DNA of 64,000 nucleotides from Octopus vulgaris (taxonomy: Eukaryota). Both the position numbers and the translations under genes were made by a program. Shown here piece after piece: positions 1-64,000 of this stretch. The stretch covers positions 91,326,001 to 91,390,000 of the forward strand of contig OX597822.1 of assembly GCA_951406725.2 (NCBI GenBank). Reading direction: 5' to 3'. Below the pieces are notes generated by a model, which saw only the letters and a program-made list of their open reading frames with translations, ran no database searches and was not told the origin of the DNA. Positions within the stretch are counted from its first letter, which is position 1; each line of letters opens with the position of its first letter.

Positions 1-305
1 AAAAGAATCTGTTTGAAAAAGTCTAATAATAATACTAATGTGAATTATATATATATTTATATGCATACATACATACATACATACATACACATACATTCGA
101 CATCTTTGGTAGATTTTTTATTTATTTAAAACCCCACGAGATATGTCTGCACCACCGGATACTCCTGAACCAGTTTTTGTGTCCCACAAGAGGAGTGGAT
201 GCTAGATGTGTCAAAACAATTGTTGTGATTAATAATATATTTTCGTATATTCCACCTTCTGTCTTTCATTTGTTATTTCTAATATATATATATATCTATT
301 TCTAT

Positions 306-339
<34 letters not shown>

Positions 340-409
340 TCAAAATATATATATATATTGTATATCAATATATATATACATATATATATATACACACACA
401 CACACATAT

Positions 410-444
<35 letters not shown>

Positions 445-538
445 ATCCAAACAAGAAACCACAAAAAAACACAACAACGCAAGGACGTGAAACAAATATA
501 GTATTATTGGACGCTCAGGAAAGAAGGAAAGAAGGGGG

Positions 539-573
539 GTTTAACGTTTCGAGTGGAGCTCTTCGTCGGAAAC
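539..573 (-). ncRNA. Minimal type I hammerhead ribozyme-like motif (variant core) in a small PLE-type repeat spanning ~441-617
   Basis: Minus strand reads GTTT-CCGACGA-A-GAG(CTCCA)CTC-GAAAC-GTT-AAAC. This gives stem I GTTT/AAAC, stem II GAG/CTC, GAAA and a palindromic AC-GT stem III. The core has C in place of U4. Confidence 0.55.
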
Positions 574-613
574 ATAGGAGAAGGAAAGATCCAGAGAAGG
601 GAAGGCAGAGGAA

Positions 614-669
<56 letters not shown>

Positions 670-705
670 CTGTACATGCTTCAGCCGGATCGTGTTCTGC
701 CCTTA

Positions 706-752
706 CCTTCGAAACACGTATTGAGTCGAAACAGGGGCAGCTGAAGAAGGGG
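706..752 (+). ncRNA. Candidate permuted (type II) hammerhead-like motif
   Basis: CCTTC-GAAAC-AC-GTA-TTG...CAG-CTGAAGA-AGGGG: both conserved boxes are present, with GAAA first, but the stems are short and wobble-rich. Confidence 0.35.
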
Positions 753-1484
753 AATATTCCTTGTATTGTTTGTCTTGTACTCTGTTTTTTCGTTGTTAAA
801 AAAAGTCTGTTTCCTTGTTTGATTTTATGTTTTCGTTTCTCGTTGTGTTCTACGTTTATTTGTGGTGTACTGTACTCATATATGCATGTATATATACATA
901 TACATGTAGGTATGTACATATATGTATGTATGTATGCATATGTTTTATTTATTAAATTGTTATTATATACATATATATATATTGTATATGTATATCAAAA
1001 TATATATATACATATATTGTATATGTCTATCAATATACATATATATATAGTATATGTATATCAAAATATATATATACATATATTGTATATGTCTATCAAT
1101 ATATATATATACATATATATATATATAGTATATGTCTATCAAAATATATATATACATATATACATATATTGTATATGTCTATCAAAATATATATATACAT
1201 ATATACATATATTGTATATGTCTATCAATATATATATATATACATATATAGCTCCTAAGAGCCCATGGCAAAAATATATATACATATATACATATATTGT
1301 ATATGTCTATCAATATATATATATACATATATTGTATATGTCTATCAATATATATATATACATATATTGTATATGTCTATCAATATATATATATACATAT
1401 ATTGTATATGTCTATCAATATATATATATATACATATATACATATATTGTACATGTCTATCAATATATATATATATACATATAT

Positions 1485-2072
1485 AAAATAAATATAAGAG
1501 AGTGGTCACTATATGGCTCACTCTAGCACCAGTTAATCCAAAAGGTTTCAACCACAAAAATACATGTTTCCCATGAAAGTCAGTACGATTGTTAGCTCAC
1601 ACGGACAGGGCAAATAAAAAATAACAAAAATACAGATTATTTTGGGACAATTGTTTCGCTATTAATGAATTAAATGTAATTTTACTTACAAAAAAATCCA
1701 CTTGTAGCTCGTCAGCCAAAACTATCTGGATGAAATCCACTCAATCACACTCCAGATTTTACCATAACGATAAATACGCGTGTGGTTCAATTGATTACAT
1801 CCGACGTTATAATTCAAATGCCCCAACTAACAGTGCGCCAAACTCTCACGGAAAACAAATACTGCATTTAGAAATAAATGCAGCATAATTATAATTAATT
1901 AATAAGGGTGCCATATAGTGACCACTCTCTTATATTTATTTTGTAAAAATATTATAATATATTATAAAATATTATAATAATCCAGGTTTCTCGGAGCACT
2001 AGGCCACTTGGTGTTGAATAGATATACTATTAAATTAGTATCTAATTCTCTCACCCTTATTAATTAATTATA
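1485..2072. mobile_element. Non-autonomous Penelope-like/retrozyme-like element with two interleaved inverted repeats
   Basis: A perfect 33-bp inverted repeat (1485-1517 / 1910-1942) and a perfect 21-bp inverted repeat (1890-1910 / 2052-2072) flank an internal hammerhead. The element sits inside the TA minisatellite. Confidence 0.7.
1640..1721 (-). ncRNA. Type I hammerhead ribozyme with canonical core
   Basis: Minus strand reads TTTTGG-CTGACGA-GCTA...(long loop)...TAGC-GAAAC-AATT-GTC-CCAAAA. This gives a 6-bp stem I, the CUGANGA box, a 4-bp stem II, GAAA, palindromic stem III ACAATTGT and a GUC cleavage triplet at 1648-1646. Confidence 0.85.
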
Positions 2073-2346
2073 TACATATATACATATATTGTACATGTCT
2101 ATCAATATATATATATACATATATACATATATTGTACATGTCTATCAATATATATATATATACATATATACATATATTGTACATGTCTATCAATATATAT
2201 ATATACATATATACATATATTGTACATGTCTATCAATATATATATATATACATATATACATATATTGTACATGTCTATCAATATATATATATATATATAT
2301 ACATATATTGTACATGTCTATCAATATATATATATATATATATGAA

Positions 2347-2413
<67 letters not shown>

Positions 2414-2417
2414 TGAA

Positions 2418-2614
<197 letters not shown>

Positions 2615-2754
2615 GTGAAATTTATATATATATATATATATAGGTGGAATTTATTTACTTGTTCACAATTAACCAAATATTTAATAATTTCAAATTTTAG
2701 TTTGGCCTTTTAATGTCAGAATAACAAAGAACATTTGGTAAGTAAGCAGACATA

Positions 2755-2935
2755 ATACTGTTTCCAATTTAGGTACAAAGCCAGGAAGTTTGTGCAGAGC
2801 ATGTCAGTCAATGACACATACACCACTATTTGACTAGTACTTCATTTTATTGACCTTGAATGAAAAGCAAAGTTGACCTCAACAAGATCTGCAGAACATT
2901 TTTTGCTGCTAATTCCCCACCCTTGACAATTCACT
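2755..2935 (-). mobile_element. SINE family B, degraded copy
   Basis: Shares aaaagcaaagttgacctc and ttattgacc motifs with the better copy at 52645-52882. Confidence 0.6.
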
Positions 2936-4227
2936 ACCCTATTGAATATATGTATTTCAATGCAAAATGATTTCATTTTCCTTTAAGCAAAGTTATTGGA
3001 AAGGTTGACCAGTGAGTGTGATAAATTATAAGGCACAAAAAGAACATCACTCTCCCCAGACACAACTTAATAATTTAAATTCTCTGTTTGGCTTTTAATA
3101 TTAGAATAAAGTAGAAAATTTGATAAATAAAGCAGACATTTTTTACACATTCATTTTCATATTCATGAATGTGGAAATATTGTACATGATAAAAAAACAA
3201 AACAAGCTACTATAATGTGCCAGCTTAGGTAAGAAACATATAAGCTGAAAGTGTCATACTAGTAAGAGTAATGCAGTACATATGAGTTCTTAATGTACCA
3301 CACTGAACATTTAAGAAAAGTATCTGTATAAATGTTTAATTTCTACTTATGAAGTGTGAATTTAAAATCAGTATAAAATGTAAAAGGTACCTGACTCTTA
3401 ACTATTTGTTTTTTTGTACAATAATAATTATTAGTTTTAAAATTAATATAAATTATTATAGAAGAAAAAGAAAAGAAGCCAGAAGAAATATAATAAAGTG
3501 CTCTGTGGCAGAGAAAATAATGTCTATTTTTAAAACATTCTTTTTTTTCCAACAATCTAGCATAAAGTATATAATAAAAAATTTTATTTCATGGCAAAAG
3601 CATAAGGAAGAATTGGGAGCCAAAAGCATAAAGTTATATTTAGTTTTCTTTTATGCATATGTACCCTACTTCTTTTGGACCCTTTTTTTTAAACAGGTTC
3701 GACTGACTGCTGCAGAAAACCAAAAGCTAGGAATGCTACTTCAGTAGCATTAGATTACAAGAAACTAGGAATAAAATCTAACAAAAATATAATCACAATG
3801 TATGAAAAGTCAGAACCATAAAACAGGCAAAAGAATGATAGTTATATGATAATCAAGTAATATTTTGGTAACAAAAACATTGACTCCATTCTTCATACAG
3901 AACCTAAAAAGGTTTCACTATGACACAATTTAAGTGCTGATAGACTTTTTTCTTTTACTTATTTCTGTCATGATGGGGCACAGTCTTGAAAAAGTCTTGA
4001 AGATGAATTGAAAATAATGATTGCATTCTTCTTTGAATGAAATAATAGCAAATATTCAAATTAGATATTAAAATCTCAAATTACTTCCCAAAAGAGTATA
4101 GAGGTCATTTTCTAAATATTCAACAGGAACACACACAACAAAACAGTGTTCAAGCCAAAAATAATTTTGCAACTAAAATACGTAAAACTTTGTAATTTGG
4201 TATGATGTGGTTATTTTAGATGTAGAT

Positions 4228-4512
4228 CAGGCCTGGCCAACTCAAATTACATTGCAGGCTACTTTAATCACGGAAAGCTTTTTGAGGGCCGCTTGTATAC
4301 CAACAGAAATGAAAACATTTTGCTTTCTCATGCTATTATTACAATAATGAATGAATGGTCGCTGATTCAACATGAAGTATTTTCGTTGCAAACAGTAGTA
4401 TCTTTCTTTTTTACTTTGCATTACATTTTAAAAAAGAAAGTATCAAGCGGGATGCAAGATCAAAAGTCTGCAAGCCACGTGCGACCTGCGGGCCTCAGGT
4501 TGGCCAGCTCTG
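4228..4512. mobile_element. hAT-type MITE
   Basis: TIRs CAGGCCTGGCCAAC / GTTGGCCAGCTCTG with a perfect 8-bp TSD ATGTAGAT (4220-4227, 4513-4520). Confidence 0.88.
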
Positions 4513-4600
4513 ATGTAGATTATTAATGATTTTCATTATTTATCAAATATAAAAAAATAAAGGATATAAAAATATATAGAATATAAAGAATACAAAATAA

Positions 4601-4962
4601 AGTTGTGGTTGTGTGGTAAGAAGCTTGCTTTCTAACCAAATGGTTCTGGGTTCAGGCTTTCTGCATGGCACCTTGGGCAAGTGTCTTCTACTATAGCCTT
4701 GGGCCAACCAGTCTTGTGAGTAAATTTGGAAGATGGAAACTGAATCCCCACCCCTCTCTCTCTGTTTGTTTGTCCCCCACCACTGCTTGAAAACCAGTAT
4801 TGGTATGCTTACATCCCTGTAACTTAACAGCTTGGTAAAACAGACTGATAGAATAAGTACCAGGCTTCAAAAAAATAGTGCTGGAGTTAATTCATTTGAT
4901 TAAAAATTTTTCAAGGTCATGCCCCAGCACAGCCACAAGTTTAATGATTGAAACAAGTAAAA
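4601..4962 (+). mobile_element. tRNA-derived SINE family A (CORE-like), diverged copy
   Basis: A-box gtggttgtgtggtaag, B-box gggttcag, core ggcaccttgggcaagtgtcttctactatagcc and tail gaaacaagtaaa. Homologous to 25287-25711. Confidence 0.85.
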
Positions 4963-5660
4963 TATATCAACATTTTCACCAATAGCTGATTATTAATTAA
5001 AATTAGTTGGGGTTTAAAGTTGGATTGCAAATGGCCGCAGCTTTGAGCTGAAACTAGAAAAAAAAAAAAAAGGTAGAAGTAGCTGAATAAGCTCAGTTAT
5101 AATTAATTGAGCTTAAGTTAGAAATATATACTGAACAGTTTGTTATGCAGTCTCTGGTGTGGGAGTAAACAGAGACATTCCATTTTTATACAATGAATGT
5201 AAATACTGAGAGAGTGGGGGAGTGAGAGAGAGAGTGTGTGTGTGTGCGCACGCGTGTGTTTTTCAATTTCAAAAAAATGCAATAAAGCTTTATTCTTAAT
5301 GTGAATTGGACATTCAATATGAAATTTATATTTACTAGTTGCAACAAATACAATAAAATTTGTGTAGGTTACAATATAAGTGGGAATCCTATCCTCTCCA
5401 AAACTTTTCAGTAGTTGTATAGGCAGGTAAACAATGAGGACACATGCATACTATGTAATAGATAAATAGAGAGATTGTTTACATAACTCAGCAAGTCAGT
5501 AGCTCAAATAAGCATTTACTAACAGTTCGGTAGGTCACCATACTATTTAGTGTGGATGATATATCCTTCAATTTATTTTCTATTATTATAAAAAAGTTTT
5601 TTAAAGAATTAATTTCCCTTGATACTTATTACCAGAAAGAAACAGAAACAATAAAATAAA

Positions 5661-5767
5661 ACATTATTTACATTATTTACATTTGACAGATATTTGTCCT
5701 CATCTTGTTTGCTGTTAATTAAGTAAATAATGTACATAATTCCTCATATCTTAAATATAGAAATGTA
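5661..5767. mobile_element. Short copy of the 29679-29999 element (inverted end plus tail only)
   Basis: acattatttacatttgacagatatttgtcctcatcttgtttg matches the left arm. gtaaataatgtacataattcctcatatcttaaatatagaaatgta matches the end of the right arm and the tail. Confidence 0.8.
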
Positions 5768-6799
5768 TTAATAAAATAAAAGTTAAATGAACTGCAATTC
5801 TAGTTTCTTTAATGAAATAAAATCTTCCAGAACTATTTTGAATACTAAATTCGCAAAAATATAATTTGGAAATTTTAACTTGTTAAAATAATTTCAAAGT
5901 AAAGAGAAGTCACCTATTACTTACTTTCCTTTCAACACACACATCACAAATTTATATAACCTACACATATGACTTGGGTGATTTGGCTACTAGAGCAAGC
6001 TGAGGAAACAGGTGGAGATTGAATGAAGTGTGTTGGTGCTGGTAGTCATATTTTTGCTATTGTTTAGGTCAGCCCTGATTAAGCAGACCACTGATCAAAA
6101 GTAGTCTGGCCATGAATAATTGTGTGTGTGGTAATTTTCTTTACAGAAAAAGTATAATTTGGACTATATTATATAACGAGCAAAATGCCCACCCCCGTCC
6201 AATAGCTGGTACTGAGTTGTCAAACATTTAAACCAAATTTTCTCAAAACAACTTGTCCAACCGTCCCATTGGCCTCCCCTTTGAGAAACACTGATTTAAC
6301 CTAAATTTGAGACATCAGCAAAAGAAGAAATAAAGAGAGACTTTTTTCCTATTCCAAAGAAAAACGATTTTATTCACACAAATATGCAACCAAAGAGTTT
6401 AAAGTACCAGTAATTATAAGGCTGTTGACTGGGAGAACACAAACATGGTTTAAACAGTAAGCTTGGCAGGAAAGAAACGTGCCTTTAAAACAACAAAAAA
6501 TGGAAGGTGCAGTTGTGTACAGGTTGACGGAAGAAAAGCAGGACAAAAACGGCTTTATCGATTGCATTCTCACCTGGAATCGATTTTTGTAATTTTTTCA
6601 AGACTTATACACGCCCTGATACCATCGGTATCTACATATCAAATTTGAGTGCAATAGAATGGAGGATGCCCGAGATCTGAGAAGACACACACACAGACAG
6701 AACAGATTTTATATGAAAGATATGTCTTTTTTTTTTAAGACTGTAGTATGAAGTGAGAAACATTTGGCTATTTCTACCAAGTTCAACGATTTCAAAGAG

Positions 6800-6900
6800 G
6801 TTCATTTGTTGACTGTATAGATAGAAAGGCACCCTGGCACACATCATGTCAGGTTGTAAAACAGTACTCACTCAAGGGAGATACAGGTAGCACAAGATAC
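6800..6900 (+). pseudogene. Fragment of an RLE-type (HERO/NeSL-like) non-LTR retrotransposon, zinc-knuckle region
   Basis: Translates as C*LYR*KGTLAHIMSGCKTVLTQGRYR*H, resembling the CxxC..HILxxC..GRYxWRH motif upstream of RLE domains. Confidence 0.5.
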
Positions 6901-7799
6901 AACAAAAGAGGGAAATGACACCATCAACAAATTCCATGAGAGAAAGAGAAAAGCCATTAACACAAGCAAGGAGAATGACCAGAATGGTAAGAATGTCATT
7001 TCAAGGTGCTATCATAATCCATGGTATTACATCTTATGTAATACCATGATAAAAGAAAGTCACTTCCAGGAGAAATTCCCACAGGCTGTGGGAGTTACAT
7101 TGTGTTTCAATTATACTGGGGGAAATAGCGAGGGTAAGACACTGTGGAGTGAGTTTAATGATATGGTCCATGTCACAGGGGTCAGAGGTTAGAGGCTAAC
7201 TGCTGTTTCTATTATATTATTTTTATTTTGCTTTATTATTTTAATTTACTTTCCCACATGTTAGTTTGCTAACATTTGGTCTCTCTGTCCAATGTTTGTT
7301 CATCCCTGTATATCACTGGCGTGATGTCGAAAACTTGGAAGATTTGGCAACCCCATGGTAGAAACAGCTGTAAAGGTTTAGTATTTGTACACTCATCTAT
7401 TTTTATTCGTTTATTTTTATTTATATATTTATTTACTTATTTATTTGCTTATTTCATTCATTTATTTGGATCACTTACACATATGATTGTAATCAATTAA
7501 TAAATAGATAAAATTGAATGTTTATATATATATATATATATATAGACATACATAAACAAAGGTGGTGCCATCAACATCAGACATGCAGACATAGAGGGCC
7601 ATTTAAAAAATATTTTTGAATATTTCTTTCTACATTTATGCTGACTCCTCCAGCCTAAATCAGTAACTGGTTTATTTCTCCTATTATAAATAAGAGGAAC
7701 ACCTTTTACATACAAACATAGCCTTATTCAGACCAGATTTTCAAAATAGACCTTATACCATGTGGAATTCTGTTAACATGATCATGGCTGAAACTAATA

Positions 7800-10700
7800 A
7801 CATCACCAACAGAAACAGCACTGCAGCACCAGTATGCTATTTAAGAAGACATAAGTACTCTTCTAATTTTACTTGGACTCTACATGTAAACCAAGATCTA
7901 CTCAAATGCTATGGAAAAGCCTGTGTAAACCCTTCTATTGGATATATGCAGCAGTTAAAAAAAATATTGGGACAAAGCTCACCCTAACGTAAACATCTTT
8001 ACTGTGAAACAACTTCGACAACAAGCATCTTTTAAAAAAAAAAAAAATGGCTTGCTCTTGTGATATTAATTGAGCTTCTCAGAACATTGAGAAGTAGCCA
8101 AAACCCACCAAAAGAGAGATTAAAAATAATGTAAACAAACTACCGCCATCACTAAATTCTCATGTCTCTCCAAATGTAGTTGAGTCAACTGAGGAATATA
8201 TTCGATTAAGAAATATCCTGAAACCACAATTCGTAGAAAACTTTCCTACTTTTTTGAAACTATAGTTACATGAGAGGCCGTCCTTAGCAAGATTAAAAGA
8301 AAGTTCCAAAAGCTCTAATATTGCAAGTTATTGATATGTCACAGGAGAGCACTTGAAATCATGTGATGTTAATTACTGGAGTATTAATACCTTCATATAC
8401 ATAGCTGCTATCACTCTTAACACCTAGCAAAAACCTGCAATATACATGGTAATGAAACTATTAGATGGAAGCAACCAAGATGGAAAACAAAACTTGAAGA
8501 GAAAACATTAATCACCTATGCCACCATATTGGATGGTTAACCATGATAAGAAACTGTAAGACGAATAATGAGTTTGCACCTCATCAATCATATCTTATGA
8601 ACAAATTAACAAAACTGTATGGTGACTCTTCAAACCCATCTCTTGCAGGGAGGTCAATTACTCTAAAACATGAACTCACAGCTCTGAACAAAAATCTCCA
8701 CTACTGCAGGCAAAATTTTGAACAAGCCTATATAAATTACAATTTTACTTCTAACCCACAGACATTATACAGAGAGATGAGGAAGAAAAAAAAAAACATT
8801 AAGAAATCTACCTTACAAGATCTTGAATCATTCTGGTTGAAAATCTGGAATGAAAAAGGGAATCTAAACCTCAATACAGCATGGCTAAATGCAGTAAAGA
8901 GAGAATACTGTACCAGCATCAACAGTAAAACATATGCAATTGACTCACAAATTTTCATTATAGCTGTAGGCAAACTGCATAATAGGAAGGCATCTAGAAA
9001 GGACCTAATAGTTGGATGCTGGTCTAAGAGGCTGACATTTTACAGGTAATCACTAATAAATATATTCAAAAGTAATCTGGAAGGTCAGATTGACATATCA
9101 AATTGGCTTGCTATCAGAGAAGGAAATCACCAAGTTGCCTGAAAACTACAGGCCAATTGCTTGCCTAGACATTATGTGCAAACTGTACACATGCTGCCTC
9201 AATTAATTCCTCCAGGATCATTGGGAGTCCAACAACATAGGGACTGATAAACAGGCTGGCAGGATGAAGGGAGTACAGAGATGTGCTGAACAACTTTTGA
9301 TAAGCAAAGCATACTGTCGGAGGGGAAAAAAAACCATTGTAAGAGCCTTACAACAGTATGGCTTTATTATAGGAAAGCATTTTACTCTATTCCTCACTCA
9401 TGGCTGCTGAAGTGTTTCCTTTTGGCAAAGATCTGGGCAACAATTCTTACACTGAAAACAGAGAAGGGAATGATCATCTCCAATACCATAAATATTTGAA
9501 AGGGAATGGTCCAAGGAGAAAGACTCTCTTTAATTCTGTTCATTTTGGTGTTAAATCCATAATCATTCCTGCTACAAAACTCACATGCTAGGGTCTGCAA
9601 CTGCTGGAGAGAGATATTGATGTAACCTGTAATTTCTTTATTTTATGCTAAAAATGTTAATGCCAATAAACAGCTGAAACTAATAACATTTTTATCTGAC
9701 ATAAGAATGGAATTTGGCCAAAAGAAATGTTCTTATTTGGTTGTTAATTGGAAAGAATCAATCCCCCAGGCCCAAAACCTGTGCATCAATGGTCTCACCA
9801 TCTCTCCTGTCCTATACAAAGAATGCTTCGTGTATCTAGACATTGATGAAAATATATCATATGAAGGTACTGTGAATAAAGATAGAGTTACCCAAGAATA
9901 TTATACCAGACTTAGAAAAATATGATAGTCAGAACTCTCCTCTTACAAGACAATATCCCACAATGCATTCACATTACCAATGCTGATCCCAACATTTGGA
10001 AGGATACTTGACTGGTCCATAGAAGAAATCCACTCCATAGACATTAAAATCTACAACATTCAAACATCAACTGGAAATCTCCACAGAAATAGTGATATTG
10101 ACAGGTTCTACCTAAGAGATAAAGACATAGAGGCTTGAAATCAGTGCAGACAACCTTTGACTGTCGGTCTCTCTCAAATAACACTTGCTAAACAACAACA
10201 GCAAAACTAAATACATTAACTTAGTGCTGAAAAGTGAAGAAAACAATATCCTATATGTTGGAAGTGAGCTCTTCAGAAAGCACTCTCTTCTTGATCACCC
10301 ATGCAACTGCAAATCAGCTGGACTAGTATACCTCAAAGAAGACCTGGAGTTGAAATGCTCCACATATCAAAAAAAAGACCATGCATGGGTATGTTTCCTG
10401 TGGACTAAAAAGAAGAGCAGTAACATTGACATAAAGTGAAGCCTCTCTTGGAATTGGTACTGCTACATCACACTTTGATGGCAATGCATTTGCAATCCAA
10501 GAACAGGAGACTGCTACCCAGTACCTAAAAAAGCAGATCAAGCCGAAAATGTCGCTAGAAGCTAGGATCACCAAGCATAGATTGGCATATTTCGGTCTTA
10601 TTATGCAGAGAAAATCCCTGGAGAAGGACACCATGCTTGGAATGGTCAGTGGCAAGAGAGAAAGAGGCCGACCAAGAACCCGCTGGCTTGACACCATCAA

Positions 10701-11440
10701 GAGTGATACCGGAATGGATATAGCCAATCTGAAAGAAGCGGCCCAGGATAGAACTGACAGGAGGACACTGATCCAACGAGTAACCGAGAGTCGACTTCAA
10801 CTGAGCGGATAGATAGATAGACCTAAAAAACAAAAAAGACAGCAAAGATGCAACTGAAAATGTAAATATATTTCTGTGGAAGACATCACACGTGATTAGT
10901 ATTGCCCAAGAATTTCATCAATGTACCTCCTCCTCTCTATGCAACATGACATTGTCACAAAAAACAATATGCAATGCCATCCAGAAAAAAGACTATCCTA
11001 GAATAAATATATATGTTGTTGAATATGTACACAAATATCAACACAAGAAATACTGGTGGAACATTCACATCAAAACATCAGTCAAGTGTAAGCATAACAA
11101 GCTGGATATTGTGGTTTGGGACAGATAAGAAAAAAATATGTACTGTCACAGAGGTCAGCTGTCCTGCTGTTGTAAATATCTCTGAAAATCAAAGAGAAAG
11201 AAGAGAACTATGGACAACAGCTTCAAAACCTCCACCTTCTATATCTGGATTACAAATTTACATTTATACCAATAATAATAGGTGCAGTTGATTTTATAAG
11301 TAAATACCAAGTTAGTCAGTCTGGATAAGCTTGGAATTTAAAAAAAAAGAAATCAACCAACTGACTTGCATCTTTTAACTACAATCTGTAAGTGAAACAG
11401 TAAAACTATGCAAGTCTTTTCTCAGGTTTAAAATGTGACC
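7800..11440 (+). mobile_element. Decayed R4/Dong-like non-LTR retrotransposon (RT plus restriction-like endonuclease)
   Basis: Motifs occur in order across frameshifts and stops: ENYRPIACL (~9140), CAEQLLI, RKAFYSIPHSWL (~9371), EFGQKKC, EYYTRLRKI, HRNSDIDR.YL, AFAIQEQ, EDITHVIS, WWNIHIKT...HNKLDIVVWD, EVSCP, PIIIG. The 5' boundary is approximate. Confidence 0.8.
10533..10820 (+). mobile_element. 5'-truncated RTE (BovB-like) LINE inserted into the R4-like element
   Basis: ORF 10549-10812 (RLAYFGLIMQRKSLEKDTMLG..GKRERGRPRTRWLD) is an RTE ORF C-terminus. It has a (GATA)n tail and a 10-bp TSD ACCTAAAAAA (10523-10532, 10821-10830). Confidence 0.9.
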
Positions 11441-11756
11441 AACAATGGAGCTTTGTATCTTTGTTAAGTACCAGCTCCTTCAACATAGGAAAAATTTAGA
11501 TAATTAAAAACAGAGCATAAACACACACAGAGATACATATATTTATGCGTGTGCATGTGTATATATGTGTGTCTGTATGTGTGTGTGTATATATGTGTGA
11601 ATGTGTGTATATATAGATGTATATATATGTGTGTGTGTGTATTTATTCATTTTTTTGTATTTGGTTTGCAAAATTATTTACGTGAATTCATATACTGAAA
11701 CAAACTTTGTTGTCTTGAGAGGATCATTATGCCAATATTAATAACACACACACACT

Positions 11757-12863
11757 GGTTCAACTCTGGGCCATGAGTGCTGAGGATATGCGTAAGCTCG
11801 CGAGGAATGAAGCCAGTATACTCCGATGGATCAGTGTACATACTCGACAGAGTGTAAGTACCTTGAGAGAAATGTTGGACCTAAGAAGCATCAGTTGTGG
11901 TGTGCAAGAGAGACAATTGCGCTGGTATGGTCATGTGGTGAGAATGGATGAAGATAGGTGTGTGAAAAAGTGCCAATCCCTAGCAGTTGAGGGAACCCAT
12001 GGAAGAGGTAGACCCAGGAAAACCTGGGATGAGGTGGTGAAGCACAACCTTCGAACTTTAGGCCTCACTGAGGCAATGACTAGCGACCGAGACCTTTGGA
12101 AATATGCTGTGCGTGAGAAGACCCGGCAGGACAAGTGAGTCCAGCCCACTTATGCATGCCTTTCCTCCCTTGGACACACAAAGACCTGTTGAGGTAAGCA
12201 AAGTCGAAATCGAACCTCATCCGACGACAGGCACCCATGCCAACCCCACTTCATTGGACACTAAACTCTGCTTGCGAAGACCTGTTGGGGCAAGTCAAAT
12301 CGGAATTGAAATTGAACTAATCCTATGACTGGCACCCGGCAGTTGCCAGGGCTGCTGGACTGACTCCTGTGCAGGTGGTAAGTGAAGAAACACTATTTCG
12401 ACCCTGTGCTTGAGGTGATCCATTGAGTCAAGCACACCAACATCAAAATCAATGGAAACCAGTTGTGATCCCTGTGCCGATGGCACGTAAAAAGCACCAT
12501 CTGAACGTGGCCGATGCTAGCACCGCCTAGACTGGTTTCCATGCCGGTGGCACGTAAAAAGCACCATCCAAATCGTGGCCGATGTCAGTGCCACCTTGAC
12601 TGGCTTCCGTGCCAGTGGCACGTAAAATGCACCAATCCAACCGTGGCCGTTGCCAGCCTCACCTGGCACCTGTGCAGGTGGCACGTAAAAAGCACCCACT
12701 ATACTCACGGAGTGGTTGGCGTTAGGAAGGGCATCCAGCTGTAGAAACACTGCCAGATCAGACTGGAGCCTGGTGCAGCCTTCTGGCTTCCCAGATCCCC
12801 GGTCGAACCGTCTAACCCATGCTAGCATGGAGAATGGACGTTAAACGATGATGATGATGATGA
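11757..12863 (+). mobile_element. RTE LINE 3' portion with long 3'UTR and (GAT)n tail
   Basis: ORF 11773-12138 contains RQLRWYGHVVRM..GRGRPRKTW. The 3'UTR has ~70-bp tandem units, then ggcgttaggaagggcatccagctgtagaaac...cccatgctagcatgga and gatgatgat. Confidence 0.9.
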
Positions 12864-13399
12864 AATCTAACTAATTGATTGTTTGTTTAACTTATTGGTT
12901 AAACAATCGTTTGTTGTTAATTGTTTTTGTTTGTCGAAGTTCTTTTCTTGCCATTTGCTACCTTTCAGTGACCTCTCCCCCAGTTCATTACGGAGGCTGT
13001 GTTTGTCTGTCTGGGACCTTGTCAGTTGTATGTGTGTAGAATATGGTGTGTGTGTGTGTGTACGCACACGCATGCATGTTGTGTGTTACTATCTGCATGC
13101 ATATGTATATAAGTTATTGTGCGTAGTTGTGTGTTTTCTTATGTCAGTATGTGCATGCCTGTGTGTGGGTGTATGTATGTGTTCTTGTGCATGTGTGTGT
13201 ATTCCTGTGCTCATGTGCATGTATGTGTGTGTGTATATGCATGTGTGTATATCATCATGTGTTCCTGTGAAATTGTGTGTGTGTGCATGTATGAGCATGT
13301 CTGTTATACTGCCTATTTACCTGCCTGTCTCCCCACCTACATAACTAAACTAACCACCTAAATACATATCTACTTATCTACCTACATACCTATTTATGT

Positions 13400-14800
13400 A
13401 CATGCCTGCCTGCCACCATGTTGGTTTGGTTTGTTGATAGATTATGGATGACTGTTTCCAGTCATTATGCTCTCTCCAGTATTCATTTAGCCTTTCCACT
13501 AAACTCCTCAGTGTCTCTCCAATGTATGCTGTGTTCCTGTTCTTACAAACTCCTTCCATGCACCATATTCTGTAGACTATATTCCTGGTCTTACAGTTAA
13601 TACTCGGGTAAAAGGTACATACCACACAACTCTTACCAGTGAATGTGGTATTGTTGAAGGGGTACATCCTATATAATTGTGATTTGATGGACCTCTCCGG
13701 TTTCTCAATGATATTAATGTTGAGTTTGGTGTCCTTCAGAGAATTCCTAAACCTATGGGCTGATTTCTCATGAGGTGTGGCCTCTACAAACATCACACCT
13801 GGATATTTATCAGCCTTGTACCATTTGTTCACTCTGTTTGCTTTGTCACAAATCCTCTGTCTCCTGTTCCAATGTTTATATTGGTATCATTACATATGAT
13901 GCTATCTAATTTCTTTCAAGCACCCCTGTATACTATCTTTCTAATCGTATCAAGAGAACTGCATGCAGTGCATGTCTCCTTGTTTCATAGGGTTTCACAT
14001 GAGGGGACACATTGTTCATTATCCTAAGTCAGCTCTTATGCTAATTTTCACATTGTGCAAGAAGGCCGAGTTCTTGTGAAGCTATGGACTTCATGTAATA
14101 GGAGAGAAGGTGTACTTTGTTGTTTACAGTCTCTAACCAAAGTTCAGTATCAAGGATAGGGAGTCTATTTGTTAGGGAGCATAGTAGGGTAAGTTAAGTT
14201 AATTTTTTGGCTCAAAAAGCAAAAAGCAAGGCCATGTAGGGGGACATGGAGTTATGTACAGGGAGGGTGTTCATGCAAAGAGTTCAGGCCATTTCTGGTC
14301 AAGAGAGACTTTGAACCGAGCGGTTGTCGGCATCTTCACTATCTCGTCCGGTAGCTTATTCCACTGATCCGCAACCCGGACGGAGAAAGCCCCTCTCCTT
14401 TGATTGAGATGAAATCGTCGCAGATAGAGCTTTTTGGAGTGACCCCGCAGCTGACGCCCTGGAGCAGGAGTGAAGAACAGCTCTTTCGAGAGGTTACATT
14501 TTCCACTTATGATGATGTGAGCGAGAATGAGATCACTACGGTGGTGGCGTTTTTCTAGAGTAATTTGTGGTTACCTTGATACTTTGGTGGATAGAGTTAA
14601 CTATGTGCTGGATGCTCACCATTGCACTCCCCTCGGCTTTCTCAGTATTGTCACATGAGGTTGTCCTAGCCAGAATATTAATACCATCTATATACCTACA
14701 GTATAGTAATACCACTACAGATTGTTCATCTAGGGATTGTCTGAGTTTTCTATCCCAACACAGAAATTCCCATGCAGTTCTCTGGATATGACCAGAAAGA
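13400..14800 (-). mobile_element. Decayed Penelope-like element (RT C-terminal half plus GIY-YIG endonuclease)
   Basis: Minus strand gives RYIDG (~14690, decayed YIDD), IKVTTNYP..LPILDTELW and YYMKS. ORF 13374-13832 contains CVVC..CKTRNIVYRIWC..YIGETLRSLVER, the GIY-YIG signature. Confidence 0.8.
14193..14559 (-). mobile_element. CR1/L2-clade LINE 3' end nested in the PLE
   Basis: Minus translation LRGHSKKLYLRRFHLNQRRGAFSVRVADQWNKLP..FKVSLD and a (TAACT)n tail. GTAA is present at both junctions (14189-14192, 14560-14563). Confidence 0.85.
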
Positions 14801-15619
14801 TGGGCTTCAAGTATACAGTGGGGCTAGAAAGAAATTAGATAACATCATATGTTATGATGTTAGTGGTACCCCTCCCCCACTATATACCAAAGTAAACATT
14901 GGAACAGGATACAGAGTAGAAGATTATAACTAAGAACATATATTATCATTATCACATTACATTCAATTCATCATACATTATTCGTTTCATTAACCATCAT
15001 CTTTTCTTTCACATTTCAGGTATACTGAAGACCTTTTTTGTCACTGCTTCAGTCTACATAAATAAAGTGTTGTTGAAAGTAAAGAGATGTCAGACTTATT
15101 TATGACAAAAGGTAAGTCAACATGGCCAACATAACCTGTCCCGCAGCTGACTGCGCCGCGAGTTGGCCTGCAAACACTCTGGTGGTGGTACTGACCCACT
15201 TCATTGATCTTCATAGCACCACTTCATAGCTGCAATATTTTTAAAGCTTCTACAATTTTTTCAAATTCATTTAAGAATATCTTATTATCCTTATGCCATC
15301 ATTTTTCCTGCTAGTCCACTGTTTTAAAAGTAACACTTTTACATTAATAAAAAACCAAAAAAACTTATTGAATCAAAATTCACAAAGTATAAAAGGTAGA
15401 ACAAAAGTGAGTTTTTTTTTCAAAAAAGTTTAAACAGCAGTAAATAAGTAAATTTTATAAACTGTTAAAAAGTAAATTATAAAATAACAATAATAATTAA
15501 GAACCTGAGACAGAAGAGAAAATGCCAATAAAGCAGATGAATTAAATGATGCTAATTACAAAACAGTACAGTGAATATGAGTCAACTAGTTTGAGGCAAA
15601 AATAATCTGAGAAATTTAA

Positions 15620-15912
15620 AACACACTGAGAGCTTCCTCAATGCCAAACAGTCTTAACTGTTTTTTAAAACGAGGCAATTTGGTTTCAATTGGCCTAACA
15701 GCCTGGGGATGGAGGCTCCCCCCGCCCACATAAAGATATTTGAGAGAGTGTTGAGATCAAGAATAACAGCCTTCCTAGAACAAAATCATTTTCTAAATTG
15801 CAACCAGCATGGCTTTCGTAGTGGGAGGGACTGTCTAACACCACTTAGATCACATCTTAAATGCACTAAGTGAGAGCTCCAACGCCCATGTCATATACCT
15901 TGATTTCAGCAA
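15620..15912 (+). pseudogene. CR1/L2-type LINE RT fragment
   Basis: KIFERVLRSRITAFLEQN..NQHGFRSGRDCL..VIYLDFSK. Confidence 0.8.
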
Positions 15913-16026
15913 ATACACTGTTAAAGAAATTATCTAATGCTGGAGCATAGGACTTTTAAGTGCAAGTCTCTCAACACAACAACACACTTCAAAAAAAGTG
16001 TGTGTGGGTATATATATGTATGTATG

Positions 16027-16481
16027 ACAGTACCGCCTGATTGGCACTCATGCCAGTGGAATGTTAAAAGCACATCCAAGCATGATCGTTGCCAGGGCCT
16101 AGGATTGGCTCCCGTGCCAGTGACACATGAAAAGCACCATTCGAGCATGATCATTGCCATTGTCGCCTTACTGGCACGTGAAAAACAACATTTGAGCGTG
16201 GTCATTGCCAGTGCCGCCAGACTGGCTCCTGTGAAGGTAGCACATAAAAACACCTTTTGAGCATGAGCGTGGTCATTGCCAGAACCGCCTTACTGGCCCT
16301 TGTGCCTGTAGCCCGTAAAAAGCACCCACTACACTCTCAGAGTGGTTGGCATTAAGAAGGGCATCCAGCTGTAGAAACTTTGCCAGACCAGATTGAGCCT
16401 GGTGCAGCCTCTGGTTCACCAGTTCTCAGTCAAACCGTCCAACCCATACCAGCATGGAAAGTGGACATTAAATGATGATGA
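16027..16481 (+). mobile_element. RTE 3'UTR/tail copy
   Basis: Same tandem units and tail as 12340-12863. Confidence 0.85.
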
Positions 16482-16482
16482 T

Positions 16483-17745
<1,263 letters not shown>

Positions 17746-17749
17746 ATAA

Positions 17750-19620
17750 ACTACTACAAAAACCTACTACTATCCATGCTAGAAAATATTTTCGATGAAA
17801 ATGTTGTGAACTATAAACAACAAAAACAATGAAAAATCTTGCATCCTTAATGGAAAAGGCCTGACAGAAAAAGAAGTAGATTATATCATGAACTTTAAAT
17901 GTAAACCTAGTTATTTTTTTTATGGCCTACCTAAAATACACAAAAGCAAGGTAGTTAATGAAGCCTGTGAACAACCACCAGGCAAATACATAAATATCCT
18001 AGCACCAGAAGACTTAAAGTTAAGACCAATTATAGCTGGCCCAGCCTGTGAAACCCACTGCTTAAACAATTTTCTAGACATCCTACTGAAACCCTTACTG
18101 AAATACATCAAAAGTTTCATTAGAGATGGTCTAGATATGCTTGAACACCTACCAAAAACAACTAAAGAAGGCACATTATTGGTTTCTTTCTGGCAAAGTT
18201 TCTACAGCTGGATGCCCTTATTACACCAATATCCCATGTGACCTTGGAATAGAAGCAATAAAAATCTGGCTGTAAAAGTGCCCCAAAGAACTTTCAGAAC
18301 GCATAAACCAGGTTTTTATTATTGAAACTTTAAAATTTATACTTCAGAACAATTATTTCCTATTTCAGGACACCCACTATCGTTAAAAATGTTGAATTGT
18401 GATGGGAACAAAAATAGCTCCTGTTCTTGTGAACCTTCTAATGGAATATTTTGAATTCACCATATATGAAGTGTCACTGCAAAAAATAGACATCCATTTC
18501 ACTAGTGTATAAGAGAAAGCTAGAAGAGATATCTGGATGACAGCTTTATCATTTGGAATGAGACCATTGATGAACTTTTGGAATTTAAAATATAAACCCT
18601 AACATTCAATTCACAATGGAATATAGCAAAGAACAGCTTCCTTTCTTAGATATTATGATAAAAAGAAGTCAATAACCAAATTGTAACTGACATTTATCAT
18701 AAAACAACAGACTTGAAACAATATCTTCTTTTTAGCTCATGCCACCCGAACAAATCAAAAGAGAAGAGGGATTTGCAAATAAGGATTTAGCAAAAAGGGA
18801 TTTGCATAATAGTGTCTGATAGAAATACCTGGGACCTCCATCATCAAGACCTCAGAACAACACTGAGGCAATACCCACCCTCACTTATAGATGACAGAAT
18901 TAAGCAAGCCAAGAAAGTACGCATTAAAACACTAAGGGAAACAAAATCTAACACCACACCACATCTCAGAACACTACCGCATATATCAACTCGCAACCCT
19001 AGAAACAATGAGGCATACAACACTATTGTACAAAATCTACCTATGCTTACTAGGGACCAAAAAATGAACAACATTCTGAAAACATATAAACGACTTCTGG
19101 CAAGTGCAAAGCTTTACTTAACAACCACGAAACCAATGGTTAAAAATGTGGATGCCCAAACTGTGGAACATGCCCCAACCTATTGGAAAGCTTGGATTTC
19201 CTATTCAAGCAAGGAGAGAGGTCCATGATTAAACCAACTTCACTTGTACTTCCAAGAATCTAATTTGTTATAACTTGTTCAGGTTGTGGACATAACTATA
19301 CCAGACAGACAAGTATGGCACTTAGATCCATTAACATAAGGAACAAATCTGTTTGCCACAGGACAGACATATTCCTTTGAGTGAACACAGAGAGATGTGC
19401 AGGTAATATCCAACCAAACTTCAGTTTTCCCCATCTACCAGTGCAAAGAAACTATTTCTGTACAAGACCGTTTAAATAACGAAAATTTATCCATCAAATA
19501 ATACAGATCACGCCTAAATATTAACACATAACCAACTTTGGTTTCAGTATATATTTTAATTCATGTTCACATACCCATCACTGTAAATAATTCATCTTTT
19601 GAGTTTTTGTATATTTATTT
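17750..19620 (+). mobile_element. Decayed Penelope-like element (RT plus GIY-YIG)
   Basis: YGLPKIHK and LRPIIAG (ORF 17888-18241), MGT, KRYLDD (~18525), FTME..LPFLDI, DIYHKT, FSSCHP, then the Cys-rich GIY-YIG region (C..PNCGTC, FTCTSKNL..CSGCG). Multiple stops and frameshifts. Confidence 0.88.
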
Positions 19621-20550
19621 ATCGCCTCCCCAAAATATGAGTAATTACCTTCCCCGTCCCAAATAATAATGATGATCACCAATCACCTTCCCTTAAATTT
19701 TTCTACTTGTTGACTCATTTTATTCACAAACTCCCATACACAACATGGACTAAAATCTTCTTGAGAAAATACAAAATTAAAATAATTTCAATGTCATGAT
19801 TAGTGAAAGCAAAACCAGCCAACAAACACAATACTCTTTCACTTATAAAATATATTAAAACTATGTAAACTGTGTACATTTTCCTTCTTTTATTTTATAT
19901 ATATACTTTTTGCATTACAACTCACCACATAGGGATAATCGAAATTCTCTTCCTCCCTTTTTCTTACTATATATATACGTGTATATATAAATAAAATAGA
20001 GTTAAGAGAGATTATTAATCTGGGCAAAATACTTCATAAGCTCTCTGTTAGTACACCAGGCTAACAATATTGTTTAGATTGATAAAGAACTCTAAGTATT
20101 TTTGTGGCAGGTCTGAGGTTATAATCACTCACCATTCCACACTGTCAATCCCTGGTTGCGGTCCACTTATCCTGCTCTTTCCTTTTTATCACTCTTCCAC
20201 TTGCCTCTTTTCTTCCCACCTCTCTCATCCGTGTATCATTCCTTCAGTGTTCTGCTTTGTTATAATCAGAAATGATCACTCAACTTTTCTCAACTCATCA
20301 ACAGACCAACTGAGTAAACCTATCAGTAACACACCTATAATGACTACTGGAAACAGCTGTAAGCCAAATTTACTCCAATAAAAGAAAAATACGTAATGAT
20401 CATTGTCTTGTATAGATATATGTATGTGTGTGTGCGTGTGTGTAAGAGAGAAAAAGGGGGGTAGAGTTATTTTGTGTGTGCACGTGTATTTCTGTATCTT
20501 TCAACATACAGACAACACACACTTAAAAAACAAGGCCATATATATATATA

Positions 20551-21060
20551 TCTATATATATAAAACTCAACTTGTGTGTCTGTATGTGTATCTGTGTGTG
20601 TATCTGAGTGTGTGTCTGTGTGTTTAACTTCCTGGAACATCTCCTAGCCAACAAATTGTAGAACCACCAAAAATGGGTCACTTAAAGTTTAGGCGAATGA
20701 AAATTGAACTGTGCTATTTGTTCCGAAATTCATCTCGCAAGTGCAAAAATCGATAATGTGTTTGTTTATCCCATGCATTGTATAGTGAACTTTATTCAGT
20801 CAGCTGTTTGACATGAACTGTTGTTCACCACACGTGCAAGCATGCGTAAATTGCATGAAAAATAAAAAATCACGATATAAAAACGAATCGGCGTAAACAT
20901 TGTAAAAATTTGGCAAAGAAATGAATTTTTGGGATGTAGCCTAGAGGGTTTTTTCGTATTAATCGTTTGGACTGTGTGAACACATACCAATTGTTTTCAT
21001 AACATTTTTAACGCTTTGAATTAAATGCGACTATTTTGCAAAGCCGAGCAATACTGCTAG
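20551..21060 (+). mobile_element. Non-autonomous Helitron
   Basis: A|TCTATATA 5' end with (GT)-rich subterminus. The 3' gagcaa..tactgCTAG|T end is shared with 17100-17483. Confidence 0.65.
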
Positions 21061-22169
21061 TATATATATAAAAATGTAAGATCCAGGGATCAAGGTGAAG
21101 GAAGAAAGTTAGCTTCAAGCAATCCATAATGAATATAAAAAAAAACAACTTTCAGAAACAATAGTGGTTTATTGAGATGGAAGGTTGTGGATTTTTTTCT
21201 TTCATAGAAGAACAATGAGCAGTAGGCAACCAGGTTTGCCCAGTGTGTGAAAAAGAATAAAAGAGCTAAGTTATGGAATGGAGTGTGGGAAATCCAGGCT
21301 ACATATGTTTCATAGCGAGTGGAACCTCAGAAGTGGCAAAATTCAAGTGAGGTGCATACCATCAGCTACTCTTCAGGCCAAGGATATCTCGATTAGATTA
21401 AAGGCTACATTGTTAAAAAGAGGTACATGTTGATGCAAAAATTCAACCAGAATGTGTGGAGGGCACAGTATATTGGGGAGAAATAAGTAATAGAAGGGAA
21501 GAAAGAAGAAAGAAAAATAAATTTTTTTAAATAAAATAAAATATAGGAGAGTGGGAGAAAGGAGGAATTGGTAGATAATATAGTAGTTTTAGCTTGATCA
21601 CAGAATTCAGTAGTGGGATTGGCATTTGAAGAGTAGAGAAATTGGAGGGGAGAGGGTGGGGAAATATTTTTGGTTGTGAGAGACAAAAGAAAGTATGTAT
21701 GAATAAAGCAAGGTAGGGTGGGGAGTTTTAAGCACAGTTAGTGGTTTTACAGTCAAAATGTGTAAATTGGTACAAGAAAAAAAAAATGAAGTGGTGAAAG
21801 TATATGTAAGCATCTGTACCTGTATGTTCATGGGTGGACGGGGTAGAAGGAGGAAAGAGTAGAAATATAAGGAGAGAAGAATATTTTAGGTAGTAAGTAA
21901 AAATACAGATGGAAAATTGCAACTGACAATTAAGGAATTAAAGGGGGGGGGGGAAATATTGTTGGTTTAATAGGAAGTGCTAGTGGGGGTGGATGAGTGG
22001 GAAAAAGAATGAGAGTTATGGGGAGACAGGAGCAGGGTGGGGTTGTAATTATTTGTATTTCGAGAATAGATTTAGTGCCGGATGTTTGCAGGTGAATATT
22101 ATACTGCTGCGTTTATTGAGACAGTCCATAGATTGCAAAATTGCCATGACCTTGGCTGTGCAGAGACCA

Positions 22170-24770
22170 TTTAACGTCTGTATTCCATGCTAGCATGGGT
22201 GGGATGGTACCACAAGAGCTGGCCAGGTTGAAGCCTGCACCAGACTTCTGTGACTCTTATGACAGGATTTTTACAGGTGGATGCTCTTCCTAACATCAAC
22301 CACTCAGCAGAGTGGACTTCGTGTTTTTTATGTGGCACAAGCGAGATCAGTTTTGGCAAGGTTTTTGCAGCTGGATGCCCTTCTGAACACCAACCACTTT
22401 ACAATGTGGACTGGATGCTTTTAAGTGGCAGGGTCACCAAGTACTTGCAAGACAAAAACTTTTAAGAGGGGAGGAGACACTGGAGGAAGTGATGATGAGA
22501 AGGTTATAGTGAGACAGATATAGGTGTCTTGCTGAAGAGGAAGTACAAGATTATCCAGCCAGAGAGAGAAAGATCAGGAATGAAGACAGAAACAGGTGTA
22601 CTACCGCAAAGAAAATACACAGTTGCCCAACCTGAGGGAAGTGAAGGAGAGAGAGAGAAAGAGTGAGTGGGAAACCACAGGATGAAGATTGTGGCAAAAT
22701 GCCGGACATGCTCACAAGGAACAAGGATCAGAGTATAAATGAGATGTTTGAGTAAAGGAAGGGAGAGATACAGATAGTGGCAAGTGCCAGGATATTGCAA
22801 AGGAAGTGTGATTAAGAGTGCGAGTGAGGGGCTACTGGATACAGAGGAACAGGGGTGAAGAACAAGGACAAGATTGGGGAGTAAAAGTTAGGCATAGTGA
22901 ATGAAGGAGGAAATGCAAGAAAGACATGTAAATTGGTTTGTTGGGGTAGGATGAGGGAAAGTTTTCTTGTTATGTGTGAATGGAACACCCAGGTTGGGGG
23001 CTAGCAAATAGCAATAATAGAATGGGAGAAGGCATGTGGGTAGAATGCACAGGTCAGGGGTAAGCAGAGAGCAATGATATAGTGGTACCAGGCCAAGAGG
23101 ACAAGATTGGGGAGTGGGAGGTAATCATAGTACATGAAGCGGAAATGTGAGGAAGGGAAGGGATGCAGAGATATAGTTTGGCAGTGATTCTTGATGGCCC
23201 AGGAGCTTTCCCTGCCTTCATGTCTTTAACTGCCTTATCTATTATGCTACTATCACCTCTCCCTCAATTGGTTTGATATTTGGTAAACTCTCCTTCTCCC
23301 ATCCATTTTCCACATTCAGTAACCTTTCATAGTGGCACTCCCAAGCATCTTTCTTCTCTGAGTCACTAAGTGAAAGCATACCATTATCCATTCACACACA
23401 TTTCTCACCCACCACATCTCCATTTTCTGATACACTGCTTTGCAATCCTGAACACCTCATGCCTCTGATCCTCATGTTGAAGGACATTTGCAAACCTCTT
23501 AACTTCAGCTACTCCTTTTGCTATGTATACCTGACATCTAGCTACCCTTTTGGCTACCCGATATAATTCTCTGCTTCCACCATTTTTCCATTCTTTCCAG
23601 GCCTATCTCTTTGCTTTTATAACACTGTCAGCCTCCTTGCTCCAACACCATGTCACCTTTGGTTTAGCTGGGACTCTACACCAATCACAGATTTCATCCA
23701 TAGCTCTCAGTAGATTGTCACTCAAGAACTTCCAGTTGTCCTCTAAGCTATATGTCCCCAACTCTTCCTCTCTTTTGCAGCAGCTTCCGTTAGCAAATCT
23801 TTAAATTTTTGTCTGTTTGCTGGGTCTTTGAGCTTCCATAGTCTTCTTTTCCAGATTAGCTTATTTCTCTGGGTCTTTCTAGCTCTAATTCTGAAGTCAC
23901 TAACTAGTAACCTAAGTTGGGTTGTCCACTCTTCACCTTGGAAAGACTTTGCATATTTAAGCATCCATCTATCTCATTGCCTGGTGAGGAGGTAGTCAAT
24001 TCGGCTTATGTGTTCACCAGACTGATAAGTGATTAGGTGGCTGGCTGGTTTTTTTAAGTTAGTGTTGCAGATCATGAGATCATTTGCATCACAGAACTCC
24101 AGCAATCATGTTCCCTCCTCATTTCTAGATCCAAAACCATAGCCTCCATGCACTCCCTGGAATCCATGGGGGTGCTGTCCAACATGTTCCTGAAGTCGCC
24201 AGCCGCAATAATAACGTCTTTTATTTCTTTATTGCCCACAAGGGGCTAAACATAGAGGGGACAAACAAGAACAATAATAACGTCTCTGTCATTTGTGGTT
24301 GAGGTGGTCTGCAAAAGGATCTCATTGAATTGGTCCTTCTGCTCATCAGACAGCCCAGACTGAAGGGCATAAGCAGAGATAAATTTAACTGTTAATTTAC
24401 CTATGATAAGTCTCATTTTAATTATCCTATCACATACTCTGACCACTTCAATTACCATATCTATCCACTTTTCTGCAAACAGTATGCCTACTCCACCCAC
24501 TCCATTATTCTGCCAACCCAGAAGAATTTGAATCCCTGTCTCTTACTCGTGAAGAATCTAGCTGAGGTTTCCCTCCATCTAACTTCTCGTACACCACACA
24601 CATCAACATGGCGACCTCTAACATTTCAACAATCTCCCCCTCCTTCCTTTCACTGTGCCAACATTGATGGTAGCAGCTCTGAGATTGAGTACTTGGAAGT
24701 GGTTGCGGTAAGGTAGTTGTGAAAATTTTGTCATCACCTGAAACGAAGATCTGCAAAAATGCTTGCTAGC
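22170..24770 (-). mobile_element. Internally deleted RTE LINE (AP endonuclease and linker joined to the 3'UTR, RT missing)
   Basis: Minus strand gives GGVGILFAEKWIDMVIEVVRVCDRII..ISAYA, AGDF, HGGYGFG.RNEEG, IDYL and KAGKAPGPS at ~23200. Pyrimidine-rich UTR follows, with the RTE tail at 22170-22450. Confidence 0.8.
24220..24271 (-). mobile_element. 52-nt 3' tip of SINE family B (or its partner LINE) inserted into the RTE endonuclease
   Basis: Matches the tail at 52650-52705. Perfect 14-bp TSD CAATAATAACGTCT (24206-24219, 24272-24285). Confidence 0.88.
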
Positions 24771-25171
24771 TTGCATAGAGCTTTGATATAGAGTTTATTC
24801 AGTGAATTAAAGTGAACCAGTCTCCCCCATCTTGTCCAACATCTTGAGCAAGATCCAACAAGTGGGTATGAGATTAGGGTGGTTACATAGGGCAGTTTAA
24901 GTATTAAATGTCTAAATATTCAACTGTATATGACACACACCAGGGCACTTGTATGAGGGTTATAAGGAGTGGTTATAAGGGTATGCTCAAAATATATGTA
25001 TTCACATACACAGCACATGAAACGTACGAGGTGAAAATGTTAATGTACAAATTAAAATGGTGGGGGTGGGGGAGGGGAGGTGGTCATAACAGGTGTGCAA
25101 AATGGATATTGGGCAGCCCTAGTGTAAACTAAGCTTATGCACCATATAGCTAGTTTCGGCACAGAAGAAAA

Positions 25172-25448
25172 GCCGTAGTATTTAATAATAATAATTATTG
25201 TCATTAAAATATTATTACTAAATTAATATAAATAATATATATAATTATATATATATATAATTAATATACATAATTAATATATAATAGGCGCAGGAGTGGC
25301 TGTGTGGTAAGTAGCTTGTTTACCAACCACATGGTTCTGGGTTCAGTCCCACTGCGTGGCACCTTGGGCAAGTGTCTTCTGCTATAGCCTTGGGCCGACC
25401 AAAGCCTTGTGAGTGGATTTGGTAGACGGAAACTGAAAGAAACCCGTC

Positions 25449-25495
<47 letters not shown>

Positions 25496-26250
25496 TGTGT
25501 GTGTTTGTGTGTCTGTGCCCCCTAGCATTGCATGACAACCGATGTTGGGGTGTTTATGTCCCCGTTACTTAGCGGTTCGGCAAAAGTGACCGATATAGAA
25601 TAAGTACTGGGCTTACAAAAGAATAAGTCCCGGGGTCGAGTTGCTCGATTAAAGGCAGTGCTCCAGCATGGCCGCAGTCAAATGACTGAAACAAGTAAAA
25701 GAGTAAAGAGTATATGTGTACATTTATTTTTTAAATTGATAAATTTATCTCAAGCATTTTGCAGTGGGAATGGAAGTCTGGCTAAAATTGAAATGAAATG
25801 AAAATTACATGTGGCCTTAGCAACTAGTTATTGAAAGAAATGGGGGAATCCTAGATTCATTGACTAATTCACATAAGGATAATAACCAAAACTTAGCTGT
25901 TGATTCAAGAAAGAGTGAACAAGCAAGTTGTTGGTTCAAGAGCATTAGCAAGGAAAAGGAACAATATTTGGGAATATATTTTGAATATACGAAAGGTGCT
26001 GCTGATGAATGCTGGGCAGCCATAGTATTTAATAATAATTATTATTATTATTATTATTATTAAAATATTAATACTAAATTAATATACATGTGCATTTTTT
26101 AATCAATGAATTTATCTCTTAAACATTTTGCAACAGGACTGGGAATCTGGCTGAAACTGAAATGAAATGAAAATTAGATGTGGCCTTAGCAACTAGATAT
26201 TGAAAGAAATGGGGGGATCCTAGATTAATTGACTAATTCACATATGGAGA
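25172..26250 (+). repeat. Diverged local tandem duplication; the first copy is interrupted by a SINE
   Basis: 25172-25228 plus 25712-25880 align with 26018-26250, e.g. atgtggccttagcaactag..ttgaaagaaatggggg..tcctagatt. Confidence 0.85.
25287..25711 (+). mobile_element. tRNA-derived SINE family A, full length
   Basis: ggcgcaggagtggctgtgtggtaag (A-box), gggttcagtccc (B-box), CORE-like ggcaccttgggcaagtg, internal (TA)n(TG)n and tail gactgaaacaagtaaaagagtaaagag. Confidence 0.95.
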
Positions 26251-27463
26251 TATTTATATATAGTCACTTTTGGGAGTTGAGTGTGTGTGTGTCTCTAAAT
26301 ATGTAGACAATGCAATACAGACTTTAAAAAAAAGACTTTCATTTTGTTTAAATTAACTGAAAATTCAAGAGCTTTTAATAATAAATGATTTGGATTATAA
26401 TGGATAAAAGAAAGGAATGTAATACAAAAGCTACAGATGAAGTAATAAACTGGAAAAAAAAATACTAAAATTCCAGAGATCTTTCAAATTAAGTAAAAAT
26501 AATATAGATAATAACAATGATATACGACTATAATGCTGTGCTCACATTTTTTTTACTGTCATTTTAATATGCTGACTGTCGGCTATGATCGGGTGGGTGT
26601 ATTATGCTCACTTACACAAAAGGCAGCATACAAATGAGTTAGAAGAACTGTTGGGCATTAGCAACATTGGTCTAGTCATTTTATGGAAGAGAAATAATTG
26701 CATATGTGTATGAACAATGAGTGCAGGGTGTCAAAGAGGAGGATATGAGATATAGGGAGGCCAGAATTCTTGATGCTAAGCTTCATTCATCATACAAACG
26801 TTTGCAAAGTGTAAGGTGATTGTGATATAGCATTTTAGTAATATTTTTTTTAAACTTCCAACTTTAATCCCATAATTTTTTATCAATTACAAGAATACTA
26901 CAACAAAATTTATATCCAATGAAAGATAAGAACTACAGCTTGCTGTTAGAGCTAGCCTACCACCTGAAAGGGCCATGATTTGTATTTCCTCATTGGTACT
27001 ATTGTGTCCATGCCTAAAACACTTATGTCTTAAATAATCCTGCTACCAGGCTGTAAATAACAATTATGAAGTGATACAGCTCACCACTACGTGACAGGAA
27101 CATTAGTTAATTCCCAAGTACTTTGTTAACATAAAAGGCTGAGTTTGCATCCTTCTATAAGTTTGAGCTGAAAAACAATGTTCTCTATCCAACTGATTTT
27201 GCCCTAAATACATATGAAGTCTCCAAATAGTGCCCTTACAACCTAATTTGTTAAGTAATTCATTTACACCTTGAAATATATAACAATAAATAGCTTGAAA
27301 AATTTTTTTTAAATTAAGAAAGAACCTTTTTAGGCTTAAATTATGTCATATTCTTAAAACTGGACCAACTAACAATGAAATTATTTCTCTTTTTAATAAC
27401 TTATCATATTTATAGTGAGAATCAAAACATACAAACTCATTTATATACATTCTGGCAATTTCA

Positions 27464-27940
27464 AATGTGCATATGCTAATTACTGTTGTATTTCATCATT
27501 GGGGAAGAACTTTCATACAAATGTGTGTCTATAACACTCAATTTATTGGGATAATGGAACTTTGGGATACGAGTGTTTAAACCTAGTTATGTGTCTCCTC
27601 AGCTATCCCAAATCAACAAATCTAACAAGATGTTTGGTTCTTGCTTCTAGGATCCAATGAACAAATTATTTGCTGATGCATGCTAATGTCTGCCAGCTGA
27701 TATGACATCAGCACACATCAGCAAATAATTTGTTAGCTGAATCCCATAAACTGGTGCCAAAACTTTTTAGATTCATTGGTCTGGGATAGCTTTGGCTGAG
27801 GAGACATGCAACAAAGTTAAAATATCAGCATCCCAAAGTCCCTTACCCAATAAATCATGAGTGTTATGAACACACAATCATTTGAAAGGAGAAGGTGTTC
27901 TCCAATGATGAAATACAACAAAGATTAGCATTTTCACATT
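27464..27940. repeat. Old foldback/MITE-like imperfect palindrome (~220-bp arms)
   Basis: Arm pairs include tgttgtatttcatcattgg/ccaatgatgaaatacaaca, ataacactca/tgagtgttat, actttgggat/atcccaaagt, tgtctcctcagc/gctgaggagaca and aacaaattatttgctgatg/catcagcaaataatttgtt. Centre ~27697. Confidence 0.85.
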
Positions 27941-28259
27941 CCATGTTATCTTATATTGTTACTTTTTCTTCTTTTGTTCACTTGGGGTATAAGCTTTGAA
28001 AGATAGCTGGTCATTAGACAGTAGGATGCCATTCATTCTGTCAACATCATTATTCATACAACACTGAATTATACTAGTTCTGTAATTGCTTCAAGTTCTT
28101 TGAATCAAATGTGCTTTTCTTATCTATTTTAGCATTTTAGTAGAAGAAAGAAAAAAAACTAGTACTATTTACATTGCTAATTTACAAATGATGAATTATT
28201 TTTTTAATCGGTATAAAAACTCAAAGATAAAATTTTAATCCTTTCCCTACAGAAATTAT

Positions 28260-28775
28260 AAGTCAATATCAAAATAACTGATGTCACTTGTTCACCTAAG
28301 CAGTAATTTGTTTTTCCTGGTTTGAGCTATTCTGTTTTTTTAGCAGTCTGTGTCTTAAAGGCCCCCCCCCCCCTCTGATGCTTTCCTGCAGCCAATAAGC
28401 ACATAAACAAAACACATTAACTATGTGACATCAGAAATGTTTATATTATTAGAGATGCTTCTAATTCAAAATTTAATTTTGTTTTACTTGTGCAGCACAG
28501 TTGAACATCAGCAGATAGATTTTATGTTATCTGCATATATACCTCATGAATTTTTGTCTAAGAGTGAATCAGGTATATAATGCCCTTGAGCTGAAATAAC
28601 AGCAAAATATCAATATCCACCATTCTTGTTCACCTACAGGATGACTCCTCTACCCTAGTTTGAAGTATTCAGTGTCTTAACATCTTGCAGCTAATAAGCA
28701 CATAAACAAAACATACATTAAGTTTGTGACACAAATGTTTATATTATTAGAGTTGTTTCTAATTTAAAATTTAAG
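28260..28775 (+). repeat. Diverged tandem duplication (period ~300-340 bp)
   Basis: cttgttcaccta occurs at 28287 and 28625. aataagcacataaacaaaaca..aaatgtttatattattagag occurs at ~28394 and ~28693. Confidence 0.8.
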
Positions 28776-28786
28776 AAGTTAATATA

Positions 28787-29197
28787 GGCGCAGGAGTGGC
28801 TGTGTGGTAAGTATCTTGCTTACCAACCACATGGTTCCGGGTTCAGTCCCTCTGCGTGGCACCTTGGACAAGTGCCTTCTACTATAGCCTCGGGCCAACC
28901 AAAGCCTTGTGAGTGGATTTGGTAGACGGAAACTGAAAGAAGCCCGTCGTATATATGTATACGTATATATATGTGTGTGTGTGTGTGTTTGTGTGTGTCT
29001 GTGTTTGTCCCCCCAACATCACTTGACAACCGATGGGGGTATGTTTATGTCCCTGTAACTTAGCGGTTCAGCAAAGGAGACCGATAGATTAAGTACTAGG
29101 CTTACAAAGAATAAGTCCTGGGGTCGATTTGTTCGACTAAAGACGGTGCTCCAGCATGGCCACAGTAACATGACTGAAACAAGTAAAAGAGTAAAAG
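28787..29197 (+). mobile_element. tRNA-derived SINE family A, full length
   Basis: End-to-end homology to 25287-25711. Confidence 0.95.
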
Positions 29198-29678
29198 TAT
29201 GTCTTTCCATCAACAGAATTCCAAAATACAATTTAACTTATAAAACATCCTAACTACATATATTTTGATCAACTGCTTAAAATGCGAAATATATTTGTAT
29301 TAATATGTTATTCCAAAATTTGAAAGAAGAACCAAATTACATTCTAAAAAGTATATCATGTGAAGAGGATCCCTTGTATGTCAATGTTTCATAGTGGGGT
29401 ACTATCATGTTGGTTAGAGAACATAGTTCACCATTCTTATTTTCATTTCTTTGTGTGTTCATTGCTAATACTAACAGAAAAGACAGTGTAACAATGGTCC
29501 CTTTTTGTGTGCCTAGGTTATAAAGAATTATTTTAAACTTTGTTAAAAGACTGTGACATCTCAAAATTTTTTTCTGTTTAGAAAATAAAATTCTAGGTAT
29601 CATGAGCCTCAATATAAAAAATACCTTGATAATCAATAGTGCTAGTAATTAAGAAACAAAATCAAACAATCACATAAA

Positions 29679-29999
29679 ACATTATTTACAATTGACGGAT
29701 ATTTATCCTCATTTTGTTTGATAGACATATGACGTAGTGGTTAAGAGTGTGGGTTACTAACCCCAAGATTTCGAGTTCAATTCCAAGCAGTGACCTGAAT
29801 GATAATAATAACAATAACAACAAAATTGAAAAATACCTTAGGAATGAGAACCCAGGTTCGAAATTTCCCCAAGACACCTGATGAAGGCTGGAAGGTATAT
29901 CAGCCAAAATGTTGTGTCAACAACAAACAAGATGAGGACAAATATCCGTCAATTGTAAATAATGTACATAATTCCTCATCTCTTACATATAGAACTGTA
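29679..29999 (+). mobile_element. Composite tRNA-head + hammerhead + PLE-type inverted-end element
   Basis: 42-bp inverted repeat 29679-29720 / 29924-29965 (40/42 match). tRNA-like A-box TGACGTAGTGG (29730-29740) and B-box GAGTTCAATTCC (29773-29784). Hammerhead motif at 29873-29918 and a 34-nt tail at 29966-29999 shared with 5661-5767. Confidence 0.75.
29873..29918 (+). ncRNA. Minimal type I hammerhead motif, CpG-decayed
   Basis: GACAC-CTGATGA-A-GGCTG(gaaggtatat)CAGCC-AAAAT-GTT-GTGTC. Stems I and II are intact. GAAAC reads AAAAT, and both changes are at CpG positions. Confidence 0.65.
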
Positions 30000-31142
30000 T
30001 AATTACATAAAATATGAAAGAAATAAAAAAAAACTTCTAAAAATCCAACAAGTCTAAATAATTGATTATAAAATGACTTAGGGAAATAGCATAAGTAGGC
30101 CATGGCTTGCATCCAGATAATGGGTGATGTACTGAATAATGTATACAAAACACACTGTAAATTAACTGAGAATTTTTGGCAAACAACATTCAGTACATCC
30201 TCTCCAAACTTTGTTTACACATAGCTATGGCTATACTGGAAGATTGCTGTGATTTTGCAGTCTATTTCAGCAAAGATGTTTCACTCCCTCTTCTATTTGA
30301 TAATTTCTATTAATTTGTACAATTTATCAACTTCATTTTTGTTGCATGCATCCTTTATTTGTAACAGTTTTAGCAGATCAACTGATGAATGTAAGCTACT
30401 CCATCTTGGATGTAACTAATATAAGAAGTTACGACACAAGAAATGTGTTTTTGTTTTTAGTTTCCCTGGAGAAAACCCTCAAATCTCAAATATTTTTTGG
30501 CAAGTCGTCAAATAATTGTAAGTTTATGAAAAATGCATCGTTGCAGCACAGCATCCGTTAATATGAAATAATGAGAATTTAGGAAGCTGACAGTAACTTG
30601 TAGCTTATCTAACCTTTAAACAACCCGCTTCACACACAATTACGTATTCCTTGCTTATGGTGTCTAAGAACATAGAGATATAGCATTTAAAGGCATTTAC
30701 AGTATTACAAATTTTTAATAGTTTACTATTTTGTAGCCTTTTAAGCTATTTGAAGAAACAGTTGGGATCAAAAATATAGTCTGCAGCCAGCAATCCTAAC
30801 TGAAAGGTCAGCATCGCTCATTATTTTTCTTGTACAGAAATATCACAAAAAAACAACCAAGCGGAAGGTTGGTAGTAAATTTGTATTAGTCTAGTTATAT
30901 GGCATGGTTAAAACAGATTGTTAAACATCCTATTTCTGAAATAAAGTCTGAATTTTGCCTGTAAGAAAATGAATGCTGTCATGGAATATATTTTTTCCCC
31001 TGAACATTTTTTGAATTTACAAATATTCAGTAAAAATATGATAAACTAATTTAAAATAGAATATAATATAAATAGAATATAATATAAATTCAAGTACACA
31101 CATGGCTAATTTTTGTGGAATTTGTATAGTTAATTAAATTAA

Positions 31143-31363
31143 CCCTTTAGTGTTTGCATTATTCTGCCAAAATTTATGCTTTTTCATCCACATTGTTTTG
31201 AACTAATCATGCATTATCTTGTAGTGATGAGATTTTGATGAGGAAGCTGTTAATTTCTAAAACGATATTGTAGGGTTGGTGTGAGAGACCAGATCTGGCC
31301 AGTTTGCACATAAAACAGGCAGAATACTTTTGGCCAGATATGGCCGGTTTAAATACTAAAGGG
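31143..31363. mobile_element. piggyBac-type MITE
   Basis: TTAA-CCCTTTAGT...ACTAAAGGG-TTAA. Confidence 0.85.
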
Positions 31364-31796
31364 TTAAATCAAATTTATTAATGGTAATTAACTCTGAAAG
31401 TTAAAAGATAAAATCAATATCCTTAAAATTGCAGCTCAATGTACATGAATAGTTTCATCCACTTAATTCATCCAATATGGCATAATATTATATCTACTAG
31501 CTCGCTGTCCGACTGAAAATAAATTATACCATCAATTTTACAACTATTATTAGCAGTATACAGTAGATTTTACACAATATAATGTCAACCAGACACACAC
31601 ACACCCTTTAATTTTAATTCAACAAAATGACATATATAAGGTGCAATCCAGATATTTTGTGACTTTTTGCGAGAGAGGCCGTTATAACAGTCCCAGATTA
31701 CTGTTATTTTAGTATATCATTACTATACATTTCATAAGCCAACCTGCCAGCTATCGTTATTCCAGAGTGAAGGAGAAGGCTACAGCAACACTTAAT

Positions 31797-32090
31797 ATCA
31801 TCATCATTTATTATCCGTTTTCCATGGTGGCATAGGTTAGATGAGTTGGCTGTAACTGGTAAACCAGAGAGCAGCCCAGGCTCCAGTCTGTTTTGGATTG
31901 GTTTCTACAGCTGGATTCCCTTCCTAATGCCAACCACTCCATAGAGTGTACTGGATGTCTTTTTACATGTCACCAGCATGGGTGCCTTACACGTGTCACC
32001 AGAACAGGTGTCTTTCACATGTCACCAGCACTGGTCATGACTATGATTTCACTAAGCTTCATGTATCTTCTAAAGCACAGCAAATTGCCA
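31797..32090 (-). mobile_element. RTE 3' tail copy
   Basis: catcatcattt..tttctacagctggattcccttcctaatgccaaccactc is the reverse complement of the tail at 12700-12863. Confidence 0.8.
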
Positions 32091-32094
32091 AAAG

Positions 32095-32140
<46 letters not shown>

Positions 32141-32394
32141 CGTGCGTGTGTGTGTGTTTGTGCGTGTGCGTGTGTACATGTATTATCTTATATATAAATG
32201 GCAATTTCTGTCTTTCTGTTACCATCTTGCTGCCTAAGCCAGCAAACCAATCTTCAAGAAACTTTGCATACATGTTAAACTAACATCCAGTTCAATAATT
32301 GGCTAATAGGATTTCAATAAAAATCTATAACGTGCCCTCTAGGAGGGGCATTATATGATAAAATGAGAAGGGTGCAAAGAGTATTAGTCTGAGG

Positions 32395-33100
32395 GAAATC
32401 AAGCAGAATATCAAACAGAATATCTGCTTAATGTTCATGGAGTAAACAATACTCTGCCCAACTAGAAGCAATTACATCTTAGACCTCTGCTTCACCAACA
32501 ATGCGGAACTTATCCACAATCCGAAGATATAACCAACAATTTTATCAGACCATGACAGGATAGAACTGACAATGTATGGCCCAAAACTAATTAAAGATGT
32601 ATTCCAACACAGATAGCACCCAAACCCTATCTAGTCTGAACTTCTACAAAGCTGACTGGAAATCAATTGAAAAACAGATACTCCAGCAAAATTAGTTTAA
32701 AAGTCTATCTGTGCAAGACATTGATAAGAATTCATGTCAATAATGTGAACCATATGCATTAAATTTATCCCTGAGAAGAGAGCCAATAAGTACAAAAGCA
32801 TCATTCCCTGAATCAGGAGAGTCCTTATGAGATGGAGAAAAAAAATAAATTGCTTAAATAAACACTAATGACAGTTACAAATCCCCTCTCAAAGAGGTGC
32901 ACTTAGAAAATGAAAATGAACTCAGACTCACCCATGAAAAAGAAAGTGAAGAGAAACCAGGGTATGGAAAATATAAAAAGAAAGTTTGCAGAAGAATCTA
33001 CCTTGATGCACTACAAGAGAGGGTCACTGCTTCAGGTATACAAGTGCAAACAAGGGAGTCAGAGAAAGGCAGAATGCCACCTATATCTGAACACTACTAT
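32395..33100 (+). pseudogene. CR1-type LINE fragment (endonuclease end and linker)
   Basis: PTRSNYILDLCFTNN, LSDHD and NFYKADW motifs with stops. Confidence 0.7.
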
Positions 33101-33129
33101 GGAAGTATTCCTTTAAAAAAACCTTTCTT

Positions 33130-33501
33130 CTAATTTTTCTAAATTTTTCTAAATTCAATTATTTAATCGTTACAGTTGAAAAGGTCTCAAAATGACCGAA
33201 ACCGGTACTGAAAGATTCACTAAAAAATCATCTTAGCATTTTCTATTTTTGACTTGTTTTTTCATATATATATATATAAATACGGATAAGATTGTTAATT
33301 TAAATATCGATCTTATTAAGTGGCCAGCATGGGAATAAAAACCTTCAAAGGTAATAATTATTATTAGAATTATAATTTAGGGTATCTAAGAGATACCTCC
33401 ATGCTGGAGAAAGCACTGTGGCTTTAAAGTCAAATTTTGGCTGCTATTTCCAGTGTGGAGGTATCTCTTAGATATCCTAAATTATAATTTTAATAATAAT
33501 T
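33130..33501 (+). mobile_element. Small PLE-type repeat with a decayed hammerhead and a 52-bp inverted repeat
   Basis: CAG-TTGAAAA-GGTC(tcaaaat)GACC-GAAAC-CG-GTA-CTG at 33173-33210. Inverted repeat 33356-33407 / 33450-33501 (48/52 match). Confidence 0.6.
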
Positions 33502-35224
33502 TATATATATACACTCACACACATACACAAACATACATGTGTGTGTGTGTGGGTGAGTGTGAGTAGACATGCTAAAAAAGGGCACTCAACATATTTATTA
33601 AGAGTTACATGTATAGATCAAACTGTTTTGATTTATTTATAAACACACACACACACACATATATATATACACAGATATGTATGCAGGGTGTTCTAGCAAC
33701 TTGAAACCAAAATTTTCAATGGTTTCAACAGTGTGGGTGGCTGTATGTAAGCATGTAAGAGCCAGTTTCATAATAAACTACACCCATTCCATTATACAAA
33801 ATGGCATGTGACAAACAGTATCTAACTGTTAAAGTCCAAACAACAAATGGACAAATAAGGAGTGAACAATGCAAGGTTCATCACAAACATCCAAGTTAGC
33901 ATTGTAGCTATTCCAAATAAGAACTGAAAAGCTGCAGTTGACAACCAGGCTAATGTTCGTGGTATAACAAATATGCATCCACTCCTAGTTGTAAATTGGT
34001 TGGTGATAGGGAGTTTTAAATGTTTTGTTTTTACATAAGTATTTGAAAATTAAATAGAAAATTCACTGAAATCATACAAGCAAATAAAATTGTCATAGGA
34101 ATATTTTCCTATCAGTAAGAAAAGCTTCAACTTCTCTTAATAAAGTTGAATATAGATGAAATACAGAAAAAAGAAAAAAATGGTTGGTAATTCTTTTTTT
34201 TTTTTTAAATTGATCATTTTACAATCCAATTTGCTTTCTTCTTTACTTATTATTTATTTGAATTCTAAAATAAATAAAGAGAAACATCATATTAAAAACC
34301 ACAGGATAAATATTAGTACACGCAACAGTAAGAAGTTGTGCAGAAAAAGTGTGAAGAAATTGCTCATCTATGATAAAAGATTAGATGACAAATAAAAAGC
34401 AGATGGCAGCAAACATTAAAGCATGAGTAAACTACAGAAAGTAATATTTCAACTTTCATCTTGCCCCAAAATGTAACTAGAAATAACAATCTAGGTATTT
34501 TCAGTGAGCAATGTATACTGCACACTACTACTTTAAATGTTTTTTTAGAGAAAAGTGTCCTTTATGCCAACCTGAAAACTTTGACTCATCAAATAACTAT
34601 TTTCTTTTGCTTTTTCTATTATTTCTGCAAAAGAGTTAGGACACACAAAAAGCAATGCATAACACTAGCTGCTTTATATCATCTAAAGCCTTGAGGTTTT
34701 GATTTCAAATCTTTCAAACACCTTATGTATTTTTCATCTCACTAAGGATGGCAAAATAAGTACTAATAATATATAAATAATGTCCATTATCCTCATTAAA
34801 TACCCCTTTTTACAAAACTGATCAAATACCTAGTTAACACAAAAGTCACCAATACCACTTTTTTCCCCCTGTAAAATAGAGAAAGATCTTATCTCATTGC
34901 TCCCAACAACTGCTTTCCTTTTCTTACCACCTGTAAAATCTTTCAATTAAAGATACTTATTTTTAAAAATATGCTATCTAAACAGAATTCTATTTCAGAA
35001 AGGTTTTCAAATGTAACAAGATTAAATAGTCATAAGATAATTCAAAAATATTTTAAAATTCTTTATACTATATTTGTCACCTTTTTACATTGAGAGTTGT
35101 TAGTGACTAAGATCAATTAAAATATATTAAGATATGATAGTATTACCAACACTACTGTGCCATAGACAGATTAAATCTTCAATTTAATTTAATAGTTATA
35201 ATTATTTAAAGTATTTGCTATGTA

Positions 35225-36138
35225 TTGGATCATCCCATAAATAATGGGGTTTTTTTATACTTCTTTATTTTTCAAAATTAAAATAAACTAAGTTCTTTTT
35301 TAATCTAAAATATACTCTCCATCATTTTCTACAATAATCTTCCATCTATCTGGTAGACTGGCAAGGTCCCTCTTCCAAAATTCACTTGTCCATGATGAAA
35401 AATACTCCTCCAGTACTGTTCTGGCCTTGTCTACAGAATTCATATTTTTTCTGTCCAAATGATTTTGAAGATTCTGGAATAAATGATAAACAGATGGGGC
35501 AGTGTCCAGCGAATATGGTGGGTAGGGCATTGATTCCCATTCAAACTGCTCCATCCTTTGGAATGTCATCCTCGCTGTATGTGGCCAAGCATTATCCTGA
35601 TGGAAGAACACCTTTCAACTTGAAACTAAATATGGTCGTTTTCCGATGGCACGCAGGTGTCGATAAATGGTTGAATGACCAAATCCAAGTTTCTGTGCTA
35701 GTTCCTCAACCGTTACAATAGGATTTTGTCCCATCAGGGTTTGCAGGACGACCTTGTTGAGCTCTACAGATCTTCCAGGATGAGGCTCATCTTCTAGACT
35801 GTAGTTCCTGGCTTGGAAATTCTGGAACCACCGTTAACACTGGTTTATGCTTCTTGTCCAATCCCCATATACTGCATTAATATTCCTCACACTTGTTGCC
35901 TTTATTGAACTAATAAAGCAAAATATGCTGAATATGCTCCTTTGTTACTTCCATTATAGCTTTAAAAACATAATTGTTAAAATCAAACAGCATTCTTCAA
36001 AACTTGCACTAAGAATAAGCAGGAGTTAAAATTACTACCTGCTTTTATAGCAAGTTGATGCAGGTAGTTTATCCCGTCCTCCTCCGACTTTTAATTCATG
36101 CAATTGAAAAAAACCACATTATTTATGGGATGACCCAA
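35225..36138 (-). mobile_element. Mariner transposon, internally deleted and decayed
   Basis: ~32-bp TIRs ttgg[a/g]tcatcccataaataatg[g/t]ggttttttt with TA TSDs. ORF 35300-35611 has HQDNAWPH and PPYSLDTAPSVY (mariner HDNARPH, YSPDLAPSDY). Confidence 0.93.
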
Positions 36139-37514
36139 TACATTAGTCTTTTTGGTGGACAATTGTAAGTAGTCCTTTTTAGAACATTGTCACATGTTGA
36201 CATGAAGATAAAGATAATTGATAACAATGCTCAAAGTAGAAGTAGTAAAAGTATAACAAGGAATATAGTTTTCAAAGATGTTCTCTCCTAAGGCTACACT
36301 TACACTACTACTTTACCTCATCACAAGACTGACATACTTCAGAAAAATTACAATTTTAAAAGAAATGTATTTCATGGTTCATTATAAACTTCCAACAACC
36401 TTAATAGTTTTCAAAATAACAGTAAAATATCCACAGATACAGCTGTTATAGAATAAATGTACACACAAAAACTATTACATTTACTTTTATTATTTCTTAA
36501 TGATATAATCTTCTGTGAAGTGTTGAAACCAACAATAGATTTATGACGTTTGAGGAATGAAAATAAAATTGTAGTCTTCTGTTACAGGCATTCTCAATTT
36601 TCAGATACCACACAATTTTTTGTAGTTTGCTAAATCAACTGCAACAGCTTATAAATAAAATGCTGATATACACTATCTGTTTCAATAACATAATAGCAAT
36701 GTTTGCACAAACAATTACACATGACTGTCAGTAATGATTACACAAGAACATTCTGGAAACAGTTATGCTACATACTTCTGAAATTTACTTACAATAACAA
36801 TGAACAGTTTTATTTCTTCAGCAACACTGAATAATAAAATCTTTGTTTATCTATTGCCATAACTTCCAATGGAAAATATTCAGTTTTTAACCTTAAAATG
36901 TTAAAGTATTTTAAAGGTTTGCATTTCAGGTTTGATTTAAATGATTTACACTCTAAAATTAGTAATTAATAGTACTTAGGATTTAATTCAAGACACAATT
37001 TGTTTCAAACAAAAGAAACAAAATTGTATGATTCCATAACTAACTGACCCCTTCATACTTATGTTTTACAATTGTAAGTTGTTAAAGAAGGCAGAAGAAA
37101 GCCATAGAAGATGCTCCGAATTTAAACCTCAGTGATCTCATTAAAGTTATATTTGTCTTTTATCGCTCTGATGAGTTGATTAAATAAATACCAATAGAAT
37201 AATTATGCTTAGACAATAGATCACCCTACTTCTGCTCACAAAATATATTGTGTACTTGGCTGAAAAAAATTAAATGAAGTACAATCATTGCTTTCTGAAA
37301 ACTATTTGGTGATTGGAAAAAAATCGAGAGGCTGACACAGAAAACACAGCTGCACATGGTTCACTTAATTTTTATCCATTTTAGCTTTACATGCTCAGAT
37401 TAATATACACAAGCAATTCATTGTTTCTTTCATCTATTCTCAAAACAAAAATTTTTATGTTTAGTGAATGGAGACAGCTATTTATCAGAATTTCTATCTT
37501 CACTCTTTATAGTA

Positions 37515-37815
37515 TGGTGCATTTTCCATGCTGGCATAGTTTGAAAGGAGCTGTCAGATTAGAAGAATGTGCTAGGCTCTACTGTCTGCTTTGGTATGGT
37601 TCTTACAGCTAGATGCCCTTCCAACAACTTAGCATAGACTGGGTGTTTTTTACATGTCACCAGCAGCAGTAAAGTTACCAAATAATTTATAAGACAAGAT
37701 ATCCTTAACAGAAGGAGAGGGTAATATTGAGAAAGGTGACTTTGTGCCAGATGGGAGGAGTATGAGCAGAAGGAGAGAAACAGATGTCTTGCAGTAAAGA
37801 AGATACATGGCTACC
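37515..37815 (-). mobile_element. Old RTE 3'UTR/tail copy
   Basis: ttttccatgctggcat..tacagctagatgcccttcc. Confidence 0.65.
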
Positions 37816-37819
37816 TCAG

Positions 37820-37990
37820 TAGGAGAGAGGGGGAGCAGATGGAGGAAAGAGGAAGGGGAGAGCAAATGAAAAAGAGAGGAAGGGAAAAGGGAAGAGAGTA
37901 AAGGGAGAGGGGAAAGAGAAGGGAAGAGAGGAGATCAAGGAGGGGAGAGAGGAGGAGACAAAGGAATGGAGAGAGGAAAAGAGAGAGGGT
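37820..37990. repeat. Purine-rich (GA) low-complexity tract
   Basis: Almost only A and G over ~170 bp. Confidence 0.9.
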
Positions 37991-39304
37991 TAAAGCTATT
38001 AAACACAAACACCAATTTGAGACAGAAAAAGAATAAGCCCATTAATGGGATTTTAATCATATATCTATAGGAATATGAAATAAAATGTCCAATATCAGCT
38101 TAACAAGCTAGAGGATTGTAAAGAGATAAAGTCAATCATATAGTCATACAATATAAAAAAAACTTATCTACAATATGTGACAATCCATAAAGTATAAAAA
38201 TGCATGAGTGTAATCTTATAATCAGGGTAGTTAATAATAAAATCAGAAGTGAACATCAATCAACTCAAATCCTTTTATGGAATTAAAAACAAATACAAAA
38301 TGGAGACAGCAACAACACATTGGTAAGCTTTGCCAATAGGGATGAAAGTGAAATATTTTCCTTCAACAACATTGTCATAGTCACTATAACCATTCTACTC
38401 CCCAACCCATGTCAAATTTTACTATTCTATTTATAGACTGATCATGCTAGTCTTGTACTTCTTAATCATTTAATTGCCCACATTATCACAGCAGTATCTC
38501 CAACTCCAAGTCTGAACACATTTCAATTTTTGACATATTCACTTCTAAACTCAGCAACTGTTAATCACAGTATTTGATCAATCACAATAATCCTTTTCAC
38601 CAACATGTCCAAACTACTTTATTCTTGCTTGCAGTCATCCAAACGTTAGAAATATTCTTAGTCCTAAATTTTTCTTTCTATCACTTCATCACTGTCATTG
38701 TCCCAATTTCTATATGCTAGTATGCATTGCCAATCTTTTCAGCCCTCCATCCATCTGTGAGGCCAAACATCCTAAAATTTAACCGCACCCTTTCTTTCCA
38801 TGACTTCCTCAATCTTCTGCAACAGATATGTTTTGCAGTCTCGTTTACTTGTTTCAGTCATTTGACTGCGGCCATGCTGGAGCACCGCCTTAAGTCTGCA
38901 CACATTACTTTTTCAACTACCAGATGTCATCCATATCATACATGTCTGGATCAACATACTCATCAGTCCTGCAGGAATTGGCAGATGCTTTTAATGTTCA
39001 ACTGTTCTCCTAATGCTATCCCTATATTGCTCTTAATGCAAATATGACCATCTTTAGTCTCTACTCTTCTAAGCAAGTTTTATACAGTCTGTCTTTTGCT
39101 TAACTTCAACTATTTCTTGTTCTGTCTATTATTCTTTTATTTAAGTCATCTCCAGCTAGGAAATCAAAACTATTACATCCAGGTAGCCAGCTAATTGAGT
39201 CATTAAATTTGTTTCATAGGCAAAAAAAATCTGATATTACTTCTAATTCCTATGAAGGATGACAAGTAGTCTGAATATGGTTCAACCATCACCAGTATCA
39301 TAAT

Positions 39305-39505
39305 TATTTCTAATTTAGGTACAAAGCCAGTAATTTTGAGGAGAGGGTGTTAGTCTCTAATATTTAACCTATACTTTATTTTATGGATCCTGCAAGAATG
39401 AAAGGCAAAGTTGACTCCGACAGGAATTCAGTTCAGAACGTAAATAGTCAGAAGAAATGCAGAAAGGTATTTTGCTTGATGCTTCAACAATTCTACCAGC
39501 TCATC
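39305..39505 (-). mobile_element. SINE family B, diverged
   Basis: gaatgaaaggcaaagttgactcc..gaattcagttcagaacgta..ttctaccagctc. Confidence 0.75.
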
Positions 39506-40355
39506 ATTATAATCATTAATATTAATCATTTTAATGTGTGTTTTTCTAGGATAGCATGAATAGATCAACTTGTAGAAGGTTATAAACTGTTCAGAACAAT
39601 GCTTCTAGCTCATGAAAATATGTTTCACTTTTGTCTTTGTAATATCATAGATGTTTGGCTATTAAAAAAAAAACTACAATGTCTTTCGTTTGTAGAGTTT
39701 GAAAGTTTGATTGTAGTCCTTGAAAAAAAAAAAGAGTGTAACATTGTTGCCTTGATATTGGTGGTGACTGGCTTTATAGTCTTGAATGAAGACTGTCTCA
39801 TCCACTGCAGGAAAATTTCAAAAAAATCATTATTCATGCAAGTGATCAGAATTCTGGTGTATGGAGACACCTATGATTGAAAGATTGTTGAGAAATCGAG
39901 AGTGATATCATCTGCTTTAAAAATAATCTATGTTAGAAATCACAGCAAGAAGAAACAGCATTGGTAATAAAGCTTAATTCTGAAACACCACCAAAGTAAC
40001 AGAATTCAGTTGAGAAAGAATACCTTCATTACTTACTATGGTGAAGTTTAGTGGTGTGTATATATGTGTGTGAAAGAGGGAGGAAGAGAGGGAGAGAGAG
40101 AGAAAGAGACCATATGTAAGTAACTTTGCCAGGAAATTTTCATGCCAGATACTGACAACCTGGCTAATTATATTGCTTTTGCCTAACTTTCCATGAGAAA
40201 AACATTATTCATGTCCAGCGTAAAATAAGTTGGATATCTTAGGTAGATCTGGCTCAAAAGAAACTGAATAGAAAAAAAAAGGATCAAGAGGACAAACAAG
40301 GAAGTTGTTTACAACAGTCTCCATCACCTTTGAGATGTAAGTTAACTGATTATCT

Positions 40356-40752
40356 CTCATTTACTCATTTACTTGTTTCAGTCATTTGACTGTAGCCATG
40401 CTGGAGCACCGCCTTTAGTCGAGGAAATCGACCCCAGGACTTATTCTTAGTAAGCCTAGTACTTATTCTATTGGTCTATTTTGCCGAACCGCTAAGTTAC
40501 GGGGACGTAAACACACCAGCATCGGTTGTCAAGCGATGTTGGGGGGACAAAAACAGACACACATACACACACATACATACATACGTATATATACATATAC
40601 ATATATATGACGTCTACCAAATCCATTCACAAGGCTTTGGTTGGCCCAAGGCTATAGTAGAAGACACTTGCCCAAGGTGCCACGCAGTGGGACTGAACCC
40701 GGAACCATGTGGTTCGTAAGCAAGCTACTTACCACACAGCCACTCCTACGCC
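40356..40752 (-). mobile_element. SINE family A, full length
   Basis: Reverse complement of 25287-25711. Confidence 0.95.
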
Positions 40753-40970
40753 TGATGGATAAAAGATATTGATGGGATAAAAGACATTGTTTTTCATTAC
40801 AATCAAATAGTCAGGTTTTCATGAAATAGGACAAATATTCAGAGTGACAGAGTCAAACTGGAGTGTTTCTTGAAGATAGGAGCAAGAAGCAAATTTGGAA
40901 GTACAGTTAAAAGATAAACTTAGAAGGTAACCACCATGCTGGGATGAAATATTTGGAGTTTTCATATAAA

Positions 40971-41180
40971 GTGGCAAGCTGGTAGAATCATTAGCATGCC
41001 AGACAAAATGCTGAGAGGCATTTTTTCTGTCTTTATGTTCTGAGTTCAAATCTTACCAAGGCTGAATTTGCCTTTCATACTTTCAAGGTCGATAAAATAA
41101 GTAGCAGTTGAGCACTGGGGTCAGCGTAATCAACTAGCCCCTCCCACAAAATTTCAGGCCTTGGGGATATAATAGAAAGC
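40971..41180 (+). mobile_element. SINE family B
   Basis: gtggcaagctggtagaatcattagca (A-box), ctgagttcaaatc (B-box), tttgcctttcat..gtcgataaaataagta. Confidence 0.85.
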
Positions 41181-42869
41181 ATTACTTATACAGCAAATCT
41201 GTAATACAGCCATATTCTGAAAAACTCAACCTGAATAAATAATAGTTGATATCTAACACACTTGTCTCCACTCCATCTCAAGATGACATCAAATTTGAAT
41301 TTGATCCTGAATTAATTACCTACATAGTACTGCTGCAGAGCATCACGCTTCTCATGCAAACCACTAATGAAAAGTACCTTTCTGGTTGCCATATTTTCTA
41401 AACTTCTTTTACCATAACTACAACACTTACAGCAATACTAATCATATCACAAAGATAACCGAGCTAACTTCAGCAAAGCCATCTGAATAGTCCTTAATTT
41501 TAAAGTTCTATCTGTTCATAGTCTCAAACCACTTCCAGACAACTAATGCACCTAAGATTCAGTTCTCTCACTTAAAAAAGAAATTGATCCTCATCAACAT
41601 AATTCAATTTCTAAATCAAATCCTTCTATGATTCAATTAACAATTAAACTGCAATCAACTTTTCTACTACAAAAGTAGCTTCCACATAAATTATAAGAAA
41701 TTATAGTTTCCATTAAGAAGCAGAAAAGAGAAAAGTAAAAGTTACAATACACATGCATATCAAGAAGCAATATTTTCAAAACATTATTTAATGTTTGCCT
41801 CAAGAATACTTAATATGAAAAATATCTTAATTTTTTTATGCTTATTTTTTTTTTTTAAGTAAAATGTCCCAAGTGGAAGAGAATATGTATGTGTAATTTT
41901 TATGTGATCTAATTTTTATTCTAGAAATAAGTAGCATATTGGTTAGTGATTCAAATAGTGAACTACTGCAAATCTGCTGCTCAAACCTCCACACTAGAAA
42001 ACAACACAAAAAGATAATGGAGAAAACAGAGAGAAAGTAAAACATGGAAAGATCAAATAATTGAAATTCAATAATATTAGAATAACTAATAATAAAAGGC
42101 AATGATAAAAATAGAGTGTTTTGATACATGAGAAAGGAATAGGCAGGTATTCAAGATATATAAAGAATACAGCAAGACTTGTGTCAAGAAATATTTCCCA
42201 TTTTAGCTAGAAACTGCTTTAAATGTTATCACATAAATATATTTTCATGAGGAAGCAGTAGGCAAATTCTTATTCAAGGGATATGTTTTGTATATTGAGA
42301 GTTAACTGATTATCTCAACAGTCTGACAGTAAATGACTTTTTAGGGAAGGAGAGAAGCTGCTAAAAATAAGTAGTATAGCACATGTGTCAAGAACATTGT
42401 TCTAATTTGGAGTGTATCTAGATTTCTAACAAAATGAGGTGCATACAATATGGTGTACAATTAAAAGCTTAAATAGTTTTGAGTGAGTTATGCAATTAAA
42501 ATGTTACTACAATAGACATAGAAATAGTATAATTGGACAATAACATTTTATTATTGGATAATTTCTGTGAAAAAAAAGAAGAGGAAATCAAGAAAACTAG
42601 CAAAACTGGTGCTATAAACAAATACCAAATAGTTGGTTGGCTGATCCATAAAATACAAAAGCAACAAAGAAAAAAGACCATTCTGAAACGTTCGTAAATT
42701 TCTTACAACAACCAATAATGAAAATTTCCACTTAAAGTTTCAGTAAATATAAGTGCTTAAAAATATATCTTTTGATAATTTAAGAAAATAAAAATTTCTT
42801 TTAACCATTTAGGAGTATTATTTAGGATTTCTCCGTCATTCTTGATTGTAAAATTTTACTTGCACACAT

Positions 42870-43460
42870 CATGCAACACTATAGGCATGGAAGTTCCCAT
42901 GGCACAGCTTACAACTGGAAATTCTTATGGGGCAGCCTAATGAAAACTACAGACCAAATCTGTGGCTAGTACAAAGTTCCATCCAGATCTTGAGTGACAT
43001 GGTGGTGGAATAGTGAAGTAGACAAATTGTTGGACCGAGTAATGAAAGTTATAGCAAAGTCATACTTCAACTCATTAGGAAAAAGAGTTAACCTAGATGC
43101 GATGCAGTTTGGTATTATACCAGGGAGAAGCACTACTGATGCTACCTTCCTAGTAAGCATTTAGCCAAAAGTAAACTGCTGTATTTGGCATTTGTCAACA
43201 TAGAGAAAGCCTTTGATGGGGTCCTCAACTCTCTCATCTGGTTGCTATGGAAGCTAGGGATGAATGGCTAGAGAGAGCTGTCCAAGCCATGTTAGAGGGA
43301 TGCTGTCAGTAAGGTGAAAGTCAGCAATGAGTACCGCAATGAATTTAGTGTGCGGGTAGTTCACCAAGGATCAGTTTTCAGCCCCCTTTTGTTTATTATA
43401 GTCTTCTAGGAATTTAAAACTGGTTGTCCATCAGAGCTCCTCTGTGCTGATGACCTTGTT
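42870..43460 (+). pseudogene. RTE LINE fragment (RT N-terminal motifs)
   Basis: MQFGIIPGRSTTDATF, LAFVNIEKAFD, HQGSVFSPLLF and LLCADDL. Confidence 0.85.
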
Positions 43461-43873
43461 TTTTTGTAAAAGATAACCTCATTAAATATCATATGGGTTT
43501 ACATAATTCTTTTATATGTACAAACCTATGTGCAAGTTAATGAAATGGTTCCACTACCAATTGAAATGATCTTTAATACATAACTTTAATTACATAAGTT
43601 ATGCAATACCATCATCTTCATTCCTTCATCTGTTTACTATTATATTCTATGATAAAAGTACCAACTGCTAAATTGGTGAGTTTCTTCAGATTAATGACTT
43701 GTATTAGAGTGCCCTGTGGATTAAATAATAAGAATTCTGATTTTTCTCTCGAGATATTATGTTAGCCAGGATTTTCGCTTGGGGAGGTGACTGAAGTATT
43801 TGTTTGAATTTCCTTAATACCTACTTTCTCTAAACAAAACAAAACACAAAGCAAGCAAGCATGCATACATAAA

Positions 43874-44135
43874 TCATCATCATCATCATCATTTAACATC
43901 TGTTGTCCATGCTGGCATGGGTTGGACAGTTTGACCAGGGCTGGCAAGCTGGAAGGCTGAACCAGAATCCAGTTTGATTTGGCATGGTTTCTACGGCTGG
44001 ATACCCTTTCTAATGACAACCACTCTGAGAGTGTAGTAGGTGCTTTTACGTACCATCAGCACGGGTGCCATTTGCATGACACCAATATCTGCTACTGTTG
44101 TGATTTTACTTGGCTTGATGGGTCTTCTCAAGCAT
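43874..44135 (-). mobile_element. RTE 3' tail copy
   Basis: (CAT)n-ttaacatctgttgtccatgctggcatgggttggac... Confidence 0.85.
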
Positions 44136-44751
44136 AACTTTAATACCAAATAGACAAATAGATCAGCCTCACTACAATGTTTCATTAAGAGACTCTATTA
44201 TGACATAACATCATATGCTCAGTTAGGCAAGACATGCAACATTCATAACATTATACAATACATCAGAATACAATAACCTCCCAAACCATTAGGAAAGCAT
44301 ATGTAAGTCAATATTTGATATGTTGTTAGACTGGCAAGTTCAGCAACACTTGAAGTAGGAATATCAACAGTTCAATATAGTAGTGGGGAGGAAAGTCAAC
44401 CAATCAGAAATTGTAGGTAGTGTAGTTAAGCCGTCAAAGAAAGATTGGTACCCAAATTGGAAACATCAAGCAAGAAGATTGGTGGCAGATAAATTATAAT
44501 TGAATAAAAAAGCAAATAAAAAATACTGAAGAGAAACTGAATGGCACAATTTATCTTCATCTGTCTTTAAATCTATCAACTTCACCTGGAATTAGAGATT
44601 GGCAGCAAGAATTCATTATCACAGATAGTGCAAAATTCCTACTTCAAGTGTTGCTGAACTTGAAGTGGAGCATTTCTGAGGCCTCAGAAATAATTGGTAA
44701 ATGCAATCATAAAGAGATGATATACTAAATTACATTGTATTGTGTTGTGTG

Positions 44752-45312
44752 GTTGCTCTAATTGCTGAGTCACTATCAGAACTAGAGGAGAAGTTTCAAG
44801 TGTGGAAACAAGGATTAGAATCAAAGGACCTTAGAGTCAACCTAGCTAAAACCAAAGTCCTAATAAGTAGGAAGGCAGGCAAACCACAAATCCCTTCAGG
44901 TAGATGGCCCTGCTCGATCTGTAGAAAAGGCGTAGGTAGAAACTCTATAAGATGTACCCAGTGTAAGCTATGGACACATAAGAGGTGCAGTAATATCAAA
45001 GGAAGGCTAACTGGGAAGATAGTTTTTATATATGGCAGATGCTTGGGAGCAATGAACACTGAAAATGTGCAGAGAACAACTTCTGCCACATTCCAGGGAG
45101 AAAAACTAGAAGTAGTTGATACTTTCCGTTACCTGGGTGACCAAGTCAGCAGCGGGGGAGTGTGCACTGAAAGTGTAGCTGCTAGAATAAGAATAGCCTG
45201 GCCCTTGTGCCGGTGGCACATAAAAGCACCCACTACACTCTCAGAGTGGTAGGCGTTAGGAAGGGCATCCAGCTGTAGAAACTCTGCCAGATCAGATTGG
45301 AGTCTGGTGCAA
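44752..45312 (+). mobile_element. RTE LINE fragment (RT C-terminus with PHD-like finger) fused to a 3' tail
   Basis: ORF 44740-45252: LRVNLAKTKVL..CSICRKGVGRNSIRCTQCKLWTHKRC..LEVVDTFRYLG..ARIRIAW, then a jump to the tail at ~45200. Confidence 0.88.
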
Positions 45313-45462
45313 AGAAAATTATGGCTAGATAGGTAGTTATGAAGTAAAGTTACCAAACCCACCAGATTATAACAATATTACCATACTCATTATAGATAAT
45401 TTGATAATGTGAATAAAATAAGTCAATTAAGAGAACTTAAATTATTATATATATATTTATTC

Positions 45463-45831
45463 AGTTATTTACTTGTTTCTGTCATTTGATTGCAGCCATG
45501 CTGGAGCACCGCCTTTTAGTCAAACAAATCAACCCTAGGACTCATTCTTTGTAAGCCTAGTACTTACTCTATCAGTTTCTTTTGCCAAACTACTAAATTA
45601 CACCGACATAAACACACCATCAGTTGTCAAGCAATGGTGGGGGGGACAAGCACAGACACACACGCATATATACATATACGACGGGCTTCTTTCAATTTCC
45701 GTCTACCAAATCCACTAACTAGGCTTTGGTTGGCCCGAGGCTATAGTAGAAGACACTTGCCCGAGGTGCCACACAGTGGAACTGAACCTGGAACTATGTG
45801 ATTGGGAAGTAAGCTTCTTACCACACAGCCA
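45463..45831 (-). mobile_element. SINE family A
   Basis: Reverse-complement homology to 25287-25711. Confidence 0.92.
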
Positions 45832-46084
45832 TGTTGCAAAAAAGAAAAAAAAGTGGGGTCAATTTATTTGACTAAAAAAATTCTTAAAGGTGATTCCCCA
45901 GCATGAGTAAAATTTGACATAAAAACACTTAGATTTAACATTAGTAAATAAATACATAATTAAAAAAAAAAGGTGTCAGAGTGACAATGCATATCCTGTG
46001 CACAGATAAGTTTTTGCGTAAATTATAGTGCGGCTTGCAATGCATTGCTTACCCGTGTTTTTTAATTAAACTGAATTATTATTT

Positions 46085-46990
46085 GTTTTTTTTTAAGTAT
46101 CACCATTATGGGTATTTATACTCCAGTGAAACGAAGAGATCAACTTGTAAATAAATGAAACCATCGGATCTATTGCTGTACATGCACACACAATCACACA
46201 TAGTCGCATATCTATGTATGTATATATATATATGTATGTGCCTACATGTGTCCATGCACATAGGTACACCATGATCTAAATATACGCAGATGAGGGTTGA
46301 TTCATATGAGAAAGAAGTGAACAAAATTAAATACTTATAGAAAATATTGCACAGAATGTATTTCCAACATCTTTCAATGATGGCAGGTGCACCAAATGTA
46401 CTATAGTTTGTTGTAAGATATAAATAATATATCTTGCTTATCGAGAAATTTGTAAGTTCAATTAAATTTTTTTATTTTTAAAGTATCATCATTATAAGTA
46501 TTTATACTCTCTTCTACTTGTTTCAGTCATTTGACTATGGCCATGCTAGAGCACTACCTTTAGTCGAGCAAATCGACCCCAGGACTTATTCTTTGTAAGC
46601 CTAGTACTTATTCTATCGGTCACTTTTGCTGAACCACTAAGTTACAGGGACATTAACACACCAGCATCAGTTGTTAAGCGATGTTGAGGGGACAAACACA
46701 GACACACAAACATATACACACACATACATATATACGACAGGCTTCTTTGTTTCCATCTACCAAATCCACTCACAAGGCTTTGGTCGGCCCAAGGCGATAG
46801 TAGAAGACACTTGCCCAAGGTGCCACACAGTGGGACTGAACCTGGAACCATGTGGTTGGTAAGCAAGCTACTTACCACACAGCCACTCCTACTCTGATGA
46901 AATTAAGAAATCAATTCGTAAATAAACAAAACCCTCAAACTGATCACTGCACACACACACAGAGTCGCATATCTATGTATGTAGTTATGT
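46085..46990 (+). repeat. Diverged direct duplication; the second copy is split by a SINE
   Basis: aagtatcaccattatgggtatttatactc..agtcgcatatctatgtatgta (46095-46222) versus aagtatcatcattataagtatttatactc[SINE]..agtcgcatatctatgtatgta (46481-46983). Confidence 0.8.
46511..46889 (-). mobile_element. SINE family A
   Basis: Reverse-complement homology, with TACTCT on both flanks. Confidence 0.93.
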
Positions 46991-47261
46991 ATGTTTGAAG
47001 ATAATCAAACTAAATTTTCATCATTTTGAGCCACTCACCCAATGAGTATTTCTGCCAAATTTGGTGAAAATCCATTCAGCCGTTTTCCTGTAATTTTGCA
47101 AACACACTGACAAACAGACCAAGACGAGTGATTACAATACCTTGCTTTTGCTTACACACATAGGGTAATAAAAGTATCAAATTAGGAAGAGTGGCAGGAA
47201 TAGAGTTAAAATAATAATTTCTAACTAGGAAGCATTATTTGAAGTTTGAGACAAATTCTAT

Positions 47262-47631
47262 TACTTTTTACTCTTTTACTTGTTTCAGTCATATGACTGC
47301 AGCCATGCTGGAGCACCGCCTTTAGTCGAGCAAATCGCCCCCAAGACTTATTCTTTGTAAGCCCTAAGTGACGGCAACGTAAACACACCAGCATCGGTTG
47401 TCAAGCAATGCTAGGGGTACAAACACAGACACACAAACGCATATATATATATTTATTTATATACATATATACGACGGGCTTCTTTCAGTTTCCATCTACC
47501 AAATCCACTCACAAGGCTTTGGTCTGCCTGAGGCTATAGAAGACACTTGCCCAAGGTGCCATACAGTGGGACTGAAATTGGAACCATGTGGTTGGTAAGC
47601 AAGCTACTTACCACACAGCCACTCCTGCGCC
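47262..47631 (-). mobile_element. SINE family A with a small internal deletion
   Basis: Reverse-complement homology; lacks the tagtacttattctatc..gaacc segment. Confidence 0.93.
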
Positions 47632-48074
47632 TATTAATTTCATTTGTTTTATAAAATTACTGCATTATTAAGTTATACCACCTATTTTATATTGTTCAAA
47701 TGATATGTTAAGTTTGGTTAAAATCAAAGTAAATCAACTATTAGTAGTAAGTTTTATAGTATAAACTTAATTAGGGCAGGTATGCCATTAACAGACTGTG
47801 AGAAGGTTACAGTATGGGTTTAAAATATAAGACAGAAAGTGGACATTTAATTCATAACTCGTTATATTTATTAATAATTAGCTTAAAAGCCACACTCTGT
47901 GCAAACTTTTAAGCTAGCTCCTGCAGAAGGCTAATTGGGCCTGCAGCCCAAAACTAAAGAGAGCGATAATAATAAAGCATTTATTCGTATCCTACCTATT
48001 ACTTTAAAATCAGTTTAAATGAGAAACTTGTAACTTCACAAATTTTTGGAGTTCTTTTAAAATTTGAATAGGTG

Positions 48075-48275
48075 TGTGTGTGTACTGTGACTGTGTTTGT
48101 CCCCCACCACTGCTTGATAACAGGTGTTGCCGTGTTTATGTTCACATAACTTTAGTAGTTTGGTAAAAGAGGCCGATAAAAAAGTACCAGGCAAAAAACC
48201 GAAAGAACTGGTGTTGATTTCTTCAAAGTGGTGCCCCAGTGAAGCAGCAGTCTGATGACTGAAAACGATAAAAGA
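48075..48275 (+). mobile_element. SINE family A, 3' half, old
   Basis: tgtttgtcccccaccactgcttga..gtgccccag..tgactgaaa. Confidence 0.75.
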
Positions 48276-49303
48276 ACCACCAAATTCCTTAGTAAAACTT
48301 AAAGCTAAGGGAAGTAACTCTTGTACCTCTCAGTTGCTTTACTTGCCAGAAATAGCAACCCAAAAGCATTTAAATCAGATCCCAATGCTTGATGTTCTAG
48401 AACCAAATGAAGGGCAGATTTTCAATCCTGGGATCATCCTGATTCCAAAAAGGTATAATATGTCTATGTAGAGCAAATGTAGACAGATATAGGAGTCCCA
48501 GACAGACAGAATTTCACTTTTAGTAATATAGATGTTATTTGAACATTTTCAGATTTCTATTCAGTACAACAGAAATTTCAATCATAACAATGGTTCATGA
48601 GGATTAGCATATTGAATAATACTCTATGATAAACAATAATCAATATTGTTTCCTTTAAATCCCCAGATTTTTACAGTGACAGACGTTGATTTCATTGTAT
48701 CTCTCCTCCAAAATATGTGGAGGTAATATCTTCTTGGTTTAAGATTTCAAGTCATAGTACCTATGTAAATGAAAGTTTGTCGATTCATTTACATTACACT
48801 GATATACAATATTTTTAATTAAGCATTTGTCAAGCAGGCACTCGATTTTTTTTCTTACACTTGCACAAGTTAGTTAACTTGGGAAGGAGAATCAGGCAGG
48901 ATATAGAGTCAGTGGTGGTGAGTGAAATGTGTAATTTTTTAAAACTAAGTTTTTTGCCTCCATTACTTAGCCCGTATATAATGCTTTTACATGATTAGTT
49001 GAAGGGGAGGGCAAAGAGCAAAAGAAAAAAGAGAGAAAAAGAGGATAAGGCAAAGAGTGAGAGTGCTGTGTCTATAAAATTGTGCATAAAGTATATAAAG
49101 TGTATATATAAAGTGCATTAAATAATCATCGGATTCCAATTTTCTTCACTTGTCAATGAGTAGCAAATGAGCAAGTATCTTTCCATACATACACAACACA
49201 GGCTATGCTTTCAGGTTTTTTGGATAAAGTTTTCAAAAATAGCCCAATAAGTTTGCCATTAATTCCATGAAATATTCACAGGTCCCACTAGTTATTATTA
49301 TAA

Positions 49304-49510
49304 GGCGAGCTGGCAGAATCGTTTGCACTCTGGGAATAATGCTTGGTAGCATTTTGTCCATCTTTACAGTCTGAGTTCAAATTCCACTGAGATTGACTTT
49401 GCCTTTCATCCTTTCAGAGTTGATGAAAGAACTACCAGTTGAGCACACTGGGGTTGATGTAATCAACCCCCCCCCCCAACTTACTGGCTTTGTGCCAAAA
49501 TTTGAAACCA
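49304..49510 (+). mobile_element. SINE family B
   Basis: ggcgagctggcagaatcgtt..ctgagttcaaattcc..gactttgcctttcatccttt. Confidence 0.88.
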
Positions 49511-49877
49511 TGAGGCATGACTAGTAGAGTAAGGTCTAACAGAGTGTGTTTGGGTTATACTCATGCCTGAATCAATGCTATTATTAGTAAAGAAGTGTTT
49601 ATTAATTTTACTATGATCAATAGTAGTGATATTATTGGCTAAATTCGGTGTAGTAGAAAAAGAGATCTTAATAGGATGCGTTTTAAAGATTCATCTATAA
49701 TTACTAGAAGGAAGAAAATGACATTCTAAAGGATTAAAAAATTCCTTCACTAGTTGCATTTATTGCACCAGGAGAGTTACGCCACAAAACTTCATTTTTA
49801 TGTAAACAATGTTTAAAAACTTGGTGTTGAGTATGATTGTCATTTTTACAGTTATTTATTATTATTATTATTATTTA

Positions 49878-50370
49878 GGTGACAAGCTAGTAGAATCATT
49901 AGCACACTAGACAAAATGCTAATCTTTATGTTCAGAGTACAAATCAACAGAGATTAACTTTTGCCTTCCATTCTTTAACCCTTTCGTTACTGTATTTATT
50001 TTGAAATGCTCCGTGTTTCTTTCAATTACTTTAAATATAACAAAGAATTTAGTAAAATGACTTAGTTATCATTAAGCTAGTGTTAGGAATATAAATTGTG
50101 ACTCAGGTTTGGTGGAAGATTTTAATTCAAAACTTATGAAAACAAGACATTTGTACTCCGAGCCCCAGCCGGTTTCAGCCGGGTTGGTAACGAAAGGGTT
50201 AAGGCACCAGACAAAATGCTTAGTGGCACTTCTGTCTTTATGTTCAGAGTACAAATTCGACAGAGATTAACTTTTGCTTTCCATTCTTAAGGATTGATAA
50301 AATAAGTATCAGTGAAGTACTGGGATCAATGCAATCAATTTTCAGGCCTTGTGCCTATAGTAGAAAGGAT
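49878..50370 (+). mobile_element. SINE family B with an internal ~75-bp duplication and a nested MITE
   Basis: agacaaaatgct..tctttatgttcagagtacaaat..acagagattaacttttgc occurs both before and after the MITE. Confidence 0.8.
49979..50198. mobile_element. piggyBac-type MITE
   Basis: TTAA-CCCTTTCGTTAC...GTAACGAAAGGG-TTAA, a perfect 12-bp TIR. Confidence 0.92.
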
Positions 50371-50381
50371 TATTATTATAC

Positions 50382-50590
50382 TCTCTCTTTACTCTCTTAC
50401 TTGTTTCAGTCATTTGACTGCAGCCATGCTGGAGCACCGCCTTTAGTCAAGCAAATCAACCCCGGGACTTATTTGTTGTAAGCCCAGTACTTATTCTATC
50501 GGTCTCTTTTGCCAAACCGCTAAGTGACGGGGACATAAACACACCAGCATTAGTTGTCAAGCAATGCTAGGGGGACAAACACAGACACAC
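50382..50590 (-). mobile_element. SINE family A, 3' half
   Basis: tacttgtttcagtcatttgactgcagccatgctggagcaccgcc... Confidence 0.9.
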
Positions 50591-50591
50591 A

Positions 50592-51300
50592 TTATTGTTT
50601 ATGGCTTGCAAGGGCTGCACAAGCCATACACAAAGATGCAGTAAGCAAAGTGGGTGTCAACGATGACTTCAATGATGAATTTAACATAAAGGTAGGAGCT
50701 CCTCATGGTTTAGTCCTTAGTCTTCTTTTCACCATAGTTCTATAGGACATCACAGAGTTTAAGACTGGCTGTCCATAAGAACTATATGTTGATGATGAAG
50801 TTCTCAAAGTTGAATCTGTAGTGGAATTGGAGGGGAAATACCAAGAATGGAAGCTAAGTCTAGAATCAAGAGACTTCAATGTAAACTTAGAAAAGGCAAA
50901 GGTTTTAGGAAGTAGGAAAGAGAACAGGACCCTGGCATCTTCTGCTTGACATGCAGACACAGAGTAAGGATAATCTCCTTATGCTGCATCCAATATAATC
51001 TATAGATGCACAAAAGGTATAATGCAATTGCAGACAGAATAAAAGTAAGCTTTATGTGTAACATGCACTGGAGCAGTATGTGCAAGCACACTAGAAATAG
51101 ATTCTTTTATGACTCACTAGAAGTAGCTGATAGCTTTCATTACCTAGGAGATGCAATTAATACAAGAAGTGGTTGCTCTGAAAATATAGTAGCCAGGTTA
51201 ACAACAGGTTGGAGTAAGTTCAGGGAGCTACAGTTGTTGTGAGCAACAAAAGTGTTTTCCTTCAGAGTAAAAGGTACAAGTGAAAGGCAAGACTGTATGA
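50592..51300 (+). pseudogene. RTE LINE RT fragment
   Basis: VGAPHGLVLSLLF, LYVDDE, NVNLEKAK and LEVADSFHYLG..ARLTTGWSKFREL. Confidence 0.8.
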
Positions 51301-51838
51301 CAATCGTGTTAGAATTGTGATACTTCAAGATGAGCTAGCAGCAGTATGTAAGCTAAAAGTAAACAAGAGAAAACCTTCAATGGGGTCCCTCCAATGTGAT
51401 CTGATGGTGACTGAGGAAGTTTGTGGTCAAATTGCCTTTAAGAGTTTTATGTGTTGTTAACAGAGGTGCTGTCCGCAAGGTGAGAATTAGTACTGCGTAT
51501 AGAAGGTAGAGGTTCATCATGGCTCAGTTCTTTATCCCTTCCTATTCATCATAGTTCTCCAGGCTATAACAGAAGTTAAGACTAGATGATCATGGAAACT
51601 CCTACAAGCTTATGTTCATATAGCTGCATCAGTAAAATTAGAAGAGAAATTCTTTGTGTGAAAGCAGAACTTGGAGTCAAGAGGCTTCAAAGTTAACTTG
51701 GCAAAGACTAAAAGTTTAGTAAGTAGGAAAATAACAGAGAGGACTACGTCCAAGAAGGAAATGGTCTTGTTTGATATACAGAAAAGGAGTACATAGAAAT
51801 TCCATGCAGTGTACCCAGTGCAGACTATAGACACACAA

Positions 51839-52112
51839 GGGATCTTTTCCTTTTGAACGGAACTTTGTAACATAATTTCTAGGTAACTAAAAAGTTTTAA
51901 ACTTCGTATACTGGTAGAATGTGTTTATAAAACATCAAATTGCCGAAATGCTCGAAATTTCAGATGAAATATCTTGCAAACTATAGAATTTTCTCAATAA
52001 AGCCAAGAGAAAATGATGTTTTATAAACACATTCTACCAGTATACGAAGTTTAAAACTTTTTAGTTACCTAGAAATTATGTTACAAAGTGCCGTTCAAAA
52101 GGAAAAGATCCC
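51839..52112. mobile_element. Young MITE with 99-bp TIRs
   Basis: 51839-51937 and 52014-52112 are reverse complements with 1 mismatch. The TSD is either ACACAA (6 bp) or CACACAAG (8 bp, if the ends are GGATC/GATCC). Confidence 0.93.
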
Positions 52113-52644
52113 ACACAAGAGGTGCAGAACTGAAGAAGTCCTTCCCATCACAGTGAAGCTGAGGTTCTGGAAGCATAATGTGTATGTAAACAACTGGGCT
52201 CCAAGCCCAATTTCTCCGTTAAGTTTTCCCAACCCCTTCATTTCCTTATCACTCTTCTACTGCAGAACTACACATTTCATCCCTTTCCGTGTTTACCAGT
52301 TATCTAACCCTCTTCATGAATCACTTTATTTTGATGCCCATTCCTCATTCATAACATTGTATTTTCAGTTGGTCACCCTTTCTGTACCCCTGGTTATCTT
52401 TCCCCATCTTCTGAATCACTTTCTATGACACTTATACCACATTCTTAACACTATCTCATATCTACCATCAACCACTTCCACCATTATTCACCATTCAGTA
52501 CATTCACCCTTATGTACCACCGACCATTTCAGTCCCTATCACTATGTCTCTCTCACTCTTTCCCCTCACTCGTGCAATTTTTACTCACCCACCAGTACCT
52601 GCAATCTCCTTATCTCTCGCCCATCCACCCATTTACTGTATTGT

Positions 52645-52882
52645 TATTATTTGTTTCTTTACTACCCACAAGGGGCTAAACACAGAAGGGAAAAACAAGG
52701 ACAGACAAACAGATTAAGTTGATTACATCGACTCCAGTGCGTAACTGGTACTTAATTTATCGACCCCGAAAGGATGAAAGGCAAAGTCGACCTCGGCAGA
52801 ATTTGAACTCAGAACGTAACAGCAGACGAAATACGGCTACGCATTTTGCCTGGGGTGCTAACGATTCTGCCAGCTCGCCACC
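52645..52882 (-). mobile_element. tRNA-derived SINE family B, well preserved
   Basis: Minus strand: ggtggcgagctggcagaatcgttagca..gttctgagttcaaattctgccgaggtcgactttgcctttcatcctttcggggtcgataaattaagtacc..tttagccccttgtgggtagtaaagaaac. Confidence 0.92.
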
Positions 52883-54859
52883 TGTCTGCCAGCTCACTAC
52901 CTCGCTCCTTTCTACCTTTTCCATACTACTTCTATTGATATCCATCCCTCATTCTTATCACCTACCCATCAACAACCTCTCCCTTCCAACCTTATTCTCC
53001 ATTCACCACATTCACCCTTACCCAATCTATAACCATCTCTATCCCCTTGCACACACACACATACACATACATGCAACCTTCATCCAGCTATTCTTGATCT
53101 TCTGTCCCTACATTCCCTTCTATTCACATTCATGTACCTTAAAAGGTACGCTATGACACCTCATCACCATCATCTTGCTTTCCAGCTACCCCTGTATAAT
53201 GTAGGGTAGGCTCTACAGCAAGAAACCTGCTACTGTCCATTCTCCCATATTTTAGCCTCTCAATACAGAGCATAAAATCACTTCCCTCTCTACTATATCT
53301 CACTCAACCAAGAAGTTCCATAACAACTTCACAAGTTCTGATGCCATGAAAGTATCTGTGTAAAATGGCTGGTATTAAAAAGAGCATCCAACTGTAGAAA
53401 CCATGCCAGAATGGACATTGTAGCATGAAGCAGTCCTCTCATTGAATACATGCCATCCAGCATATGCCTGCTCGGAAGATAGACATTAAATGATGACACA
53501 CTGATCACCTCCCTGAGTCACCAAATTATCTCTCGTTCTCTACCATCTTACAATCCCTATTCACTATACCCATCTCTTCACACATCATTTCTTCTCACAT
53601 TCTTCCTCTATTTACTGTATCATTATTATGATTCTGCTGCTTTTCAACTCATCCTTTCTTTCTATACTATCAACCGGCTACTCTCCTCTACCTCCCCCAA
53701 CTTAAGTATCACTAGTTAACCTCTAGCCAGCATTCCTAACATCCACTCCTCAACCTTAATCAATGTCACATACTTTTTCCAACTGTCTCCATCTATCATC
53801 CCTCAGCACTTATTCTTTATTATATTTACTCTCACTCATTCCCCATTTCCAACCGCGTCCCCACCCCACTGATACTTTGCAACCTCTACCCACCCACACT
53901 CCTGTCTCTACTTCTTATCACCTGTCTTTAGTGTCTACCCAAGCACCTCATCACCACAATTTTTATCTCTTTCCAGCTCCACCCTGGCCATTCCAAAATT
54001 TCCTGCTATAATGTGAGTAGCCCTGTAGCTCCTCTACAGCAAGAAACCTGTTCATCTCTGTCCCCTTTCTCTCACACTTTAACCTTCATCTCCTAATATA
54101 AAGCTGCCTCTCTCTCTACTGTAGCCCTATTCAGTCAAAATCTTGCAAAATTACTTAAATCATGCAAGCTGAATGGCAACCTCACTAGTGCTGGCACCTA
54201 GTAAATGAGAATATGATGCAGGCCTCTGACCTGTTGGATCATATCAAACTGCCCAACCTATGCCAGCATAGAAAATGGATGTTAAATGATTGAATGATAA
54301 TGAATTGATACATTCAATTATATCAACAATGTTTGATGAAATCTGAAAGGAAGAAATTCAAAGTATCTCGACAAAATTTCAATTCAGAAATGCAAGGCAG
54401 ATAAACAAGATGCAATAAAGAAACTATTTTGTTCCTGTGTTGTTCATAACCTATTGCACACCAAGACTTTTGCAAGATATCTAAAGTGCAAACTGCATAG
54501 GGCTGCTGAACATAAGATAAGGGGTCACTATTTGTCAAGAATACAGCAGTAACTGTTAGCTGAAGTTTTAAAATAACTAACTGTTCAGTACTTTTGATTC
54601 TGTTAAATGTTCATAATATCTATAGCCGTGATTAAATTGAAACTTAGAAGGAACTTAATAAGATTACTAAAGTAGAATATTAACATGTAACACACACAAC
54701 AAATGATAGTCGTATGTAGATGCTCTCTGTAATCATCTGAGTCCTAAGAACATACAAAGAATTTGTTTTCAAGCAAAGCTGGACGGCATATCTGAGCCCA
54801 TCCCCTTCCAAACAAGAAATCTGAATTTAACAATGTTAATGAATATTTGTCATATTTGT

Positions 54860-55120
54860 CAGCCTTGACTGGCTTCTGTGCCAGTGGCATGTTAAAAGCA
54901 CCAACCGATCGTGGCCGCTGCCAGACTCCCCTGGCACCTGTGCAGGTGGCACGTTAAAAGCACCCACTACACTCGCGGAGTGGCTGGCGTTAGGAAGGGC
55001 ATCCAGCTGTAGAAACACTGCCAGATCAGACTGGAGCCTGGTGCAGCCCCTGGCTTCCCAGACCCCAGTCGAACCGTCCAACCCGTGCTAGCATGGAAAA
55101 CAGACGTTAAACGATTATGA
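54860..55120 (+). mobile_element. RTE 3' tail copy, well preserved
   Basis: Near-identical to 12590-12850. Confidence 0.9.
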
Positions 55121-55792
55121 TAGTTTTGATTTGTACCTATTGATAGTATTTACTTGTAACTAGGCAGACTGGGTGGTTTGTGATGTGTCCTAGTCTAGGA
55201 CACAGTCCAATGATAGCAATTAAATCCAAATTATAGCTTCTTAGGCTGGCAGTCTGACAACCTATCAACTCAACCATTTCTCTAGAATTTGATTCTTGCT
55301 AAACTTTTACTTAAAAGAAGTCAAACATTAAATAGGTGCAGACAAAGTTATGGGGTTAGAAAGTTCACCTCACAACCATGCAGTTTGGGAATTTGTTCCA
55401 CTTGGGCGAGTGCCTTTTATTATAGACCTGGATAAATCAATGCCTCATAAGTGAGTTTCATGTGTGTGTATTAGAGTGTGCATGTGTGTGTATTAGAGTG
55501 TGCATGTCTGAGGTGAATCTGATATTTCAGTTTTGTTTGTCATTCTTTGAGCAAAGTGGTGATATGATGTTTACAATCCCCATTGACATTATGATTGATT
55601 GCTCTGTGCTTTCAAAGACATTTGGAACAAAAAAATTCTTTACTTGAAAAACAAGGAACGGTTGGTGATGAAGAGCATCCAGTTGTCCAATCCTGTCTCA
55701 AGTAAATCCCTATACAAACCCATGGCAAAATGAACAAATGAGATTAAAGAGATTGGTTTTGTCAGAGGTGTCACCGACATCATCGTCTAATC

Positions 55793-55910
55793 ATTATCAT
55801 CATCACTTAATGTCCATTTTTCATGCTGGCATGGGTTGGACAGTTCGATAGGATCTAAACAAGCTGCAGGGCTGCATCGAGCTCCAGGGTCAGCTTTGGC
55901 ATGGTTTCAA
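55793..55910 (-). mobile_element. RTE 3' tail fragment
   Basis: catcatcacttaatgtccattttt-catgctggcatgggttggacag. Confidence 0.75.
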
Positions 55911-56987
55911 ATGCCAACAACAAATAAAGAATGTTTCACAAATGTACATGTCATCTTTGTGCAGGGGCCAGGATAATCTGTGTATTAATCCAATTTTAAT
56001 ATATGTGGATTGCAATGTGAAGAAATTTACTTTAATATATTTTGTATAGTAAGACATTATACTCCAAGAAAACTGGTGATGTTCTGCATCATTAAAAAAT
56101 ATACAAATATTTCAAACAATAGAACAAGAATTATATAATTTCTAACAATGTGTTTTTGTTTTTTATATGTTTTACTGAAATATCTAACAAAATTAATTAT
56201 AGAATACTGAATCAAGTATTGGTATGATTGATTAAATGTATATTGAAATATTATATCTGGACCCCCAAAGAGTTACCAGAATGAAATTGTAAAACAATGA
56301 GACAAGGCAAAGAAAAACTTTTCTGTATGAATCCCATGGAAAAATGGATGCTAACTTGAAAATAATTAAGTTGATAATTATAAATCCATTTGAACTCTGT
56401 ATTTCTTGCTTAAGATACCTTAATTCAATCAAAGATAAGTATATAATTTCTTGATATTTCTCAAAAGAAATCTTTAAAAAAATTTTTTAAATAAATAATA
56501 TTGGTAATCATTACATTTTAAAATCACATTGACAGACAATTAGATAATTGTACATGTAATTTTAATCATGAATTAATAAACTTCTTAAAATGTTGCAAAA
56601 CCTTAAAAATCATTTTTTTTCAAATCCAAACTAATACTGAATGAAGAAGATTCTAAGACAACTTCTCTAATATTAATGCTGGTATTGTTGTCACAATAAC
56701 TTACCCTACTCATTCCATTAGAGTAGTTGGTAACAGGAAGAAAACATTTTCTAACAGCTATGAAAACTTCACTTTCATAAGAAAGTAATTCCTTTAAAAT
56801 GTTACATATGCAATGTATTGTTATTTGCTTTATGTACCTATGTTTACTCCCTTGAAGATGTAGCTTTAATTGATTTGATGCCTTACTTTTCAAAGATTAA
56901 TGAATAAGGCCATTCCTTAACTGAATAGCACTTTTGGAATTATGACAATGAGACACTGATATACATATTACTTAAGATAATTTACAT

Positions 56988-57310
56988 CAGGGGTTCTCAA
57001 CCATTTTTATCTATGGACCCCTCTGATCACTATTTTATTCTGGTGGACCCTCATAGCCATTTGATTTTTAAAAACTAGTTTTATAGAAACTTCTTCCAAA
57101 ATTCCTATTTCGTTTTCAGTACACTGACATGTGTAGGTTGAACTATGTAAAACCTTAGAGAAAGAAACCTGACTGTTTCTTGCAATACATTCTAAGCAAA
57201 ATATTTTCAGGGGCTCCTTAAAATACAATCGTGGATCCTCCAATTTACATTTGTTGTGTGGACGACCCTCGGACTCACAGGGGGCTATATGGACCCCGGT
57301 TGAGAACCAT
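56988..57310. mobile_element. hAT (Charlie-like) MITE
   Basis: CAGGGGTTCTCAACC / GGTTGAGAACC with the right end eroded, repeated atggacccc subterminal motifs, and an 8-bp TSD ATTTACAT (56980-56987, 57311-57318). Confidence 0.85.
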
Positions 57311-57600
57311 ATTTACATAATGATTGATATGACATAATTAAATCAATCTTCGAAATTTCAAAAAATAATGTATACTAAATTTGATTGAAATATGTCTATA
57401 AGAATATTAACAACTACTTAATGACTTTAAAATGTTATAATCTTTTTTAATTTGATCAAATGATTTAACAAAAAGTAATACACATATTTAATCATACAGA
57501 CACAAATTAAACAAATATTACCATATCTGAATCAATTTGAGAAGGGAAAGCAGTCTCCAAAGGTTGAATGATTTTTTTTTAAATAGAAAGAAAAAAACTA

Positions 57601-58049
<449 letters not shown>

Positions 58050-58669
58050 CTAAGAGGAATAAACAAAAAAAATATTGCTAAAAGTAACTCTTAACAAAGA
58101 TTTTAAAATAGAACAGAAATAAAATGAATAATTAATTTAAAATTTTGTACCAATTTATTTTAATTCTGAAATACTTATTGAAATGTTTCAAAGGTTTTAT
58201 TAAAAGAATGAAGAAAATGTTAAATACTTTTGTTAAACATCTTCAGTAAGTAACTAAAGTCATTACTAAAATCAAAAATTCAACTATGATAGATACATTT
58301 ATTACAATCGCAGATTAGAGTCGTGACTGGTCAACATTTTGAAAAATGTCAATTATGAAACAACTTTTAACAGCTTTAATTGAAATGCTTCTAAATATAC
58401 AGGAAGAGAATCATTCTTTTTTTATTTATTTTTAGGGCCTCTATAATCTATTGGTTCAAACATAAAATCAAAATTATGTCGAAAAGAAATATTTTTCCAC
58501 CCCTTCGAGACACATAAAAAGTAGGAGTTTAGAATTGCGGATATATTTCGGGACAGAGGTGGGGGGGTCGAAGTTTAATCTTCATGTCTTTCCCTAGAGT
58601 TTCAGAAATATGTATATGAAATTATTTCAGCGGAAGTTGAAACCCGATCTTGAATTCAGATCGTCATGG

Positions 58670-58680
58670 ACTTACCTTAG
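58670..58680 (-). promoter_or_regulatory. Candidate splice donor of an upstream non-coding par-3 exon (exon ends at 58676)
   Basis: CTAAG|GTAAGT is a consensus donor ~625 bp upstream of the acceptor, in repeat-free, CpG-retaining sequence. Confidence 0.5.
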
Positions 58681-61189
58681 ACACATAAGAATCACTAAAG
58701 TAGAACACTATATTTTAATGACAGTATTTCGTTATGCAACCCATAATAACTATATTTTAAGCGATAAGTAAAAATGTCATAACAATCCGTGTTAAGTAAA
58801 AAATCTGGGCTGGCATAGATTATCCACTCCCTCCCAGGCTAATCATTCAAAAGAGGGATTATTTCTGATAATAATAATAATAATAATACTGAGTCAATTT
58901 GTATATGTTTAGATTTCTTTTGCAAGAATGTCATTATAATATATATCAGTGGGAAAAATAGTAAAAATAAAGAAACGGGAATACAATTTGTACTGTAAAA
59001 AAGTACGACAGAATTATGGAAGTTATTATAGCGAATTTGCATCGATAGTCAGAAAACTGAAGTGAAATAAGGAAGAAAAGTAAATAACATTTATGAATTT
59101 CAGAATATCTATATACATGTGTGTCTGTGTTACGTAGGCGAAAAGAGATAGCTATTAAGGGGAGAGCTAAAATCTGTTTTTGCTTCTTTTTTATAAAATA
59201 CGGGTAGAGAAAGAGGGCGGGTATGAAAGACAGCAGCTTAGGCTATGCCTACAACACAATCATAACAAAGTTTACCCACTTTTCTCCTCTTCAGACTGTT
59301 ATCTCTGTGCTATAGCTAGATACATTTAGTGGACTTGTAATATTCTTCAGAGAAAAAGAGGAGTATTGAAGGGGGAAGGGGTCTATTTTGGTCGTTTTTA
59401 ACTTGTTTGATGTCGGTTACGATGGGAGTCTCTCGTTTCTAAATTTGTTTTGCAATAACTAAGAGAGTACTCACAAGAGTGGAATGAAACAGAGTAGAGT
59501 CGCTTATTGTGGAGAAATAAATTCATGAAGAGTTAGGGCAGCTCAACTTTCCAAGACATTGACTAAACAACAATAACAAGGGGGATATTTTAACTGTTTG
59601 TTTTGTTTCATTTTGTCCAGTTTAAGATACAACCTTCATATTGTAAACTAAGCTTGAAAAATGACAATCGTATAGAATTTTGTAATTTACCGAGATTTTC
59701 TATCTTTCCTCAAAAAAATGTTATGGATATATATATGTGTGTGTGTGTGTGTGTATGAATGTATGTTTCGTGAGTTGAGAAACAAAAAAGTTTGTCAATT
59801 ACCCTGTTTAAAAACACATACAGTTCGGCCTTACATTAAACTTTGCCTCCGTGCTTATTAATCATAAAGTAAGAATAATATAAACCGATGAATGTAAGCC
59901 ATTCAAATATTTCTTCTTTGATTTAGTGGTCGCTGTGAATTGAAACATCACGCAGCCGAGTATGGAGACTGGGTGACAGTAACAATGATCATAAAGTTTA
60001 ACCGTGTTAACCCACAAGCTGGCCTCGTTTGCGTAGAGAAATGAAGAAAGCAGTGGAGTAGCAGCAGGGAGGAGGAATGACCGAGTAAGCGACGAAGAAA
60101 GGGGAGCAGATAATTAAAATAAATATATGAAGGATAGGAGCTACTATTATGTGTTAAGTATATGTCGATGGGACAGGTGTATCTAAGAAACATAGAAAAC
60201 AGAATGTGTGAGGGTGTTGTTCTGCACTGGTAAAGTAAATAAGAGAAAACGAAATGGTCTAATCCTGACACTACTACTCAAGTCACTGTTAAAACATTAC
60301 AGACAATCCGAATGACACAGATCGAGTTGTGTAATTTACACTTCAACATCTATAATAACTACTAGTAATACCTGCTATACAACTTGTAATACTACCAATA
60401 TTAACAACTAGTTTCATGGCGAGCCAACGTTAGACATTCTACTTGATTGTTCATCTTACTAGAAGTCGGAGTCAAATCTTGCTCAGATCGCAAGTTACTT
60501 TAAAAAAAGGACACGTTGAAAATTGGAAATAGAATGGATGACCACGATTGGAATGCCTGTTTGACTGAGACAGCCGTCGGGCTAAGCAGTGACAATAACA
60601 ACCGAAATACTATCATCACGACAACATAGTTTTTATAGCTCGTTTATTTATGTATTTCCTCCCTTTAGTCTTGAAAACTTTTAACATCGAAATCATTTAC
60701 TCTTTTGTTAATGAAATTTCTACTTGCTTCTCGGGTTTCACTAAATAGTTTTATTATTTTTATATTTTACAGATTCGAAAACATTAAGCCGTTGTCAACA
60801 AAGTATAGTTGATATTCATTGAGAACAAAAGCTGCTGGTCTGTACAGCGGATAAAAGCCTGTTGAAAGACACAGTCGTGTCAAAATACTAAATAAAAAGT
60901 TAATTCCAAATAAAATGATGTTTCAGTGTGTACGTATGTTTCAATTTTATACAGAGAAATATGCTTCAAATATTTGAAAGCAAATTTTCTGTTTGGTACT
61001 CCATAAATAGATGCTTTTAATATATTAATTCTTACAATTAAACACAGGACTGTGATTTATGATCGTAGGTTTGTATGTATATGTATTTTTTCTCTTTATA
61101 GTTGAATTTTGACTGCCCCCACCTGCTCTCAAATTAGTTTGTGAAGGAAAGTATCTAGTTGTGTTCATTGTCTTTAAATCTTAAGGTCT

Positions 61190-61708
61190 TGTAGCAGGGC
61201 CATAAGGGCTAAATGAAACAGGGCAGAGTTATGCTCCCTCATTCTATCTCTGGTAACACTGCGAATCTTCCTCATTTTTCCCCAGTCACGCCCGTGGGCA
61301 GTTTGACTTGTCAACTGGCATAGCCAGCGACGACTGCTAGCTTGCTTCGCCTTTGACAATTTATGCTACTGCATTATGTAGCAGGCACATTTCTTACTCT
61401 CTTCTGTTTCAGTATCAATCACATAAGATGTAACCACATTTGTACAACTTTTTATTTATTCACGTCCACCTTTGTATGAACACTGTTATAAAAACTTGTT
61501 GTTTAACTTTGATTTGACGTTGTTTGTTACACCAGTACACGCACCTTGACACAAACAAGAACAGAGAATTCATGTTTACTCTTCATTAAAATGTTGTGTC
61601 CCCCCCCCCCCCAGCATAAGAATATGCATATGGAATATTCTCTCACCTAAAAATAACTGTGTAGAGTCGACATGTGTCTGATTCTTCTTCCACGCTGGTT
61701 CTACTGCA
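61190..61708 (+). repeat. Putative 5' LTR of the Gypsy element
   Basis: Begins TGTAGCAG and ends CTACTGCA (imperfect TG..CA inverted ends). Followed by a degenerate PBS-like tagtgctgacc and gag. The 3' LTR is outside the window. Confidence 0.4.
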
Positions 61709-64000
61709 TCTTAGTGCTGACCATCATCCAACATTTTCTTCCCCAGATGCAACATGCAGCATTCTTCTTTTCCCGTTCTTAGCAGTGATGTCCATCTCTG
61801 CTTTGCTCAGGTGGAAGCTTACTTCGCGGTAAGCAATGTTCGGTCAAGCCTGCAGCAACTAAACATTCAGCTCAGCGCCATTTCTGTTGCCTTAACCACT
61901 CAACGCAAGGATGTAATAACTGACACACCACATGACGCAATTTATGCATCCATAAAGTGCGAAGTCCTTTACAGGGCATCTCTATTGGCTAAGCACTGTT
62001 TCCAGACCCTGGTACACGATGAACATTTGAATGACAGAAAGCCCACGGAATTGCTTTATCGTATTTGCAACCTCACACACGAGTCCCCTGAAGACAGCTT
62101 GCTTCTAAAACAGCTATTCTTCTTGCACCTACCCTCACATGTTCAGGCAATTTTGGAGCCCATGATTGAAGGAAGTTCAGTTGAACAAATCGCAAATTCA
62201 GCTGATAAAATCATGGAATTTTCCAGAAATCTGTCTGTAGCAGACAGTTGTTACTGCAACTGCTTCATCAATGGCTACAGCTCCAGTCGACAGCAGCTCT
62301 ACCCAGTCCGCAACTTTAGAAGTCATTTTAAACCCGACGAAGCTTCCAGCATCGCAGTCATTCAACCAGTCGTGGCTGGCGTTCTTTGTCACTCGCTTCA
62401 CCAAATGGTTCTTGTAGGTACCATGACTATTTTGGCGTGAAGGCACAGAAATGCCTTCCACCATGTTCTTGTGAATGCCAGGAAAACTAACCAAGGAGAC
62501 CCTGAGCACATCAGCAACTCCTGCTACCTCTAATCATGCATTTTTGTGCTAGACCGCAACTTACACAAGAATTTTATGGTCGACACAAGCGCTTCATGTA
62601 TCATCTGGCCGGTAAAGTTCGTGATGAGTAAGCCTGTTCTCTCTCGGATTTCTCTGCTAGCTGTCAACCATTCTCCTATCAACACATTTGGGCAGATATC
62701 TCTCTCCTTGGATTTGGCACACTGGAGGGACTTTAAATGGATTTTTGTAATTGCAGACCTATCCTATCTTATTCTCAGGGCAGATTTCCTCCACCACTTC
62801 TCCCTGTTGGTGGATATTCACCACAGCATTTGTTGGATAGCTCAATGCAGTTATCAGCTCCTGGTTGTCCAGCAGCCACCCTTGTAAGTCCGGTATATTT
62901 TAGTGCAGTATCCGGTGATACATACTATTCTCTTCTCAACTTTTTCCTGGAGCTTACTGATTTAACCTTCAACATCACTGATCTTGTACATTCAACAAGG
63001 CACCAGTGTTTGCTCATCCTTGCCATCTTCCTCCTGATAAACTCAAGGCTGCAAAAGTGGAATTCGATCACATGTTCCAGCTGGGGCTTATTCATCCTTC
63101 TACTAGCCCCTGGTCTTCCCCTCTCTTTTTAGTTACCAAAGGAAATACTAATTTCTAACCAGTTGGTGATTATCGAAGATAAAATACTATTACAACCCCG
63201 GACAGATACCCTATTCCACACCTGCAGGACTTCTACCTTGCACAGTAGCACTTTTTTCTAAGGTTGATCTTATCCGGGCATATCACTAGATTCCTTTAAA
63301 TCCAGACAATATAACCAAAGACTGCCATTACTACTCCTTTTGATACATTTGAATTCCTTTCAATGCATTTTGATTTGCAGAACACAGCAAGCACCTTTCT
63401 TTATAGACGAGGTCATTCACAGTCTCAACTTCATCTCCGTTGATGACTTACAAATTCTATGAAAGAAGAGCATGTTTACCACTCAACGCTCCTTTTTCAA
63501 CATTTAAATGATTATTGAGTTAAAATCAACCTGGTGAAGTGTGTTTAGTTCTGCATCGCTGGAACTTTTAGGCTACATCATTGATCATGATGGAATTCGT
63601 CTTCTCCCAGGCAATTTGGAAGCTTCCTCCTCCATTTTCTTTTAAACAGCTTCATTGTTTCTTCAGTTTGCTCAATTTTTATCATCGATTCATCCCAAAT
63701 TGTGCAGAAAAATGGAGTTCACTTGCAGCATTATTGAAGGATTGTAAGAAAAAGTACGAAGTTATTCCCTTTCACCATCACTTGCTGCTGATTTTCAGAC
63801 TGTCAAACAGGTCCTGGCCAAAGTTTCAATGTTAGTACCCCGCAAAATCTGATGCAAAGTTCTCGCTTGTGGTAGATGCATTGGATGTGGCTCTGAGTGC
63901 AGTATTACAGCAAGCTGACCAAGAAATTCTGCAACCACTGGGATTTCATTCCTGCTAGCTCAAGCCCACAGAGATGCGCTATAGTGTTTAGAAGAGAATT
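61190..64000 (+). mobile_element. Decayed Ty3/Gypsy LTR retrotransposon (CsRN1-like): gag, protease, RT, RNase H; runs off the window
   Basis: Gag CFAQVEAYF and LNDRKPTELL with CHCC knuckle CRYHDYFGVKAQKCLPPC (~62414-62467). Protease FMVDTSAS and ILRADFL. RT SPWSSPL, GDYR, DRYPIP, FSKVDL, KTAITTPF, VDDL. RNase H LVVDALDVALSAVLQQ and PTEMRYS. Many stops and frameshifts. Confidence 0.93.

Follow-up and report, generated by a model that had tools for sequence, protein, structure and literature searches.

The 588-bp insert that interrupts an AT-rich minisatellite in an intron of Octopus vulgaris par-3 belongs to a young, non-coding family of non-LTR retrozymes, an already known class, in which a 535-nt unit with a type I hammerhead is repeated in tandem. 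Two-armed inserts of this family with intact ends obey a simple rule, with one arm terminating at a short fixed site (S) and the other at a long one (L). We consider it likely that these head-to-head arms of a young non-coding retrozyme, with their two fixed sites, were generated by a Penelope-like reverse transcriptase (RT)-endonuclease that primed a single RNA, probably a circle, from both ends of a staggered break. The insert is found in a stretch of 64,000 nucleotides (assembly GCA_951406725.2, contig OX597822.1, positions 91,326,001 to 91,390,000, forward strand), referred to below as the window, and the relevant features are listed in Table 1.

Table 1. Features of the window and of related elements in the same genome (window positions unless a locus is named)
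Feature	Location	Strand	Remarks
AT-rich host minisatellite	960..2330		35-45-nt units with (TA)n runs; broken by insertion
Left target-site duplication, 14 bp	1472..1485	+	last base common to S end
S arm	1485..1910	-	unit 1-426 in ribozyme sense; left-facing 3' end at unit 426, the short fixed site; 3 mismatches to natural L017 unit
L arm	1910..2072	+	unit 394-535 followed by 1-21; right-facing 3' end at unit 21, the long fixed site, 130 nt downstream of S; lacks a hammerhead; 0 mismatches to natural tandem
Right target-site duplication, 14 bp	2069..2082	+	first 4 bases common to L end
Repeat A, 33 bp	1485..1517, partner 1910-1942		S-arm 3' end overlapping L-arm 5' end
Repeat B, 21 bp	1890..1910, partner 2052-2072		S-arm 5' end overlapping L-arm 3' end
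Type I hammerhead	1633..1728	-	stem I 1728-1716/1645-1633; core 1715-1709 and 1657-1654; extended helix II; 2-bp palindromic stem III; predicted cleavage 3' of 1646
Decayed Penelope-like fragments	13377-14823	-	par-3 intron
	18791-19225	+	par-3 intron
	3005-3065		par-3 intron
U6 snRNA-like copy	55920-56015	-	par-3 intron 1; Rfam 55.4 bits; several changes; probably a pseudogene
par-3 first coding exon	57607..57735	-	PF12053 positions 1-43
Decayed gag/pol-like frames	61721-63832	+	upstream of par-3; which we take to be an LTR retrotransposon
Linear ~250-nt hammerhead repeat	L111 1885-2135; L113-L124		1767 candidates; fixed 5' end; head-to-head arms ending at 181 and 251
Intact Penelope-like family, young	L127 2763-6698	+	copies L125-L138; 4.58-kb unit; 88 scored copies at 98-100% identity; minimal hammerhead variant
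Second intact Penelope-like family	L177-L192		781-aa RT/GIY-YIG frame; hammerhead-like motif with U and A at core positions 3 and 8; ends ~30 nt apart

A first-pass annotation of this DNA had noted two inverted repeat pairs, A and B, and had joined the segments between them into a 535-nt unit that it took to be a young, non-coding retroelement of the retrozyme kind. The sequence confirms both pairs as perfect, and the predicted unit exists, as a natural tandem (L017) with a 535/535 period to which both window segments align (Table 1). The search for tandem copies that had been proposed along with it recovers natural arrays that reach 15 full units in one arm. Repeats A and B are themselves incidental and have no special status. 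As functional repeats or RT collision points they were rejected, arm stops within 40 nt of the two sites (6/60 and 6/62) being unenriched over expectation (4.6 and 4.8), and since 5' stops favor neither S nor L nor the cleavage site, the overlaps of head-to-head arms seen here as A and B are due to chance.

The complete hammerhead core with a GUC site and a palindromic stem III, described at first pass on the minus strand, is borne out by sequence and folds: CUGACGA (1715-1709), a stem II of 4 bp, GAAA (1657-1654) and GUC (1648-1646) are all in place, stem III consists of 2 bp closing a palindromic AAUU loop, and stem I of 13 bp with one mismatch. Positions 1630-1731 fold with -28.3 kcal/mol (z -4.6), a value equaled in 0/200 shuffles. 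What had been called an unusually long, AT-rich loop II of ~45 nt measures 43 nt, and in the predicted fold it forms an extended helix with bulges instead of an open loop, which may be the cause of the failure of an Rfam search to report the window hammerhead at E<=1. With the core forced open the energy is -22.7 kcal/mol, so that the active fold is 5.6 kcal/mol less stable than the core-mispaired one, and the lone ribozyme of the window is predicted to be slow. In the available text of PMC4209133, hammerheads with a short palindromic stem III are reported to need a second copy for efficient cleavage.

Exon 2 of par-3, recognized by its PF12053 match, lies ~7.3 kb to the left of the window, and both exons translate and have splice sites, confirming that the gene is on the minus strand and that the ribozyme is sense to it, as had been claimed. 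The element is located in the ~65-kb intron that separates the first two coding exons, ~8.9 kb upstream of the acceptor of exon 2. Its sense position would permit the cutting of the nascent intron envisaged at first pass; efficient cutting is unlikely because there is one hammerhead with a weak stem III, in a sequence whose active fold is predicted to be disfavored, and the effect on par-3 is probably small. A single hammerhead releases no monomer, and the 588-bp copy is probably a dead end. The same intron holds the decayed Penelope-like fragments and the U6-like copy of Table 1.

A search of the genome (2.8 Gb, 227 contigs) gave 267 matches in the 40 best of 1148 candidates, many of them at 535-bp spacing. 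Exact termini number 922 for L versus 476 for S, so that from at least 922 termini the family comprises at least 900 copies; exact hammerhead 24-mers were counted 211 and 206 times for two variants of core position 7. The unit has a GC content of 32% and its longest ATG frame encodes 52 aa, terminal direct repeats (LTRs) were not found in the mapped loci, and identity among copies is 94-100%, with 115 unit-specific changes in 69,424 multiply covered bases. Since such changes are few and identity is high, the burst is young, in keeping with the first-pass view of the element. Candidate autonomous elements were considered and rejected. S/L pairs 7-9 kb apart enclose arrays of 12-16 units and not ORFs, and the unit is not itself an autonomous Penelope-like element, having no ORF with RT and GIY-YIG domains. 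Loci L073-L075 (C6, 669-703 kb), in which a LINE cuts the insert just after hammerhead stem I, are one insert present three times by segmental duplication, once with an extra unit; the idea that they connect the unit, at the cleavage site, with an autonomous partner was discarded, the RT ORF of the LINE running in the opposite direction.

The organization of the arms was established in unit coordinates for 78 distinct loci, which remained once 10 overlapping extracts and 2 segmental duplicates had been removed. Arms join 5'-to-5' in the mapped loci and never tail-to-tail, and their 3' ends lie at unit 426 (S) or unit 21 (L, a further 130 nt), followed by (TA)n. Two arms are present in 52 inserts, of which 45 combine S with L, while one end is damaged or cut off in the other 7; S+S and L+L combinations are absent, and the remaining 26 loci are one-armed. 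When only the 53 loci chosen solely by a hammerhead match are considered, 31 of 34 two-armed inserts are S+L, and complete lists of termini for contig C1 (35 S and 78 L ends) yield 17 head-to-head S/L pairs, 0 S/S and 0 L/L. An enlarged tally of 98 loci, to which 13 of the 20 additional loci were brought in as S/L pairs, contains 61 S+L, 7 damaged and 30 one-armed (~30%) inserts. Every two-armed insert with intact ends in these sets has one short and one long end. The share of one-armed inserts and the excess of exact L over exact S ends speak against priming at both ends.

The family displays an inverted 5' copy, two alternative 3' ends (a tail) and a microsatellite target. Both ends of the insert abut (TA)n with 3' ends facing outward and a duplication at the flanks, which is 14-15 bp long at L001, L030, L038 and L070, as well as at L008, L010 and L065. 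A 14-bp flank match is seen in 6/15 informative loci versus a mean of 2.3 for shuffled flanks. Of 13 loci with interrupted flanks, 4 match at 14-15 bp, 6 are blurred by stutters at S, 2 are unmatched and 1 has an incomplete flank. Stutters of this kind, in which the terminal AT-rich motif is briefly repeated, occur at the S end of L006, L009, L026, L028, L032, L043, L049, L057, L070 and L089 and suggest slippage or re-priming at the initiation of reverse transcription.

This geometry bears on whether one primer could have sufficed, that is, whether a single cDNA acquired its inverted arm by fold-back or template switching and its second fixed end by endonuclease processing. One-armed inserts are common, short templated duplications or a palindromic overlap are present at some junctions (L006, L009, L031), and the available text of PMC8557442 ascribes the tail of Penelope-like elements to endonuclease resolution. 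A single primer nevertheless sits poorly with two outward-facing 3' ends that both abut (TA)n with the duplication between them, and with the freedom of the arms, either of which can be the longer one and which both exceed one unit in 13 loci. Junction positions are, moreover, unrelated between arms, with an overlap of 0-2 nt in 31/52 inserts, and two RT start sites have been mapped in vitro (PMC11167929, available text). We regard a one-primer origin as very unlikely. Of the first-pass proposal on inverted copying, the Penelope-type inversion stands, while a single cDNA with an inverted 5' segment gives way to two arms, each with its own fixed 3' site.

Helitron-derived repeats can likewise contain tandem arrays and inverted segments, so that a DNA-level element, a Helitron-like rolling circle or an extrachromosomal-circle satellite that merely contains a hammerhead, was also considered. 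We judge it extremely improbable, since 3' ends are fixed where 5' ends are random, targets are duplicated, RT-coding Penelope-like families of this genome are built in the same way and the hammerhead core, ignoring the freely varying position 7, is intact in 147/154 units. Priming at two ends by a Penelope-like protein is the preferred reading.

At six polymorphic sites the haplotypes of the two arms were compared, and 0 disagreements were found in 144 site-by-locus comparisons, where ~44 would be expected from two random templates (the sites are linked). Because arms never disagree they come from one molecule or one source. Shared variants are fixed in all units of the insert in 52/55 cases. 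As many as 103/123 arms cross the cleavage site and 66 arms exceed one unit, 161/163 units have no scar at that site, and arms do not stop there. Eight arrays differ from one another by 3-21 fixed differences and contain 0-12 singletons and 0-3 partial variants internally; in L159 14/15 units are identical. For 33 loci, 59 variants are specific to one arm at the same template unit versus 4 that are common to both arms, 1 of them unambiguously. Near-uniform arrays and rare in-register inheritance argue for a circle, from which one unit is amplified again and again and which we take to be roughly twice as probable as an uncleaved multimer.

The latter possibility accepts twin priming by a Penelope-like protein and makes the template an uncleaved linear multimeric transcript of a long array, with arrays homogenized and re-lengthened after insertion by unequal crossover and gene conversion. 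Several observations fit it. At L154 one variant is found in the 3'-most unit of both arms, in register, and is absent from deeper units, as a heterogeneous multimeric template predicts; partial, periodic variants are present in the long arrays of L054, L157 and L158; and unit number differs among segmental duplicates, L074 having one unit more than L073 and L075. Arrays of 12-15 units exist as possible sources, the active fold of a monomer is disfavored, and insertion in vitro did not require the hammerhead to cleave (PMC11167929, available text). Against it, inherited unit heterogeneity is rare, with the 1 clear case and at most 4 set against 59 arm-specific changes; the 6 of 115 singletons that are seen in two loci lie mostly on different haplotypes and are plausibly chance; many changes that distinguish arrays are fixed in every unit of both arms; and truncation would shorten the arrays each generation unless there are many long masters. 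On balance we think an uncleaved multimer unlikely, though it deserves serious attention. The variant patterns of L158, L054 and L157 have periods of 2, 4 or 5, those of L158 being common to the inverted arms in a different order, and represent higher-order repeats formed after insertion or else multimeric circles. From these patterns and the extra unit of L074 it follows that arrays have also been reshaped after insertion. Fixed variants that appeared private to a locus (11 loci in a first count) were initially taken as proof of a circle and have been downgraded, as the count was inflated and several mark a subfamily of 206 units that the sample nearly missed.

Returning to the circle, the following sequence of events would account for the inserts. 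An arm with at least two complete hammerheads, of the kind present in 25/78 loci, would be transcribed and would cleave itself as a double hammerhead, the monomer then being ligated to a circle. A Penelope-like protein, probably a dimer, would hold the RNA at S and L and cut both (TA)n strands ~14 nt apart, each 3' overhang would prime cDNA at one of the sites, and the RT would run around the template with strand displacement. Arm length would be random (median ~600 nt, up to 8 kb), and the two cDNA ends would finally be joined with 0-2 nt of microhomology. We lean, with only slightly more confidence than doubt, to the fuller statement that the genome records double-primed rolling-circle reverse transcription, in which one Penelope-like dimer would bind one ribozyme-made circle at two sites, with each of its subunits copying up to 15 turns onto one end of a break staggered by 14 nt. 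Biochemistry in the available text of PMC11167929 describes a Penelope-like protein that cuts and extends both strands, initiates reverse transcription internally at two positions and, by prediction, forms a dimer; in the same experiments uncleaved RNA is the main substrate and the start site shows no difference between strands.

Protein queries and the PF01541 profile were used to search for a partner, leading to two intact Penelope-like families, both with two ends beside (TA)n. Members of the first have ORFs of 1310-1312 aa at 98-99% identity, and their termini lie 56 nt apart inside the start of the ORF at (TA)n targets, a short one pairing with a long one in the 8 loci that display both. 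Pfam assigned 0 families to the whole 1312-aa ORF and RVT_1 at E 0.009 to its C-terminal part, and a PDB search produced nothing relevant. The 3' region of the second, 781-aa family carries repeated boxes that we presume to be CCAAT- and CRE-like. When ~45 loci from four to five Penelope-like families were compared with the unit by BLASTN, AT-rich low-complexity matches were the only result, and other families may be unsampled; the similarity to the pseudo-LTR of an autonomous partner that marks non-autonomous Penelope-like elements was absent in the families sampled.

A second repeat with a similar hammerhead, linear and ~250 nt long, follows the same pairing of ends, which are 70 nt apart, and has an inverted arm in 34 of its 40 best loci. 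All 34 inverted arms end at 177-192 and none at 251, the main arms having been selected by the query. The 12 loci that were read share a common 5' stop, none is tandem and none extends beyond one unit, as a linear template predicts. This repeat is a SINE-like dependent of Penelope-like elements.

Sequencing data offer some leads at the level of RNA. Runs under eight organism labels contain 78-100% of the words of the unit, none of those listed being on record as RNA. In contigs of run X8, which is RNA by guess, bears another organism's label and has no matched DNA, 14/17 differences are A>G on the ribozyme-sense strand versus 28/165 in genomic copies, a skew that fits editing of the sense transcript and that we offer as a lead only. 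A>G changes also account for 15/50 fixed variants versus 13/115 singletons (p 0.006, one of several tests, with polarity relative to one unit), which is a weak lead. One contig of 565 nt in run X5, one unit plus 30, fits a circle or tandem DNA equally; junction reads are uninformative about a circle because tandem DNA gives the same junctions. A DNA run with the same label as the best-matching run, X23, has 1 read of 12.9 million, a near-absence that may reflect another lineage or a read filter, and the list of runs may reflect close relatives, mislabels or patchy presence.

The family resembles non-LTR retrozymes, as described in the available texts of PMC7229834 and bioRxiv 10.64898/2026.07.22.740005, in its dispersed tandem repeats with one type I hammerhead per unit, the GC content of 32%, the lack of an ORF and of LTRs, a duplication of >4 bp and the presence of Penelope-like elements in the same genome. 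It differs from them in the length of its unit, which exceeds the ~170-400 nt of the RNAs tested, in its extended helix II and in the absence of any homology found to the pseudo-LTR of a Penelope element. Those texts, as available, describe no inverted two-armed inserts, paired fixed termini or microsatellite targeting ('inverted' occurs 0 times in PMC7229834 and in 1 reference title in bioRxiv 10.64898/2026.07.22.740005). A circular RNA is proposed there as the template of tandem retrozyme cDNA. With Penelope-like elements (PMC8557442, PMC11167929 and PMC4209133, available texts) it shares the head-to-head inverted copy, a tail at one end, two internal starts, AT-rich or (TA)n targets and a hammerhead that lies upstream of the ends and has a palindromic stem III; by contrast it is non-coding, its tail is 130 nt versus 30-40 nt, its arms can be multimers, and strict pairing and the 14-bp duplication can be counted. 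PMC4209133, in the text available, proposes circular templates for copying of more than a unit and notes pairs of hammerheads on opposite strands.

In twin priming of L1, two target primers use one RNA and create an inversion with microhomology at the junction. The octopus family, in contrast, is primed at fixed internal sites without poly(A), and its arms overlap by up to many units whereas those of L1 meet end to end. Neither this family nor the pairing rule was found in the freely accessible literature on Penelope twin priming, cephalopod hammerheads and rolling-circle retrotransposition; supplements of the papers cited may already show tail pairing or inverted retrozyme copies.

How tandem and inverted Penelope inserts are made is called undefined in the available text of PMC8557442, and copying of retrozymes from circles by Penelope-like elements is put forward as a hypothesis in those of PMC7229834 and PMC4209133. 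Some 900 young, countable inserts now supply a rule, one short and one long end, one template and a duplication of ~14 bp, and the two-armed, end-paired pattern makes the proposed copying of circles testable. As the genome also provides a natural substrate of 535 nt and two candidate enzymes that are intact, both questions come within reach of in vitro experiments. If true, double-primed copying of a circle would explain both the tail-plus-inversion of Penelope-like elements and the tandem arrays of retrozymes, and the octopus genome may have recorded A-to-I editing of the circle.

Follow-up and report, generated by a model that had tools for sequence, protein, structure and literature searches.

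The feature at 29679-29999 of the window (the whole 64,000-nucleotide stretch of Octopus vulgaris DNA analyzed here) is a short, decayed solo pLTR of an autonomous Penelope/Poseidon-type element. The element belongs to a known class (PLE pLTRs) and is new through the tRNA-derived head with which its pLTR opens. This captured head is likely an internal Pol III promoter giving short transcripts that would be copied in trans; it may drive the full-length RNA as well. On the usual view, autonomous retrotransposons are transcribed by Pol II, and a Pol III promoter marks their non-coding parasites (PMC10886601). A PLE whose own terminal repeat contains a tRNA promoter, having both a coding and a SINE-like form, would blur this line between Pol II and Pol III and would provide a route to the birth of a SINE without a separate fusion. 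Should Pol III make the full-length RNA, the element also poses a testable question on the translation of uncapped RNA.

The insertion in the window

The copy is flanked by an 11-bp TSD (29668-29678 on the left and 30001-30011 on the right), with one mismatch and 10 of the 11 positions identical. An earlier note on this DNA had stated that a TSD is not visible, which was wrong; the parts that it had listed (inverted arm, head, spacer, hammerhead, direct arm, and tail) were all confirmed where it had placed them. Next to the left TSD lies, on the minus strand, the inverted 5′ arm (29679-29720), in which pLTR positions 202-243 occur a second time, without the tail; over its 42 nt it is 95% identical to the direct arm (29924-29965). 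All other parts are on the plus strand. They begin with the final two bases of the PLE 3′ UTR (29721-29722; positions −2 and −1 by comparison with ORF-linked copies), followed by the tRNA-derived head (29723-29795) with an A box (29730-29740), which has one change in this copy, and a B box (29775-29783), by an (AAT/AAC)n spacer (29798-29824), the length of which is highly variable between copies, and by codons 1-52 of the PLE ORF (29844-29999, ATG at 29844), which in long copies run in frame into the RT/GIY-YIG protein. Within this ORF start is a minimal type I hammerhead with a decayed core (29873-29918, predicted to cut after 29913); the direct arm follows, and then a PLE tail of 34–35 nt (29966-30000), which is present on the direct copy only. 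The unit of head, spacer, hammerhead, and tail measures 280 nt and is free of T4 on the plus strand, as the earlier note had observed; the first T4 downstream of the head is at 30173. The absence of poly(A) was likewise seen correctly: across the family A6 is found near the 3′ end in 2 of 100 copies, the 3′ end being the PLE tail.

At 5663-5781 (plus strand) the window holds another insertion of this family, truncated further, which consists of an inverted arm (195-250) and a direct tail. Elsewhere in the window a weak match to Hammerhead_HH9 (33162-33226, plus strand; 22.9 bits, E 0.35), adjoined by an inverted repeat (33356-33501), may be the remnant of another PLE's pLTR. A degenerate U6 snRNA above the Rfam cut-off (55920-56015, minus strand) is likely a retropseudogene.

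Abundance and spread of copies

Based on 6 insertions across 59 evenly spaced 10-kb stretches of the 2.8-Gb genome, the number of insertions is estimated at ~28,000 (95% range 10,000–62,000). A search at the DNA level yielded 6,054 candidates, of which 40 were scored, and a six-frame search for the body yielded 37,044, of which 150 were scored. From these 150 copies 100 were taken, selected solely by their ATG-to-tail stretch; 20 of them had been picked for long open frames, which favors long spacers. The copies are 88–93% identical to the column majority, and at the head short copies exceed long ones by ~5:1.

A search of protein databases with the 52 amino acids encoded in the short form returned solely three gene models of octopus in which pieces of the repeat are annotated as exons (70–100% identity). 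These models (P0001-P0003), among them a dystrobrevin beta isoform, contain pLTR pieces either by exonisation or as annotation noise. Repeated joints were also seen between the AAT spacer and an AAT microsatellite that belongs to another repeat family (L138, L158, L194/L482, L477 (5′ joints), L002, and L085), which suggests microhomology joining or targeting.

The autonomous element

In several copies the sequence upstream of the head translates as an RT thumb and a GIY-YIG C-terminus. A search with the RT piece gave 8,071 candidates. Among the 30 loci inspected the head directly follows the RT/GIY-YIG ORF in 20, separated from the stop codon by 29 nt; the other 10 end earlier, and an alternative 3′ end with another 3′ UTR was found in none of the 30. 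The N-terminal piece gave 216 candidates, and at at least 20 of the 30 loci inspected the tail runs in frame into the ORF, hammerhead and tail falling within its first 52 codons. The unit of ~2.6 kb, with ~820 codons, has the order head - AAT - ATG - hammerhead - tail - RT - GIY-YIG - stop - 29 nt - next head. Whole units were found at L284, L289, L291, L293, and L299, so that the autonomous PLE with the same hammerhead and tail, which the earlier note had proposed to look for, is at hand; an intact ORF was not seen among the copies examined. Eleven matches to the RT piece on C31 carry one identical 139-aa open frame, which suggests a copy amplified inside a larger repeat.

L166 contains a 569-aa frame with RT and C-terminal GIY-YIG. 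The match to RVT_1 (E 1.7e-6) is just short of the Pfam cut-off, and the endonuclease was assigned via its motif and alignment to homologs, of which 2,965 were found, part of them with PF01541 and those of one other organism 60–68% identical. Pfam gave zero matches with the last 70–84 aa (the endonuclease region). A PDB search gave no match. A Zn-finger linker between RT and EN, which marks Neptune and Nematis (PMC8557442), is absent in the translation of L166 and present in L061, and because it is absent the architecture is of the Penelope/Poseidon type. With a single ORF for RT and GIY-YIG, a tandem pLTR containing ORF start and hammerhead, a 30–40-nt tail, an inverted copy, and a TSD, the element is by its predicted protein and its structure an EN+ PLE of the Penelope/Poseidon type, the clade name being taken from the architecture rather than from a tree with named references.

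Other PLEs were encountered in the same genome. A search with PF01541 for the partner of the short form led to Neptune-like PLEs, of which 0 of 30 loci were similar to the element, and these were rejected as the wrong partner. One Neptune-like family is young, 16 of 150 GIY-YIG matches sharing a 781-aa open frame. Its copy L061 (930-6172, on C16) has (TA)n flanks and direct pLTRs of 456 bp with 99.3% identity, and its 3′ UTR contains tandem repeats; a scan of L061 for CTGANGA...GAAA did not find a hammerhead.

The tRNA-derived head and the edge of copies

The head is related to tRNA (z ~7 versus the tRNA-Asn, -Arg, and -Cys genes of its own genome, which score alike), and a pattern built from it finds tRNA-Asn clusters; ARAGORN and Rfam did not call it as a tRNA. 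In the family majority the A box TGGCGTAGTGG and the B box GTTCGATTC are canonical, which bears out the earlier note as to boxes of the Pol III type, and the tRNA stems are half broken. tRNA-Thr(AGT), tried as the source of the head, was rejected as weak (z ~3–5). Some 45 tRNA-Asn(GTT)-like genes are densely clustered on C20 (52.85–52.93 Mb), and C18 has smaller clusters.

Copies that reach the head tend to stop at its start. In 99 direct arms (L221 was excluded as a mapping artefact), with automatic end positions accurate to ~3 nt, 41 of the 52 copies reaching the head stop at −12 to +20 of the tRNA start (4.74% per nt), versus 13 of 65 within the head at 21-73 (0.42% per nt) and 1 of 11 at −78 to −13 (0.14% per nt); the stop rate is 0.70% per nt at 102-121 and 0.99% per nt in the spacer. 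The inverted arms have the same edge: 29 of 56 end at −12 to +20 and none between −10 and −591 (the call for L232 is an artefact). Exact 18-mer matches, counted genome-wide, number 5,660 inside the head versus 999 at −30 to −13, controls giving 0.

The 41 edge stops comprise 13 head-to-head joints, 11 ends joined to an arm further in, 16 without an inverted arm, and 1 that is ambiguous, and 14 arms retain 1–9 upstream bases (−1 to −9) though their partner is not a head. An imperfect palindrome (−11.6 kcal/mol) spans −14 to +10, whereas hammerhead stem II, which is similarly stable, yields no comparable stop (≤11% per 12 nt). The central variants of the head-to-head joints are of AC type in 4, of GT type in 4, and ambiguous in 5, and such mixed AC/GT joints would be expected if two cDNA ends annealed via the short palindrome rather than one end folding onto itself. 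Few ORF-linked 5′ pLTRs extend to the head: L207, L198, and L479 end where it begins. At least two (L209 and L219) continue into upstream ORF sequence, so that some templates started further upstream, which speaks against the promoter reading. The edge fits an RNA that would start ~6–7 nt before tRNA +1, and 6–7 nt is a normal length for a pre-tRNA leader.

Integration signature and hammerhead

TSDs of 8–14 bp, the 34-nt tail, and the inverted 5′ arm are found family-wide, so that the use of PLE machinery, which the earlier note had read from arm and tail, is borne out. An inverted arm is present at the 5′ joint of 56 of 100 copies, ending at 238-251 in 40 of the 56 (and at 276 in one), and the 3′ ends of the direct arms are at 272-278 in all 100 copies, which were selected for an intact ATG-to-tail stretch. 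Where an inverted arm is present and the copy could be tested, 39 of 55 have TSD-like matches of at least 8 bp, versus 3% of mismatched pairs. Head-to-tail tandems are rare (L013, L130, L221). A 9-nt unit before the tail (pLTR 230-250), which at many loci is present in 1–3 copies, explains the two modes at which inverted arms end (244, 250). Work on PAc, the PLE of Anolis carolinensis, has described nicks in both strands, extension from a pair of internal RT start sites bounding the tail, and a hammerhead whose cleavage is dispensable in vitro (PMC11167929). The signature found here agrees with PAc and with Penelope of A. vaga (PMC11167929; PMC3846280), and the octopus family offers thousands of natural PLE integration records (two RT start sites, TSDs, head-to-head joints, and uncut template) that match the PAc model.

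The junction of head, spacer, and hammerhead is fixed across copies, and the majority of 307 aligned copies has an intact core (CTGATGA and GAAAC-GTT), both being outcomes that the earlier note had named as checks. The CpG decay that it had seen in the window copy is real: the two changes (G12>A, C15.2>U) are at CpG sites where the family majority is G in 79% and C in 71%, and stems I and II fold as claimed (−14.8 kcal/mol, z −1.8). The majority, which also has a palindromic stem III, possesses the CUGANGA/GAAA core, stems I and II, and NUH site of a minimal type I hammerhead, and the window copy does not; Rfam models did not detect the hammerhead of the element. Hammerhead-like motifs with other stems were seen in a random sample (L064, L066, L070, L072-L074) and probably represent further PLE families.

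Self-cleavage, which the earlier note had ascribed to the element, does not describe how copies are made. Copies running from head to tail require uncut RNA, and only 5 of 209 arms, taken irrespective of intactness, have their 5′ end at the cut site (191-193). In the bins at 188-211 the loss is ~10% per 12 nt versus 2–10% elsewhere, and 5′ ends number 40 of 206 at 188-211 versus 11 of 166 at 164-187. The genomic 5′ ends have no sharp peak and contain at most a weak trace of hammerhead cleavage. Because head-to-tail copies exist and few 5′ ends are at the cut site, the RNA of the element appears to be copied uncut, with copy ends that would not be set by the hammerhead.

Absence of T4 from the sense strand

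The column majority of the 2.6-kb sense unit contains zero TTTT in ORF, UTR, and pLTR, where ~5 are expected; in the columns of the coding region no T4 is present at ≥12%, and 66 kb of natural copies contain 29 scattered T4 versus 835 A4. For the 801 codons analyzed the significance varies with the null model: the T4 expected are 2.3 with a synonymous shuffle (P0 0.066, not significant), 2.7 with codon permutation (P0 0.047), 3.1 with the codon use of Neptune (P0 0.030), and 3.9 with a base shuffle (P0 0.016). Seventeen T-matched control ORFs, which are single natural copies and may carry decay, give an expectation of 5.3 (P0 0.005), and a shuffle over half of the ORF is not significant (P 0.16). 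The control ORFs, which are related ORFs of other organisms (58 of 79 metagenome loci, those with a frame of at least 300 aa), contain T4 in 57 of 58 cases, L306 being the sole exception, and A/B boxes after the ORF were found in 0 of the 58. The Neptune-like PLE of the same genome has 9 T4 in 2,343 nt. It should be noted that G4 is likewise absent from the element, as it is from 11 of 40 G-matched controls, and that low Phe is common to the element and its close homologs. The absence of T4 supports the Pol III reading and does not decide it.

L306 (2150-4560) is a related Penelope-type ORF of another organism and among the closest relatives. It is T4-free over ~2.1 kb and has a hammerhead and T4/T5 in its 3′ UTR; a tRNA head was not seen in it.

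Proposed mechanism and alternatives

If the head acts as a captured promoter, Pol III would start ~6–7 nt upstream of tRNA +1 in any pLTR. From a 3′ or solo pLTR a short RNA would run into the flank and end at a flanking T4, and from a 5′ pLTR a long RNA would cross the T4-free ORF. The PLE protein would bind the ORF-start region and nick both DNA strands, and reverse transcription would start within the RNA at two sites (278 and ~244-250); because RT starts internally at two sites, neither poly(A) nor a terminator would be needed. The two cDNAs would then be joined head to head. Some four-fifths of the cDNAs reaching the head would stem from short RNA and one-fifth from long RNA, and the family would act as a LINE and its own SINE in one. 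The SINE label of the earlier note does not apply to a pLTR of an autonomous PLE, and what may stand of it is a SINE-like behavior of short transcripts from the PLE's own pLTR.

A stronger version, in which the full 2.6-kb coding element is transcribed by Pol III, its strand is purged of T4, and the SINE-like short form is also spawned from every pLTR, is rather doubtful. An RNA that Pol III leaves uncapped serves poorly as mRNA. The source of the protein would be either such uncapped RNA or read-through by Pol II of the host. Ribozyme-linked cap-independent translation has been reported in viruses (PMC13725137), but in the octopus element the cut would be within the ORF. The unit is covered by four contig sets of presumed RNA type, from which start, strand, and level are not readable.

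The head could instead be passive, derived from a tRNA or SINE that long ago inserted into the 3′ UTR of an element made by Pol II, with short copies that are ordinary 5′-truncated PLE copies. We consider this the main alternative, less probable than a promoter but quite possible. The edge would then reflect the palindrome at −14 to +10 (by RT stall, snap-back, or annealing of cDNA ends) or a coincident Pol II start. Indeed, a hairpin is located precisely at the edge, the head-to-head junctions are of both the AC and the GT type, PLEs lacking a tRNA head can likewise have a palindrome at the pLTR start (PMC3846280), and the promoter of Penelope from D. virilis, described as the only PLE promoter tested, is LINE-like and internal (PMC2377424). 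L306 demonstrates that an ORF can be T4-free without a head, but in the octopus element UTR and pLTR are T4-free too, whereas the 3′ UTR of L306 is not. Moreover, 28 of the 41 edge ends are not palindromic joints, a comparably stable hairpin in the hammerhead does not stop copies, and the A and B boxes are canonical and at tRNA spacing, all of which argues for a promoter rather than a passive head.

The proposal of the earlier note, an independent non-autonomous SINE with a tRNA head, a borrowed PLE end, and master copies of its own, is largely refuted and thus very improbable. By the note's own account it falls if the head is simply part of an autonomous PLE's pLTR, and this is where the head belongs. 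The fixed order of head, spacer, and hammerhead and the ~5:1 excess of short copies would fit such a SINE; however, at each of the 76 head columns the majority base agrees between the 51 ORF-linked and the 138 short copies, no variant in the head is diagnostic of a short-copy subfamily, and no ORF in 30 loci ends in another 3′ UTR. Differences in the body between short and ORF-linked copies reflect selection for intact frames. There is hardly any probability left for a retrozyme of the Sm-alpha kind, in which tandem units are cut by the hammerhead to monomers or circles and then reverse-transcribed. The minimal type I hammerhead with its palindromic stem III in the majority, the mild excess of 5′ ends at 188-211, and the combination of Pol III and hammerhead known in Schistosoma (PMC6765202) are in its favor, but the copies are dispersed, joined head to tail or head to head rather than permuted at the cut site, where the few ends counted above are found, and they belong to an ORF-linked element in which tandems are rare.

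Relation to known elements

Neither a description of the family nor a PLE with a promoter of the tRNA or Pol III type was found in the literature searched; the short form may be filed as a SINE in Repbase, Dfam, or SINEBase or in the 1994 paper on octopus SINEs. A partial precedent would be SINE-derived 5′ ends in BovB-group LINEs, a point that our literature search did not confirm.

The closest relatives in organization are the Penelope/Poseidon PLEs PAc (PMC11167929) and Pen2/Pen3 of Adineta vaga (PMC3846280), which as described there have the same single ORF with RT and C-terminal GIY-YIG, a pLTR with ORF start and hammerhead, an optional 30–40-nt tail, an inverted 5′ copy, 8–14-bp TSDs, partial tandems, and a palindrome at the pLTR start. 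Unlike these, the octopus pLTR opens with an A/B-box head, most copies are the pLTR alone, and the sense strand is T4-free. A Pol III promoter derived from a small RNA is likewise present in the terminal repeat of the TRIMp3 elements Cassandra, Helenus, and Ajax, but these are non-autonomous LTR elements, the autonomous partners of which are argued to use Pol II and not to share the repeat (PMC10886601), whereas in octopus the autonomous PLE itself carries the head.

In Sm-alpha and Sj-alpha of Schistosoma, likewise short repeats, a type I hammerhead comes after a promoter of the Pol III type; in the description given they are tandem units that are cleaved, with no link to an ORF (PMC6765202), in contrast to the presumably uncut RNA and the coding PLE in octopus. 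Animal non-LTR retrozymes are similarly short, hammerhead-bearing, and pLTR-related and have been proposed to be mobilised by PLE proteins (PMC7229834; bioRxiv 10.64898/2026.07.22.740005). They form head-to-tail tandem arrays giving circular RNA, with no tRNA promoter in the accounts consulted, whereas the octopus copies are dispersed. With tRNA-derived SINEs (SINE2) the short form has in common the tRNA head with A and B boxes, the length of ~280 nt, tens of thousands of copies, and 5′ ends at the tRNA start. It differs from them in that it has neither a poly(A) or simple-repeat 3′ end nor a LINE partner nor any sequence apart from the autonomous element, and the head, which in a tRNA-SINE is absent from the autonomous partner, is here part of it.
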